Source: Eledone cirrhosa (lineage: Eukaryota). Taken from it: a stretch of 64,000 nucleotides of DNA. Location of the stretch: positions 41,044,001 through 41,108,000 of the forward strand of contig OZ024757.1 of NCBI GenBank assembly GCA_964016885.1, read 5' to 3'. This document shows positions 1 through 64,000 of this stretch, piece after piece (position 1 is the first letter of the stretch; every line of letters starts with the position of its first letter). A model generated the notes under the pieces. That model was not told the origin of the DNA. It saw nothing but the letters and a program-made list of their open reading frames with translations, and ran no database searches. Position numbers and translations under genes: made by a program.

Positions 1-431
1 AGGGTGGGTGGGGGTTGAGTCGTTACGTCAGACTGATTTCCTTGAAATTGTAACTATGTATTAGTCAGTCTCTTCTTCATACCGTGAGCAAAGAAAATCC
101 AACTTTTTTATGGCCTAGGGCCCACATTAGGTGAAAAACTTCATTTTTTCAGCTTTTTAGGGCTTTTTTCTAGCCGATTTTCCCGAAATTTCAAGGCATA
201 TTATGCATATAAAAAAAATTCATTTTCTTGATACCCTAGGGCCCGCATTATGTGAAACCCTGCATTTTTCCTGCTTCATCGAGGAAAATCTTAAAGATTA
301 TCCAGCCATCAGAGTATTCGGTTTATTTTCTTTACATATTGTCCACGCATGCTGTTTTTCCACGATTAGGTCTGTTGGCGGCCCGCGTTCCAAAATACCT
401 TATCCCATGCAACGCCAGGTACCACTGCTAG
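1..431 (+). mobile_element. Probable non-autonomous Helitron 3' end
   Basis: Imperfect subterminal GC hairpin cccatgcaacgccagg (404-419), then CTAG (428-431) followed by T of a (TA)n tract; internal imperfect repeat at 115-149 and 236-269. Confidence 0.55.
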
Positions 432-762
<331 letters not shown>

Positions 763-1444
763 GAAAAAATAAGTAAGTTTTCACTTTATGTTGGTAAATT
801 AGTATTTGTGTAGAATGAATATATAAATAATAGTGAACGAACAGCTTACCAGATATTTGTTCTCATTGGGGTTAATGGGGTTATGTAATATAAAGGAAAT
901 ATATGTAAAACCACCACAAAAAACAGAATATGGAGGAAAAATAGAAGTCCACTCACCCACCCTCCCCTACCAAAAAACCAATATGCAGGAAAGAAGTGTT
1001 AAAAAAATTAAAAGAAAATCAATGAAGGAAGAGTTATGTTGCTTAAAAGCTGTGATTCATTGCATTTCTCTTTGTAGGATCATTATTTAGAGAGAGAAAG
1101 AGAGAGGGGGAGATAGAGAGAGAGAGAGAGAGAGACATCATTATGTAGAGAGAGAGAGGGGGTATAGAGAGATCATTATTTAGAGAGAGATAATTATGTA
1201 GAGAGAGAGGGGACGGAGAGATCATTATGTAGGGAGAGCGGAGAGAGATTTAGCTATATAGAGGATGACAGAGTGATCATTATATAAGGAGAGAGTGAAA
1301 GAGATCATTAGAAAGAGAGAGAGGGGGGAGAGGGGGGGGGGAGATTTATCAATGACAACTGACTAAAAGGAGATAACACTAGAGTTCACCAAGACAATCT
1401 GTTAAACATTTGTACACATCAAGACAATGCAATAATAATAATAA

Positions 1445-1515
<71 letters not shown>

Positions 1516-1627
1516 ATAGTAATGTTTTATAAAGCGGTCAAAAAACGTTAGATCCAATTATTTATCTTGTGTATGTATAGGTATGTATACATATATGTAT
1601 ATAAATATATATATAGAGAGAGAGAGG

Positions 1628-1810
1628 GATGAGATTCTACAGGACTAGAACTGTTTCATTCTTTAGAAATCATCAGGGATTCCTGATGATTTCTAAAGAA
1701 TGAAACAGTTCTAGTCCTGTAGAATCTCATCTATATTAAAACTGTTATACTCTGCTATGTATTGAGTACCTTACTTACTGGGGTTACCTCTGATTCAACC
1801 CGGAATAACG
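1628..1810 (+). mobile_element. Penelope-like/retrozyme island (family A), fold-back with HHR core on both strands
   Basis: Perfect 50-bp inverted repeat 1628-1677/1682-1731; CTGATGA 1683-1689, short stem II ttc-taaa-gaa, GAAA 1702-1705, GTC 1714-1716; ttgagtac 1762-1769; microsatellite flanks. The canonical 5' strand of stem I is missing. Confidence 0.7.
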
Positions 1811-1843
<33 letters not shown>

Positions 1844-1847
1844 ATAC

Positions 1848-1923
<76 letters not shown>

Positions 1924-1940
1924 ACATATACATATATATG

Positions 1941-1975
<35 letters not shown>

Positions 1976-2145
1976 GTATATATATATGTATATATATATG
2001 TGTGTGTGTGTGTATATGTATATGTATGTATATGTATATAATGTATATAAGTGTGTGTGTGCTTATACAATATATATATATATATATACATATATATAAA
2101 TATATACATACATATATATATATATATATACATGCACACACACAC

Positions 2146-2176
<31 letters not shown>

Positions 2177-2187
2177 CATCCACACAG

Positions 2188-2222
<35 letters not shown>

Positions 2223-2889
2223 GTTGGTTGTAGAAGCTAGAGAAGACAAATGAACTCCAATGTGAACCTATTTCAACCTTCAACTCTGCTTAATCAATAA
2301 ATGATGGAGAACTTTCTGGAAAGAAAATAGAGCAAGAGTGTGTGTGGGAGGGAGGGGGAGCTCATAAACATTAATAACAAGGTTGAATATAATATTGGCC
2401 ACAATTGATGACTTTCTCTGGGTGTGTGGCTGTCTTTGTGTGTGTGTGAGAGAGAGAATGTGTGTGTCATGGTCTGTGTGTGTGTGTGAGAATGAGTGTC
2501 CCGCTGTGTCTATGTGTGTGTGAGTGTGTGTGAGAGAGATAGAGTGTATGTGTTAATGCGTGTGTGAGAAAGAGTGTGTGTTTACATATGTGAGAGTGAG
2601 AGAGTGTGTGTGTATGAAGAGAGAGAATGTGTGTGCGTCAGTGAGACTGAGAAAGTGTGTGTGTGTGTGTATGAAAGTAAGAGTATGTGTGTGTGCGAGA
2701 GAGAATGTGTGTGAGAGTGTGAGAGTGTTTGTGCATCTGGAAGAGAGAGTATGTGTGCATGTATGAGAGTGAGAGAGTGTGTGTATAAGAGAGAGTGTGT
2801 GTGTGTGTGTATGAGAATGTGTGTGTGTGTGTGTGTAGAAGGAGCAACGTGAAATAAAGTGTCTTGCTGAAGGACATAATGCATCAGCC

Positions 2890-3600
2890 ACACACCTTCA
2901 CAAACACACCCAAACATCCCGAAAAACACACACACACACACACCAAACACCACCCAAACACCCAAACACTCCCACCAACACCCACAAAACACCCACCAAA
3001 CACCAGCCAAACACCCAAACACTCCCACCAACTCCCACAAAACACACACCAAACACCACCCAAACACCCAAACACTCCCACCAACACCCACAAAACACAC
3101 ACCAAACACCACCCAAACACTCCCACCAACACCCACAAAACACACACCAAACACCACCCAAACACCCAAAGACTCCCACAAACACCCACAAAACACACAC
3201 CAAACACCACCCTAACAAACACACTCAAACCAAACACCAGCCAAACACCACCCTAACACCTCCCAAACACCACCCTAACAAACACACTCACACCAAACAC
3301 CAGCCAAACACCACCCTCACAAACACACTCACACCAAACACCAGCCAAACCCACCCTAACACTTCCCAAACACCACCCTAACAAACACACTCACACCAAC
3401 CACCAGCCAAACAACACCCTAACAAACACACCCACACCAAACACCGCCAAACACCTCCCAAACACCACCCTAACAAACACACCCACACCAAACACCACCC
3501 AAACACCTCCCAAACACCACCCTAACAAACACACACACCAAACACTACCATAACAAACACATCCACACCAAACACCAGCCAAACAAACACACACACACAC
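2890..3600. repeat. C/A-rich degenerate minisatellite
   Basis: Repeated caaacaccacccaaacac-type units. Confidence 0.85.
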
Positions 3601-4152
3601 ACACTCACATACACCCAAAAAAAAAAAATAAACCAAACAATTTATAATACATATAAAGACACAACCTGTTTTATTAGACATCAACAGGGTGAATAAACGT
3701 AAAACTGGAAGAATTCTTTAAAGACATTTAACAAAAGAACTTAATTCGAATTATGGAGGACATTATTGGAGTGGTGACATAAGCAACATCCTTAAAAATT
3801 GATAAGAGAACAAAGGAGACAAACAAAGATAAATGTAGGCAAAGGAAAAGAGGAATGTAATGAAGAGAAAAGATAGAACAGAGGGGGAGAAGGTGGTGAC
3901 GGGAGGGGGGTGGAAAGAGAGAAAAAAATTTCTTATAAAAACTAGAATGTGTTTATGAAATGTTGATGTTGTTGTATGTGTATGTGTGTGTAGTGTGTGT
4001 GTAGTGTGTAGTATGTGTGTGTAGTCTGTGTGTGTGTAGTGTGTGTGTGTAGTGTGTATGTGTAGTCTGTGTATGTGTGTGTTGTGTGTGTGTAGTGTGT
4101 GTGTGGTTTAATAAAGGAATTATGATAATGATAATTATAATAATAATAAGAA

Positions 4153-4187
<35 letters not shown>

Positions 4188-4319
4188 AGAAGAAGAAGAA
4201 GAAGAAGAAGAAGAAGAACGCAAAGAAGAAGAAAAAGAAGAAGAAGAAGAAAAAGTAAAAGAAGAAGAAAAATTAAAAGAAAAAGTAAAATAAAAAGAAA
4301 AAGAAAAAGAAGAAGAATT

Positions 4320-4505
4320 AAATCCCAGTGGAAAAAAGACACAGTAGAGGAAGACTATGAAAAACGTGGGTGGAGGTGGTGAGAGCTGACCTCAGAACAC
4401 GGAAGCTCACGGAGGAGATGACGAAGGACCCTGACAAGTGGAGAGAGGCTGTGCTGAATAGGACCTGTAAGCAGGGAAAAGCGGATGTATCATCATCATC
4501 ATCGG
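4320..4505 (+). mobile_element. RTE-like LINE 3' fragment (GAT-tailed family)
   Basis: Homologous to 5095-5430; degenerate IPVE...KTWVEVVRADLR. Confidence 0.75.
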
Positions 4506-4575
4506 ACAGCCTCCAAAAGTAATGGTTGTATTTTAAAGGGTACGTCAAACCTATTTGTAAAACTGTTATATATTG

Positions 4576-4640
4576 TATTTTGTCTGATGAAGGCATACCA
4601 TAATTTAATGTGGTATCCCTGAAATATGTATAATGAAATA
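4576..4640 (+). ncRNA. Type-I minimal hammerhead ribozyme (family B)
   Basis: Stem I tattttgt/atgaaata; CTGATGA 4584-4590; stem II agg-c-atacca/tggtat-c-cct; GAAA 4621-4624; stem III atatgtat; predicted AUA cleavage. Lies in island ~4515-4770 ending in (TA)n. Confidence 0.8.
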
Positions 4641-4768
4641 AATATGGTTTTATAAATATAGTTTCCATTTATTAATATCGTATTTTTACTCCAAAAATTT
4701 GTCGAGTGCTTTATATCAGTTATAAAAATATTTACTTGTTGTATCCCAACAATTTTAAATAGAACATT

Positions 4769-4805
<37 letters not shown>

Positions 4806-4868
4806 TCATCATCATTTTACGTCCGCTTATACATATTTTTATATATATGTACAAATATATATATATAT

Positions 4869-5073
4869 CCCTTTAGCATTTATGTTACTCTATATATACT
4901 ATTGTATTTTCATGGTAAAGGCTTTATCTCATATAATATGGAATCTATGAGATTTTGATATTATTTATTTTGATAACAATACCTTAACATCAGTATGAGT
5001 GGGCCCGTTACGGCCACTCATGCTAATGAACAGAAAAAAGTGAGAGAATTCAGCCGGTTTACATGCTAGAGGG
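4869..5073. mobile_element. TTAA-type (piggyBac-like) MITE, family E
   Basis: TIR ccctttagcattta / tacatgctagaggg, right-side TTAA; homologous to 13303-13508. Confidence 0.7.
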
Positions 5074-5094
5074 TTAAATATATATATATATAAT

Positions 5095-5430
5095 GACCAA
5101 GCATAGATGAGTTGAGAGAGGAACTGTGTATAAAGAGGGATAAGTTGTAGTGTGCAGGAGAGAAGACTGAGATGGTATGGATATGTAATGCGCATGGAGG
5201 ATAACCACTGGGTAAAGAAGTGGCAAGAAATCCCAGTAGAAGGAAGACTCAGTAGAGGAAGACGACGAAAAACATGGGCGGAAGTGGTGAGAGCAGACCT
5301 CAGATTACTGAAGCTCACAGACGAGATGACGACGGACTGTGACAAGTGGAGGGATGCTGTGCTGAATAAGACCCATCCCACCCTCGCAAGCAGGGAAATG
5401 CAGATGTAAAATGATGATGATGATGATATA
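5095..5430 (+). mobile_element. RTE-like LINE ORF C-terminus with (GAT)n tail
   Basis: ORF 5152-5409 RRLRWYGYVMRMED...EGRLSRGRRRKTWAEVV matches the typical RTE C-terminal RW.GHV.RM...RGRP..W pattern; ends in gatgatgat. Confidence 0.85.
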
Positions 5431-5784
5431 TAGCCGTTGGATATCCTACATACACAGATCTAAATCTACTAATATTTTGGTAATAAAATCAATGTTACTG
5501 GTCTGGGAATATTTTCTTCTGTTTATACAACCTTAATTTGAAACTAACTAAACAAATATATAAATCAATAAAATATTAAAATATGACCAAAAATAAAATA
5601 AAACAAAATAAAATTAAAACAAAATGAAATAAAAATAAAATAGAATAAAATAAAATAAAATGAAATAAAAACAAAAATGTATGAATAAAACATGGTTTTG
5701 TTTTCAAATTTTCCATCAAAGTTTATAGTTGTAATTATTAAATGAGACTCCCAAAACAAAAGAGTGCTTCGTTATATTTCATTT

Positions 5785-6320
5785 GTGTTGTTGTTGTTGT
5801 TGAGGTTGTTGTGGTGGTTGTTGCAGTTGTTGTTGGTGCTGTTGCTGTTGTTGATGTTTTTGATGAGGTGGTTCTTGATGTTGTTGCTGTTGCTGTTCTT
5901 GATGTTGTTGTTGATGTTGCTGTTCTTGATGTTGTTATTGCTGTTGCTGTTTTTGATGTTGTTGTTGATGTTGCTGTTCTTGATGTTGTTGTTGATGTTG
6001 CTGTTTTTGATGTTGTTGTTGCTGTTGCTGTTCTTGATGTTGTTGTTGCTGTTGCTGTTCTTGATGTTGTTGTTAAGGTTGTTTTTGGTGATTTTTGTCA
6101 TGGCTGTTGTTGCAGTTGTTATTATTGATGCTGTTGTTGTTGTTGAGGTTGTTTTTGTTGCGGTTGTTGATGTTCTTGCTATGTAGTTGATGCTGTTGTT
6201 GTGGTTTGAAGTTGTTTTTGAGGTTGCTGTTGCTATTGTAGTTGTTTCTGTTGTTGTTGCTGTTGTTGCTGCTGTTGTTTTTGTTGCTGTTGTTGCTGCT
6301 GTTGTTGTTGTTGATGTTTT
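5785..6320. repeat. (GTT/GCT/GAT)n degenerate trinucleotide array
   Basis: Directly visible, with a 27-bp higher-order period. Confidence 0.9.
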
Positions 6321-6529
6321 AATTAAACAAATGAAGACAAAACTATCGATTTCAGTTTCCTCTAAATAGTTATTTTAGTAAAACAAGACAACGAAACATT
6401 GATGAGCTGGGTAATTTGGATGCAATCAGATCAGTGTTAATGGCGTTTTGTTTCACAGGATTTCTCTGGAAAACCATTATGAATACAAAGTAATTGGACG
6501 AGTTTACTCTACACACAGGCACAGCAATA

Positions 6530-7145
6530 CTTGTACATGCAGATATACCCCCACACATCGACTGTACCAGCACAGATATAGCCACACACATACACAGATA
6601 TAACCACACACATACACAGATATAACCACACACAGACATATACCAGTACAGACATAATCCCACATAGAGACACACCAGCACAGGTACACAGATATACAGG
6701 CACACACAGATATACACACACAGACACACGCCAGCACAGATTTGACCATACACAGACACACACATATGCCCAATCACAGATACACAGATACACAGGCGCA
6801 CACAGATATACACACAAACACAGATATACCCACACCCAGACACAGATACACCGACACACAGACACAGACACACACACCAGACACACACACCAGACACACA
6901 CACCAGACACAGATATACCCACACATAGACACACACCAGCACAGAAATATCCACACACAGATTCACAGATAGACAGGCACACAGATATACCCACACACAA
7001 ACATATACCAGCACAGATATACCCACACACAGACACACATACAGAGATATACACACACAGAGGCACAGATAAACATATACCAGCACAGATATACCCACAT
7101 ACAGACACACACCAACACAGTTATACACATACACACACACACACA
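6530..7145. repeat. CA-rich minisatellite
   Basis: Repeated cacagatatacccacacac/accagcacag units. Confidence 0.85.
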
Positions 7146-7172
7146 TAAAAACAGATATATTACCATATCATT

Positions 7173-7363
7173 TAATTGTTTCTACTTTTGGCACAAGGCC
7201 AGCAATTATCTCAGTGAATTACTGGTACTTTATTTTATCGCACCCGTAAGGATGAAAGGCAACGTTAACCTCAGCGGGATTTGAACTCAGATCATAAAGG
7301 GCCATAACTCTATGCTGTAAAGCATGGTGTCTGACGCTCTACCGATGCTGTCAATCCACTGCC
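7173..7363 (-). mobile_element. tRNA-derived SINE (MetaSINE-like core), full length
   Basis: Reverse complement of A box tggattgacagcatcgg, B box gagttcaaatccc and core gcctttcatccttacggg...gataaaataaagtaccag; about 20 copies in the window. Confidence 0.85.
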
Positions 7364-7772
7364 CTTCATATAATATAATGTTATTTTATGCTGTAACATG
7401 TAAATAGATTGGTACTTTGGTAGAGTTGTTGGTGTGTTGTAATAAATAATTGTTTCAACATTTGGCACAAGACTAGCTATTACCCCAGTGTATTACTGGC
7501 ACTTTATTTTATCGACCCCATTAGGTTACCTCCTTACCATGCTGTGAGCTCATCCAGTGTGAAGATGTTTCTTGAAAACATCCATGTCCATAACATGCAG
7601 ATCTCTCAAAATTTCTTTGCAGCTTGTTGAAGAGTTGAGGTACTTTGAACCCCAGGCTATTGTAATATCTGCTCCTTATATATATTATATATATATATAT
7701 ATAGAGAGAGAGAGAAATGGTCGCATTCTTTAAGGGTATGTCAATATTTATTTATAAAACTGCTCTATATTA

Positions 7773-7837
7773 TATTTTATCTGATGAAAGCACACCATAA
7801 TTTAACTTGGTGTCCTTGAAATATGTATAATGAAATA
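7773..7837 (+). ncRNA. Type-I minimal hammerhead ribozyme (family B)
   Basis: Stem I tattttat/atgaaata; CTGATGA 7781-7787; stem II aag-c-acacca/tggtgt-c-ctt; GAAA 7818-7821; AUA site. Island ~7715-7960 with ttgagtgc at 7891 and microsatellite flanks. Confidence 0.82.
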
Positions 7838-7955
7838 AATATGGTTTTATAAATATAGTTTCCATATAGTATTTTTACTCCAATAATTTGTTGAGTGCTT
7901 TATATCAGTTATAAACATATTTGCTTGTTGTATCCCAACAATTTAAATAGAACTT

Positions 7956-8013
<58 letters not shown>

Positions 8014-8599
8014 GTGACATACGGTCAATAAGTGAAGCAAAAACACCAACACAGTACTACTACTACCACCACCACACACCACCACGTCCACCACTACTAC
8101 TACTACCATTACCCACATCATGTATTGTTCCTCACTCCCATTCTTTAAAATTTGGTAGTCACAGCAACAGAGATAGCAACTCTTTGACAAAATGCCAAAT
8201 CACCAACAAATTTTGTCAGTTCAATAATTATTTCATTCTAATTAAATCCCTCTCCCCACCCCACCCCTACCCACCCAAAAAGGAGAGAAAAATATGTAAC
8301 AATGCTAAAATGTGAAGAGTAGGAAATGTTTCGGTTGTAGTTGAGGTTACAGTGTTACACTGATAAGGTAGTAGTGGAGCTGGTACTGTATTAATTAATA
8401 TAGGAGCTGGCAAATTGGCAGAGTCTTTAGAACATCTGATCAGCAATAAGTCTATTTAAATATGCAAATGATATGCATGATGATTTTGGTCAACAACGGC
8501 TCCACCAGCTGCAGGTCTTTATTTTTTTTCTCTTTCTTTTCTGAAGTGAAGAAAAAAAAATGGAATATAAACTGCCAAATTGAGGTTCCTCCAAAGGGT

Positions 8600-9460
8600 T
8601 TTAGAGTAATATTACTTAACAGAGTGTGTAGGTTAGAGATTAAAGAGTCACTCCAGATAGAGCCGCTACTTCTCTGAATTGAGAGATCACAGCTCTGATA
8701 CTACAGAGATGTGGTTAGAATGTCTGAGGAGAGAATCTCTGAATTGAGGGATCACAGCTCTGATACTATGGACATGTGGTTAGAATGTCTGAGGAGAGAA
8801 TCTCTGAATTGAGGGATCACAGCTCTGATACTACAGAGATGTGGTTAGAATGTCTGAGGAGAGAATCTCTGAATTGAGGGATCACAGCTCTGATACTACA
8901 GAGATGTGGTTAGAATGTCTGAGGAGAGAATCTCTGAATTGAGGGATCACAGCTCTGATACTATGGACATGTGGTTAGAATGTCTGAGGAGAGAATCTCT
9001 GAATTGAGGGATCACAGCTCTGATACTACAGAGATGTGGTTAGAATGTCTGAGGAGAGAATCTCTGAATTGAGGGATCACAGCTCTGATACTATGGACAT
9101 GTGGTTAGAATGTCTGAGGAAAGAATTGCTGAATTGACAGATCACAGCTCCAATACTATGGATGAGTGGTTAGAATGTCCCAGGAAAGAATCGCTGGACA
9201 GATTTTACAGGCAAAACCAACCGGCAGGTGACCCAGGGATAGACCCCGAGCAAGATGTTTGGATAACATCCATGAGATTGGCCGGTTTCGCTTGGGGAAT
9301 CCAGCCAGATCAGTTGGAGTCGGTTGCTTCTGACAGGACCTGCTGGAAGGAGTGTTTGAGGACTCTGCCCCCATGACCCTCTCAGGAATAAGTGGGCAAA
9401 GAAGAAGAAAAAGAAGAAGAAGAAAAAGAAGAAGAAGAAGAAGAAGAAGAAGAAGAATAA
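8600..9460 (+). mobile_element. RTE-like LINE 3' fragment (GAA-tailed family) containing a tandem array
   Basis: Degenerate SQL.YYGHVVRMS.ER...AKPTGR.PRDRPR; (GAA)n tail ~9400-9457; reverse homologues at 49510-49815 and 14900-15025. Confidence 0.75.
8671..9185. repeat. 65-bp minisatellite, about 8 copies
   Basis: Unit starts at 8671, 8736, 8801, 8866, 8931, 8996, 9061. Confidence 0.95.
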
Positions 9461-10406
9461 GAGAGATCACCACCACTCCACCCACCCACAATCTATGTAT
9501 TTCAGTGTTATTACATATCCTTTATACATCTCACATTATTGCTCCAATAGCTACACACAAGTTTATGCTTCACTGATGAGGTGTAAATAACAACATGAAC
9601 CTAAAAACTTCACCGCACCTGAATTGTCTTAAATTTACTGAAATAATTACTGTTATATAAAATATAGAATTTTCTGCATATTTTTTTTTTTTAGCATCAT
9701 TTCGTTTTTTGCTACTTTTTTTGAGTTTGTTTCGTTATTTTCCTGCTATTTTTTTTTCCTGGTGTTTTTTTTTTTTAAGCTTTGTTTCGTTTTTTCCTGC
9801 TAGTTTATTTTTTTTTTTTTTGGTTTCCTGCAGTTTTTCTTTTAGTTTTGTTTCGTTTTTTCTTAGTATATATATATATATATATTTTTTTTTTTTGGGG
9901 GGGGGGGAGGTCCTGCTGTTTTTTTTTTAGCTCCATCTCGTTTTTTCCGCCTGTGTTTTTTTATTTCGTTTCGTTTATTCTTGCTGTGTTTTTTTAACTT
10001 CGATTCGTATTTTCCTGTTATGTTTTTTTATTAGTATCGTTTCGTTTTTTTTCCTTCGTTTTTAGTTTCGTTTCGTTTTTTCCTGGTCTATTTTTTTGTT
10101 GTATAATAATTATTTGCAGTTAGATTTAATGCCCTCTGCATTAAAGGTTAACACTGAGTTTACTTTTGAGGTTTTTATTTGGGCTGTTTTTTTTTATTTT
10201 AATTTTTGTATGTGTGTGTTTTATGTGTGTGAGTGCATGTGGGTGTATGTGAGTTTATGTGTGTGTATATATGTATGTATGTGTGTATGTGTGCATCTGT
10301 GTGTATATATATGTGTATCTTTATGTGTATGTATGTATATATATATATACATATATATATATATCATCATTCATAAATATATATATAGATATATATATAT
10401 AAATAT

Positions 10407-10445
<39 letters not shown>

Positions 10446-10589
10446 TATATATACATATATATATTATAAATATATACATACATATATAAATACATACATA
10501 TATATATACATACATACATATATAAATACATACATATATATATACATACATATATAAATACATACATATATATATACATACATATATAA

Positions 10590-10673
<84 letters not shown>

Positions 10674-11114
10674 TGTGTATATGTATATTTATTTGTGTGT
10701 ATTTATTTTATTATTTCATGCTAATACCATTATGAAATTATTGGTAGAAAAGCTTTGATGATCAAACATCTCGCAATTGACACACTTTACTGCACAAATG
10801 TGCAATAAAATAAATATTTTCCCACTTATCATCATCATCAGCAGCCACATCATCATATCATACCATCATCATCATCATCATCATCATCACTGCCATGCCC
10901 AAATTATATCATCATCACAACCACCAAAACTACCAGCACCTTCATCATCATCATCACATCATCAATATCATCATCACTATTATCATAATCATCATCATCA
11001 TCATCATCATCATCGTCATTATTAATATTATTGTCACATCATCATCATCATCATCTCATCATTATCATCGTCATTATCATCATCACCCCCACCATCATCA
11101 TCACCATTATCATC

Positions 11115-11146
<32 letters not shown>

Positions 11147-11442
11147 CACCACCAACACCATAATTATCATCATCACCATCATCATCATCATCACTGTATA
11201 TATAATCATTATTCATGTCAGTTGTTGTACCAATGACACAGGTCAACAGTTAACTTAACAGTCATCTCACCAGAGAGACACAAAAACATAAAACAATAAA
11301 ATAATGTCTGCTATTATTTCCAATCACCTTCTTTAGTATTTGGGTCAAAGGTTACCTTTGTTGTTGGTTTACAATAATTCCAGCCAACTCTGCTTCACTA
11401 AAACAACTTTAAACAGGAACGTCACTATATGTAACATACATT

Positions 11443-11875
11443 CTCCAGCCGCAACCTGGTGCAGTCTGTGACTAACCCAGGTTCTGCTGCACGTCGGACT
11501 GAGGAGGCCAAACTCTTCAAATACTGGTCGCTCTCCGACAGGTTTGCGGTTGTACCCTTGACAGTGGAGACTTTGGTGTCCTCGGCCCTAGGGCTATCTC
11601 CCTACTCACCACTATAGGCGCTGAGCTGGCCAGCCGCAGGTGTGAGCCTCGCGAGTTGGAATGGCACTTCCAGCGTGTCTCCCTTGCCGCGCTCCGGGGA
11701 AACACCTTCTCTATTCTGTCCATCGGGGCTGTGGGGAAGCCACCAATATGATTGACTGACTTGTCATTTTATCAGTCAGATGTTTTTAGACATCATCCAC
11801 TGCCACTAGACTGCTATGTATTTTTTAATTGACCCCTATTTCATTGATCACTATTTATCGAATTGCTAAGTTACC
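11443..11875 (+). mobile_element. 5'-truncated CRE/R2-like non-LTR retroelement (REL endonuclease C-terminus, frameshifted)
   Basis: Manual translation PGSAARRTEEAKLFKYWSLSDRFAVVPLTVETL/GVLGPRA...EPRELEWHFQRVSLAALRGNTFSIL, stop at 11749-11751, one frameshift near 11576; flanked by ~50-bp direct repeats. Confidence 0.8.
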
Positions 11876-11995
11876 TGCAACAAACCAGTTCTGCTTCACT
11901 AACACAACTCAGGAACGTCACTATATGTAACATACATTGTTTGTTTCTAGCCATGATATCAAACATAGGATTGACAATATACCATATAATAATAA

Positions 11996-12117
11996 TAATT
12001 GTTTCTACTTTTGGCACAAGGCCAGCAATTACCCAGTGCATTACTGGTACTTTATTTTATCAACCCCATAAGGATGAAAGGCAAAGTTAATCTCGGCGGG
12101 ATTTGAACTCAGATCAT
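11996..12117 (-). mobile_element. tRNA-derived SINE, 5'-truncated
   Basis: Same family as 7173-7363. Confidence 0.85.
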
Positions 12118-13032
12118 ATAATAATAATGAGGGAAGTGAATAGTGTATGGGTCATGTATATCATGACTCATACACTATTCACTTCCTTGACATTTGTATA
12201 TTATTCTATGTACTATACATGCATCTTTGATGAGTTGTAGTGCACCTGAGCACTGTACACAATAATTTCATTATTATTATTATTATTATCTATCTCTCTC
12301 TCCCTATCTCTCACACCTGTGTGTAGCCAACTCTGTGCCAATGGTGGTAAGTAAGGAGTTGGTTCTAGGGCCAAGGACACCAGAAATCTCCCCTGTTACA
12401 GGAAAACAATTGTGAATCCAGTTCACTTACCACTAAATATGTACACCAATGAAATAAAATGTCTTGCTCAAGGAGAGAAATCCCTTCATCCCCTCACATC
12501 ACCCGGTCAGCAATTAAACACACAACCTCACAAGTGTAAATCTATCTCCCCTAACCACTAAACCACTCACATACTTTCATATTTGATGAATAGAACTGAA
12601 ATTATTCAAAACATTTAATGAAAACCAATATATGAAAGAAAGAGAAAATGTGAGAATATCCGTGATTTTAATGAGAGGAGACAGACTCGCCTATCAAATA
12701 TCGCAAATGTTCGTATAGCCGACACCTTTTGAAATCAAATCATAGCATTATTTCTAGAGGGATATAGATTAAACCTGACAAACCCAAGACTTTACCATTA
12801 CTGCCAGGGCTTGATTTAATTGGGGAGGGGGCAATTACCCCAAGCCCCTTGCAGTGTGGGACCACACTCTTGCAATTTATTTGTGCCCTCTGCTGGGCTT
12901 TTAATTTTAGGATGGTTAAAGTTTTTGAATTTAGTGTAAAACCCTACTGTCCCTCTCTATTATATTATTCCCTTTTTGTTGGCCCTTGTGGCAAATAAAA
13001 AGGAATAATAATAATAATTATTATTATTATTA

Positions 13033-13240
13033 GGCAGTGGATTGGCAGTATCGGTAGAGGGTCAGATGACCTGCTTTACAGCAAAGAGTTACGGCCCTTT
13101 ATGGTCTGAGTTCAAATCCCACCGAGGTTAACTTTGACTTTCATCCTTACGGGGTTGATAAAATAAAGTACCAGTAATGCACTGGGGTCAATCTAATTGA
13201 CTTTCCCTTTCCCCAAAAATTGTTGGCCTTGTGCCATTAG
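13033..13240 (+). mobile_element. tRNA-derived SINE, full length
   Basis: A and B boxes plus core. Confidence 0.85.
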
Positions 13241-13302
13241 CAGAGATTAAATGTGTAAGCAAACAATTTCTGCTTTTACATATCAGTTTAGATTATTCTT
13301 AA

Positions 13303-13508
13303 CCCTTTAGCATTTACACTACTCTATATATACTATTGTATTTTTGTGGTAAAGGCTTTATCTCACATAATATTGAATCTATGAGATTTTGATATTGTTT
13401 ATTTTGAACAATACCTTAACATCAGTACGAGCGGCAAGCTACAACCAGTTTAAACAGAAAGAGGTGAGAGAATTCTGGGTGGATATGGCCGGTTTAAATG
13501 CTAAAGGA
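13303..13508. mobile_element. TTAA-type (piggyBac-like) MITE, family E
   Basis: TTAA|ccctttagcattta...taaatgctaaagga|TTAA. Confidence 0.8.
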
Positions 13509-14277
13509 TTAAAGAAGAGTTAAGGGACATTATTTGTTCATGACCTGGCCTTAAATACTGTCTCAGTCGGATGGGTATTGAAAATTGTATAGAAAAAAGT
13601 CTTTGTAAAACAGCTGCTTCAAAACAACAAGGATGGTGATGATGGTGATGATGATGATAATGATGATGAGGATGATTATGATATTTTGTGTGCAATTTTC
13701 AATATGAATTCACCTGACTGCATCATTTAAATTGTAATACACCAGTTTGTTGAGGAAGAAAATCACGATATAAAAAAAAACAAAAAAAAACTTACAATCT
13801 TTTATCATCAGCTCTCCAAAGAAAAGTGGATATGATTTCAATAATTTAAGAATTAGGAAAAAATTACTAATTATCATTCCTGCTCCAGGTAGAAAACCTC
13901 ACCTTTGCTAAACAGGATTACGTCCAACAAAGGTTGATTTTTTTCCCCATAAGCATGACAATTAATAGTTTTTCCATACAAATAATTCTTAATTTCCTGG
14001 AATTAACCCCACGCGAATTATCCTCATTTAAAAGTGCCAAGCAATTGAAATTAACAGCAAACTTATTAGAATTCTACCACTCTTCAGCTACCAAAGGAAA
14101 GGCTGTATTCTTTGGTAAACAAAATATAGAAAGTTTGAAAAAATATTGTTTCCGGCAAATTAATGGTTCAAAAATTATAAGAATTATAGAATTGCAACCT
14201 TCTGAAAAAAATAGTTTTGAAAATATAAAGAAAACGAAAAGGTATTGCAATTAGTTAATAAAAACAAAATTTATTAA

Positions 14278-14509
14278 CCCTTTTGATGGCAAACTAATCA
14301 AAATTGGTTCTGCTTCTATGAAACAAAACCATCAATTTTCAATGATTCCTATTTGAATTAAGAAACACCAACATAAATTTAGATGAGAACTATATATTGA
14401 CTCACCATCTAAGTAATGAAATAATTAATCATTTTAGTAAATCCCTCAAGAGACTTCATTAATTAATTGAAATAGAGTCTATTTAATTAGAAATAAGGTA
14501 ATGAAAGGG
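14278..14509. mobile_element. Second TTAA-flanked MITE
   Basis: TTAA|cccttt...aaaggg|TTAA; related fragments at 28300-29040 and 29625-29830. Confidence 0.55.
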
Positions 14510-14901
14510 TTAAGCTACAATCATATTACAGCTACTGTGACATCAACATAAATACTGTCTATACATGTATTCCAGAAATATTTCTCACCATGGGCAGCTG
14601 ATTGCTAAGGTAATAAAAACAGTTTTATAGATTTTAGGAGGTTCATATTTTTCTTTTTTTTTAACTATATGATATTATAAAACTTAGTAAAGCAGTTTCA
14701 TTAAAGATTCATTGAAAATTTCCCCTCATTTTTCACTTTTTTTTTATCAGATTCAACTTGGACTCGCTCTTATCTTCTATAATTTTTCATTTTTTTTAAA
14801 ACTATATGATATTCTAGGACGTGGTAAAGTAGTTTCATTGAAGACTCATTGAAAATTTCCCCTCATTTTTTCTTTTTTTATCACATTCCACTTGGACAAA
14901 C

Positions 14902-14932
<31 letters not shown>

Positions 14933-15605
14933 CTTCTCCCCCCTCTTCTTCTTCTTCTTCTTCTTCACCCAGTTATTCCTGAGAGGGTCGTGGAGGCAGA
15001 GCCCGCAAGCATTCCTTCCAGCATGGAAAGTAGTTTCATTTTAACATGGTAAAGTAGTTTCGTTTAAACTTTTGTCTGTCATACTCATTTTTCAGTCATA
15101 GGAGAGAGTTTATATTTGGGTTAAGGAGCATAATTTGGTCTAGACAGATCGAATGTTGAGTGAGAATTTATCTTCCTTTGTAGATTTTCTTTTCTTTACA
15201 TATTTCACAGCATCTCATTCTTCAAGAGATGACTGTACATTTACCAATAAGTACATACATTATTTAATAAATGTTTCTTAAAGTCAACCAACATCTTTCT
15301 ATAACTAGGATTTCCGCTCATATGATTTCTGTATCCCGAGATGCTGTGCATATAATATATAAAATACTTACATATATATATGAATACTTACATATATATA
15401 TGAATACTTACATATAATATATATATGTGTGTGTGTATATATATATATACATATATATATACATAAATGTATGTATGTATATATATATACCATCATCATC
15501 ATCAAATATATAGCAACTGATCAACATCTTCCGGAATTTTAACAATAATATATATAAAAATAAAAGAACACCTTTATGTTATCAGCTTGACTGACATGTG
15601 TATAT

Positions 15606-15691
<86 letters not shown>

Positions 15692-15789
15692 ATATAGATA
15701 GAACATCGATAGATAGATGGTTAGGTGATAGGTAGGTTGTGAGGAGTTTGAGTCTCGGATCAGTTGATACAGTGTGTCCTTAAGAAAGA

Positions 15790-16314
15790 CACAGAAGAAG
15801 AAGAACGCAAAGAGAAGAAGAAGAAGAAGAAGAAGAAGAAGAACGCAAAGAAGAAGAACGCAAAGAAGAAGAAGAACAAGAAGAAGAAGAAGAACGCAAA
15901 GAAGAAGAAACGCGAAGAAGAAGAAGAAGAAGAAGAAGAAGAACGCAGAGAAGAAGACGAGAAGGAAGAAGAAGAAGAAGAAGAACGCAAAGAAGAAGAA
16001 GAAGAAGAAGAAGAAGAAGAAGAAGAAGAAAAGAAGAAGAAGAAGAAGAACGCAAAGAAGAAGAAGAACGCGAAGAAGAAGAAGAAGAAGAAGAAGAAGA
16101 AGAAGAAGAAGAAGAAGAAGAACGCAGAGAAGAAGAACGCAGAGAAGAATAAGAGAAGAAGAACGCAAAGAAGAAGAAGAAGAGAACGCAAAGAAGAAAA
16201 AGAAGAACGCAAAGAAGAAGAAGAAGAAGAACGCAAAGAAGAAGAAGAAGAAGAAGAAGAAGAAGAAGAAGAAGAGAAGAAGAAGAAGAAGAATGCAGAG
16301 AAGAAGAAGAAGAA

Positions 16315-16358
<44 letters not shown>

Positions 16359-17471
16359 GGAACGCAGAGAAGAAGAAGAAGAAGAAGAAGAAGGAAGAAG
16401 AAGAAGAAGAAGAAGAAGAAGAAGAACGCAAAGAAGAAGAAGAACGCAAAGAAGAAGAACGCGAAGTAGAAGAGAAGAAGAAGAAGGAAGAAGAAGAAGA
16501 AGAAGAAGAAGAAGAAGAAGAAGAAGAACGGCGAAGAAGAAGAAGAAGAAGGAAGAAGAAGAAGAAGAAGAAGAAGAACGCGAAGAAGAAGAAGAACGCA
16601 AAGAAGAAGAAGAAGAACGCGAAGAAGAAGAAGAAGAAGAAGAAGAAGAAGAAGAAGAAGAAGAAGAAGAAGAAGAAGAAGAACGCAGAGAAGAAGAACG
16701 CGAAGAAGAAGAACAAGAAGAACAAGAACGCAAAGAAGAAGAAGAAGAAGAAGAAGAAGAAGAAGAAGAAGAAGAAGAAGAAGAACGCAAAGAAGAAGAA
16801 GAAGAACGCAAAGAAGAAGAAGAAGAAGAACGCAAAGAAGAACGCAAAGAAGAAGAAGAAGAAGAAGAAGAAGAAGAAGAAGAAGAAGAAGAAGAAGAAG
16901 AAGAACGCAAAAGAAGAAGAAGAAGAAGAAGAAGAAGAAGAAGAAGAAGAAGAAGAAGAACGCAAAGAAGAAGAAGAACGCAGAGAAGAAGAACGCGAAG
17001 AAGAAGAAGAACGCAGAGAAGAAGAAGAAGAAGAAGAAGAAGAAGAAGAAGAACGCAGAGAAGAAGAAGAAGAACGCAAAGAAGAAGAAGAACGCAAAGA
17101 AGAAGAAGAAGAAGAAGAAGAAGAAGAAGAAGAAGAAGAAGAAGAAGAAGAGGAACGCAGAGAAGAAGAAGAAGAAGAAGAAGAAGAAGAAGAAGAAGAA
17201 GAGGAACGCAGAGAAGAAGAAGAAGAAGAAGAAGAAGAAGAAGAAGAAGAAGAAGAACGCGAAGAAGAAGAAGAAGAAGAAGAAGAAGAAGAAGAAGAAG
17301 AAGAAGAAGAACGTGAAGAAGAAGAAGAAGAACGTGAAGAAGAAGAAGAAGAACGTGAAGAAGAAGAAGAAGAAGAAGAAGAAGAAGAAGAAGAAGAAGA
17401 AGAAGAAGAAGAAGAAGAACGCAAAGAAGAAGAAGAAGAAGAAGAAGAAGAACGCAAAGAAGAAGAAGAAG

Positions 17472-17500
<29 letters not shown>
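15790..17500. repeat. 1.7-kb (GAA)n array with recurrent cgca/cgcg/cgtg interruptions
   Basis: Directly visible; source of the spurious 376-590 aa ORFs. Confidence 0.95.
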
Positions 17501-17502
<2 letters not shown>

Positions 17503-17774
17503 TAACGGTTGTTTACAAACGGTATATGATAAATAGGCAATAATTGTTATGTGGGAATCGGCATAATTGAACGTTGTTTGTCCCAGAAACCGGAAATTGG
17601 TAAAATAAATTCAGAAAAAAGAGTACATATCTTCTGGTATTGCTTTCATAATATTATTCTGACAAATGGCTGATAACTTTCAGAAAGTCGGTACATTGCG
17701 TAAAAATATATAAAATAAAACAAAATAACATTTCATGCAGCATATTTCAGGGTAAAACCCACTTTTCAAATGTG

Positions 17775-17824
<50 letters not shown>

Positions 17825-17827
<3 letters not shown>

Positions 17828-18061
17828 CTCATAATATTAAGTTCATATGTAGATATGTCACTATCTGAATACCAAATATTGTGTTTTATCTGACGATAGC
17901 GTATCAAAATACAGGTGCGCTAATAAAATAAATATGGTTTTATAAAGATATTTTCCATTTATTAATATTATTGATATCATACTACAGAAGATATCTGTTG
18001 AGTGCTTCTAAACTGTTATAAATTAACTTTGTTGAATAATCAACAAATTAAATAACTCATT

Positions 18062-18065
<4 letters not shown>
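17825..18065 (+). mobile_element. Family-B-related island with decayed HHR
   Basis: tgttttat CTGACGA tagcgtatc/ggtgcgcta ataaaata: GAAA and stem III deleted; ttgagtgc at 17998; (TA)n on both sides. Confidence 0.65.
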
Positions 18066-18103
<38 letters not shown>

Positions 18104-18363
18104 CTCACGGTGGAGATGACGAAGGACCGTAACATTTTTCACTAATAGCTATCCAATCACTCCACTTCAAAATTCTTTTTTCTATATCTCTATGGATGCT
18201 TGACTGTTTGTTCTGAAAGATGTTCTGCTTAAATAGTTGCAATGTTAATGAAAAACTGGTTTTATTTACAAAAATATGAAAAAAATTATTCTTACTTGTC
18301 TTAGTTTTTCCTTTTCCTTTCATTTTCTGACGTCGAAATCAACATTTTCTCATATTTACGCTG

Positions 18364-19467
18364 TTACAGTTTGTTCAAAAGAATGCTTTTGATGACAACA
18401 TTCTTAGTTGACTGGGTATCCTTCAGAAACACTCAAACATTTTCTTTTCGTTTTCCGCGGCTAATGGCTACATACAGTTGACCGTGTTGGAATACAGGTC
18501 GTTCCAGATAAACCAAGACGTTTACCATTTCTTTTGGCAACATAATTTCCTCATTTTCAGTTTTTTTTATCTTATCTTCTCCAATATCCAATAGGAACTG
18601 TGAATAGTCTCCTGCTCCCCCACCCAATCGCCTGTTTGTCTTCAACTGAAATCTTTTGAAGCTTCGCCATAAGTAGGATTTCCCCTTTTCACTACCGGAA
18701 GAAGCTGACGGAAATCGCCACAGTAAATTGTTAAAATTCCACCGAATGTCTCATTGGTCAACAGCTTCGAAGCTTTCCCTTCGAATGTCTCATTGGTCAA
18801 CAGCTTCGAAGCTTTCCCTTCGAATGTCTCATTGGTCAACAGCTTCGAAGCTTTCCCTCCGAATCATAGGACACTCATCCCAAACAATCAACCTTGTATG
18901 CTGGAAGAGGTTTGCCGTCTTTGAGTTTTTATCAATGTTGTACAGACCATTTTCTTTCACTACTATCGGTATTTTGAACCTAGAATGCGCTGTTCTTCCA
19001 CCAGGCATCAGTGTTGCGGCAATGCCAATGACGCAACAGCAATAGCCATGACACCGTTTCCCCTGACTTTTGAAAGAATTAAGTTAATCAGGAATGTCTT
19101 TCCTGTTCCACCTGGAGCGTCAATGACTGTTACAAACGAAGTCGTACACGTGTTTTTGTTCACTCTTCAATAGAGGCTCTGTCTCTTCTACAAATCGTCG
19201 CTGCTCTTCTCTTGTGTAATGCAATTCATGCAATAACTCCAAATTGCCAATATCCTGATTAGCAACAATATTATTTGGCCTTGGCAAGTTAAAGTCACTA
19301 AGACTTTTGCCCAGGTCGTTAAGTTTGTCTTCAAAATACAGAAGACATTGATCATAATGTCTCTTGCTAATCAAACGGCTAGAATTTCTGGTAGCCCTTT
19401 TTTCTATTTGAAGGTAATCTTCAGACAGCGAATGCTTAAATCGAACCCTTAAAGCTGGAATTGTCAA
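18364..19467 (-). pseudogene. Helitron Rep-Hel PIF1-family helicase fragment (frameshifted, internally deleted)
   Basis: Motifs on the minus strand: DAPGGTGKTF (Walker A), GIAATLMPGGRTAHSRFKIP, IVWDECPM, GDFRQLLPVV, VFQHGQLYVAISR, TKNVV. Confidence 0.92.
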
Positions 19468-19493
19468 TTTCTGTATTTGTGAGGAGCACTCGA

Positions 19494-19678
19494 TGGATTG
19501 GCAGTATCGGTAGAGGGTCGGATGTCATGCTTTCCAGCACCGTTACGTCCCTTTACGATCTGAGTTCAAATCCCGCCGAGGTTAACTTTGCCTTTCATCC
19601 TTACGGGGTCGATAAAATAAAGTACCAGTAACGCACTGGGTTATTGCTGGCCTTGTGCCTAAAGTAGAAACAGTTATT
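19494..19678 (+). mobile_element. tRNA-derived SINE
   Basis: Same family; lies next to the Helitron fragment. Confidence 0.85.
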
Positions 19679-20561
19679 GTTTACTTTAACAGCAGCATTG
19701 ACTCGAAAGAAGATTTGATTTTCCTCAGGTAGATGAACTTGAAGGCGAACTACGGCGGGTTCCCTCTCATGAATTGGAAATCCAAGTACTAAGGCAACAA
19801 ATATTCTGTTTAAAGAAAGCCGAAATATATATACTCAGTGTACAAATAATTTGTATTTTTTAAGTCATTTTCACTTAAGAATATTTTTTAAATATGCCAA
19901 GAAATATTTTTTTCCATCGTATTCACACGAAAATAATTTTTAAAAAATAAAGATATTGTCTATGTAAATAAAGCTATTTGTGAAATCAAATTCACTTTAA
20001 AATATTTCTAAATAATTGAAATATTCTTTTTAACTAAAGCAAAAATATAAACACCTACTGTTTAACACCAACTGGTATTTTTCAGCGATGTTCACTTAAT
20101 GCTATCGTCTGTTTAAAGAAAGCTCAAATATAGATACTTGCAGTACAAACAACTTGTAGTTTTGAAATCATATTCACTGAGAAATCACTGAAAACTCTTT
20201 TTTTAATAATTATTAAAATATTTCTCGAATGATGAAAATAGTTTATGTCGATTTACGTCAAACTTGTTTAATCCCCATTTCAGGGTTATATCACTTACAG
20301 CGCTATTTCTCCATTATGCACCGTTTTGGCTATTTACGAGGGTATCCTACACACACATACACACATGCTTCTAAGTATGTAAACACATGCACTGGCACAC
20401 ACATGGTGGCAGTATAACTGTGAAAGAGAGAGAAGGAAATAACGTTATGGATAGGGGGAGAGTTAAAATAAATAAAAGTTAAGGACGTTGTGTCTTTCTG
20501 TCATCCCCCCTCTCTCATCCTCTCACTCTCTCTCTTTCTCTCTCTCAGCCTCACTCTCTCT

Positions 20562-20873
20562 GGCACTGGTTGCTTCTCAGCAAGCAGTGAACCCCGCCTA
20601 TACTTCCTCCCGTCGTTTATATCCGTAAAGTGACTAAAGATTAAAAACAAATGTAATATATTTAGAGTTAAGGTTAGTTTTTAGAGTTAGGGTTAGGGTT
20701 AAGGTTAGGGTTAGGGACGAACTAAACATACAGAGAATAAAAAAATTGAACAGAGAAGAAAATTATTGCGATTTCACTTTACGGATATAAACGACGGGAG
20801 GTGCTATAGGCAGGGTTCACCGCTTGCTGAGACGCAAACTTTCACTTTTGACAGACAATAACAAACCAGTGCC
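20562..20873. mobile_element. MITE with long TIRs and internal (TTAGGG)-like repeats
   Basis: Ends ggcactggtt/aaccagtgcc; ~58-bp subterminal inverted repeat 20575-20633/20774-20832; ttagggttaggg at 20687-20716; inserted in a (CT)n tract. Confidence 0.85.
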
Positions 20874-21413
20874 CTCTCACTCACTCTCTCTTTCTCTCAC
20901 TCACCCTCACTCTCTCTTTCTCTCTTTCACCCCCTCTGGACAACCAAAAAACAAATGGATTATTTCTTTCGATATTCATTATAAAATAAAATAAATTGAA
21001 TTTAGATGAATTCTTTGTTATTTTTGGAAAATTGTAAATATTGTCCAAGTGCGATTTACACCAAACTTGTTTTATTCAGAGTATTTTCTCATTATGCAAT
21101 GTTTTGGTTATTTACGAAGTTTTGCAAGGTTATGTTAATTTCGGGGTATTTTCCCAGTATGCACCGTTGTGGCTATTTACGAAGGTACCCCCAAAACCCG
21201 CGAATCTCGGGAACCCGGGTTCAGATTTTCGCGAAACTTGTTTTATTCAATTTGTATTCCCATTTCAGAGGCAACTTGCTTTCAAAGTATTTACCCATTA
21301 TGCGCCCTTTTGGCTGTATTACATAACAGACAAGCAAGCAAGCACGCAATATCAGATAGATAGATAAGATTTCAGTCATCATCATCATCGTCATGATTAT
21401 TACTATTATTATT

Positions 21414-21603
21414 TGAATTAGTAGTATCGGTAGAGGGTCGGACGCCATGCTTTGATGCATAGAGTTACGGCCCTTGCCATTCTGAGTTCAAATCCCTCCG
21501 AGGGTAACTTTACCTTTCATCCTTACGGGGTCGATAAAATAAAGTACCAGTATTACACTGGGTAATTGCTGGCCTTGTGCCAAAAGTAGAAACAATTATT
21601 ATT
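21414..21603 (+). mobile_element. tRNA-derived SINE
   Basis: Same family. Confidence 0.85.
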
Positions 21604-21675
21604 GTTGTTACAATGTCTGGAAAATATATTTCATCTCTATAGAGGCCAATGGCTTTTTTTTTTATTATATACTAC

Positions 21676-21708
<33 letters not shown>

Positions 21709-21958
21709 TTAAAGGTTAAACAAGGTTCAATGAATAAATCAAAGAATAAAGTTTTACAATAGATTAGAAGCACTCCACAAATATGGTTTTCCGGAGTTAT
21801 TAATATTAATTCAAAATATTAACAAATTTTCTGTATTATATGTAATTTGTTCATGTCTCAATCTTAAGGTATATAAATATTGAGTTTTGTCATAACTTAT
21901 TCACTGCCATGACTGAATTTTAACCATCTACTTAGTCAGGGTATGTCATACATCATCT

Positions 21959-22025
21959 TATTTTATCTGATGAGGACGTACTGTTGAAGATAGCTCAGTA
22001 CCTCTGAAATATGTGTAATAAAATA
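21959..22025 (+). ncRNA. Type-I minimal hammerhead ribozyme
   Basis: Perfect stem I tattttat/ataaaata; CTGATGA 21967-21973; stem II gga-c-gtactg/cagtac-c-tct; GAAA 22006-22009; GTA 22015-22017. Lies in (TA)n-flanked island 21708-22064. Confidence 0.85.
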
Positions 22026-22059
22026 TCACACGAATGTCTATTTTTGTTAATATTTTGAA

Positions 22060-22124
<65 letters not shown>

Positions 22125-22149
22125 TTACACATATATACATATATATATA

Positions 22150-22308
22150 TCCAACTGATAAGGTATGATTTTCATGGGTATGTCTCTATTTATAAAACAA
22201 ACTTTGTATTTTGTCTAAAGAAAGCGTACCAAAGTCTTTTGGTACCCTTGAAATATATATAATAAAATAAATATTGTTTTATAAATATTGTTTCCATTTA
22301 TTTAATAT

Positions 22309-22313
<5 letters not shown>
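22150..22313 (+). mobile_element. Family B island with core-mutated HHR
   Basis: CTAAAGA (22215-22221) in place of CTGATGA; stems I and II intact; GAAA 22250-22253. Confidence 0.7.
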
Positions 22314-22372
<59 letters not shown>

Positions 22373-22608
22373 GTATATATTTCAGAGTTATCATCTTTCA
22401 AATAGTATTGTAATTCAACATCTATTGAGATTTAGTTGTGCTTTTTAATCTTTTCTTTTCTTTTATTTCGGGGGTGAGGGGTGGGGGTAGTTTTGTAATG
22501 TTTTCTATTTTCTTTGTATTCAGATGAAGAAAAAAATATATTAAGTAGTCTCTGTTAAAACAACAAACAACAAAGGAAAAATATTAAATATCCTGCTAAA
22601 GGATATAT

Positions 22609-22655
<47 letters not shown>

Positions 22656-23349
22656 CATATATATATGTATGTATATATATATATTTATATATGTATATAT
22701 GTATATGTATATATATATATGTGTGTCTGTGTGTGTGTTTATATATATGCATATACATATGTATACACATATATATGCATATATATACATATACATATAT
22801 ACACACATACACACACACATATATATATACATACATATATATATATATATATACATATATATGTAAATATATATATATATTTATTGATATAAGTATAAAT
22901 GATTATATATACATATATATATATGTATATATATACTAGCATCTGAGAAATATTCTAAATAGTCTACACTACACCTATTTCTGTTTTTGCCAGATATTTG
23001 GGGTGGACAGTGGTAGAGATGTCCTCTCCAGACCTCAGGGGGTTATAAAAAAACTAATAAACAATAGAAAAAATATATAAAACAGAACCACAAAAAAAAA
23101 ATTAGTAATGACATAAATATTTAAATTATTTCTTAAAATAAAATGTTGTGCTAATGGCATAAGTTCAGCCCTTTTATCTTGGTGGGGCGGGAGGTTGAGG
23201 ACAGGGGGGGGGGGGGGTTTAGATCAACTCCAATATTTAACACTTTCTGTTATTTCCATGAGCTGCAAATGATAAATGACTAATTTGATCTCTAGAACAT
23301 GTAAAGATGGATGTGCATCCTCGCAGTCGGAATATATATATATATATAG

Positions 23350-23622
23350 TAATAATAATAAATGTGAAGACTAAAATCCAAAGAGTGCTCAATAAGGATA
23401 AATATATATTAAATATATAAGAACCCTAGAGCAAATATTTATTAAAATAACAGATTAAAGTTTAAGCAAAGAATCGCTGCTTTCACCCTTAGCAGGATCT
23501 TCTGAAAGTAAAAAAAATCAATCTGTAAACACAGAAGTAAATATTTCAAAAAATTTAGCAACTGAAGGAAAACAGGAAGACAATACTTTGGTTCGTGAAG
23601 ACATTCTCTGGTAATGAACGGA

Positions 23623-23625
<3 letters not shown>
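23350..23625 (-). mobile_element. TA-flanked island, family D (HHR-like CAGAAGA variant)
   Basis: Homologous to 59869-60087 and 60347-60556; minus strand reads cagaaga-tcctgctaagggt-gaaa. Confidence 0.6.
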
Positions 23626-23681
<56 letters not shown>

Positions 23682-23823
23682 GATAACAAATTATTGTTAT
23701 AGGTAGTCCACTTAGATGTAGTCCAGTTACGGTACTCCGAGTAGTGGATAATATTAACGCTTGGCTAAGTTTGACTCAACAAGACGTTTCCATAGAAACC
23801 ATGCATGTGGATATCCTTCATTC

Positions 23824-23942
23824 TCACATGCTCTGATGAATAGACTGGTTATAACAAAGTATTGGTGATCGATTGATGCAAAAACAGGCGGGTTGCGATC
23901 TCTAGACCTACCAGTTCAGAGAAACAATTGTCAGCAATGTGA
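23824..23942 (+). ncRNA. Hammerhead ribozyme with extended stem II
   Basis: Stem I tcacat-gct/agc-a-atgtga; CTGATGA 23833-23839; ~80-nt insert containing gactggt/accagtt; GAAA 23921-23924; palindromic acaattgt; GTC 23930-23932. Island 23680-23990 lies between (TA)n tracts. Confidence 0.75.
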
Positions 23943-23990
23943 ATAAAGCCCTTATTGTATAGCAAACCATGTCACTTTTCTTTCTTGATT

Positions 23991-24031
<41 letters not shown>

Positions 24032-24184
24032 ATATAGGAAAATATTCAGAACTCCACCCATTTCAACAGCTATATCTGAGAGAGAGACAGATGGATAGAT
24101 AGATAGATTAACATATATAGATAAATAGATAGATAGATGTATAGATAAATAGGTAGATAGATAGATAAATAAGTAGATATATAG

Positions 24185-24250
24185 ATAAATTTCTTTATTA
24201 GCCACAAGGGCACAAAAGAAGGGGACAAATACAAATGGGGAGTTTACATA
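24185..24250 (-). mobile_element. 3' end of an unclassified retroposon associated with (GATA)n
   Basis: atttctttatt-gccacaagggc also at 45812-45905 and 51940-52037, and reversed at ~12970-13000. Confidence 0.5.
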
Positions 24251-24482
24251 TAGATAGATATATAGATAGTTATAGATATATTTCTTTATTTACCATAAAG
24301 GCATTAGATAGTTATAGATAGGTAGATAGATAGATTCATAGGGAGATAGATTGATAGATAGATAGGTAGATAGATAGATAGATAAATTCTTCTCATAGTA
24401 TTTGTAACAATACTTTGCAAAAATGTTCTGATATAAAATTCTGTTGGAAGATTTTAATTGAAAGAAAAAAAAAAACCTTTAA

Positions 24483-24690
24483 CACTTTAGCATTTAAATT
24501 GGCCATATCCGATTGGAATTCTTTCACCTCTTTCTGTTCAAACCAGCTGTAACTGGCCACTCAAACTGATGTTAAGGTATTCTTCTCAAAATAAATAATA
24601 TCAAAAACTCATAGATTCAATATCATGTGAGGTAAAGGATTTACTATGAAAATATAATAGTAAATAAAGAGTAATGTAAATGCTAAAGGG
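24483..24690. mobile_element. TTAA-type MITE, family E
   Basis: TTAA|cactttagcattta...taaatgctaaaggg|TTAA. Confidence 0.8.
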
Positions 24691-25133
24691 TTAAAGTTTA
24701 TTTGTTTGTGTCAAAGTAATATTGAGAGAGTTTTGGCTGAGTTAGTGCCAAAAGGGTTAATGGAATTGGTCGTAGGGTCTATAATAATTATAAAGTTTAC
24801 CATTTTGATGGTGTTGGTGGTGGTAGTTTGATTGGTGGTGGAGTTGTTGTTGTTTGTGATGGCTTTGACAAGGATAATTTTGGGAGAAGTGATGGTGTGG
24901 TGAGTGCTTGGTGAGGGTGGAGCCATGTTGTGAGGTGGGGTAGGATGCCATAACAGAGGTCAGTGTAGAAATCATAGAAAATCTAATAAGATAATTAAAA
25001 TATTATTTCATTTATGTCTTTTATGTTTCATTCCTTACAACTTGAATCAGTTAAGATCATTAGTGAGATCAATTGATTGATTTATAATCATCATCATCAT
25101 CATCATTATCATATATTTACATATAAATACATA

Positions 25134-25172
<39 letters not shown>

Positions 25173-25174
<2 letters not shown>

Positions 25175-25376
25175 CAAAGGAAGTGTAGTAAGAAACCGCG
25201 TGGACCATAACGCACTAGAGTACTCAATACTTAGGGTAGCAGAGTGGATAATATGAAAAGAGTCAGGAGCCCGACGGGTGAGCTCCGACCGTTTCGACAG
25301 CTAGATCTGAACTGAGTTCGGATCGAGCTCTAAAAACAGCCAGAGCTCAACTATCGAGGTCCTGACTCTTTTCTTA
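25173..25376 (-). mobile_element. Fold-back island, family C
   Basis: Homologous to 29983-30155, 50301-50408 and 54170-54320; degenerate palindrome ~25253-25376; (TA)n flanks. Confidence 0.7.
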
Positions 25377-25674
25377 TATATATATAATAAGTTGATGCGA
25401 CTAGCTTAAGGTTTCCCTGCTAGTACCAGTTACATCACACCGTACACAAGTGGTAAAGTTATGTAAAAATGCCAAAGTAGACACAAAGTTATTTACCTCA
25501 ATACAACACACGTATATGTATATAATAATAAATATATATATGTATATATATATATATATTTATATATAATATAGAAATGGCTTCTACAGGACTAGAATTG
25601 TTTTATTCGGAGGAAATCATTTCTTACTGTGGTTTAATATATATATATATTATCTTTTAAAAGAATATATATAC

Positions 25675-25840
25675 GAAAATCAGGGGCAGAGGTGGTGAGA
25701 GCTGAACTCAGATCACAGAAGCTCACAGAGGAGATGACGAAGGACCGTGACGAATGGAGAGCTGCTGTGCTGAAAAGGACCCATCCCACCCTTGCAAGCA
25801 AGGAAAAGCGGACGTAAAATGATGATGATGATGATAATGA
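25675..25840 (+). mobile_element. RTE-like LINE 3' fragment with (GAT)n tail
   Basis: Homologous to 5270-5430. Confidence 0.75.
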
Positions 25841-26223
25841 TACACATATATATATATGTATATATATCTGAGATAACACATCAATCACTAAATTGGTTTC
25901 TTAACTTCCATAGGAAGACTTTCTATATGACACCTAATGATATTCCAGATCTGTAGGAGACAGAGAGGGGTTCCCAATAGATTCCAGATCTGTTGGAGGG
26001 GTTTTCAATAGATTTTCCAATACCTGTCCATAACCATGAATAGATATTCTCCTGCTTTATTCAAACTATTCTAAATATTCGCTATTCACATATTTTCTTC
26101 TCCACCATAAAAATTATTATGTATTTAGAATACAAATAAATAAACGAACCCTCAAGGTACATACACATATATATATGTATATATATATATATGTATATAA
26201 ATACATACATACATACATACATG

Positions 26224-26276
<53 letters not shown>

Positions 26277-26294
26277 CATACATATATATATATG

Positions 26295-26327
<33 letters not shown>

Positions 26328-26344
26328 ATGTGTGTGTATGTATG

Positions 26345-26385
<41 letters not shown>

Positions 26386-26465
26386 CACATACATGTAGAT
26401 ACATACTCATGGATGCATGGATGCATGCATAATTAAATGTATTGCATGTGTGCAGTATACACATT

Positions 26466-26506
<41 letters not shown>

Positions 26507-26832
26507 TATAAATATATATACATATATAGAAAGATTTATATGTATATCTGTATGTATATATGTATATTATGTAAGAAATAGATATATATATTACTTAGTT
26601 TGGTTTTAATATATACAGAATGCATATGAAATATATAATATAATATATACCATATCTTTTATATTTTATAAATATTGTATTAAAAAAATACGAATTTGGC
26701 ATATTTATATATTATATATGGGATATATTAAAAACCTATATATGTGTGTGTATATATATATATATATATATAAATGGATATATATATATATGTGTGTGTG
26801 TATATATATATATATAAATGGATATATATATA

Positions 26833-26866
<34 letters not shown>

Positions 26867-26896
26867 AATGTATATATATATATATATATATATTTG

Positions 26897-26940
<44 letters not shown>

Positions 26941-26992
26941 CATATAAATATATAAATATAAATATATATATATATTATTATTACTATATATA

Positions 26993-27166
<174 letters not shown>

Positions 27167-29116
27167 GTGTTTATATGAAATACGTATTTGCTGCTGAAAT
27201 TGAAACTTGTTTATTCGTTTTCATTTAAACCACTATTGGCAGAATTCTTAGAAATTCTGCCGCAGGAATTAGATATCAATGTTGACAGCAGTATACTGAG
27301 AAGAAACAAAAATATTAGGAACAGTTCTGCTATTAGAAGCACCAGCAGCACCACCACTACCAGCAGCAGCAGCACCACCACCACCACCAGCAACACCAAC
27401 ACAACCAACCCCACCAGTAGTAACAACAACAAGAACAACAACAGTGGCTAATAGAAAAAGGAAAAAAATATCCTCAAAACTGTTTACAGTGAAATTCAAG
27501 TCACAATATGTTCTTTAATGGGCCTCAATCAGTTCTATGATGACTGTTCCAGTTGATTGAACAACAGAACTTCCAGGTTTTAAGGGTGGACATGATGTAC
27601 ATATATAATGTGTATATATAATGCATGTATATGTTGTGACGTCACTGGTACCAAGCTATATCAACAGTTAAACACACATAGGAATAATAAGGTTGTTACC
27701 AAAGAGCCAGAAGATTGACAAGTTGACCCTAAATATGACTAATAGCTCTAGGAAAGCCATGAATGTCACCACATTATCTGTTTAACTTTGATTTTGAAAG
27801 TAGGTTTATAATTATTCATTTTCATTATACTTTTGTAGCTGTCTCGGCGGCCTAGTGGGAGGAATCATAGACGTTGGTGATCCTGGTCTGAAGTTCGGTC
27901 ATGGTCGGGAGTAGGGTTCCCGGTAAATCTTTTCAGTTTGTTTCTATGGGATGTAAAATAAAAACTGAAAAAAACTACAAATACCTCTCGACAAGGATTG
28001 AACCCAAGACTAGGTTCTCCACCGTCTCTAATACCTATCGCTTGGCCACTGAGAAAACTACGAAAGTCTACTAAAAATTCATATTTATAAACCTACTTTC
28101 AAAATTTTTAATTGGTTTGCCAATTGGCAACTTGGCAACCTAGCCAGTCCGCCACTGTATATATGTATATATATCTGTGTGCGTGAGAGAGAAAGGGGGG
28201 AGAGTGCATGTGTCTGTTTGTGTTTGTGAATGACAGAAGTACCCTGGTGATTTATTAAAGCATATGGGTAATAAATCATTAACCACTTCATAATTATTTA
28301 TTTAGTAAAATAAACTCTATTTCAATTAATTAATGAAGAATCTTGCGGGATTTACTAAAATTATTGATTATTTCCTTACTAAGGTAGCAACTTAACATGT
28401 GATTCTTCTATAAAATTATCTTGGAAGATTTTGTTTTAAATAGAAACCCTTTAAAATGGATGGCTTTCTTTAAATCAAAATCTTCCAACATAATTATGTG
28501 AGATAAAGTGTTTATCGGGAAAATACAATAGTAAATATGAATTAATATAAATGCTAAAGTGTTAAATAGAAAAACCCTTTAAAATAGGTGCTTTTTTTTT
28601 AATAGAACCAGGGCTGGTTTAGGCAAATTTGATATCAAAATAATTAATGAAGAATTTTGAATGATTTATAAAAATTATTCATTATTTCATTATTGAGGTT
28701 AACTTTGCCTTTCATCCTTACGGGGTCGATAAAATAAAGTACCAGTAATGTACTGGGGTAATTGCTGGCCTTGTGTCAAAAGTAGAAACAATTATTTCAT
28801 TACTAAGATGATGTTTTAACTTTTGATTCTTATATAACAATATGTTGGAAGATTTTTATATAAATAGAAACTTTTAAAATGGATGGTTTTGTTTCGTAGA
28901 ACCAGAGCTAATTTTGGCCCTGTTGGTATCAAAAAGGTGTTTAATAGGAACCCTTTAAAATAGTTGGTTTTGTTTCATAGAACCAGAAATATTTTGATCC
29001 AGGATGGTATAAAAAGGGTTAGATTGGAACCCTTTAAAAAGGGTAATGACAAATTACAGAAAACAGAATCTAACATTCACAGCGTCCAGCATGTATGTCT
29101 GTGTTTGTGTGTTGAT

Positions 29117-29302
29117 AATAATTGTTTCTACTTTTGACACAAGGCCAACAATTACCCAGTGTATTACTGGTACTTTATTTTATCAACCCTGTAAGGTTGA
29201 AAGGCAAAGTTAACCTCAGCGGGATTTGAACTCAGATCATAAAGTGGCATAACTCTATGCTGCAAAGCATGGCGTCCGACCCTCAACCAATACTGCCAAT
29301 CA
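29117..29302 (-). mobile_element. tRNA-derived SINE
   Basis: Same family; a partial plus-strand copy lies at 28695-28796. Confidence 0.85.
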
Positions 29303-29908
29303 ATAATATACTCACTGACAACCAAAAATTTGAAAAAAATAATAAACAACCTTCGGCCTCCAGGACACAGGGTAGATTTTTGAGACTTATTTTAAGAAAA
29401 AAGTAGCATCTTTGACACCGGGAAATACGGTACCTAAAATGACACAGTGTATTTTAACAGCACATATTTTTGAAGAATGGGGTATTGAAATTTAATTATA
29501 TTGAAAATAAACCCAATTCTTGGCTTCTGTTAATGTAAAGAGAAACACCTTTATCCCTTCAGCTATCAGTTTGACATCTTAATCATTAGTTTGACCAAAT
29601 AAAAATGTCACAATGAAACCTCTTTAACCCATCTGATTCTAAATCATCTGAAGCGCTACCCTCCTTTGGTTTTATGACACAAAACTGTTTGTTTGAATTA
29701 ATTCAAAACTCCCATCATAATTTTATGTAAGAACCTTTGTTAAGTTACATTCCAAACACTAGCTTGAAAATGAGAAGAGATAATTATATCATAGTACTAA
29801 ATTCTTTACAAAATCTTTATTATTTTGAAAATTAGCAGAGGTGACTAATTCCTTTAGCAACCTGGTGATATGTATATATATGTGTGTGTATGTATACATG
29901 TGTTTGTG

Positions 29909-29940
<32 letters not shown>

Positions 29941-29982
29941 TGTATACATATACACATGTATACATATATATATATATATATA

Positions 29983-30155
29983 AAAAGGGTCAAGACCCCG
30001 ACGGCAGAGCTCAAGCCATTTCGACGGCTACTTCAGTCCAGAAATAGCCGTCGAAACGGCTTGAGCTATGCTGTCGGGGTCTTAACCCTTTTCCTATTAC
30101 CCATGCAACTACCCAAAGTATCGAGTACTCTGGTGCGTTATGGTCCACCAAACTA
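29983..30155 (+). mobile_element. Fold-back island, family C (3' half of an HHR)
   Basis: Arms 29983-30030/30045-30092; GAAA cggc..gctg TC ggggtc; tcgagtactc at 30121. Confidence 0.7.
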
Positions 30156-30156
30156 A

Positions 30157-30475
30157 ATTTGTGAACCAAGGTTCTACTATATGATAACGAAAGAGTTTTT
30201 AAAAGGTCTTCAGAAACAAACTTTGTGAACCAAGATTCCACTATATGTTAATGATGAAAGGGTTTTTAGAAGCCCTTCAGAAACAAAATAAGTTTTTGAA
30301 CTGAGGTTTTGCTATCTGTCAATGAAAAGGTTTTTAAAAGGCCTTCAGAAATAAATTCAATTCGTGAACTGAAGTTCGACTACATGTTAACAAAAATGTT
30401 TTTAAAAGGACTTCAGTAAGGAATTAAGTTCGTGAACCAAGATTCCACTATATGTTAATGAAAGGGTGTTAAAAA
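30157..30475. repeat. Degenerate ~63-70-bp tandem repeat, about 5 copies
   Basis: Recurring gtgaaccaag-ttc-actatatg...ttttaaaagg-cttcagaaa. Confidence 0.75.
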
Positions 30476-31100
30476 ATGTCATACATAAAATATGAATTCT
30501 AAAACTAAAGCTGCACCATTATTACTGTTCTGCTGCAACGATTTTCAACAATGTTATTCTCTTTTATTACATAGTTTGATGCTAGTCATTTTGAATATGT
30601 CTGCAAATTCTAAAGACACACCTGATAAAACAAGTGAAAAGAATAGCTTTTTTTTCCTCTTGCCAAAATCTGTGTGTTGCTTGTATAGATAAAAATGTAA
30701 GAGTTAGCAAAGGGGAAAGGTCATTCAACAGTCAGAATCTATGGAAATAATGTATCAGTTGTTTGTTGTACTTTTCTTTCATTAAACAGACACTGTTAGA
30801 ATGACCAATAGATTTCTATAGTTAACTTTACATTTCTTTTCAATGCTGACTTCCGATCTTTGCTACACTGAAATCATTGCTAAAAACTTTGGTTTGGTTT
30901 ATTTCACTTTCACCATTCTACATCCCTTCTCTCCTACCCCACTGGCCATCTTCAGCTGCCCTCATACACACATATACTTTATAGAACAGACAGACCTACA
31001 CCATTGTATGTCTTTCTCACCTACCCCAGTGGCCATCTTCAGTTCCCCCACCTCACCCTCACACACTCACACACATACACACTTCCACTATCCCACCACC

Positions 31101-31153
<53 letters not shown>

Positions 31154-31751
31154 AAGTATATATATGTATATATATATATATAAAGTATATATATATAAGA
31201 TAGATATATATATATATCATCATCATCCTCATTGTTTAACGTCTATCTTCCATGCTAGCATGGGTTAGACGGGTTTGTCCCATTTGAAGCAAGATTAGTC
31301 GGGTGATCGTTCTTGCTTGTATAGAACTATTTAAATATATATATATATATAAAAATATAAGTGTATATATATGTGTACATATATATAAATGTATATATAT
31401 TTTTTGTGTATATATAGATATAAAAATATAAATAAATATAAGTATATGTATATGTGTGTGTGTACCTGAGTGACTTATGCTCGATGGGTGTACATTGAAA
31501 ACAAACAACAATACAGCAAATAATTTTTAAAATAATGTAAAATACACCTCGAAATATATAGTGTCCTCTCTGATTGTCATAATCTATTAATACAAGCTTG
31601 GCCTCCCCAACAACTCTGTATGAAATATTATCTTAAGCAATATTCCTCTAAAGAAACATTTACTAACAGTTCTTGTTGCCATTTTCAATAAATGAACATC
31701 TTAAATTACATTTCTTGTTTTTCTTTTCAGAAGGTGCATTGGAGGATTAAT

Positions 31752-32120
31752 CCTTTAGCATTTAAACCAATTTTATCTGGTCAGAATGATCTCACCTCTT
31801 TCTGTTTGAACCAGCTATATCTGGTGGGAATTCTCTCACCTCTTTCTGTTCAAACTGGTTGTGACTGGCCAGAATTCTCTCACCTCTTTCTGTTCAAACT
31901 GGCTGTAACTGGCCAGAATTCTCTCACCTCTTTCTGTTCTAACTGGTTTTAACTGGCCAGAATTCTCTCACCTCTTTCTGTTCAAACTGGTTTTAACTGG
32001 CCAGAATTCTCTCAGCTCTTTCTGTTCAAACTGGCTGTAACTGGCCAGAATTCTCTCACCTCTTTCTGTTCAAACTGGCTGTAACTGGCCAGAATTCCCT
32101 CACCTCTTTCTGTTCAAACC
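31752..32120. repeat. 44-bp minisatellite inside a family E MITE
   Basis: ggccagaattctctcacctctttctgttcaaactggctgtaact, about 8 copies, after a TTAA-tcctttagcattta terminus. Confidence 0.9.
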
Positions 32121-32194
32121 GTATTTGTTCCAACTATCTGTGGTATTGTTCCAACTATCTGTATACTCTTAGTTCATTAATGGTGCTAGTAATA

Positions 32195-32640
32195 AGGTAA
32201 ATGGTAAAGACCCCCTTTGGTCACAAATGACCATAGGGTTTGCACCTAGAAAGTTCCCTCTCCAAGAAAACAAAGACCATCTTTGGTCACAAATGACAAT
32301 AGGGTTTGCACCTAGAAAGTTCCCTTTCCAAGACACAAAGACCATCTTTGGTCACAAATGACCATAGGGTTTGCACCTAGGAAGTTCCCTCTCCAAGACA
32401 CAAAGATCATCTTTGGTCTAAATGACCATAGGGTTTGCACCTAGGAAGTTCCCTCTCCAAGACACAAAGACCCCCTTTGGTCACAAATGACCATAGGGTT
32501 TGCACCTAGAAAGTTCGGCTGCACAAGTCCAGGTAAGGTTGTTTGTGAAAGACCAGCAGTCACACATACATACCACTGTACCTTCTACACATCACTGATG
32601 TCGTCCAAGGGAAAGGCAACGGCTGATACAGCTTGACATC
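32195..32640 (-). repeat. ~65-bp tandem repeat (5 copies) in a probable SINE 3' region
   Basis: Units at 32206, 32272, 32337, 32402, 32466; tttacc-type tail on the minus strand. Confidence 0.75.
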
Positions 32641-32988
32641 ACAACTCGTATATACCCTATATATACATTATATACACACTATGTAGAGTATATATATGAT
32701 ACAGCTTGGAACCTATGATGTTGCAAATCATATATACACCACCACCACCTACACCACCACCACCACCTACACCACCACCACCACCACCTACACCACCACC
32801 ACCACCACCACCACCTACACCACCACTCCCCCTACTATCTTTCATTACTCTCTATTTACTCTATATATCTTTAAGACAGTTAATTAAAAATTATTCCTAT
32901 TTTATGACATCTAACTTCCTCTTATAGACAACAGCCTCACATCCTCCACCACACCTACACACCACCTGGCCACCATTGCTGTTGCTGC

Positions 32989-33130
32989 AGTAGTAGTAGT
33001 AGTAGTAGTAGTGGTAGTGGTAGTGGTAGTAGTAGTAGTAGTAGAAGTAGTGGTAGTGGTAGTGGTAGTAGTAGTAGTAGAAGTAGTGGTAGTGGTAGTA
33101 GTAGTAGTAGAAGTAGTAGTAGTGGTAGTG

Positions 33131-33169
<39 letters not shown>

Positions 33170-33234
33170 AATGTAGTAGTAGTAGTAGTAGTAGTAGTAA
33201 CTGTAGTAGTAGTAGTAGTAGTAGCAGTAGCAGC

Positions 33235-33286
<52 letters not shown>

Positions 33287-33295
33287 GTAGTAGTG

Positions 33296-33329
<34 letters not shown>

Positions 33330-33385
33330 AAGTAGTGGTAGTAGTAGTAGTAGTAGTAGTAGTAGAAGTAGTGGTAGTGGTAGTG

Positions 33386-33423
<38 letters not shown>

Positions 33424-33496
33424 TACACCTGCCAACAAACAGGTAGACAAAATGTCTCCGATTCTATTGCTGTAATTGCTTTTATTAGCAATAACA

Positions 33497-33541
<45 letters not shown>

Positions 33542-33548
33542 CACCACC

Positions 33549-33613
<65 letters not shown>

Positions 33614-33623
33614 CACCACCACC

Positions 33624-33697
<74 letters not shown>

Positions 33698-33719
33698 TAC
33701 TACCACCACCACCACCACC

Positions 33720-33791
<72 letters not shown>

Positions 33792-33820
33792 GCTGCTACT
33801 ACTGCTGCTGCTACTACTAC
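32989..33820. repeat. (TAG/TGG)n array followed by an inverted (CTA/CCA)n array
   Basis: 32989-33422 and 33497-33820, directly visible. Confidence 0.95.
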
Positions 33821-33828
33821 TTCTACTG

Positions 33829-34026
33829 GTAATTGTTCCTGATTTAAGCACAAGGCCAGCAATGTTAGCAGATGGGGAAAGTCGATTTAAATCACCCAGT
33901 ACATTACTGGTACTCTATTTTATCCACTCCGCAAGCTAACTCGATAGGATTCGGACTCAACATAAAGGGCTGCAATTCTAAATAGGAAAAGCATGTTGTC
34001 AGACACTCTACCGATTCTGCCAATCT
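33829..34026 (-). mobile_element. tRNA-derived SINE, diverged
   Basis: Same family, long variant. Confidence 0.7.
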
Positions 34027-34200
34027 AGTGACGTTTACTAAACACTAATATAATACCAACAGTACTACAACTGGTGATAATGATGGTGATGATGATGATG
34101 GTGATGGTGATGGTGATGATGATGATGATGGTGATGGTGATGGTGATGGTAATGGTGATGGTGATGATGATGATGGTAATGGTGATTCTGATTTAGTTTT

Positions 34201-34288
34201 AGATTTCTACAGGACTAGAAATGTTTCATTCATATGAAAATCATCCTGATGATTTCATACAAATGAAACAATTCTAGTCTTGAAATCT
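34201..34288 (+). mobile_element. Family A fold-back with HHR core
   Basis: Imperfect palindrome homologous to 1628-1731; CTGATGA 34246-34252, GAAA 34265-34268, GTC 34277-34279. Confidence 0.65.
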
Positions 34289-34784
34289 GTGTCCTTACAC
34301 ACCAGTAGGGCCCATGCTAAAAGAAAATAGGAAGAAAAGACTTCAGTAACATCAAGTGAGATAGAAAGGGGAGACTTCCCTTCATCAAAAGCGAACCACA
34401 GATTGTTTAATACAGAGAAAACTGGGGAATGTTTTGATGAAATTTAGGTCCCTATAGACACTGGGGAGGCCCATGCTTGAATAAAATAGAAAGAAAGGAC
34501 TTTAAAAACATCTAGTGAGATAGACAGAGGAGACTTCAATCGTCAGAGGAGAATGACAAATTATTTAATATAGGGAAAGGTGCTGAATATTTTGATGAAA
34601 CCTGGCTCCCTTCAGACAGCAGGGCGTCTCTGGTAGAAGAAAAGAGATAAGAAGACAATCAACATTGAGATAATTTCTCGGATTGGGAAAGCTCAAGGTT
34701 AAAATGACAAATATACAAACAGATACTATTGTCATTAAAAGAAAAGAAATATATGTAAATATATTTAAATATGTTTAAATGCAT

Positions 34785-34830
<46 letters not shown>

Positions 34831-34841
34831 GAGAGAGAGAA

Positions 34842-34872
<31 letters not shown>

Positions 34873-34913
34873 TAGATGCACACACACACACACACACACA
34901 CAGACATATATAT

Positions 34914-34960
<47 letters not shown>

Positions 34961-35075
34961 TATATATATATATGTGTGTGTATATATATATATAGGTATA
35001 TATACATATATATGTATATATGTATGTATATATATATGTGTACACCACATATATATATGTGTGTATGAATATATA

Positions 35076-35116
<41 letters not shown>

Positions 35117-35671
35117 GAGAGAGAGTGAGTGATACATATAAATATGGATATATAATCACACACATATATATATATATATATACACACACATACATATTTA
35201 TATACATTTATATATTAATATTTGTATATATACACACATATAAATATATGCATGAGTGTGTGTGCACACATGTGTATGTATGTGTCCGTGAGTGGGTATA
35301 TACACACAGGTGTGTATATCTGTGTAATGTATGCTTACAAACTCCACCTGAGCTGCCATAAATTCAATTCAAAAATTGAATTTCAATTTTTGTCTACTTT
35401 TCTGTATAAATTTCATTTCTACTCACTTAGATATTTTCCAGAAAATAAAACCAAACGCAAAAGTGATAGTGAAAGTAGCTTCTGCTGCTTGTTGTTGGTT
35501 ATTGTTATATAGGACGAGATTTTTAGCTGCCAGAATGTAATGTCACCTGAATTGGAAAACGAAAGCAAGTAAAATATAAAGAAGCCATGATTTCCCACAG
35601 GAATTACACCCAATTAAAACCTATCAACTACATACTGCATATACATATCGATTATGTGTATATGTGTGCGT

Positions 35672-35706
<35 letters not shown>

Positions 35707-35809
35707 GGTATGCATATTTGTGTGTATGTATGTATATATATCTATATATATATAAATATATATATATGCATATACATATATATATATACACATATATATG
35801 TATATATAT

Positions 35810-35841
<32 letters not shown>

Positions 35842-35852
35842 TATGTATATAT

Positions 35853-35885
<33 letters not shown>

Positions 35886-35929
35886 ATGTATATTTGTATG
35901 TATGTATATATATATATATATTCATATGT

Positions 35930-35999
<70 letters not shown>

Positions 36000-36267
36000 T
36001 CATATGTACACACACACACACACACATTTATATATATATATATGTGTGTATATATGGATCTGTGTATGTATGTACATATCTATATATATGTGTATCCTTA
36101 TATCTGATGTAACTTTTCAGATCTATTTAACTCTGTTACATATTTATCCTAATGGACTTCTCCCGAAACAGTTGCCAATTACATAACATTGTTAATTGCT
36201 GAGTGAGCTCATTATTTGATTTGGGCACATGTACAGAACTGTCAGAACATATTGCATTAAATATCCT

Positions 36268-37652
36268 AATCATCATCATCATCATCATCATCATTGTTTT
36301 TTCTGTCTGTTTTTCCATGTTTGCATGGGTTGGATGGATCTTATTCAGCATAGCAACTCCCCACTCTGCGTGTTCCTTCATCATCGCCTCTGCGAGTCTC
36401 AGTGATTTGATATCAGCTCTCACAACCTCTGCCCAGGTCTTCCTTGGGCTACCTCTACTGTGGCTTTCATCTCCTCACTCTCCATGCTCCTTCAACAATA
36501 TCCTCTGTGAGTCTCAGTGATTTGATATCAGCTCTCACAACCTCTGCCCAGGTCTTCCTTGGGCTACCTCTACTGTGGCTTTCATCTCCTCACTCTCCAT
36601 GCTCCTTCAACAATATCCTCTGTGAGTCTCAGTGATTTGATATCAGCTCTCACAACCTCTGCCCAGGTCTTCCTTGGGCTACCTCTACTGTGGCTTTCAT
36701 CTCCTCACTCTCCATGCTCCTTCAGCAATATCCTCTGTGAGTCTCAGTGATTTGATATCAGCTCTCACAACCTCTGCCCAGGTCTTCCTTGGGCTACCTC
36801 TACTGTGGCTTTCATCTCCTCACTCTCCATGCTCCTTCAACAATATCCTCTGTGAGTCTCAGTGATTTGATATCAGCTCTCACAACCTCTGCCCAGGTCT
36901 TCCTTGGGCTACCTCTACTGTGGCTTTCATCTCCTCACTCTCCATGCTCCTTCAACAATATCCTCTGTGAGTCTCAGTGATTTGATATCAGCTCTCACAA
37001 CCTCCGTCCGCATCTTTCATGGGATAATTCTACTGTGTCTTGCATTTCTCTACTTGCCACATTCCTTCATCATCCCCTGTGGGAGTCTCTGTGATTTGAT
37101 ATCAGCTCTCACAACCTCTGCCCAAGCCTTCCTTGGACTAACTCTACTCTGGCTTGCAGCTCTCCCCTCTCCAAGTTGCTTCATCATCCCCTGTGTGAGT
37201 CTCTGTGATTTGAGGTCAGCCCTTACCACCTCTGCCCAGGTCTTTCTTGGTCTAACTCAACTATGGCTTGCATTTCTCTACTTACCATGTTCCTTCGTCA
37301 TCTCCTCTGTGAATTTCACTTTGCTCTTACAACTTCTACCCAGGTTTTTCTTGGTTTACCTATATTAATGTGGCTTGTATCTCTCCACACTGAGCATTTC
37401 TACATCATCTCTGAGTCTCAGTCATTTGAAATTAGCTTCCTCCACCTCTGCCCAGATTTTTATTGGTCTACCTCTACCAAGACTTCCTTCCATTGAGATT
37501 TCCTGGCATTTCTTCACCCAACAATCATCATTCATGTGCATCACATGTCCATACCAAGACAATCTTCTCTCTTGTACACCAGCTCAGATACCTCTAAAAC
37601 CCAGCTTCTCCCTCGGTTATTCCAAGCTCTGCCTTTCTTTCACATTTACACC
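36268..37652 (-). mobile_element. RTE-like LINE 3' fragment with an internal 115-bp tandem array
   Basis: (CAT)n tail at 36268-36293; five near-identical 115-bp units (~36393-36985) grade into diverged units; LINE sequence resumes at ~37440-37650. Confidence 0.85.
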
Positions 37653-37845
37653 GTGGTATAATAATTAGAGAGAGAGAGAGAGAGAGAGAGAGAAATTGAG
37701 AAACAATGAACAAACCCCAGTGAATTACTGGTGTTTTATTCATCAACCTAGAAAGGCTAAAATGTTGACCTCACACTGACTTCAACTCAGAGTGTGGCAA
37801 AGAGGATGAAATAAGATATTTGGATGGATAGAGAGATAGATAGAT

Positions 37846-37914
<69 letters not shown>

Positions 37915-38032
37915 TAAATACAAATATATGAGAGAGAGACATATATATAAATATACAGAGAGAGAGAGAGTGCGAGAGAGAGGCAAGGGAGACGAAGAGA
38001 GTGTGGGATAGAAATATGTGTATGTGAGTGAT

Positions 38033-38110
<78 letters not shown>

Positions 38111-38238
38111 TGTGTGTGAAAGTAGGTATATAAAATACCTGAGGAAAATTGAATGTGATGTGAAATGGAAATAGCAACAAGAGATAAATGTATTTGGACA
38201 AAAATAGACTCACAACTTACAGAGGAAGCCGGCCAATG

Positions 38239-38278
<40 letters not shown>

Positions 38279-38474
38279 GTAATAATAATAATAACAATAA
38301 TAATAATAATAATAATAATCATGATGATAATAATAATAATGACAAAGAGGATAATAATACTAATAATAAATATAGTAGAACTAAACCAAACAGACAAGAA
38401 AGGGGGAAGGCATCATTTCTAGAAATATATATATATGTATGTATATTTATAAATATATATATATACAAATACAT

Positions 38475-38581
<107 letters not shown>

Positions 38582-38588
38582 AATATAA

Positions 38589-38657
<69 letters not shown>

Positions 38658-38666
38658 AATACATAT

Positions 38667-38769
<103 letters not shown>

Positions 38770-38778
38770 AATACATAT

Positions 38779-38867
<89 letters not shown>

Positions 38868-38894
38868 AATATAAATATATATATATACATATAA

Positions 38895-38944
<50 letters not shown>

Positions 38945-39645
38945 GTGTATATATCTATATATCTCATATATATTTACATATATATATATTATATATATTT
39001 ACATATATATATAGCACTATGATTTGCAATAAAATTTGCTGAAATTCTGTAGACTAGTTGCACCTTAACCTTTCCGAAACAGCTGTCGTTAAAGATTCAT
39101 GACAAAAGAGTAAGACTTATTTGTTATAATACAACTTTACAGTAGATATTTTATTTCACTTTGATGTTCCCATAGAAAAAGAAAAAGTGGCAGAGGTGGT
39201 GGTGGTGGCGGTGGTGGTGGTGGTGGTGTGGGGGGTGACGGGTGGCGGCGGCGGTGGGGGAGTATTTTGGTTTGAGAAACAAGATGAGGAATTGTACAAC
39301 ATTTGAAAAAGGATAATAAAAGGTAAGATAGTACATTTTTTTTTCTGAAGCTAGCTGAATGGGGAGAGAGATAGAGAGGGATAGAGAGAGGGAGAGCGAG
39401 GGAGAGAGAGAGGGAGAGAGAGGGAGAGAGAGAGGGAGAGAGAGTGAGAGAGAGAGGGAGAGAGAGAGGGAGAGAGAGAGAGTGGGAGATAGGGAGAAAG
39501 AGAGAGGGGGGTTTGGAGTGAGAAAGATAGACACAGAAAGAGGGAAGATAGGATAGTATAGTGTATATATATATATATATATATGTGTGTGTATCTCTAT
39601 ATATATATACATGTTTATATACATATGTATCTATATATGTATCTA

Positions 39646-39687
<42 letters not shown>

Positions 39688-39713
39688 AATGAAAGGTATA
39701 GAATTTACACACA

Positions 39714-39756
<43 letters not shown>

Positions 39757-40246
39757 ATGTGTATATAGCTAGTACTGGCACAACCAATACATTCTGAAGC
39801 CATAACAGACTTTCAGTTTATATTCCCTTACCATTATCATATCTAATGAGGAAGGCTTCTTCTTTACATATTCACCTTATATTTGTATTGGAAATATATA
39901 TATATAAATACACTCATATATATATATAAATACATTCATTAATATAACAATAGAAAGGACATTCAGCTTCATTAAATAATTTAAACTTTGAAACTTCTAT
40001 ATATTTTCTGACTTAATTTTTTTTTTCTTTAAATTAAAAATAAAATCATGATTTCACCCAGAGTCATTAATAGCTGAAGGTAAATTTTACTGATTTCAAT
40101 TATTTATTTTTTATATAAAACTAAGTGACGAAAAAACTTTGATGAAGTAAGCAATAATTAGTAATAAAAATAGAATGAAAAGGCAAAAATCAGAAAGTGT
40201 GTGTGTATTTATTGGCAATACTGGCAACGTGACAATCCCCAAATAT

Positions 40247-40332
<86 letters not shown>

Positions 40333-40348
40333 TTCCGTGTAACCATGT

Positions 40349-40398
40349 CCATTACGAGCTGAGGATCCGCTAAGGTGAAACAATTGTTCTCGGTATGG
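40349..40398 (+). ncRNA. Minimal hammerhead ribozyme with GUU site
   Basis: Stem I ccat-ta-cgag/ctcg-gt-atgg; CTGAGGA 40359-40365; short stem II cc-gctaa-gg; GAAA 40377-40380; acaattgt; ctgagtgctc at 40449. Island 40330-40494 lies in (TA)n. Confidence 0.72.
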
Positions 40399-40491
40399 TG
40401 AGTGAACTAACTGTTGTGTAACCACTTCTACCTAATTCGTCCCATGGACTGAGTGCTCTACCACTACGGATATTACCTTCCAGTGTTCTAC

Positions 40492-40526
<35 letters not shown>

Positions 40527-40557
40527 GATATAATGCTCTGAAATAGCGATATTTATG

Positions 40558-40854
40558 TGAAGACAAACACAGAATATTCGAAAATATTCTGTATGTTTAT
40601 AATAAACATTTTGAAGACCTAATCGCTATAGAATAGAATACGTCACGTATTACAATTTGAGATTCTCGATAAAAGCAAGGGAAGTAACCTACGCGTTTCA
40701 TTCTTATTAGAAATCATCAGGATTACATATCCAATGCTTTTATCGAGAATCTCAAATTGTAATACGTGACGTATTCTATTCTATAGCGATTAGGTCTTCA
40801 AAATGTTTATTATAAACATACAGAATATTTTCGAATATTCTGTGTTTGTCTTCA
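40558..40854. repeat. Perfect 120-bp inverted repeat with a 57-nt loop
   Basis: Arms 40558-40677 and 40735-40854. Confidence 0.92.
40684..40726 (-). ncRNA. Type-I minimal hammerhead ribozyme
   Basis: Minus strand: gtaatc CTGATGA t-ttct-aata-agaa-t GAAA cgcg TA ggttac; palindromic acgcgt stem III; GUA site. Confidence 0.85.
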
Positions 40855-41166
40855 TATATATATATATTTGTATATATCTATAGGATAACAAGGTATCTTT
40901 TAAGGTAATCCAGCTAGAGGTTGTGAGTACTCTGTGTCGCGGGTAGTTTTAACATACAGCGTTGTTTGACTCAACAAGAAGATTCCTTAGTCAGGTGGCC
41001 AATTTAAAAGAGTTCCTAGGTAGGCTGTTCTTGGAGTAATAATAGTAAAAGAATGAAGAATAACATGGTCAGCTGTACAATAGGGGTTATTTACAGTATT
41101 AACAATTGTTTCTTTAATCAGGTGAGTCTAAAAGCCACTGATTATTAGAAGTTACGTCACTCAAAC

Positions 41167-41277
<111 letters not shown>

Positions 41278-41294
41278 ATATATTATATATATGA

Positions 41295-41483
41295 AGGAAG
41301 ACGTGGTAGAGGTAGACCACGAAAAACATGGGCGGAGGTGGAGAGAACAGAGCTCAGATCGTTGAAACTCACGATGGAGATGACGAAGGACCGTGACGAG
41401 TGGAGAGATGCTGTGCTGAATAAGACCCTTCCCACCCTTGCAAGCAGGGAAGAGCGGACGTAAAATGGTGATGATGATGATGA

Positions 41484-41550
<67 letters not shown>

Positions 41551-41972
41551 GGTTATCCCCTAAACAGGATATGCATAGACAGGAGAGAAATGAAGCGACC
41601 ATGTTTCATTGGATGTGTAATTTAAATGTGAAAGAAAGACAGCAGAGCTTGAATGAGTTGAGGGAGAAGCTGGGCTTCAGGGGAATCTGAGATGGTGTGC
41701 AGCTGAGGAGACTGCGTTGGTATAGACATGGGATGTGCATGGAAGGTAACAAATGGTTGAAGAAATGCCAGGAATATCCAGTAGAAGGAATCTGCAGTAA
41801 AGAATGACGAAGAAAAATCTGGGCAGAGGTTGTGAGAGCTGAACACAAATCATGAAGGCTGGCAAAGGAGATGACAAAGAGACGTTGTGTGTAGAGAGAG
41901 CCATGCTGAGAAGGACCCGTCAAACCCATGCTAACATGGAAAAGCAGACATAAAAATGACGATGATGATGAT
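41295..41972 (+). mobile_element. Two RTE-like LINE 3' fragments with (GAT)n tails
   Basis: 41295-41486 and ~41560-41972, homologous to 5095-5430. Confidence 0.8.
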
Positions 41973-42253
41973 GTATGTATATCCATATCATATGTACATA
42001 TATACATATTCATTATATATATATAATAAAGTTGATGGAACATATATGTATATACATATATATATATACACACATATATACATACATGTGTACATGTATT
42101 TACATAAAAGTCTGTCTATTTGTACAAACTCACAAACACACAAAAACACACACACAATCACACAAAGACACATACACACAAACACACAGACTCATATTTA
42201 TGTATATATATGAACCAAAATACATAATCAAAACTATACTATATATACACACG

Positions 42254-42287
<34 letters not shown>

Positions 42288-42325
42288 GCATAGTTTTGAT
42301 TATGTATTTTGGTTCATATATATAC

Positions 42326-42397
<72 letters not shown>

Positions 42398-42585
42398 TCA
42401 TCATCATCATCGTTTAACCTCTATCTTCCACGCTAGCATGGGTTTAGATATATATGTATATATATATATATATATGAAATACTGTGTGCTTCTGGCTCAT
42501 AATAATTTCTATACTTTTCATTTATATATATATATATATAAATATATATACATATATATATATAAAAATAAAATAATCAAGAGAA

Positions 42586-42998
<413 letters not shown>

Positions 42999-43032
42999 AA
43001 TATATATGTGTGTATATATACACATATATATT

Positions 43033-43079
<47 letters not shown>

Positions 43080-43403
43080 TACAAATATGTATGTATGTAT
43101 ATGCGGAAATATTAATAAAATATGGAAAAACATTTAAAACAAAATATATACCCAATAAATATTGTGTATATAAAAATATATAGTACCAACAAAAGACAAT
43201 GTATAAAATCTATCGAAAGAATATATTGATTAAAAAAATATATAAAATTAAGATCAATGGAATATTTAAAGAAATCTTCAAGTTGCGTCTTCTCTGGCAA
43301 ACTTCCAGTAACCAAAACATTGTATAATATATACACATGTATGTGTGTGTGTATATATATATTTACTTGTATGTATATGTATGTGTGTGTGTTTATATAT
43401 TTA

Positions 43404-43458
<55 letters not shown>

Positions 43459-43742
43459 GTATGTATGTACAAATGTATGTATTTATGTCTATTATTATGT
43501 ATGTACGAATGTATATGTATTATTTACTTGTATGTATGTGTGTGTGTTTATATATGTATATATGTATGTGTGTATGTGCAAATGTATATATTTACTTGTA
43601 TGTATATGTAAGTGTCTGTGTTTATATATGTATGTATATATGTATGTATGTACAAATGTATGTATTTATGTTTATTAGTATGTATGTACGAATGTTTATG
43701 TATATATTTACTTGTACGTATATGTATGTGTGTGTGTGTTTA

Positions 43743-43796
<54 letters not shown>

Positions 43797-44179
43797 TACA
43801 TATATATACATATACACACACATATATACATATATATATATAAATTTATATAAATATATATATATATATATATACACATATATACACACACACAAACACA
43901 CATAAATACATATATATACTTATATATTCTTCAGTATCTATCTCTGGTCTGCTTCTATGCTATAAATACTATCTTGTCTATTGCCAGACTGTTTGACATC
44001 ACCTCATGACTGATTCGTTTATTTTATAAATATAAATCAGAATAATAATTATAGATTATATAATACCTTAAAAGGTTTATAACTGTTGAGAGCAGCCTCA
44101 GGATTTTATGTATGTATATTGGTTTTTATCGAAGAATCTCTATTTACTTTTGTCATCCTAGCCTTCTGTCTACTTATCA

Positions 44180-44380
44180 TCATTCATCATCATCATCATT
44201 TTACGTCCGCTCTTCCCAGCTTGCAAGGGTGGGACGGGTCCTATTCAGCACAGCATCTCTCCATTTGTCACGGTCCTTTGTCATCTCCCCGTGAGCTTCA
44301 GCGATCTGAGGTCTGCTTTCACCACCTACGCCCATGATTTTCGTGGTCTTCCTCTACTACGTCTTCCTTCAACTGGCATT
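44180..44380 (-). mobile_element. RTE-like LINE 3' fragment
   Basis: Reverse complement of the 41295-41486 family. Confidence 0.8.
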
Positions 44381-45113
44381 GTCTTTTTTTACTTAAGTAG
44401 AAGATCTTATATATGTTTGAACCATTTTTGTTTTCTTTTACATTTGAAAAGATGTGGGTAAAATATACCTTTGTTTTGTTATATTTGTCATCATTTACTA
44501 TTTATATGCCCTTCCTAATGTCAACCATAGAGTGAACTATGTGCATTTCACCATGGCCCTAGCCAGCCAGCATAAAAATGTTGCCCTTTCCCTGGTCTCA
44601 GGAAAGAGAGAGAGAAGTGAGAAAGAAGAATAAGTAAAGAGATCGACAGAGGAATAAGGTAAGCGAGAGAAAAATGAGGAAAGAGATAGACAGAAATGAG
44701 AGAAGAATACGGAGAGAGAGAGAGGAGCAAGAGAGAAGAATAATCAAAGTGGGAGAGGGGGAAAACGCGATAAAGAGAAGTTAAAGAGACGAATAATGAA
44801 AAAAATTAGAAGGGTAAAAGCAACGTTGAAACTTTACTAATGGTTCATGCGAAGAACATTTCATTTTGTTTTGTGTTTCTTAGGTAAAAAGAGGAATGTT
44901 TAATTATATAACAGATTAAGGGAAGAGAGGCTTCTGTAATGACAACGCCTACAATGAATCTTGTATTTATTGTCAATTTATTTATAGAATTACGAGAAGA
45001 TGTCATAGAATAATTTCAAAATGATTAAATAAATTATCAGATATTTTGTTTACAGTGGTTGTTTTTGCTAGATTCTGAATAGAGAAGCAGATCTCTGATA
45101 AACACTGAATAAG

Positions 45114-45670
45114 GGTTTCTACATTTGACACAAGACCAGCAATTTGAAGGGGAGGGAAATCGACTAAATCGACCCCAGTGCATTACTGGTACTTTATTTT
45201 GTTTACAATGGTTGTTGTTGCCAGATTCTGAATAGAGAAGCAGAGTTGAGATAAAAACTAAATAATAATAAATGTTTCTTATTGAGGCACAAGTCCATCA
45301 ATTTGAAGGGAAGAGAAAGTCGATTAAATCTACCCCAGTACATTACTGGTACCTTATTTTATCGACCCAGTAAGGATGAAAGGTAAAGCTAACCTGAGCA
45401 GGATTTGAAATCAGATGGTAAAGATTCGTAACTCTATGCTGCAAAGCAGGACAATGTTTTCTGATTTAGGCACAAGGCCAACAATATTGGGGGAGGGGAA
45501 AGTCGATTAAATCTTTTCCCAGTGACTTACTGGTACTTTATTTTATCGACCTCGAAATGATGAAAAGCAAAGTTGACCTCGGCAGGATTTGAACTCAGAA
45601 AGCAGAGAGCTGGAACAAATACCATAAAACATTTATCCAACGTTCTAACAACTTTGCCAATTTGCCACCT
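45114..45670 (-). mobile_element. Cluster of three SINE copies or fragments
   Basis: cacaag-ccagcaa...ttactggtactttatttt at ~45128, ~45288 and ~45470. Confidence 0.8.
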
Positions 45671-45751
45671 TTGATTAGCTCTATACGGAGGCTTAAATTG
45701 ATTAAATATATAAATAACTAAATCGATAAATAGATAGATAGATAGATAGAT

Positions 45752-45786
<35 letters not shown>

Positions 45787-46147
45787 GATAGATAGATAGA
45801 TAGATAGATAGATTTCTTTATTTGCCACAAGGGCGCTCAAGTAAAGGGGACCATACAAAGACATATGGCGGAGATTTTACATACAATCATACAAAACCTT
45901 TTTAACATCCAAATTCAACAATCGAGGCGTTACAAATGGGTTGTTTTATACCCCGCAGATAGAACAACCCTCAACTCTAGAAGCATGTTGTGCAAGTGCT
46001 CCTTTCTCCCTTTTGCTTTCTTACAGGTTTATATACAATCACTCGGACCATTTTTGCTACATTCACCCACCTTTCAGTAAATTTACTGGGGTGCTGTACC
46101 TCTCTATCCACTCTGATTCTCCTTCTAAAGTGGTACCTAATATATAT

Positions 46148-46185
<38 letters not shown>

Positions 46186-46732
46186 TGATTGATTGATTAA
46201 TAAATAACACATGAGAGAATTCCCCAGTGTCATTTATCATTTGTTATCACCTGCCGACAAACACTGCCAACAACTATAAAATTTTCTAAACAGAATATTT
46301 TAACATCAGTGGATTAAAATATTTTTGCTGACTCAACATTATATACGTTTCAAATACAATTTTAGATGGTTTCCTGTTTTTTATCGTTTTTTTATTTCGT
46401 ATATTTTTTTTAATCACTTTATTAATTTACATGTAGAAAATAATAAATACATTATAAATAATGGAAGAGAGAAAGAAGGAAGTATTAAGAAAGAAAACTT
46501 GATCAAAGAATCTAACATAACTGCAATTCTTATTAAAAATATTAAATTTTCTATGTATTACATTCAACAGGGGAAAAACGATGAATTATCGAATTTCAAG
46601 TTAAAGATTTGGGAGGTGAGGTAGGGTAGGTGGAGGGAATTATATATATATTTTGTTATTATTGAATTTTATATCTAAAATCTTCTTCTTCTTCTTCTTC
46701 TTCTTCTTCTTCTTCTTCTTTCTTCCTGTCGA

Positions 46733-46847
46733 AGTTCAAATCCCGCCGAGGTTAACTTTGCCTTTCACCCTTACAGGGTCGATAAAATAAAGTACCAGTA
46801 ATGTACTAGTTAATTGCTGGCCTTGTGCCAAAAGTAGAAACAATATT
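46733..46847 (+). mobile_element. tRNA-derived SINE, 5'-truncated
   Basis: B box through tail. Confidence 0.85.
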
Positions 46848-47288
46848 AAGACAACATGTTCCTCCCCAAATATAATAATATATGTTTCAACACACGATTT
46901 CATATCAAAAACCTTGCAAAACAAATACATCACCGTCAACAAAATAAAAAGATGTTTTAAATATTTCAGTTCACACCTTTTCCAAGTCCATGAATGTGTA
47001 AAGCATGCTTTATCATTTTCCAGTAAAAAAAATATTTTCCATGTAATCTATCACGGCATTCTTTTTTTTAACCAATTATTGTTTCCTATTCTGACAAACT
47101 TCATTAGTAAGAATATATATTTTTTCTTTCCCATCATGCTGACAATTTAGTTGTACAATTAGATAATAAATCATATTTGAATTATGAAGATCACCTTTTA
47201 ACCTTTTAGATCTTTTAATGAGTACCGTTATTCAGAAATGTTTTCTTTTAAGATCAGTTCAGTAGATAACCTATTATGGAATGTAAAC

Positions 47289-48060
47289 TTATTTCTTGTT
47301 TCTCCAGTATATTCATTTGAAAATGAGTACCGGCTGTAGTTGGGGCTTTAATCCTGTGATCGACTGGTGTTCTGTCCAGGAGGAGTATTGTACTCTCATT
47401 TATTTCCCAACCATTATGAAATCTGGCATAATGGTTGGGAAATGAAGAGGAGCTAGATGTAAGTCTAAAGGCCAATGCTTATCCTAGTTTCTGTGGCATT
47501 AAGCGACTGTGAGTACAAGACCTACCCCTGGACAGGATGCCAGTCCATCACAGGCCTAAAGTGTGTCTCGAGTCATGAGAATCATCAGATCAATGCTTAT
47601 CCCGGTTTCTGTGGTGTGAAGTGAATGAGAGTATAATACTTCCCCTTGGACAGGGCACCAGTCCATCTCAGCGTTAGAGTCTGTCTCAATCCCAGAGGTT
47701 CATCATGCTTGTCCAAGTTTCCATGGCACGAAGTGACTGAGAGTACACATCACCTCCTGGACAAGATACAGTCCATCACAGAGTTAAAGTCTGTCTCGAG
47801 TTATGAGGCTCTTCAGGCCAATGCTTATCCTGGTTTCCTTGGCACGAAGTGACTGAGAGTAGAATACTCCTCCTGGACAGAACACCAGTCCATCACAGGA
47901 TTAAAGCCCCAGCTTACTGCCGATACTCATTTTCAAATGAATATACTGGAGAAACAAGAAATAAAGTGTTTTTGCTGAAGAACACAACACAGAACCCAGT
48001 CCAGGAATCAAACATACGACATTATAATCCTAAGCCCAATACACTAACCACTAGACCACA
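47289..48060 (-). mobile_element. Second tRNA-derived SINE (V-domain-like) with tandemly amplified 3' part and terminal inversion
   Basis: Minus strand head gtggtctagtggttag...gtttgattcc; cctgtgatggactgg..gtccagg resembles the V-SINE domain; 4-5 diverged repeats at 47470-47900; 47289-47398 is an inverted copy of 47854-47966. Confidence 0.65.
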
Positions 48061-48895
48061 GACCTCTAATAGATGTAAAGGCTCAGCTGAAATCATAAGC
48101 TACTTATGGATCTAATACCGTTAGCAATAGTTAAGTAATATTTCTGTTTTTATTGAAAAGAGAGCGCTCTTTGCTCTTTCTTGTTTCAATACGACATTCC
48201 ACTAGGAATATTATACAATCAGCTTTCAATTTTCCAACATTGATTCCATCACCAAATTTTACAAGAGCTGCATATGGTTTTCCTCTAAGGTAAACATCGT
48301 TAACGATTTTCTAGCGATGTTCGTTGTTTGTAACAATTTCTCATAACATTCATCGGTAATTCAACTCCAGAGAATTTCTTTGTGTTTGGATGACATCATT
48401 AAATATAGATGATTCTACACATAATGTACACTCTGGATTCAATAAATTCACCATCTATAGACAAACACACACGGACAGACACTCACACTCTCTCTCACAC
48501 ACACACATACACATACACATACACGTTCGCACACGGACACACATTCACACACACACACACTCTCTCACACACACATACATGTACGCACACTCACTCTCAC
48601 ACGCAAGCACATATATGCACACAAACGCATACACACACATAAAAGGAAAAATAGCATCTACTTTATAGTGTAATTACGTAATATGTCAAACGATCTCTTG
48701 GCAGAGTCCATTTTGTCAACTTTCAACTCACCTTGGAGATAAATATCTGAAAGATAGGATTGTTCAAATAATATTGTGGTAATTGTTTCTAAAGAAAGCC
48801 ACCTTCATTGTAGAAGGTTATGTATTTTACAGCAAGAAAGATGCAGTCACTTCTCAATGAGTGTGAAGAAGTCTGCTTCTTCTTATTATTATTAT

Positions 48896-49503
48896 GCGGT
48901 GGATTGGCAGTATCGGTAGAGGGTCGGACGCCATGCTTTGCAGCATAGAGTTACGGCTCTTTATGATCTGAGCTCAAATCCCGCCGAGGTTAACTTTGCC
49001 TTTCATCCTTACGGGGTCGATAAAATAAAGTACCAGTAATGTACTGGAATACTTGCTGGCCTTGTGCCAAAAGTAGAAATAATTATTATTAACATGAGGG
49101 CGGTGGATTAACAACATCGGTAGAGGTTCGGACGCAATGCTTTCCATCATAGAGTTACGGTCCTTTCCATTCTGAGTTCAAATCCCACCGAGGTTAACTT
49201 TGCCTTTCATCCTTACAGGATCAATAAAATAAAGTACCAGTCACGTACTGGGTCGATTTAATCAACTTTACCCTCTCCCAAAATTACTGGCCTTGTGCCT
49301 ATACGAGAAATCATCATTAGTGGATTGGTAGTATCAGTAGAGGGTCGGACATGCTTTCCAGCATAGTTACGTCCCTTTTCGATCTGAGTTCAAATCCCGC
49401 CGAGGTTGACTTTGCCTTTCATCCTTACGGGGTCGATAAAATAAAGTACCAGTAATGCACTGGGTAATTGCTGGCCTTGTGCCTAAAGTAGAAATCATTA
49501 TTA
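48896..49503 (+). mobile_element. Three head-to-tail full-length SINE copies
   Basis: Starts near 48896, 49099 and 49320. Confidence 0.88.
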
Positions 49504-49509
49504 TTCCTC

Positions 49510-49815
49510 ATCTTCTTCTTCTTCTTCTTCTTTTTTCTCTTACTCCTGGGAGGGTCATCTGGGCCAGAGTTCTGAAACACACCTTCCAGTAGGTTCTCAC
49601 CCAGGTGAGACCAGCCAAGCTCTTAGATGTTATCTAACTATCCTGCTCGGTGTCTACCCTTGGGTCTCCTACCAGTTAGTTTTGCATGTAAAATCTGTCC
49701 AGCGATTCTTTCCTGAGACATTCTAACCATATACCTATAGTATCGGAGCTGTGATCTTACAACTCGGAGAAATGGCGGCTCTACCTGGAGTGACTCTCTC
49801 ATCTCTGAGCTACAC
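49510..49815 (-). mobile_element. RTE-like LINE 3' fragment (GAA-tailed family), unamplified
   Basis: Reverse homologue of 8630-9460 with a single copy of the 65-bp unit. Confidence 0.75.
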
Positions 49816-49963
49816 GTTTATCATTATGGGTTGGGTGGGGTGGACAGGTAAGTAGTCCAGCATTATGGGGTGGTATATCTAGTTATATATGTGTGTATGT
49901 ATATATACATATTATATATACACACACACATATATACATATATATATATATATGTGTCTATAC

Positions 49964-49996
<33 letters not shown>

Positions 49997-50029
49997 CACT
50001 AATCCATATATATACACATACACACATAT

Positions 50030-50085
<56 letters not shown>

Positions 50086-50235
50086 AAAAAGAGATGAAAT
50101 CGAAAATGCAACTGGAGTCTTATTTTTAAAAAATATATATATATTTATTTGGTTCCTTTACCGGTTTCGCAGTTCTATTGCTTTTCAAAAGGTGAGTTGA
50201 GATGGAGGGTCTGTGGTTTTTCTCACATCTGAGAA

Positions 50236-50302
<67 letters not shown>

Positions 50303-50405
50303 CGAAGGAAATGTGGTAAGGAACCAGGTGGACCATAACGCACCAAAGTACTCAATACTTAGGGTAGTAGAGTGGGTAATAGGAACGAGTAGAGGTCCTA
50401 CTCGT

Positions 50406-50468
<63 letters not shown>

Positions 50469-50469
50469 A

Positions 50470-50500
<31 letters not shown>

Positions 50501-50620
50501 GCCTCCAGCGTAGTATATTGATATGATATGATGTGATGTGGTATGGTGTGTTACCTCTGAAATAAATATTTTAACAAACTAACAAACAGACCAATAATAT
50601 TTGTCTATCACCGCCACAAC

Positions 50621-50694
<74 letters not shown>

Positions 50695-51088
50695 CCTCAA
50701 GTGGAAGAATTCTCGTTCACTCTGTTACTGACGCATTCAGTTGTTCAATGTCTGACGCAGTTTTATAAATGCTAGCAGGCAGATCTTCCTTCTTTTGAAT
50801 CAGAAAACTCTTAAAATGTTCTCTAAATATCAAGGAAAACAATTCCTTTCCTTTGAGTAACTACTTCAAAGAGGTATTTAGAACAACAAAATCTTTGATC
50901 TTGGAACCGATCGATGTCTGGAATGGTCAGAAAATCAAGCCATTTCATATTCGTTTCTAACAGGAACGATAAAAAAGAAAGAAAGAAAGAAGAAATGAAG
51001 AAGATGAGGCCGAAATGAAGCCAACCAGAAGTTAAAAAGAAAGTAAAAAGAAACATATATATATATTCGCACACACACACACATATAT

Positions 51089-51142
<54 letters not shown>

Positions 51143-51191
51143 TATATATATATAATTTCAGCGAGATCGTATTTCGGTGGTGGCCAAAACA

Positions 51192-51224
<33 letters not shown>

Positions 51225-51778
51225 TGAGCATATGTTGGTTGTTTACCGACACCTCAATATGCAGATTGGAGCACTCGACGGTGTACGCAGGTTGGTTTGT
51301 TTACTCCGGAGTAATGTAAAATAATTAAGTCAAATATGTAAAATCTGGCTTCGTTTATTATAAATTATAGATATTATAAATATACTGCATATTATTTTAT
51401 TATATATATATATATATATATATTAGTAAAGAAGAACTGCCTCGACCTTTGCTTGACCGCAGTTAATCCGCGCGCACTACAGAATATCTCAGTTGTACAC
51501 AAATGGCGGACAACAGAGGCCACGTACCGTTGCTCTCTGACTAAAAACTTTACCCCTCGGAATAACCCCCAGTTGATGGATGCACAATCCGAAATATAGG
51601 GACAACTAAATCTCTTCCAAGGTAACTCTATCTCGTGTTATTATTTTTCTGCTCTTACCTACGTTCCTCTACATACTATACGTCTCCTTCTACATTTCCT
51701 CTTACATCTCTCTTTTCATCAGCGTTTCTGTTAACCGGAGATTTACCCATCTGCATTGTTGAGGCTTCTAAAATGACA

Positions 51779-51820
<42 letters not shown>

Positions 51821-52039
51821 CATACATACATACATATGTTTATATTCAATGTCGAGGTGTTGTTTAAGAAAAGCAGACCTCACATTCGTCCAAATGAACT
51901 TTATTGTGGTAAACACAAGATAGATAGATAGACAGATATATTTCTTTATTTGTCACAAGGGCGCACAAGAAAAGGGTACAATACAAAGACATATGGCGGG
52001 GATTTTACATACAGTTGTGTAAAAAAAGGTTTTAACATG

Positions 52040-53870
52040 AAAGAGAGTGAGGCATGTAGTGGGATATAGAGAGGGGTAATTGTGAGAGAGAGTGAGGTAT
52101 GTAGTGGATATAGAGAGGGGGAGATTCATTGGTGATCTAGTGAGAGAGGCGGAATTGAGAGAGTGAGGTATGAAGTGGTATAGAGAGAGGGGGGGGGGGA
52201 TAGTTTGGTGGCTGAGTGAGAGAGCGGAAATTGTGAGAGTGAGTGAGGCATATAATGAGATATATAGAGTGGGAGAGAATTTGTTAGTTTAGTGAGAGAG
52301 GGGAATTAAGAGAGTGAAAGAGAATGAGTTGTGTAGGGATATAGAGAGAGAGGGTGAGAAATTGGTGGTTTACTGAGAGAGGGGTAATTGTGAGAGAGTG
52401 AGGTATGTAGTGGTATAGAATGAGGGGGAGAGAGTTTGTTGGTTTAGTGAGTGAGGGGGAATTGAGAGAGTGAGATATGTAGTGGAATATAGAGAGAGGG
52501 AGAGAATTTGTTGGTTTAGTGAGGGAGGGGAAATTAAGAGAGTGAAAGAGAGTGAGTTATGTAGGAGTATAGAGAGAGGGGGGGAGAAATTGGTGGTTTA
52601 GTGAGAGAGTGAGGTATGTAGTAGGATATAGAGAGGGGGAGAGAGTTTGTTGGTTTAGTGAGTGAGGGGGAATTGTGAGAGAGAGTGAGGTATGTAGTGG
52701 TATAGAGTGAGGGGGAGATAGTTTTTGGTTTAGTGAGAGAGGGGGAATTGTGAGAGAGTGAAAGAGAGTGGGGTATGTAGTGGGATATAGAGAGGGGCAG
52801 AAAATTTGAGGGTTTAGTGAGAGAGTGGGAATTGTGAGAGAGTGAGATATTTTGTGGAATATAGAGAGGGGGATAGAATTTGTTGGTTTAGTGAGAGAGG
52901 GGGAATGAAGAGTGAAAGCGAGTGAGTTATCTAGTGGAATATAGAGAGGGGCAGAGGAATTGGTGGTTTAGTGAGAGAGGGGGAATTGCGATAGGGAGTG
53001 ACGTATGTAGTAGGATATAGAGAGGGGGCGAGAGTTTGTTGGTTTAGTGAGTGAGGGGGAATTGTGAGAGAGAGTGAGGTATGTAGTGGTATAGAGTGAG
53101 AGGGAGAGAGTTTGTTGGTTTAGTGAGGGAGGGGGAATTGAGAGAGTGAAAGAGGGTGAGGTATGTCATGGAATATAGAGAGGAGGAGAGAATTTGGTGG
53201 CTGAGTGAGAGAGGGGGAATTGTGAGAAAGAGTGAAGCATGTAGTGATATATAGAGAGCGGGAAAGAATTTGTTGGTTTAGTGAGAGAGGAGAAATTAAG
53301 AGAGTGAAAGAGAGTGAGTTATGTAGGTGTATAGAGAGAGGGGGAGAGTGTTTGTTGGTTTAGTGAGAGAGGGGGAATTGTGAGAGAGTGAGGTATATTG
53401 TGGAATATAGAGAGGGGGAGAGAGTTTGTTGGTTTAGTGAGAGAGGGGGAATGAAGAGAGTGAAAGCGAGTGAGTTATCTAGTGGAATATAGAGAGGGGG
53501 AGAGAATTTGGTGGTTTAATGAGAGAGGGGTAACTGTGAGCAAGTGAGCTGTGTAGTGAGGTATAGAAAGGGGGAGAGAATGTGTTGCTGTAGTGAGAGA
53601 GGGGGAATTAAGAGAGTTAAAGAGAGTGAGGTATGTAATGGATATATAGAAGGGAAGAGAGTTTGGTGGCTTAGTGAGAGAGGGTGAATTGTGAGAATGA
53701 TAGAGAGTGAGGTATATAGTGGTATATAGAGGGAAGGGATTTTTGTCGTTTAATGTGTGAGAGAGAATTTTGGTCTAGTGAGAGAGTAAGGCATGTAGTG
53801 GTATATAGGGAGGGTGAGAAAGCTATACTGTTTTAGTGAGAGAGGGGTAATAATGTTGAGAGAGTGACAA
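52040..53870. repeat. Degenerate G/A-rich minisatellite (~65-75-bp unit)
   Basis: Recurring gagagtgaggtatgtagtgg-atatagagaggggg..tttgttggtttagtgagag. Confidence 0.9.
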
Positions 53871-54169
53871 AATAATTGTTGGAGGGAAGAACAATGTTTT
53901 TATATTGGGTTTCACGGTAAAGTGGCTGTGTGTGTTTATATGTGTGTGTTTATATGTATCTGTGTGTGTGTTTATATGTATGTGAGTTTATATGTATGTG
54001 TGTGTGTGGGTTTGTATATTTCTATATATATGTGCGTGTGCGTTTGTTTATATATATGTGTGTGTGTTTTTTATATCGATTTTTTTTGTGTGTAGATTTA
54101 TATATTTATGTGCACGTGTGTGTGTATATATATATATATATATGTCTGTATGTGTGTATTTATTTATAT

Positions 54170-54320
54170 ATGAGTACGTGTACCCGATACCTAGGGTAGT
54201 AGAGTGGGTAATAGAAAAAGAGTCAGGACCCCGACGGCTGAGCTTCGGCCGTTTCGACAGCTAGAGCCGAACTGTCGAAACGGCCGGAGCTCAGCCGTCG
54301 GGGTCCTGACTCTTTTCCTA
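54170..54320 (-). mobile_element. Fold-back island, family C (3' half of an HHR)
   Basis: Arms 54212-54260/54272-54320; GAAA cggc-cggagctca-gccg TC ggggtcc. Confidence 0.75.
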
Positions 54321-54876
54321 TATATATACATATATATATATTGCCGAACGCATGATTATGAGATTCAGTCTGATTATTGAGCCAGTCTTTTCACTAAATG
54401 TCGGTACCCCCCTTAGCCTGCTCCAAGCCACCTTCACCAGTGCCCGTGACCCCTGACAAAGTAATGTGGTCAGATTCGTTGAAAATGTATCTTTCTAACA
54501 GGTCAACATTTAGATATAATAATAGTTATTATTACATCGAAATTTTCGACATGATAAATGACAAAATTGAAAGTGCTTTTCGCTAGTCACATTTTTACAT
54601 GTTTTGCACTCCTGAAGAAGGGCATATATAGTGCAAAACATTATGTGTTGACGTTTCCTGACATCTCAACAACCTTAAAGTCATATCCTCAGTTTCCTGA
54701 TTTTTCCACTATCTTCTATTTATTGTGTGTGTGTATATATATACATATATATGTGTGTGTGTATAAATTTGTATGTGCGTATGTGTATCCACTGTGCATA
54801 TGTATGCACATAGACACGTATGTATATATATATATATGTGTGTGTGTCTATGTATATATATATATATGTGCGTGTG

Positions 54877-54909
<33 letters not shown>

Positions 54910-55693
54910 CTATATGCATATATATATGTATATATATATATATATATATGTATACATACATACATACATACATATATACTCATATATACATATATACATA
55001 TATATATATATACATATATATATATGCATATATATATGTGTATATATACATATATATATATATATATGTATACATACATACATACATATATACTCATATA
55101 TACATATATACACACATATATATATATATATATATACATATATACACATATATATATACACATACATACATATATATATATATACACGTACATCGTAAGG
55201 CACAAAAATAAATAATCGTTGTTGTGTGTTAGTAGATCTACTCACTTGGACAAAATCAAACCAAATAAGTTAAAATCTTTTTGCAGCACCTCATTAATCA
55301 TTTGGTTAATGGAAACAGATCTTCATCCAGTTTGTTCTATGCTCTTCTCGTCTGCTCTCTTACTCCCTCAACACCACACATTCCTCATATATTCCATTCT
55401 CTTTATTTTACATTCTGTTTTTCCTTTGTCCCAGTTTCTCACCTGATACTCTATATTCTGCTCAAATATTTTCATTCTACTTTTATATTAACTATTCTGA
55501 CAGCTTCTTCATCCAGAGATTTTCTTTGTTTGTGGGGACACACACACACACACACATACACACACACATATATATATGTGTGTGTGCAGTATTATATATA
55601 TATACTGAAGTAAAAGTTAAGTGGAAATATCCAAGAGTAAGAGCATTCAGTACACAGGACAAGTTTAATATAAATAATTACAACAGTGACATA

Positions 55694-56065
<372 letters not shown>

Positions 56066-56209
56066 AAAATAATAAAGAATTACAGATGGTGCCCAGAGGT
56101 TAAATTTGGTTTCATTTCTAAAGTTTATTGGAGAGTTCAAACAAAAGCTAAACTGAGACAAACACACAGAGGTAAAATGCCACATAGATGGATCAATCTC
56201 AGTTATTAA

Positions 56210-56432
56210 CCCTTTAGCATTTAAACCGGACATGTCCGGCCAGAATCCCCTCACCTCTTTCTGCTCAAACCGGCTGTAACCAACCACTCATACTGAATGC
56301 TGGTGTTAAGGTATTGTTCTTAAAATAAATATCAATCTCATAGATTCGATATTATGTGTGATAATTATATAAGGTAAAGCCTTTATCGTGAACAAATAAT
56401 AGCAAATATAGAGTAATGTAAATGCTAAAGGC
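56210..56432. mobile_element. TTAA-type MITE, family E
   Basis: TTAA|ccctttagcattta...taaatgctaaagg. Confidence 0.78.
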
Positions 56433-56934
56433 TGAATGATTGTGGAGTGATTTATTAACAATGTTTAAGCGGTTCTTCAGAAATTGGCATATACTGTGTC
56501 AATGACTTGGTTTTTAAAGGTGTTATAATAAATCTACGTAATCATCTGATAAATGCAGGAAGGTGTGGACTTGTGTGCATTCAGGGAGGTGTGCCTTCAG
56601 GCATGTACATTAGGGGGCACTACACTGTCATATTTGTTATATAGGAATTAATAAACAACACTCGGTGAGAAACCATTATTTCTGTCAGCCTCACAACATT
56701 AAGAAAGAATACAAAATATTCACAAGAATTCTAGATTGGAAATGACAATGAAATCTAGAGTCAATTTAAATACTTCATGCATAAACACCCACTGAAGTAT
56801 GTATATATATATATATATATAGGGAGAGAGAGAGATACATGTGTGTGTGTATATATATATAAATATATATATTGTATATATATATAAAAATATATATATT
56901 GTAAATATATATATATATAAATATATATATTGTA

Positions 56935-57028
<94 letters not shown>

Positions 57029-57620
57029 ATATATATATATATATATAAATATATATATTGTATATATATATATATATAAATATATATATTGTAAATATAT
57101 ATATATATAAATATATATATTGTAATTATATATATATATACACCCACATATGTATACTCTATATCCTGTTGCATCATCTAACCACATATGACATGTGATA
57201 ATCTTCTTTCAATATTTAATATAAATATTTCTCTCACAATCTATATATATAGACTTGATTAAATTCATTAATTTCATGCTAAACTGCATTGACGACTTTA
57301 AATATATATTCAATTTCCATATAATATGTTGCAACACTTCAATATATTTGACCATATGGACATCAACAAAATTATGTTGATATTTATCACTACTACATTT
57401 TTCATTTCCTATGTTATTTACTTAAGAAATATACAAAAAAAAAAGCTGCAATTGTTTTTGTTGTAATGGTGTGTCACACTTGTTTAGTGTATCTGTGCGA
57501 AAGAGGACAAAATGAAAGCAATCACCAGGCGTAATTTCGAACTACCAACGAGATCACTACAATGAGACTATGTACAGACAGTTTACCTCACAGCTCACTT
57601 CTGTTATTATTTATAGACAT

Positions 57621-58084
57621 TCTGAGCTCAAATCCCGCCAAGATTAACTTTGCCTTTCATCCTTACGGGGTCGATAAAATAAAGTACCAGTAATGCACTG
57701 GGTAATTGCTGGCCTTGTGCCAAAAAGTAGAAACAATTATATATAGACATTTTGCCTAGTCCACTTTTAGTTCACTGGGATGTTCAGGGTTTTTCCCTAC
57801 AACAGTTTTAATGTTTTTAATATATGTGACAAAAGAACTTTGAGAAACTATATTTATATTTGTATTTTTAACTGTTGGTCAAACAATGATAAACATTGAT
57901 TGCCAACTAATTATTTATAGAAATATAAAGATATACTATTCAGCAAAGAATTATGGCCTTTTATGGTCTGAGTTCAAATCCCGCCGAGGTTAACTTTACC
58001 TTTCATCCTTACGGAGTCGATAATAAAGTACCAGTTATACACTGGGATAATTGCTGGTCTTGTGCCAAAAATAGAAACAATTAT
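57621..58084 (+). mobile_element. Two 5'-truncated SINE copies
   Basis: 57621-57740 and 57950-58084. Confidence 0.8.
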
Positions 58085-59049
58085 TTATAGAAATATAAAG
58101 ATATATTGAAGCAAAAACCAAACAAAACTGAGTGTGTTTTATTGTACTTTTCTCCGAACATGACCCTACATAAATCTAACAATATTTGACAAGTATGTTT
58201 TGAAACAGCAAGTGAGTTTGAAATTAGAAATAGAAGCTTTCACTGTAGTTTTGACTAAAGAAATTTAGTCAAAAGAATGATGATGATGGTGATGATGTTG
58301 TTGACAGAATGATGGTGATGATGTTGTTGACAGAATGATGGTGATGATGTTGTTGACAGAATGATGGTGATGATGTTGTTGACAGAATGATGATGATGAT
58401 GATGATTGATAATGTTGATGATGACAGAATGATGATATTGGTGATGGTGATGATGATGATGATGATATTGATGGTGATGCTAATGTCGACGGGGTTGGTG
58501 ATGGGGATGATAACAATGCTTTCTTTATTTTATCCGACGTTCTAACGACTCTTCCAATTCCCCCAAACTGTGTGCGCGCGTGTGTGTGTGTGTGGGGGGG
58601 GGGGATAATAATGATAATGACAATGATACCGATGATGATGATAGTAATGCTACTGCTGATGATGCTGCTGCCGATGATGATGGATCAGTTTAGACTGGCT
58701 AAGTGTAGCAGCTGCACTCTGAAAATAAATGTTTTGTTCCTTCTTCCCTTTATTAGACAGTCTTAACAACTTTCTCATTATCATGAAATAAACGAAATAA
58801 AAATATAGGAATACATAAATAAAAAAACAACTAAGTAAAACAAAAGAAAAGTACAAAAATATTACTGTTGATTTAATAAGATTTAGCAGACTAAAAGAGT
58901 TAAGTTAATAAATCTTACTGTTTCAAACGTAGCCATCAGATTTACAGAAAAGAGAATACAATAAAAAAAATTTAATGAATAAAATATATATATATAAAAT
59001 AAAATAAATATAAAAATAATAATAATAAATAAAATATAAATAAAACATA

Positions 59050-59093
<44 letters not shown>

Positions 59094-59655
59094 TATAATA
59101 ATAATAAATAAGATATAATATATATATATATAATTTGTAATACACACACTCACAAACACACAGACAGACACACTATATAAGTAAACACACACACACACAA
59201 ACACACAAACACACACACACACATATATATACATATATATATACAGAGAGGGAGAGAGAATAAAATTAAAATAAATAATAAAAAAATAAAATACAAAATA
59301 AATAAAATATAATAAAAATATATATATATAATGAAAAAATATAAAAGGATAGAAATTAAATAGAAAATAAATAAAATAGATTAAATATAGAGTAAAAAAT
59401 ATACAAAAAAGAAAAGTAGAAAAAAGAAGAAATAGTAATGAGATTGATGTGTTGGTTGTTTAGACAGTAAGTGCAATAGAGTTGGTATTATCAGTAAAGA
59501 AGCAGCCATGTTAGACTTGGTATAAAGATGGTTATTGATATCGGTTCTGTCATGAAGAAAATTGTTGAGGTACTCATGCATACACAGATTACTTGGTACT
59601 TGTATATATGTGTGTGTCCCTTTGTGAGTGTGAGTAATACAAATTATATATATAT

Positions 59656-59771
<116 letters not shown>

Positions 59772-59868
59772 CGAAAAAGTCGCCGCTGATCGGACCGTTG
59801 GCAAGTACTTAATGCTCGATGCGCCGAACGGCGCGGAAGTATCTAAGAATAAGATATATATATATATA

Positions 59869-60301
59869 TATTAAAATAACAGATTAAAGTTTAACCAAAG
59901 AATCGCTGCTTTCACCCTTAACGGGATCTTCAGAAGACCCCGTTAAGGGTGAAAGCAGCGATTCTTTGCTTAAACTTTAATCTGTTATTTTAATACATAT
60001 TTGCTCTACGGTTCTTATATATTTGATATATATTTATCCTTATCGAGCCCTCTTTGGATTTTTGTCTTCGAATTTATTATTATTACTAAATATATATATG
60101 TATATATATTTATATGTATATATATATTATATATATTTTCGGGTTATAGCTACTGTTGCTCAGAGAGTGGGATTGGCTCAGTGCACAGTCTTTCCTCACT
60201 TTAAAAAATATCTTCATACACAGGCATTGCACGATAGAATTATTAATAATTATTAATAATGTAATGATGCAATGGGCATACTCGATAACGAGGGGGCAGC
60301 C

Positions 60302-60346
<45 letters not shown>

Positions 60347-60556
60347 GTAATAATAATAAATTTTAAGACTAAAATGCAAAGAGGGCTCGATAAGGATAAA
60401 TATATATCAAATATATAAGAACCGTAGAGCAAATATTTATTAAAATACAGATTAAAGTTTAAGCAAAGAATCGCTGCTTTCACCCTTAATGGGATCTTCT
60501 GAAACTAAAAAAGTCAATCTGTGACTGCAGAGAAATAAATATTTCAAAAAACGTTA
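59869..60556. mobile_element. Family D islands: fold-back copy plus a second, inverted copy
   Basis: 63-bp arms 59869-59931/59933-59995, continuing to 60087; opposite-orientation copy at 60347-60556. Confidence 0.7.
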
Positions 60557-60640
60557 ATAATTGTTTCTACTTAAGCACAAGGCCAGCAATTACCCAGTAC
60601 ATTACTGGTACTTTATTTTATCAACCCCGTGACGTATTAT

Positions 60641-60690
<50 letters not shown>

Positions 60691-60749
60691 CACGGCTCTG
60701 ATACCATCAACACTATAAACACAGAGCTGGCATATCTAAGAACTGACTA

Positions 60750-60805
60750 ACTGCCTGATGAGGTCATAGCCACTCAATGGCTCTCATCGAAATATATATA
60801 GCAGT
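60750..60805 (+). ncRNA. Type-I minimal hammerhead ribozyme
   Basis: Stem I actgc/gcagt; CTGATGA 60755-60761; stem II ggt..agcca/tggct..atc; GAAA 60789-60792; atatatat stem III; AUA site. Island 60687-60938 has aataaa and ttgagtgc (60879), with (TA)n on both sides. Confidence 0.85.
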
Positions 60806-60936
60806 AAATAAAGGATTATGAGTTCATGCAATTGACTTATGTTTTGTCACTATTATAATTCCGGAACTTATATCTTCGTTGAGTGCTCCCTATCCGCATA
60901 CTGAAGTACTGGATTTTACCAACACTTACTTTCTTG

Positions 60937-60988
<52 letters not shown>

Positions 60989-61034
60989 ATGTGTCTATGT
61001 GTCTTCATATATATGGGAACCTATGATATTTTAA

Positions 61035-61323
61035 ACCTTTAGCATTCAAACTGGCTGTATCCAGCCGGAATTCTCTCACCTCTTTCTGTTCAAACCAGCT
61101 GTAACTGGCCGCTCATACTAATGTTATGGTATTGTTCTCAAAATAAACAATATCAAAATATAGATTCCATAATATTTGAGGTAATTATGTAAGATAAAGA
61201 CTTTACTGTTAAAATACAATAGTATCAACAGAATAATGTAAATGTTATGTGAGATATTATGTGAGGTAAAGCCTTTACTGTGAAAATACAATAGTATATA
61301 TAGTGTAATGTAATGGTAAAGGG
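61035..61323. mobile_element. TTAA-type MITE, family E, with internal duplication
   Basis: TTAA|acctttagcatt...aatggtaaaggg|TTAA. Confidence 0.75.
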
Positions 61324-61490
61324 TTAAGACAGGAATAGGATGGGCCCGTGCAGGTTTAATCTGCTCACTTGTATTGTATAAACTATACATGGACATCACT
61401 TGATGAACGACACACACAAAGCAAAGAAATAAATGTCTTCAGTGTCAAATAAGAAACCGTAATTGAATGCCAAAGCAGAAGAAATAATGG

Positions 61491-61608
61491 TGGAAATATA
61501 TTATAATTTCACGTCAAGGAGGAAAATAAAGATTGGTACCTGGGAAGAATGGAAATATATTATAATTTCACGTCAAGGAGGAAAATAAAGATTGGTACCT
61601 GGGAAGAA
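61491..61608. repeat. 59-bp perfect tandem duplication
   Basis: 61491-61549 is identical to 61550-61608. Confidence 0.9.
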
Positions 61609-62177
61609 AAATGTAATTATTAATAAATCATATTTGTTTTTATTTTATTGTTTTTGAATTTTATTTTTAGTTTATTTTTGTTTTTATTTTATTTTATTTT
61701 ATTTTATTTTTGTTTCTATTTTATTTTGTTTTTATTATTGTTTTTTGTTTTTATTTTATTTTAATTTTATTTTTATTTTTTGTTTTTATTTTATTTTTGT
61801 TTTTAGTTTTTATTTTATTTTTGTAATTTTTGTTTTACTTTTGTTCATATTTTATTTTATTTTGATTTATTTTTGTTTTTAGCTTTGTTTATTTTTTATT
61901 TTATTTTATTTTATTTTTGTTATTTTTTGTTTGGTTTGGTTTGGTTCATTTTTGTTTCGTTGTTTCCTATCTATTGTCTGAAAATCTTAATGTTAATAAT
62001 GGATAACAAAAGATAGATGGGATGTAATAGGAAATGACTTGAAAGTAGCCTCAGAATGGTTAATGGAAACATTAATTTGAGACATGCTTCTAGAACCTGA
62101 TTTAGTATCAGCAAATTAAAAGAATATACTCGCAAAAGAAAGTAGCACCTCTGTATTTGTATAGTTCTATATTTTTA

Positions 62178-64000
<1,823 letters not shown>

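Follow-up and report, generated by a model that had tools for sequence, protein, structure and literature searches.

The reading that we favour by a modest degree takes the four repeats of the window (the whole 64,000-nucleotide stretch of Eledone cirrhosa DNA that was analysed, contig OZ024757.1, positions 41,044,001 to 41,108,000) as type I hammerheads that sit in the terminal repeat (pLTR) of a Penelope-like retrotransposon (PLE) of the Hydra clade, with a stem II that was likely under selection and an unpaired cytosine at its position 4 that likely acts as a base-specific contact and is not a product of decay. The genome, where the copies number in the tens of thousands and fall into many subfamilies, offers a natural mutagenesis of a PLE hammerhead, which points to one unpaired C and to a 5' hairpin near the probable transcript start as selected positions.

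All four copies lie on the forward strand. The first (4505..4772), a 5'-truncated 3' end of the element (pLTR and tail) followed by (TA)n, belongs to a young subfamily with 98-100% identity among its 40 best-scoring genomic copies, in which the RT/endonuclease ORF ends ~1.3-1.5 kb upstream and, in tandem copies, an ATG lies ~240 nt 3' of the hammerhead core. Its type I hammerhead (4576..4640) contains stem I (4576-4583 with 4633-4640), the core segments CTGATGA (4584-4590) and GAAA (4621-4624), a palindromic stem III (4624-4631), a predicted cut after A4632 (AUA), and stem II (4591-4620), made of 3 bp, the C4594-C4617 mismatch and a further 6-8 bp. TACGTC at 4541..4546 is the 3' strand of a conserved 5' hairpin, the 5' strand of which is missing through truncation, and overlaps a donor-like G/GTACGT. 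The first tail hairpin (ACTCC...GAGT, 4688..4707) is placed directly 3' of the shorter of two 3' end points.

The second copy (7715..7960, TATGTC at 7737-7742) is also truncated and comes from a different subfamily; its type I hammerhead spans 7773..7837, with the core at 7781-7787 and stem II at 7788-7817 (mismatch C7791-C7814). The third, from a distant GGAC subfamily (21860..22062, with a provisional start), contains an intact 5' hairpin, AC-UGCC...GGUA-U-GUC, at 21903..21947 (MFE -10.6 kcal/mol, z -1.92) and a type I hammerhead at 21959..22025 with the core at 21967-21973 and stem II at 21974-22005 (mismatch C21977-C22002). The fourth, flanked by TA repeats (22150..22313, TATGTC at 22179-22184), has a hammerhead (22207..22269) that is decayed, since its core CTAAAGA at 22215 has G5 changed to A; its stem II occupies 22222-22249 (mismatch C22225-C22246).

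The element is assigned to the Hydra clade by sequence motifs and (TA)n, its proteins having been compared by eye. Translations of the ORF adjoining the motif contain RWR, DKT, CxCx5C (CNCRNKSNC), CxxC (CDLC) and CxH (CKH), and (TA)n closes the copies, in agreement with the features listed for Hydra elements. At several loci the pLTR precedes an ATG and a reading frame without stops for 500+ amino acids, and the same pLTR is also found 3' of the ORF. A Pfam scan of the ORF returned 0 families and a PDB sequence search no match; Atlas neighbours carry RVT_1 and GIY-YIG. Among genomic copies the 5' end varies through truncation, whereas the 3' end falls at one of two fixed points; inverted partial copies and a one-sided tail also occur. 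An identity as Neptune was considered and dropped, the ORF motifs fitting Hydra.

The CUGANGA core, GAAA and the NUH triplet AUA are intact in three of the four window copies, and a short palindromic stem III, AUAUGUAU or AUAUAUAU, is present in nearly all aligned copies. From this palindrome (AUAURUAU), dimer cutting after AUA is predicted. The features of the PLE dimer type, a conserved G10.1-C11.1 pair and an extra base after A9, were not found; pair 1 of stem II is A-U in 58, G-U in 28, A-C in 9, G-C in 4 and U-U in 2 of 101 copies. Cutting would probably be slow, because A-U or G-U occupies pair 10.1-11.1 in most copies and an uncut RNA is required as the template of full copies. An Rfam search gave no hammerhead family among the 150 of 386 matches listed, which were filled by microsatellite-driven miRNA matches. 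A search for genomic 5' ends at the cut site gave 249 matches versus 90 and 44 at control offsets; of 30 matches inspected, 25 proved to be small indels that still had remnants of the core and 5 were true junctions, so that genomic 5' ends give no evidence for a cleavage footprint. UAYGUC was also tried as a type III cleavage site and rejected, as stem III is possible and stem I fails after 1-3 pairs.

The letters of the four stems II had been quoted exactly in the preliminary description, and its claim that paired double substitutions preserve the helix is borne out: pairs 1-3 and 5-10 are formed in 36/36 cells, one of them G-U, with double changes among the four copies at six pairs (2, 3, 5, 6, 9 and 10). 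The loops, described as freely variable, are near-identical in the copies at 4591 and 7788 (TAATTTAATG versus TAATTTAACT), the variation being between subfamilies. The genome-wide data support the view that the RNA structure was selected in the source elements, the four window copies alone being insufficient.

Covariation, for which a larger alignment had been proposed as a check, persists in 19 subfamily representatives compared with 500 shuffles: 97.8% of cells were paired versus 93.4 +/- 0.5% after shuffling (reached in 0/500) and 22 double-change cells occurred versus 6.8 +/- 1.9 (0/500), although relatedness of the representatives inflates such measures, and the number of pairs having a double change, 6 versus 4.4, was not significant (65/500). 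Of the three helices, among which stem I is the open one, stems I and III were paired in 100% and stem II in 94.7% of cells in these representatives. In a set of 101 copies taken without bias, stem II pairs were formed in 749/808 cells. When changes were placed on a rough tree of 143 copies, those shared by at least two copies kept the pair in 18 cases and broke it in 6, while private ones kept it in 29 and broke it in 34 (Fisher p=0.018). Stem II was probably kept paired through selection on the element RNA. The covariation itself is expected for the PLE hammerhead class and is unsurprising, covarying families having already been published (PMC4209133).

Apparent compensation could also arise on DNA, if the polymerase template switched from one arm of an inverted repeat to the other, as stem II is near-palindromic and the element forms many inverted junctions. 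Such repair would close the C-C mismatch first, yet 40,230 copies keep it, which largely refutes this explanation; moreover, G-U intermediates occur as whole subfamilies, and G-U exceeds A-C on the sense strand, 54 to 30. We regard it as extremely improbable.

An exact pattern search of the genome found 43,120 hammerhead copies, the reversed-pattern control giving 0 matches for every pattern search. The C-C mismatch, claimed to be constant, is indeed present at position 4 in 4/4 window copies but is not so genome-wide: with matched flanks, C-C occurs in 40,230/46,276 matches, C on the 5' side with A, G or T opposite in 3,638, and a base other than C on the 5' side in 2,408. About half of the 100 matches listed for the C with A/G/T class come from one short-loop young subfamily with C-A. 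In the 101 copies position 4 is paired in none (C-C 93, C-A 4, U-C 3, C-U 1), and in every sampled subfamily the 5' C is unchanged and the mismatch unclosed. Where the 5' C decays, T is its commonest replacement (18/30 among the first matches listed).

A simple account of the mismatch is that of a thermodynamic brake, where a weaker stem II lets enough uncut RNA survive for copying. Closing the mismatch gains ~6 kcal/mol in 9/12 modelled stems, and the inserted copies span the cut site, indicating that they derive from uncut RNA. However, U-C is an equal brake in the model (within 0.3 kcal/mol of C-C in 10/12 stems) and the commonest mutation, yet it is found in no subfamily, and the brake is decidedly unlikely. 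The 5' C is retained in all subfamilies even though U at this place costs no modelled energy, which would fit a base-specific contact better. The C-C mismatch would restrict the core-proximal helix to 3 bp and present the C for docking on the long stem I, its neighbour in the hammerhead fold, while closing of the mismatch would create a rigid helix of 10-14 bp; in a pseudoknotted hammerhead a single extra stem II pair can reduce activity (PMC3088659). A G on the 3' side would gain a modelled 2.3-6.7 kcal/mol, yet C-G is found in only 207/46,276 copies, and the 100 of them listed are scattered across all subfamilies; as shared transversions are rare (~3-4/30), the lack of a fixed C-G alone says little.

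Several observations speak against the contact. Pair 7 is as invariant as the 5' C, one subfamily carries C-A, and the tree count of 0 shared versus 7 private changes at the 5' C, a single site, is not significant alone. The search for a partner of the C found none, the stem I bulge base alternating between G, A and U in 101 copies, and in models with long context the 8-bp stem I forms with a value anywhere between 0.00 and 0.91. The mismatch might also be an ancestral accident that was never corrected, given that transversions are rare and the subfamilies related; shared transversions are few on the tree, and one C-to-A change did spread. We consider this very unlikely, since transitions at either C never spread, a neighbouring G-to-A in the same CpG context spread with compensation, and internal flank branches total ~5.8 substitutions per site, a rough value inflated by alignment noise.

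Alternatively, the C-C (or C-A) bulge would be a recognition mark for the protein of the element or a host factor, with no role in cutting. The 5' C and the adjacent A-U and C-G pairs keep their base identity while pairs 1-3, 5 and 6 covary, and catalytic mutants of the Poseidon_Ac hammerhead left insertion in vitro unchanged (PMC11167929), making non-catalytic roles plausible. The published Hydra hammerheads, so far as the accessible text gives them, lack such a mismatch, which is therefore not a clade-wide signal, and a recognition mark appears rather unlikely.

A second conserved structure lies just upstream. A 5' hairpin (ACU...UAYGUC), supported by single folds and counted pairs, is located at the preferred start of copies, and its conservation there is new; RNAalifold on the hairpin alignment predicted no pairs. 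The A of C/ACU, which precedes the core by ~65-90 nt, is the likely first base of the transcripts, which would fold this hairpin first. Pairing between UAYGUC and the stem II 5' strand was rejected as the main reason why UAYGUC is conserved: only GGAC subfamilies and some truncated folds predict it strongly, and changes at stem II positions 2 and 6 are not compensated.

The 3' strand of the hairpin contains the donor-like G/GUAYGU, +39 to +45 from the preferred copy start. The pLTR might be a two-part RNA switch, in which the hairpin hides a splice donor and a ~180-nt intron holds the whole hammerhead, spliced RNA serving for protein and unspliced RNA as insertion template. The spliced form would lack the ribozyme along with most of the upstream AUGs; in the unspliced RNA, cutting would be restrained through the C-C site. 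ATCAG ~180 nt downstream is kept in 86/86 copies with G/GT, and AG is lost in 3/7 copies with the donor G changed to A, these being one subclade and so not independent. Against this, GGAC subfamilies have the donor and no AG at the corresponding place, and the donor G is absent in 10/78 copies. A pattern search for a spliced genomic copy gave 0 matches, which is uninformative as PLEs retain introns, and three contig sequencing runs of unknown kind gave no skipping joint. We hold the switch to be unlikely.

The function of PLE hammerheads has been called unclear (PMC8557442), and one study found cleavage dispensable in vitro (PMC11167929). The element shares with the Hydra clade, e.g. Hydra-1_Obim (Craig et al. 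2021, PMC8557442), the RW(R/K), DKT, CxCx5C linker, CxxC and CxH motifs, (TA)n targets, inverted truncated copies and a pLTR type I hammerhead with short palindromic stem III. It differs in its length (~4 kb with 1.3-1.5 kb of 3' non-coding sequence, versus generally <3 kb), in its tail (~75-90 nt versus 30-40 nt) and in stem II, which has 3 bp, C-C and 4-10 bp here, 3-4 bp and a tetraloop in Hydra, and a perfect 7 bp without mismatch in Hydra-1_oBim (PMC8557442 File S2). Compared with the metazoan PLE hammerheads, minimal and with palindromic stem III, described by Cervera and de la Pena (2014, PMC4209133), the motifs mostly lack G10.1-C11.1 and any additional base separating 9 from 10.1, contain a 1x1 C-C mismatch in place of a bulge and possess a stem I of 8 bp that extends far beyond. 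In Penelope of Drosophila virilis (Schostak et al. 2008, PMC2377424) the start is internal to the pLTR and the splice donor is located 46 nt downstream, near the 39-45 nt of the donor-like G/GTAYGT here; that report mentions no 5' hairpin. The Penelope intron ends at helix I (PMC4209133), while any intron here would need to contain the ribozyme.

The stem II sequences of all four hammerhead copies on the plus strand of the window (4576–4640, 7773–7837, 21959–22025 and 22207–22269, with stem II starting at 4591, 7788, 21974 and 22222) were re-read and are identical to those quoted in the preliminary description. Pairs 1–3 and 5–10 are formed in 36/36 cells, and the helix is indeed kept by paired double changes, found at pairs 2, 3, 5, 6, 9 and 10. 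Stem II is preceded by CTGATGA in three copies and by CTAAAGA in the decayed copy with its core at 22215, and is followed by GAAA-TATRTRTA-ATRAAATA. Together with an 8-bp stem I and a palindromic stem III, it forms a type I hammerhead that is predicted to be cut after AUA. The hammerhead family is absent among the 150 listed of 386 Rfam matches.

The proposal that the RNA structure was selected in the source elements is supported by a larger genomic set. An exact pattern leaving stem II free matches 43,120 hammerhead copies in the genome (3.0 Gb, 1,796 contigs, abundant TA repeats), and the reversed-pattern control matches none. In 101 copies gathered from these loci irrespective of stem II, pairing holds in 749 of 808 cells (695 as Watson-Crick, 54 as G-U), the unpaired ones being 30 A-C and 29 other. 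Among 19 hand-chosen representatives, covering each stem haplotype once and including the window copies, 97.8% of cells are paired versus 93.4 ± 0.5% after shuffling, and 22 cells carry double changes versus 6.8 ± 1.9 (0/500 shuffles in both cases), statistics that are inflated by kinship among the copies; counted by pairs rather than cells, double changes (at 6 pairs versus 4.4 in shuffles) are not significant in this sample. Descent was taken into account with a rough tree built from the flanks only of 143 of 250 distinct copies, leaving out copies picked as position-4 deviants (the C-A subfamily was kept), second copies per locus and copies lacking the upstream motif. On this tree, shared changes kept the pair in 18 cases and broke it in 6, while private changes kept it in 29 and broke it in 34 (p=0.018). 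G-U intermediates are present as whole subfamilies, which fits selection at the RNA level rather than DNA hairpin repair. The first pair is A-C in a young, abundant subfamily (genomic loci L061, L063 and L068; AGGC...CCCC) and U-U in another (L150; UAGC...CCUU), and is thus loosely constrained.

The C-C mismatch at stem II position 4, described as constant, is present in 4/4 window copies but not throughout the genome, where with matched flanks it accounts for 87% (C-C 40,230; 5' C facing a different base 3,638; 5' base other than C 2,408). The position is paired in 0/101 copies. About half of 100 listed matches with C opposite another base are C-A and form one short-loop subfamily, a single shared change on the flank tree. 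C-G occurs in 207 matches, scattered over all subfamilies among the 100 listed, and copies with non-C on the 5' side are also scattered, with T in 18 of the first 30 listed. According to energy modelling, closing position 4 would add 2.3–6.7 kcal/mol, whereas in 10 of 12 stems a U-C mismatch has nearly the same energy as C-C. Read most simply, selection would act on the base identity of the 5' C, suggesting that this base contacts RNA or protein; the unpaired C may dock against stem I. A search for a partner of this C found none. Pair 7 is as invariant as the 5' C, which counts against a special role of the latter, and the absence of a fixed C-G is weak evidence alone because shared transversions are rare.

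The carrier copies vary in their 5' ends, stop at one of two fixed 3' points ahead of (TA)n, and are often accompanied by an inverted partner. The hammerhead motif lies ~1.3–1.5 kb downstream of an RT/endonuclease ORF in longer loci and ~240 nt upstream of its ATG in tandem copies. The ORF motifs RWR, DKT, CNCRNKSNC, CDLC and CKH agree with the description of Hydra-clade Penelope-like elements (PLEs; PMC8557442, section 11), and the clade Neptune was set aside for Hydra, whose described motifs the ORF has. Its Atlas neighbours carry RVT_1 and GIY-YIG domains; Pfam and PDB searches with the ORF gave no match. The element is a PLE of the Hydra clade whose hammerhead fold is conserved and covaries. 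Twin tail hairpins RCTCC...GAGY (window 4688–4707 and 7877–7896; L224:1500–1640, minus-strand reading) each lie a few bases past one of the two fixed 3' ends. In L281 and L282 the ORF start is joined directly to the first base 3' of the predicted cut site, and in L253, L257 and L265 stem II is deleted in part or entirely between the core halves.

A conserved hairpin stands at the preferred start of the copies. Its motif TAYGTC is invariant 19–40 nt upstream of the hammerhead core in 78/101 copies, many of the others being apparently truncated or inverted before this site, and in most complete copies lies 39–46 nt downstream of C|ACT(R) (112/199 motif-bearing copies have such a site). The basal helix of U-R-Y-C with G/A-N-U-A is closed in 16/16 folded segments (15 MFE, 1 centroid), with individual z-scores of only -0.2 to -4.5. 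In 21 aligned copies 84.3% of cells are paired versus 78.1 ± 1.5% shuffled (0/500), with 18 double changes versus 8.0 (1/500); RNAalifold predicted no pairs from this alignment. Positions +4, +5 and +6 pair in 94, 87 and 91 of 98 copies, often as G-U, and compensatory variants include UAUCC/GGGUA, UAUCC/GGAUA, UAUUC/GAAUA and UGCC/GGUA. In the modelled fold the variable Y of UAYGUC would bulge out, with AC/GU on one side and UA/UA on the other. The hairpin, AC-URYC...(G/A)NUA-Y-GUC, is intact at window 21903–21947 and left as remnants at 4541, 7737 and 22179; it is also seen in L020, L113, L163 and L180. The last C of GUC is invariant.

Copy 5' ends cluster at this hairpin, 26 of 115 falling at -1 to +4 versus 64 dispersed over +5 to +73; some of those placed upstream are reference artefacts. 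This pile-up suggests a transcript start, probably at the A of C|ACU, and YCACT at the copy start appears to resemble an initiator. A donor-like G|GTAYGT lies inside the 3' strand of the hairpin in 68/78 copies, close to the site of the intron in Penelope, which lies 46 nt downstream of that element's start site (PMC2377424). Some 180 nt past it, ATCAG|TTATAAA (ATCAG at window 4718–4722; L076, L180, L184) is retained in 86/86 G|GT copies and lost in 3/7 with that G changed to A; it is missing from the distant GGAC subfamilies. The evidence for this putative intron in the hammerhead-carrying terminal repeat (pLTR) is mixed.

The first window copy is flanked by fragments of another retroelement (4322–4500 and 4965–5459; LINE-type C-terminus, 'RGRPRKTW'-like), with similar ones at ~36136–36520 and 36871–37368. 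ORF fragments at 18433–19524 appear to resemble a Helitron-type Rep/helicase. On the minus strand of L129, an intronless 516-aa ORF beside an inverted pair of elements appears to resemble a UDP-glycosyltransferase.

The feature is real. A literature search found no publication on a C-C mismatch in hammerhead stem II, and none of the papers listed on Penelope pLTRs dealt, by title or abstract opening, with such a 5' hairpin. Related work includes PMC11167929, PMC3088659, PMC6765202 and bioRxiv 10.64898/2026.07.22.740005. By analogy with PMC4209133 and PMC6765202, cutting would be slow and dimer-dependent. PLE hammerhead families rich in compensatory changes have already been published, and the D. 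virilis hammerhead has a helix II bulge (both in PMC4209133). The Hydra hammerheads in the examined rows of File S2 of PMC8557442 are without the C-C mismatch. Covariation by itself was to be expected; the fixed C is an oddity that can be tested, and the fresher lead is the 5' hairpin.

Follow-up and report, generated by a model that had tools for sequence, protein, structure and literature searches.

A fragment of a tandem retrozyme family forms a hairpin with a hammerhead ribozyme as its loop and was probably inserted by Penelope-like priming from both target ends

Introduction

Retrozymes, the link between retrozymes and Penelope-like elements (PLEs), inverted PLE copies, the tails of these copies, and their palindromic joins are already in print. 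The layout of a Penelope insertion is outlined in PMC8557442: a truncated copy lies in inverted orientation, one end has a tail, and the target is a microsatellite. According to the description in PMC11167929, a purified PLE protein cleaves both strands and extends them, starting at two internal sites of the RNA that bound the tail, and the steps following priming are given there as not yet validated. An overlap of 15 bp at the join is stated for Pen2a_Av in the PLE insertion literature (PMC8557442, PMC3846280, PMC11167929, PMC4209133).

Searches in the main texts of an open-access collection retrieved no report of inverted or two-ended retrozyme insertions. In twin priming by L1, both target ends prime on the RNA, which yields an inverted segment joined by microhomology. 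Here, a perfect hairpin with a ribozyme loop is analyzed, which is located in a window of 64,000 nucleotides (the whole stretch of DNA under study, from contig OZ024757.1 of Eledone cirrhosa). What the locus adds is a recurrent join at the stem that closes the ribozyme.

Results

Geometry of the hairpin locus

The original prediction had described two identical inverted arms of 120 bp around a loop of 57 nt with a minus-strand hammerhead ribozyme. This geometry was reproduced: left and right arms (Table 1) are exact reverse complements at 120 of 120 positions, the pairing extends no further, and the hammerhead in the loop has an intact core. The extent had been drawn too short, since the element reaches 36 nt further left, to position 40522. 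Overlooked at that time were also the origin from a tandem retrozyme family and the native stem that sets the boundary of the loop, which contributes 16 of the 120 arm pairs and is present in every monomer. The insertion contains one ribozyme and less than one monomer, all of it inside (TA)n, which forms the flanks; a long duplicated flank is visible at a related locus, L031. A second hammerhead-bearing high-copy repeat adjoins the insertion on the left in the same (TA)n tract (40330-40495, plus strand, core at 40359).

Table 1. Features of the hairpin locus, in window coordinates; monomer positions refer to the 312-bp repeat
Feature	Position	Strand	Remark
Whole two-armed retrozyme insertion	40522..40854	-	Monomer 213 to 1 on the minus strand (40522-40734), then 58 to 177 on the plus strand (40735-40854)
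(TA)n target, left side	40496..40521		
Penelope-type tail, monomer 178-213	40522..40557	-	On one arm only
Left arm	40558..40677	-	Monomer 58-177 of the tailed copy
Small internal monomer hairpin (143-165)	40569..40592		Mirrored at 40820-40843; A165G in both arms
3' strand of the native 16-bp stem	40662..40677	-	Monomer 58-73
Type I hammerhead	40678..40734	-	Monomer 1-57; core 40720-40714; GAAA 40699-40696; predicted cut after 40690
16-bp overlap at the join	40735..40750		Monomer 297-312 on minus equals 58-73 on plus
Right arm	40735..40854	+	Tailless copy of monomer 58-177 in inverted orientation
(TA)n target, right side	40855..40867		Monomer 178 and 182 not as in the tailed arm, hence target-derived

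The locus belongs to a 312-bp retrozyme family

The hairpin locus is a sub-monomer fragment of a 312-bp tandem non-LTR retrozyme family and not a stand-alone hairpin gene. When the same genome (3.0 Gb in 1796 contigs) was searched, 1365 candidates emerged, and the 40 that were scored were mostly 99% identical and spaced 312 bp apart. An exact 29-nt family motif occurred at least 871 times, the native join upstream of the ribozyme at least 222 times, and the tail end joined to (TA)n at least 162 times, which indicates at least 162 insertions. The family forms tandem arrays of up to 17 full units with a ribozyme in each monomer. Its unit length falls into the 150 to 450 bp given for retrozymes, its GC content is low (0.31 to 0.33), and its hammerhead is of type I with a conserved core, as in non-LTR retrozymes. 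Coding capacity was not found, as the 45-amino-acid frame over the insertion had no Pfam match. A locus is treated as "active" by Li et al. 2026 (10.64898/2026.07.22.740005), as far as the definition is given there, if at least two ribozyme units follow each other, which does not apply to the hairpin locus. Family-related sequence was present in contigs of at least four organisms, and contigs of X1, X2, X3, X4, X5, and X6 carried the family with other alleles and with the native join; among the contigs listed, none extended across the hairpin locus.

The insertion had been predicted to be young, and this agrees with the family data, in which copies are 98 to 100% alike. Singletons were found at 172 of 66,721 bases (0.26% per base), which leaves a chance of about 0.54 that 120 arm pairs are identical. 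Perfect identity of the arms is therefore explained by youth and needs no selection.

Two variants at the small internal hairpin, A165G and a loss of 2 nt at monomer 164-165 (window 40570 and 40842), recur on several haplotypes. Both render this hairpin perfect, which suggests quasi-palindrome correction or selection on the RNA. That A165G is a private, mirrored error of the hairpin locus was considered and rejected, because 4 additional loci with different haplotypes have it as well, and it is found together with G171A in others. In a one-armed array of 17 full monomers (L059, G000:C3:8724100-8729350), variants repeat at intervals, pointing to local duplication at the DNA level after insertion.

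Two-armed insertions have fixed outer ends

A total of 68 loci were mapped, and 67 remained after L042 had been dropped as a duplicate of L043. These were the matches listed on the largest contigs, a sample biased to multi-copy and two-armed sites, in which 54 of 67 loci showed two head-to-head arms; L076 was scored as single-armed because its short arm is partly deleted. The outer ends were at monomer 208-218 and 176-187 in 48 of the 54 two-armed loci, so that insertions of this family end at two constant points of the monomer, about 213 and 177-186. These 48 loci have the layout of a Penelope insertion, an inverted shortened copy with a tail at one end, in a microsatellite or AT-rich target.

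Neither arm was contained in the other at 14 of 48 loci, including the ribozyme-loop hairpins L077 and L078. Because neither arm could have been copied from the other at these sites, priming from both DNA ends is favored. Rare alleles shared by at least two monomers were found 60 times in both arms, at 30 loci, and 8 times in a single arm, which indicates one template per insertion, either circular or a uniform multimer. Some alleles were confined to adjacent monomers, which bears on the choice between a circular and a multimeric linear template. Among minor variants with a mirror position, 1 was mirrored and 95 were unmirrored.

The tailless ends give information on the second start. The base at monomer 178 was the T of the target in 38 of 55 tailless ends compared to 1 of 205 other monomers, and the T182A allele carried by the tailed arm is absent from the right flank of the hairpin locus. 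These bases are thus target DNA.

The arms join at the stem that closes the ribozyme

Each monomer closes its hammerhead with a stem of 16 bp (297-312 with 58-73), which is the longest inverted match in the monomer, followed by one of 9 bp. Its pairing was kept across 183 native copies, with a compensatory change from G-C to A-U in 3 and G-U variants in about 40. The two arms of the hairpin locus overlap by exactly these 16 nt. The loop is the ribozyme because every monomer closes its ribozyme with this native stem, and the stem is where the arms overlap.

Joins in the family are generally microhomologous. Among 35 joins without inserted bases, 11 had an overlap of at least 3 nt, compared to 8% of 20,000 simulated joins (p = 6 × 10−5); bases were inserted or missing at 13 of 48 joins. 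A pattern specific for the 16-bp stem join retrieved 5 loci on 4 contigs (the window locus, L018, L031, L032, and L076), and 2 more (L077 and L078) were joined at the GGA/UCC helix, with different haplotypes and flanks. Among 120 to 400 two-armed insertions, the 16-bp join would be expected 0.04 to 0.2 times, and 5 were observed (p at most 2 × 10−6); a calculation by hand without the window locus gave p of about 6 × 10−5. The perfect arms comprised 120 bp in the window, twice 125 bp, 107 bp in L031, which has the same architecture as the window locus, 86 bp in L018, and 45 bp in L076, while L032 keeps 5 bp; 3 of these 7 stem- or GGA/UCC-joined loci thus had perfect arms of at least 120 bp. Of the 6 complete hairpins, 3 had the ribozyme on the tailed arm and the other 3 had it on the tailless one.

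Joining at the cut site of the ribozyme was rejected as an explanation, since inner ends at 40-52 numbered 4 of 96 with 4.0 expected, so that cleaved RNA ends do not set the joins. Together with a tailed arm that runs through the cut site, this indicates that the template was uncut or religated.

The ribozyme in the loop is predicted to need a partner

Read on the minus strand, the loop contains the core CUGAUGA, the GAAA, a palindromic ACGCGU (40696-40691), and the cleavage triplet GUA (40692-40690). Helix I is GUAAUC/GGUUAC with 6 bp plus an outer GGA/UCC, helix II is a U-U pair plus three standard pairs, and helix III is a palindrome of 1 to 2 bp. Rfam matched Hammerhead_HH9 at 40735-40670 with 20.6 bits and an E value of 0.0096, under the gathering score of 52. 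The Rfam scan of the whole window gave only microsatellite look-alikes of miRNAs among 150 of the 259 matches. The motif had been called a minimal hammerhead, a label that has to be changed to canonical type I with a short helix III; the minimal form of PLEs, as characterized in PMC4209133, has a helix II of 7 to 8 bp with a G10.1-C11.1 pair and lacks helix III, and the motif here differs from it.

A minus-strand (sense) transcript was predicted to fold into a long double-stranded RNA hairpin with a stem of 120 bp at −206.8 kcal/mol, as had been proposed. It is doubtful that a single copy of this RNA would open its loop unaided. In folding models, which ignore tertiary contacts, the active hammerhead shape was at +0.6 kcal/mol (−4.6 without helix III) compared to −9.6 for an alternative fold, so that the active shape is not the predicted ground state, and the palindrome of helix III would pair with itself at −9.5. 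Canonical metazoan type I motifs with a short palindromic helix III cut poorly as monomer but well as dimer in the account of PMC4209133, and weak monomer activity is listed in PMC7229834 for motifs of the axolotl that have this helix III or a U-U pair at the base of helix II. A palindromic helix III of 1 to 2 bp is the kind for which both sources report the need for a dimer. Because helix III is of this kind and a U-U pair closes helix II, the hammerhead is predicted to need a partner copy, and a lone ribozyme would cut poorly unless paired with another one.

Other parts of the window contain hammerhead-like sequences as well. Plus-strand core matches with a long helix II, resembling solo motifs of the PLE type, are at 4584, 7781, 21967, and 60755. 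Three short head-to-head palindromes of other families (1628-1730, 34198-34290, and 59880-59980) each consist of two hammerhead halves on opposite strands, and the family of the palindrome at 1628-1730 also adjoins GIY-YIG frames (L151, L154, and L158).

A sister family and the search for a coding partner

A sister retrozyme family has monomer 106-201 in common with the 312-bp family at about 76%. Its hammerhead is enclosed by a separate stem, and its insertions show the two-ended layout as well. Its copies (L117:2430-2870, L166-L200) contain a different hammerhead, a common 3' region (monomer 106-213), and a tail of 34 nt; the common 3' region is a candidate recognition site for the mobilizing protein. 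Two sister loci join at their own stem, L199 with a cut arm and L171 with a small loss. Of 5 matches to the stem-join pattern of this family, 4 were rejected as point variants of the native sequence, and 1 (L199) is a real join. Generality of the stem join beyond the 312-bp family is only hinted at.

An autonomous Penelope partner with a matching repeat was not present among the 50 GIY-YIG loci examined (PF01541, from at least 150 scored matches), where comparison for pLTR homology gave only 74 to 82% matches to neighboring non-coding repeats. No coding neighbor that could be tied to the repeat was found at 30 sister-family loci. Open frames of 844 to 1096 codons are in L146:3809-6622, L147:2488-5019, L148:1775-5062, and L155:200-2935; the first three overlap a GIY-YIG match, and all four are candidates for intact Penelope-like elements.

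Discussion

The hairpin is best explained as a two-armed retrozyme insertion, for which a Penelope-like protein cut the (TA)n tract, primed both DNA ends at two fixed sites of the RNA, and the cDNA ends annealed via the 16-bp stem; a probability of roughly three in four is assigned to this explanation. Its basis is the observed family membership, the fixed outer ends, the tail on one arm, the 16-bp overlap at the join, the recurrence of this join, and the (TA)n target. Reverse transcription would be primed from both DNA ends on the same RNA after the cut by the protein of a Penelope-like element. The first cDNA would start near monomer 213, cross the ribozyme in its uncut or religated state, and reach 312-297. 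The second one would start near 177, possibly helped by pairing of the target TA with the AU-rich stretch 178-186, and stop at 58. The 3' ends of both cDNAs would then be complementary over 16 nt, so that annealing and fill-in could produce a perfect hairpin with exactly the ribozyme as loop. The hairpin is then probably a by-product of insertion and not a working hairpin gene.

The same by-product could arise by fold-back, if a single cDNA passed through the ribozyme, its 3' end snapped back onto the 16-bp stem within the same molecule, and the cDNA was then extended on itself as template up to 177. This is the simplest intramolecular geometry for the window locus, L031, and L076, where the tailless arm lies within the tailed one, and it fits the hairpin locus, taken alone, equally well; self-priming has been proposed for palindromic PLE joins, as noted in PMC3846280. 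It is nevertheless impossible for the 14 loci in which neither arm contains the other, the tailless ends look target-primed, and minor variants were almost never mirrored. Unmirrored variants may post-date the insertion, which weakens the mirror test, and fold-back is considered unlikely. Perfect inverted repeats are also a known class of artefacts, and MITEs insert at TA. A fold-back chimera of library or assembly, or a foldback or MITE DNA transposon with terminal inverted repeats, is however extremely improbable: the ends are asymmetric by the 36-nt tail, the flanks are distinct, the same join also occurs with different haplotypes on further chromosomes, and the family has a tandem structure in which inner joins vary. 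Assignment to a foldback transposon, with symmetric, fixed terminal inverted repeats and a unit length, was rejected because the tail is at one end and arm lengths and joins vary.

A functional reading would make the locus a selected, transcribed hairpin RNA, the long double strand of which is diced or A-to-I edited while the ribozyme in the loop opens the hairpin. A transcript is predicted to fold very stably around an intact ribozyme core, RNA from monomer families of this kind is described as abundant in other animals (PMC7229834), and small RNAs from PLE copies are mentioned for a rotifer in PMC3846280. On the other hand, the identity of the arms requires no selection, the locus is smaller than one monomer, and sister hairpins decay, as the shorter perfect arms of L031, L018, and L076 and the remnant in L032 demonstrate. 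A host exon was not found among the 136 open frames, although an intron position is still compatible; these frames gave only Helitron-like PIF1 pieces and one weak match. Taken together, selection for this RNA is very unlikely. The broken pieces of a PIF1-like helicase on the minus strand (window 18430-19530) are probably a decayed Helitron.

Compared with these alternatives, priming from both ends remains the preferred explanation, and the value of the locus is mechanistic. The hairpin itself is ordinary, one of at least seven in a young repeat family, but the recurrent 16-bp join at an RNA stem, combined with outer ends at two fixed positions, leaves a clean footprint in the genome of two cDNAs that annealed to each other. 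The exact join sequences can be used to seek the hairpin RNA. A wider notion is that the ribozyme-closing stem is a preferred site of cDNA joining, by which the family repeatedly writes ribozyme-loop hairpins that, if transcribed, would be double-stranded RNA against the whole family, cleavable only with a second family RNA pairing via helix III; in this full form, it is a speculation with rather low odds.

In comparison with known systems, the family resembles the animal non-LTR retrozymes as portrayed by Cervera and de la Pena 2020 (PMC7229834) and Li et al. 2026 (10.64898/2026.07.22.740005), which have a non-coding, AT-rich tandem monomer of about 300 bp with one type I hammerhead each. Helix III is as in the axolotl motif HHR_Amex1, and the U-U pair at the base of helix II is as in HHR_Amex2, going by their depiction in PMC7229834. 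The consulted passages of PMC7229834 and 10.64898/2026.07.22.740005 mention neither inverted arms nor fixed ends. Unlike published retrozymes, the hairpin locus is shorter than one monomer and two-armed.

Both target ends priming on the RNA and an inverted segment joined by microhomology are features in common with L1 twin priming. The insertion here differs in that each start has a fixed site and in that a tandem or circular template causes the arms to share sequence.

Agreement is also seen with the PLE insertions treated in PMC8557442, PMC3846280, PMC11167929, and PMC4209133, which exhibit an inverted 5'-truncated copy, a tail at one end, (TA)n targets, a palindromic overlap at the join, two internal start sites, and nearby hammerheads on opposite strands. 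In contrast to PLEs, the insertion contains no reverse transcriptase or GIY-YIG frame, the tail has 27 to 36 nt, and the overlap at the join is the ribozyme-closing stem and recurs across loci. The insertion works like a passenger of a PLE but is not a PLE.
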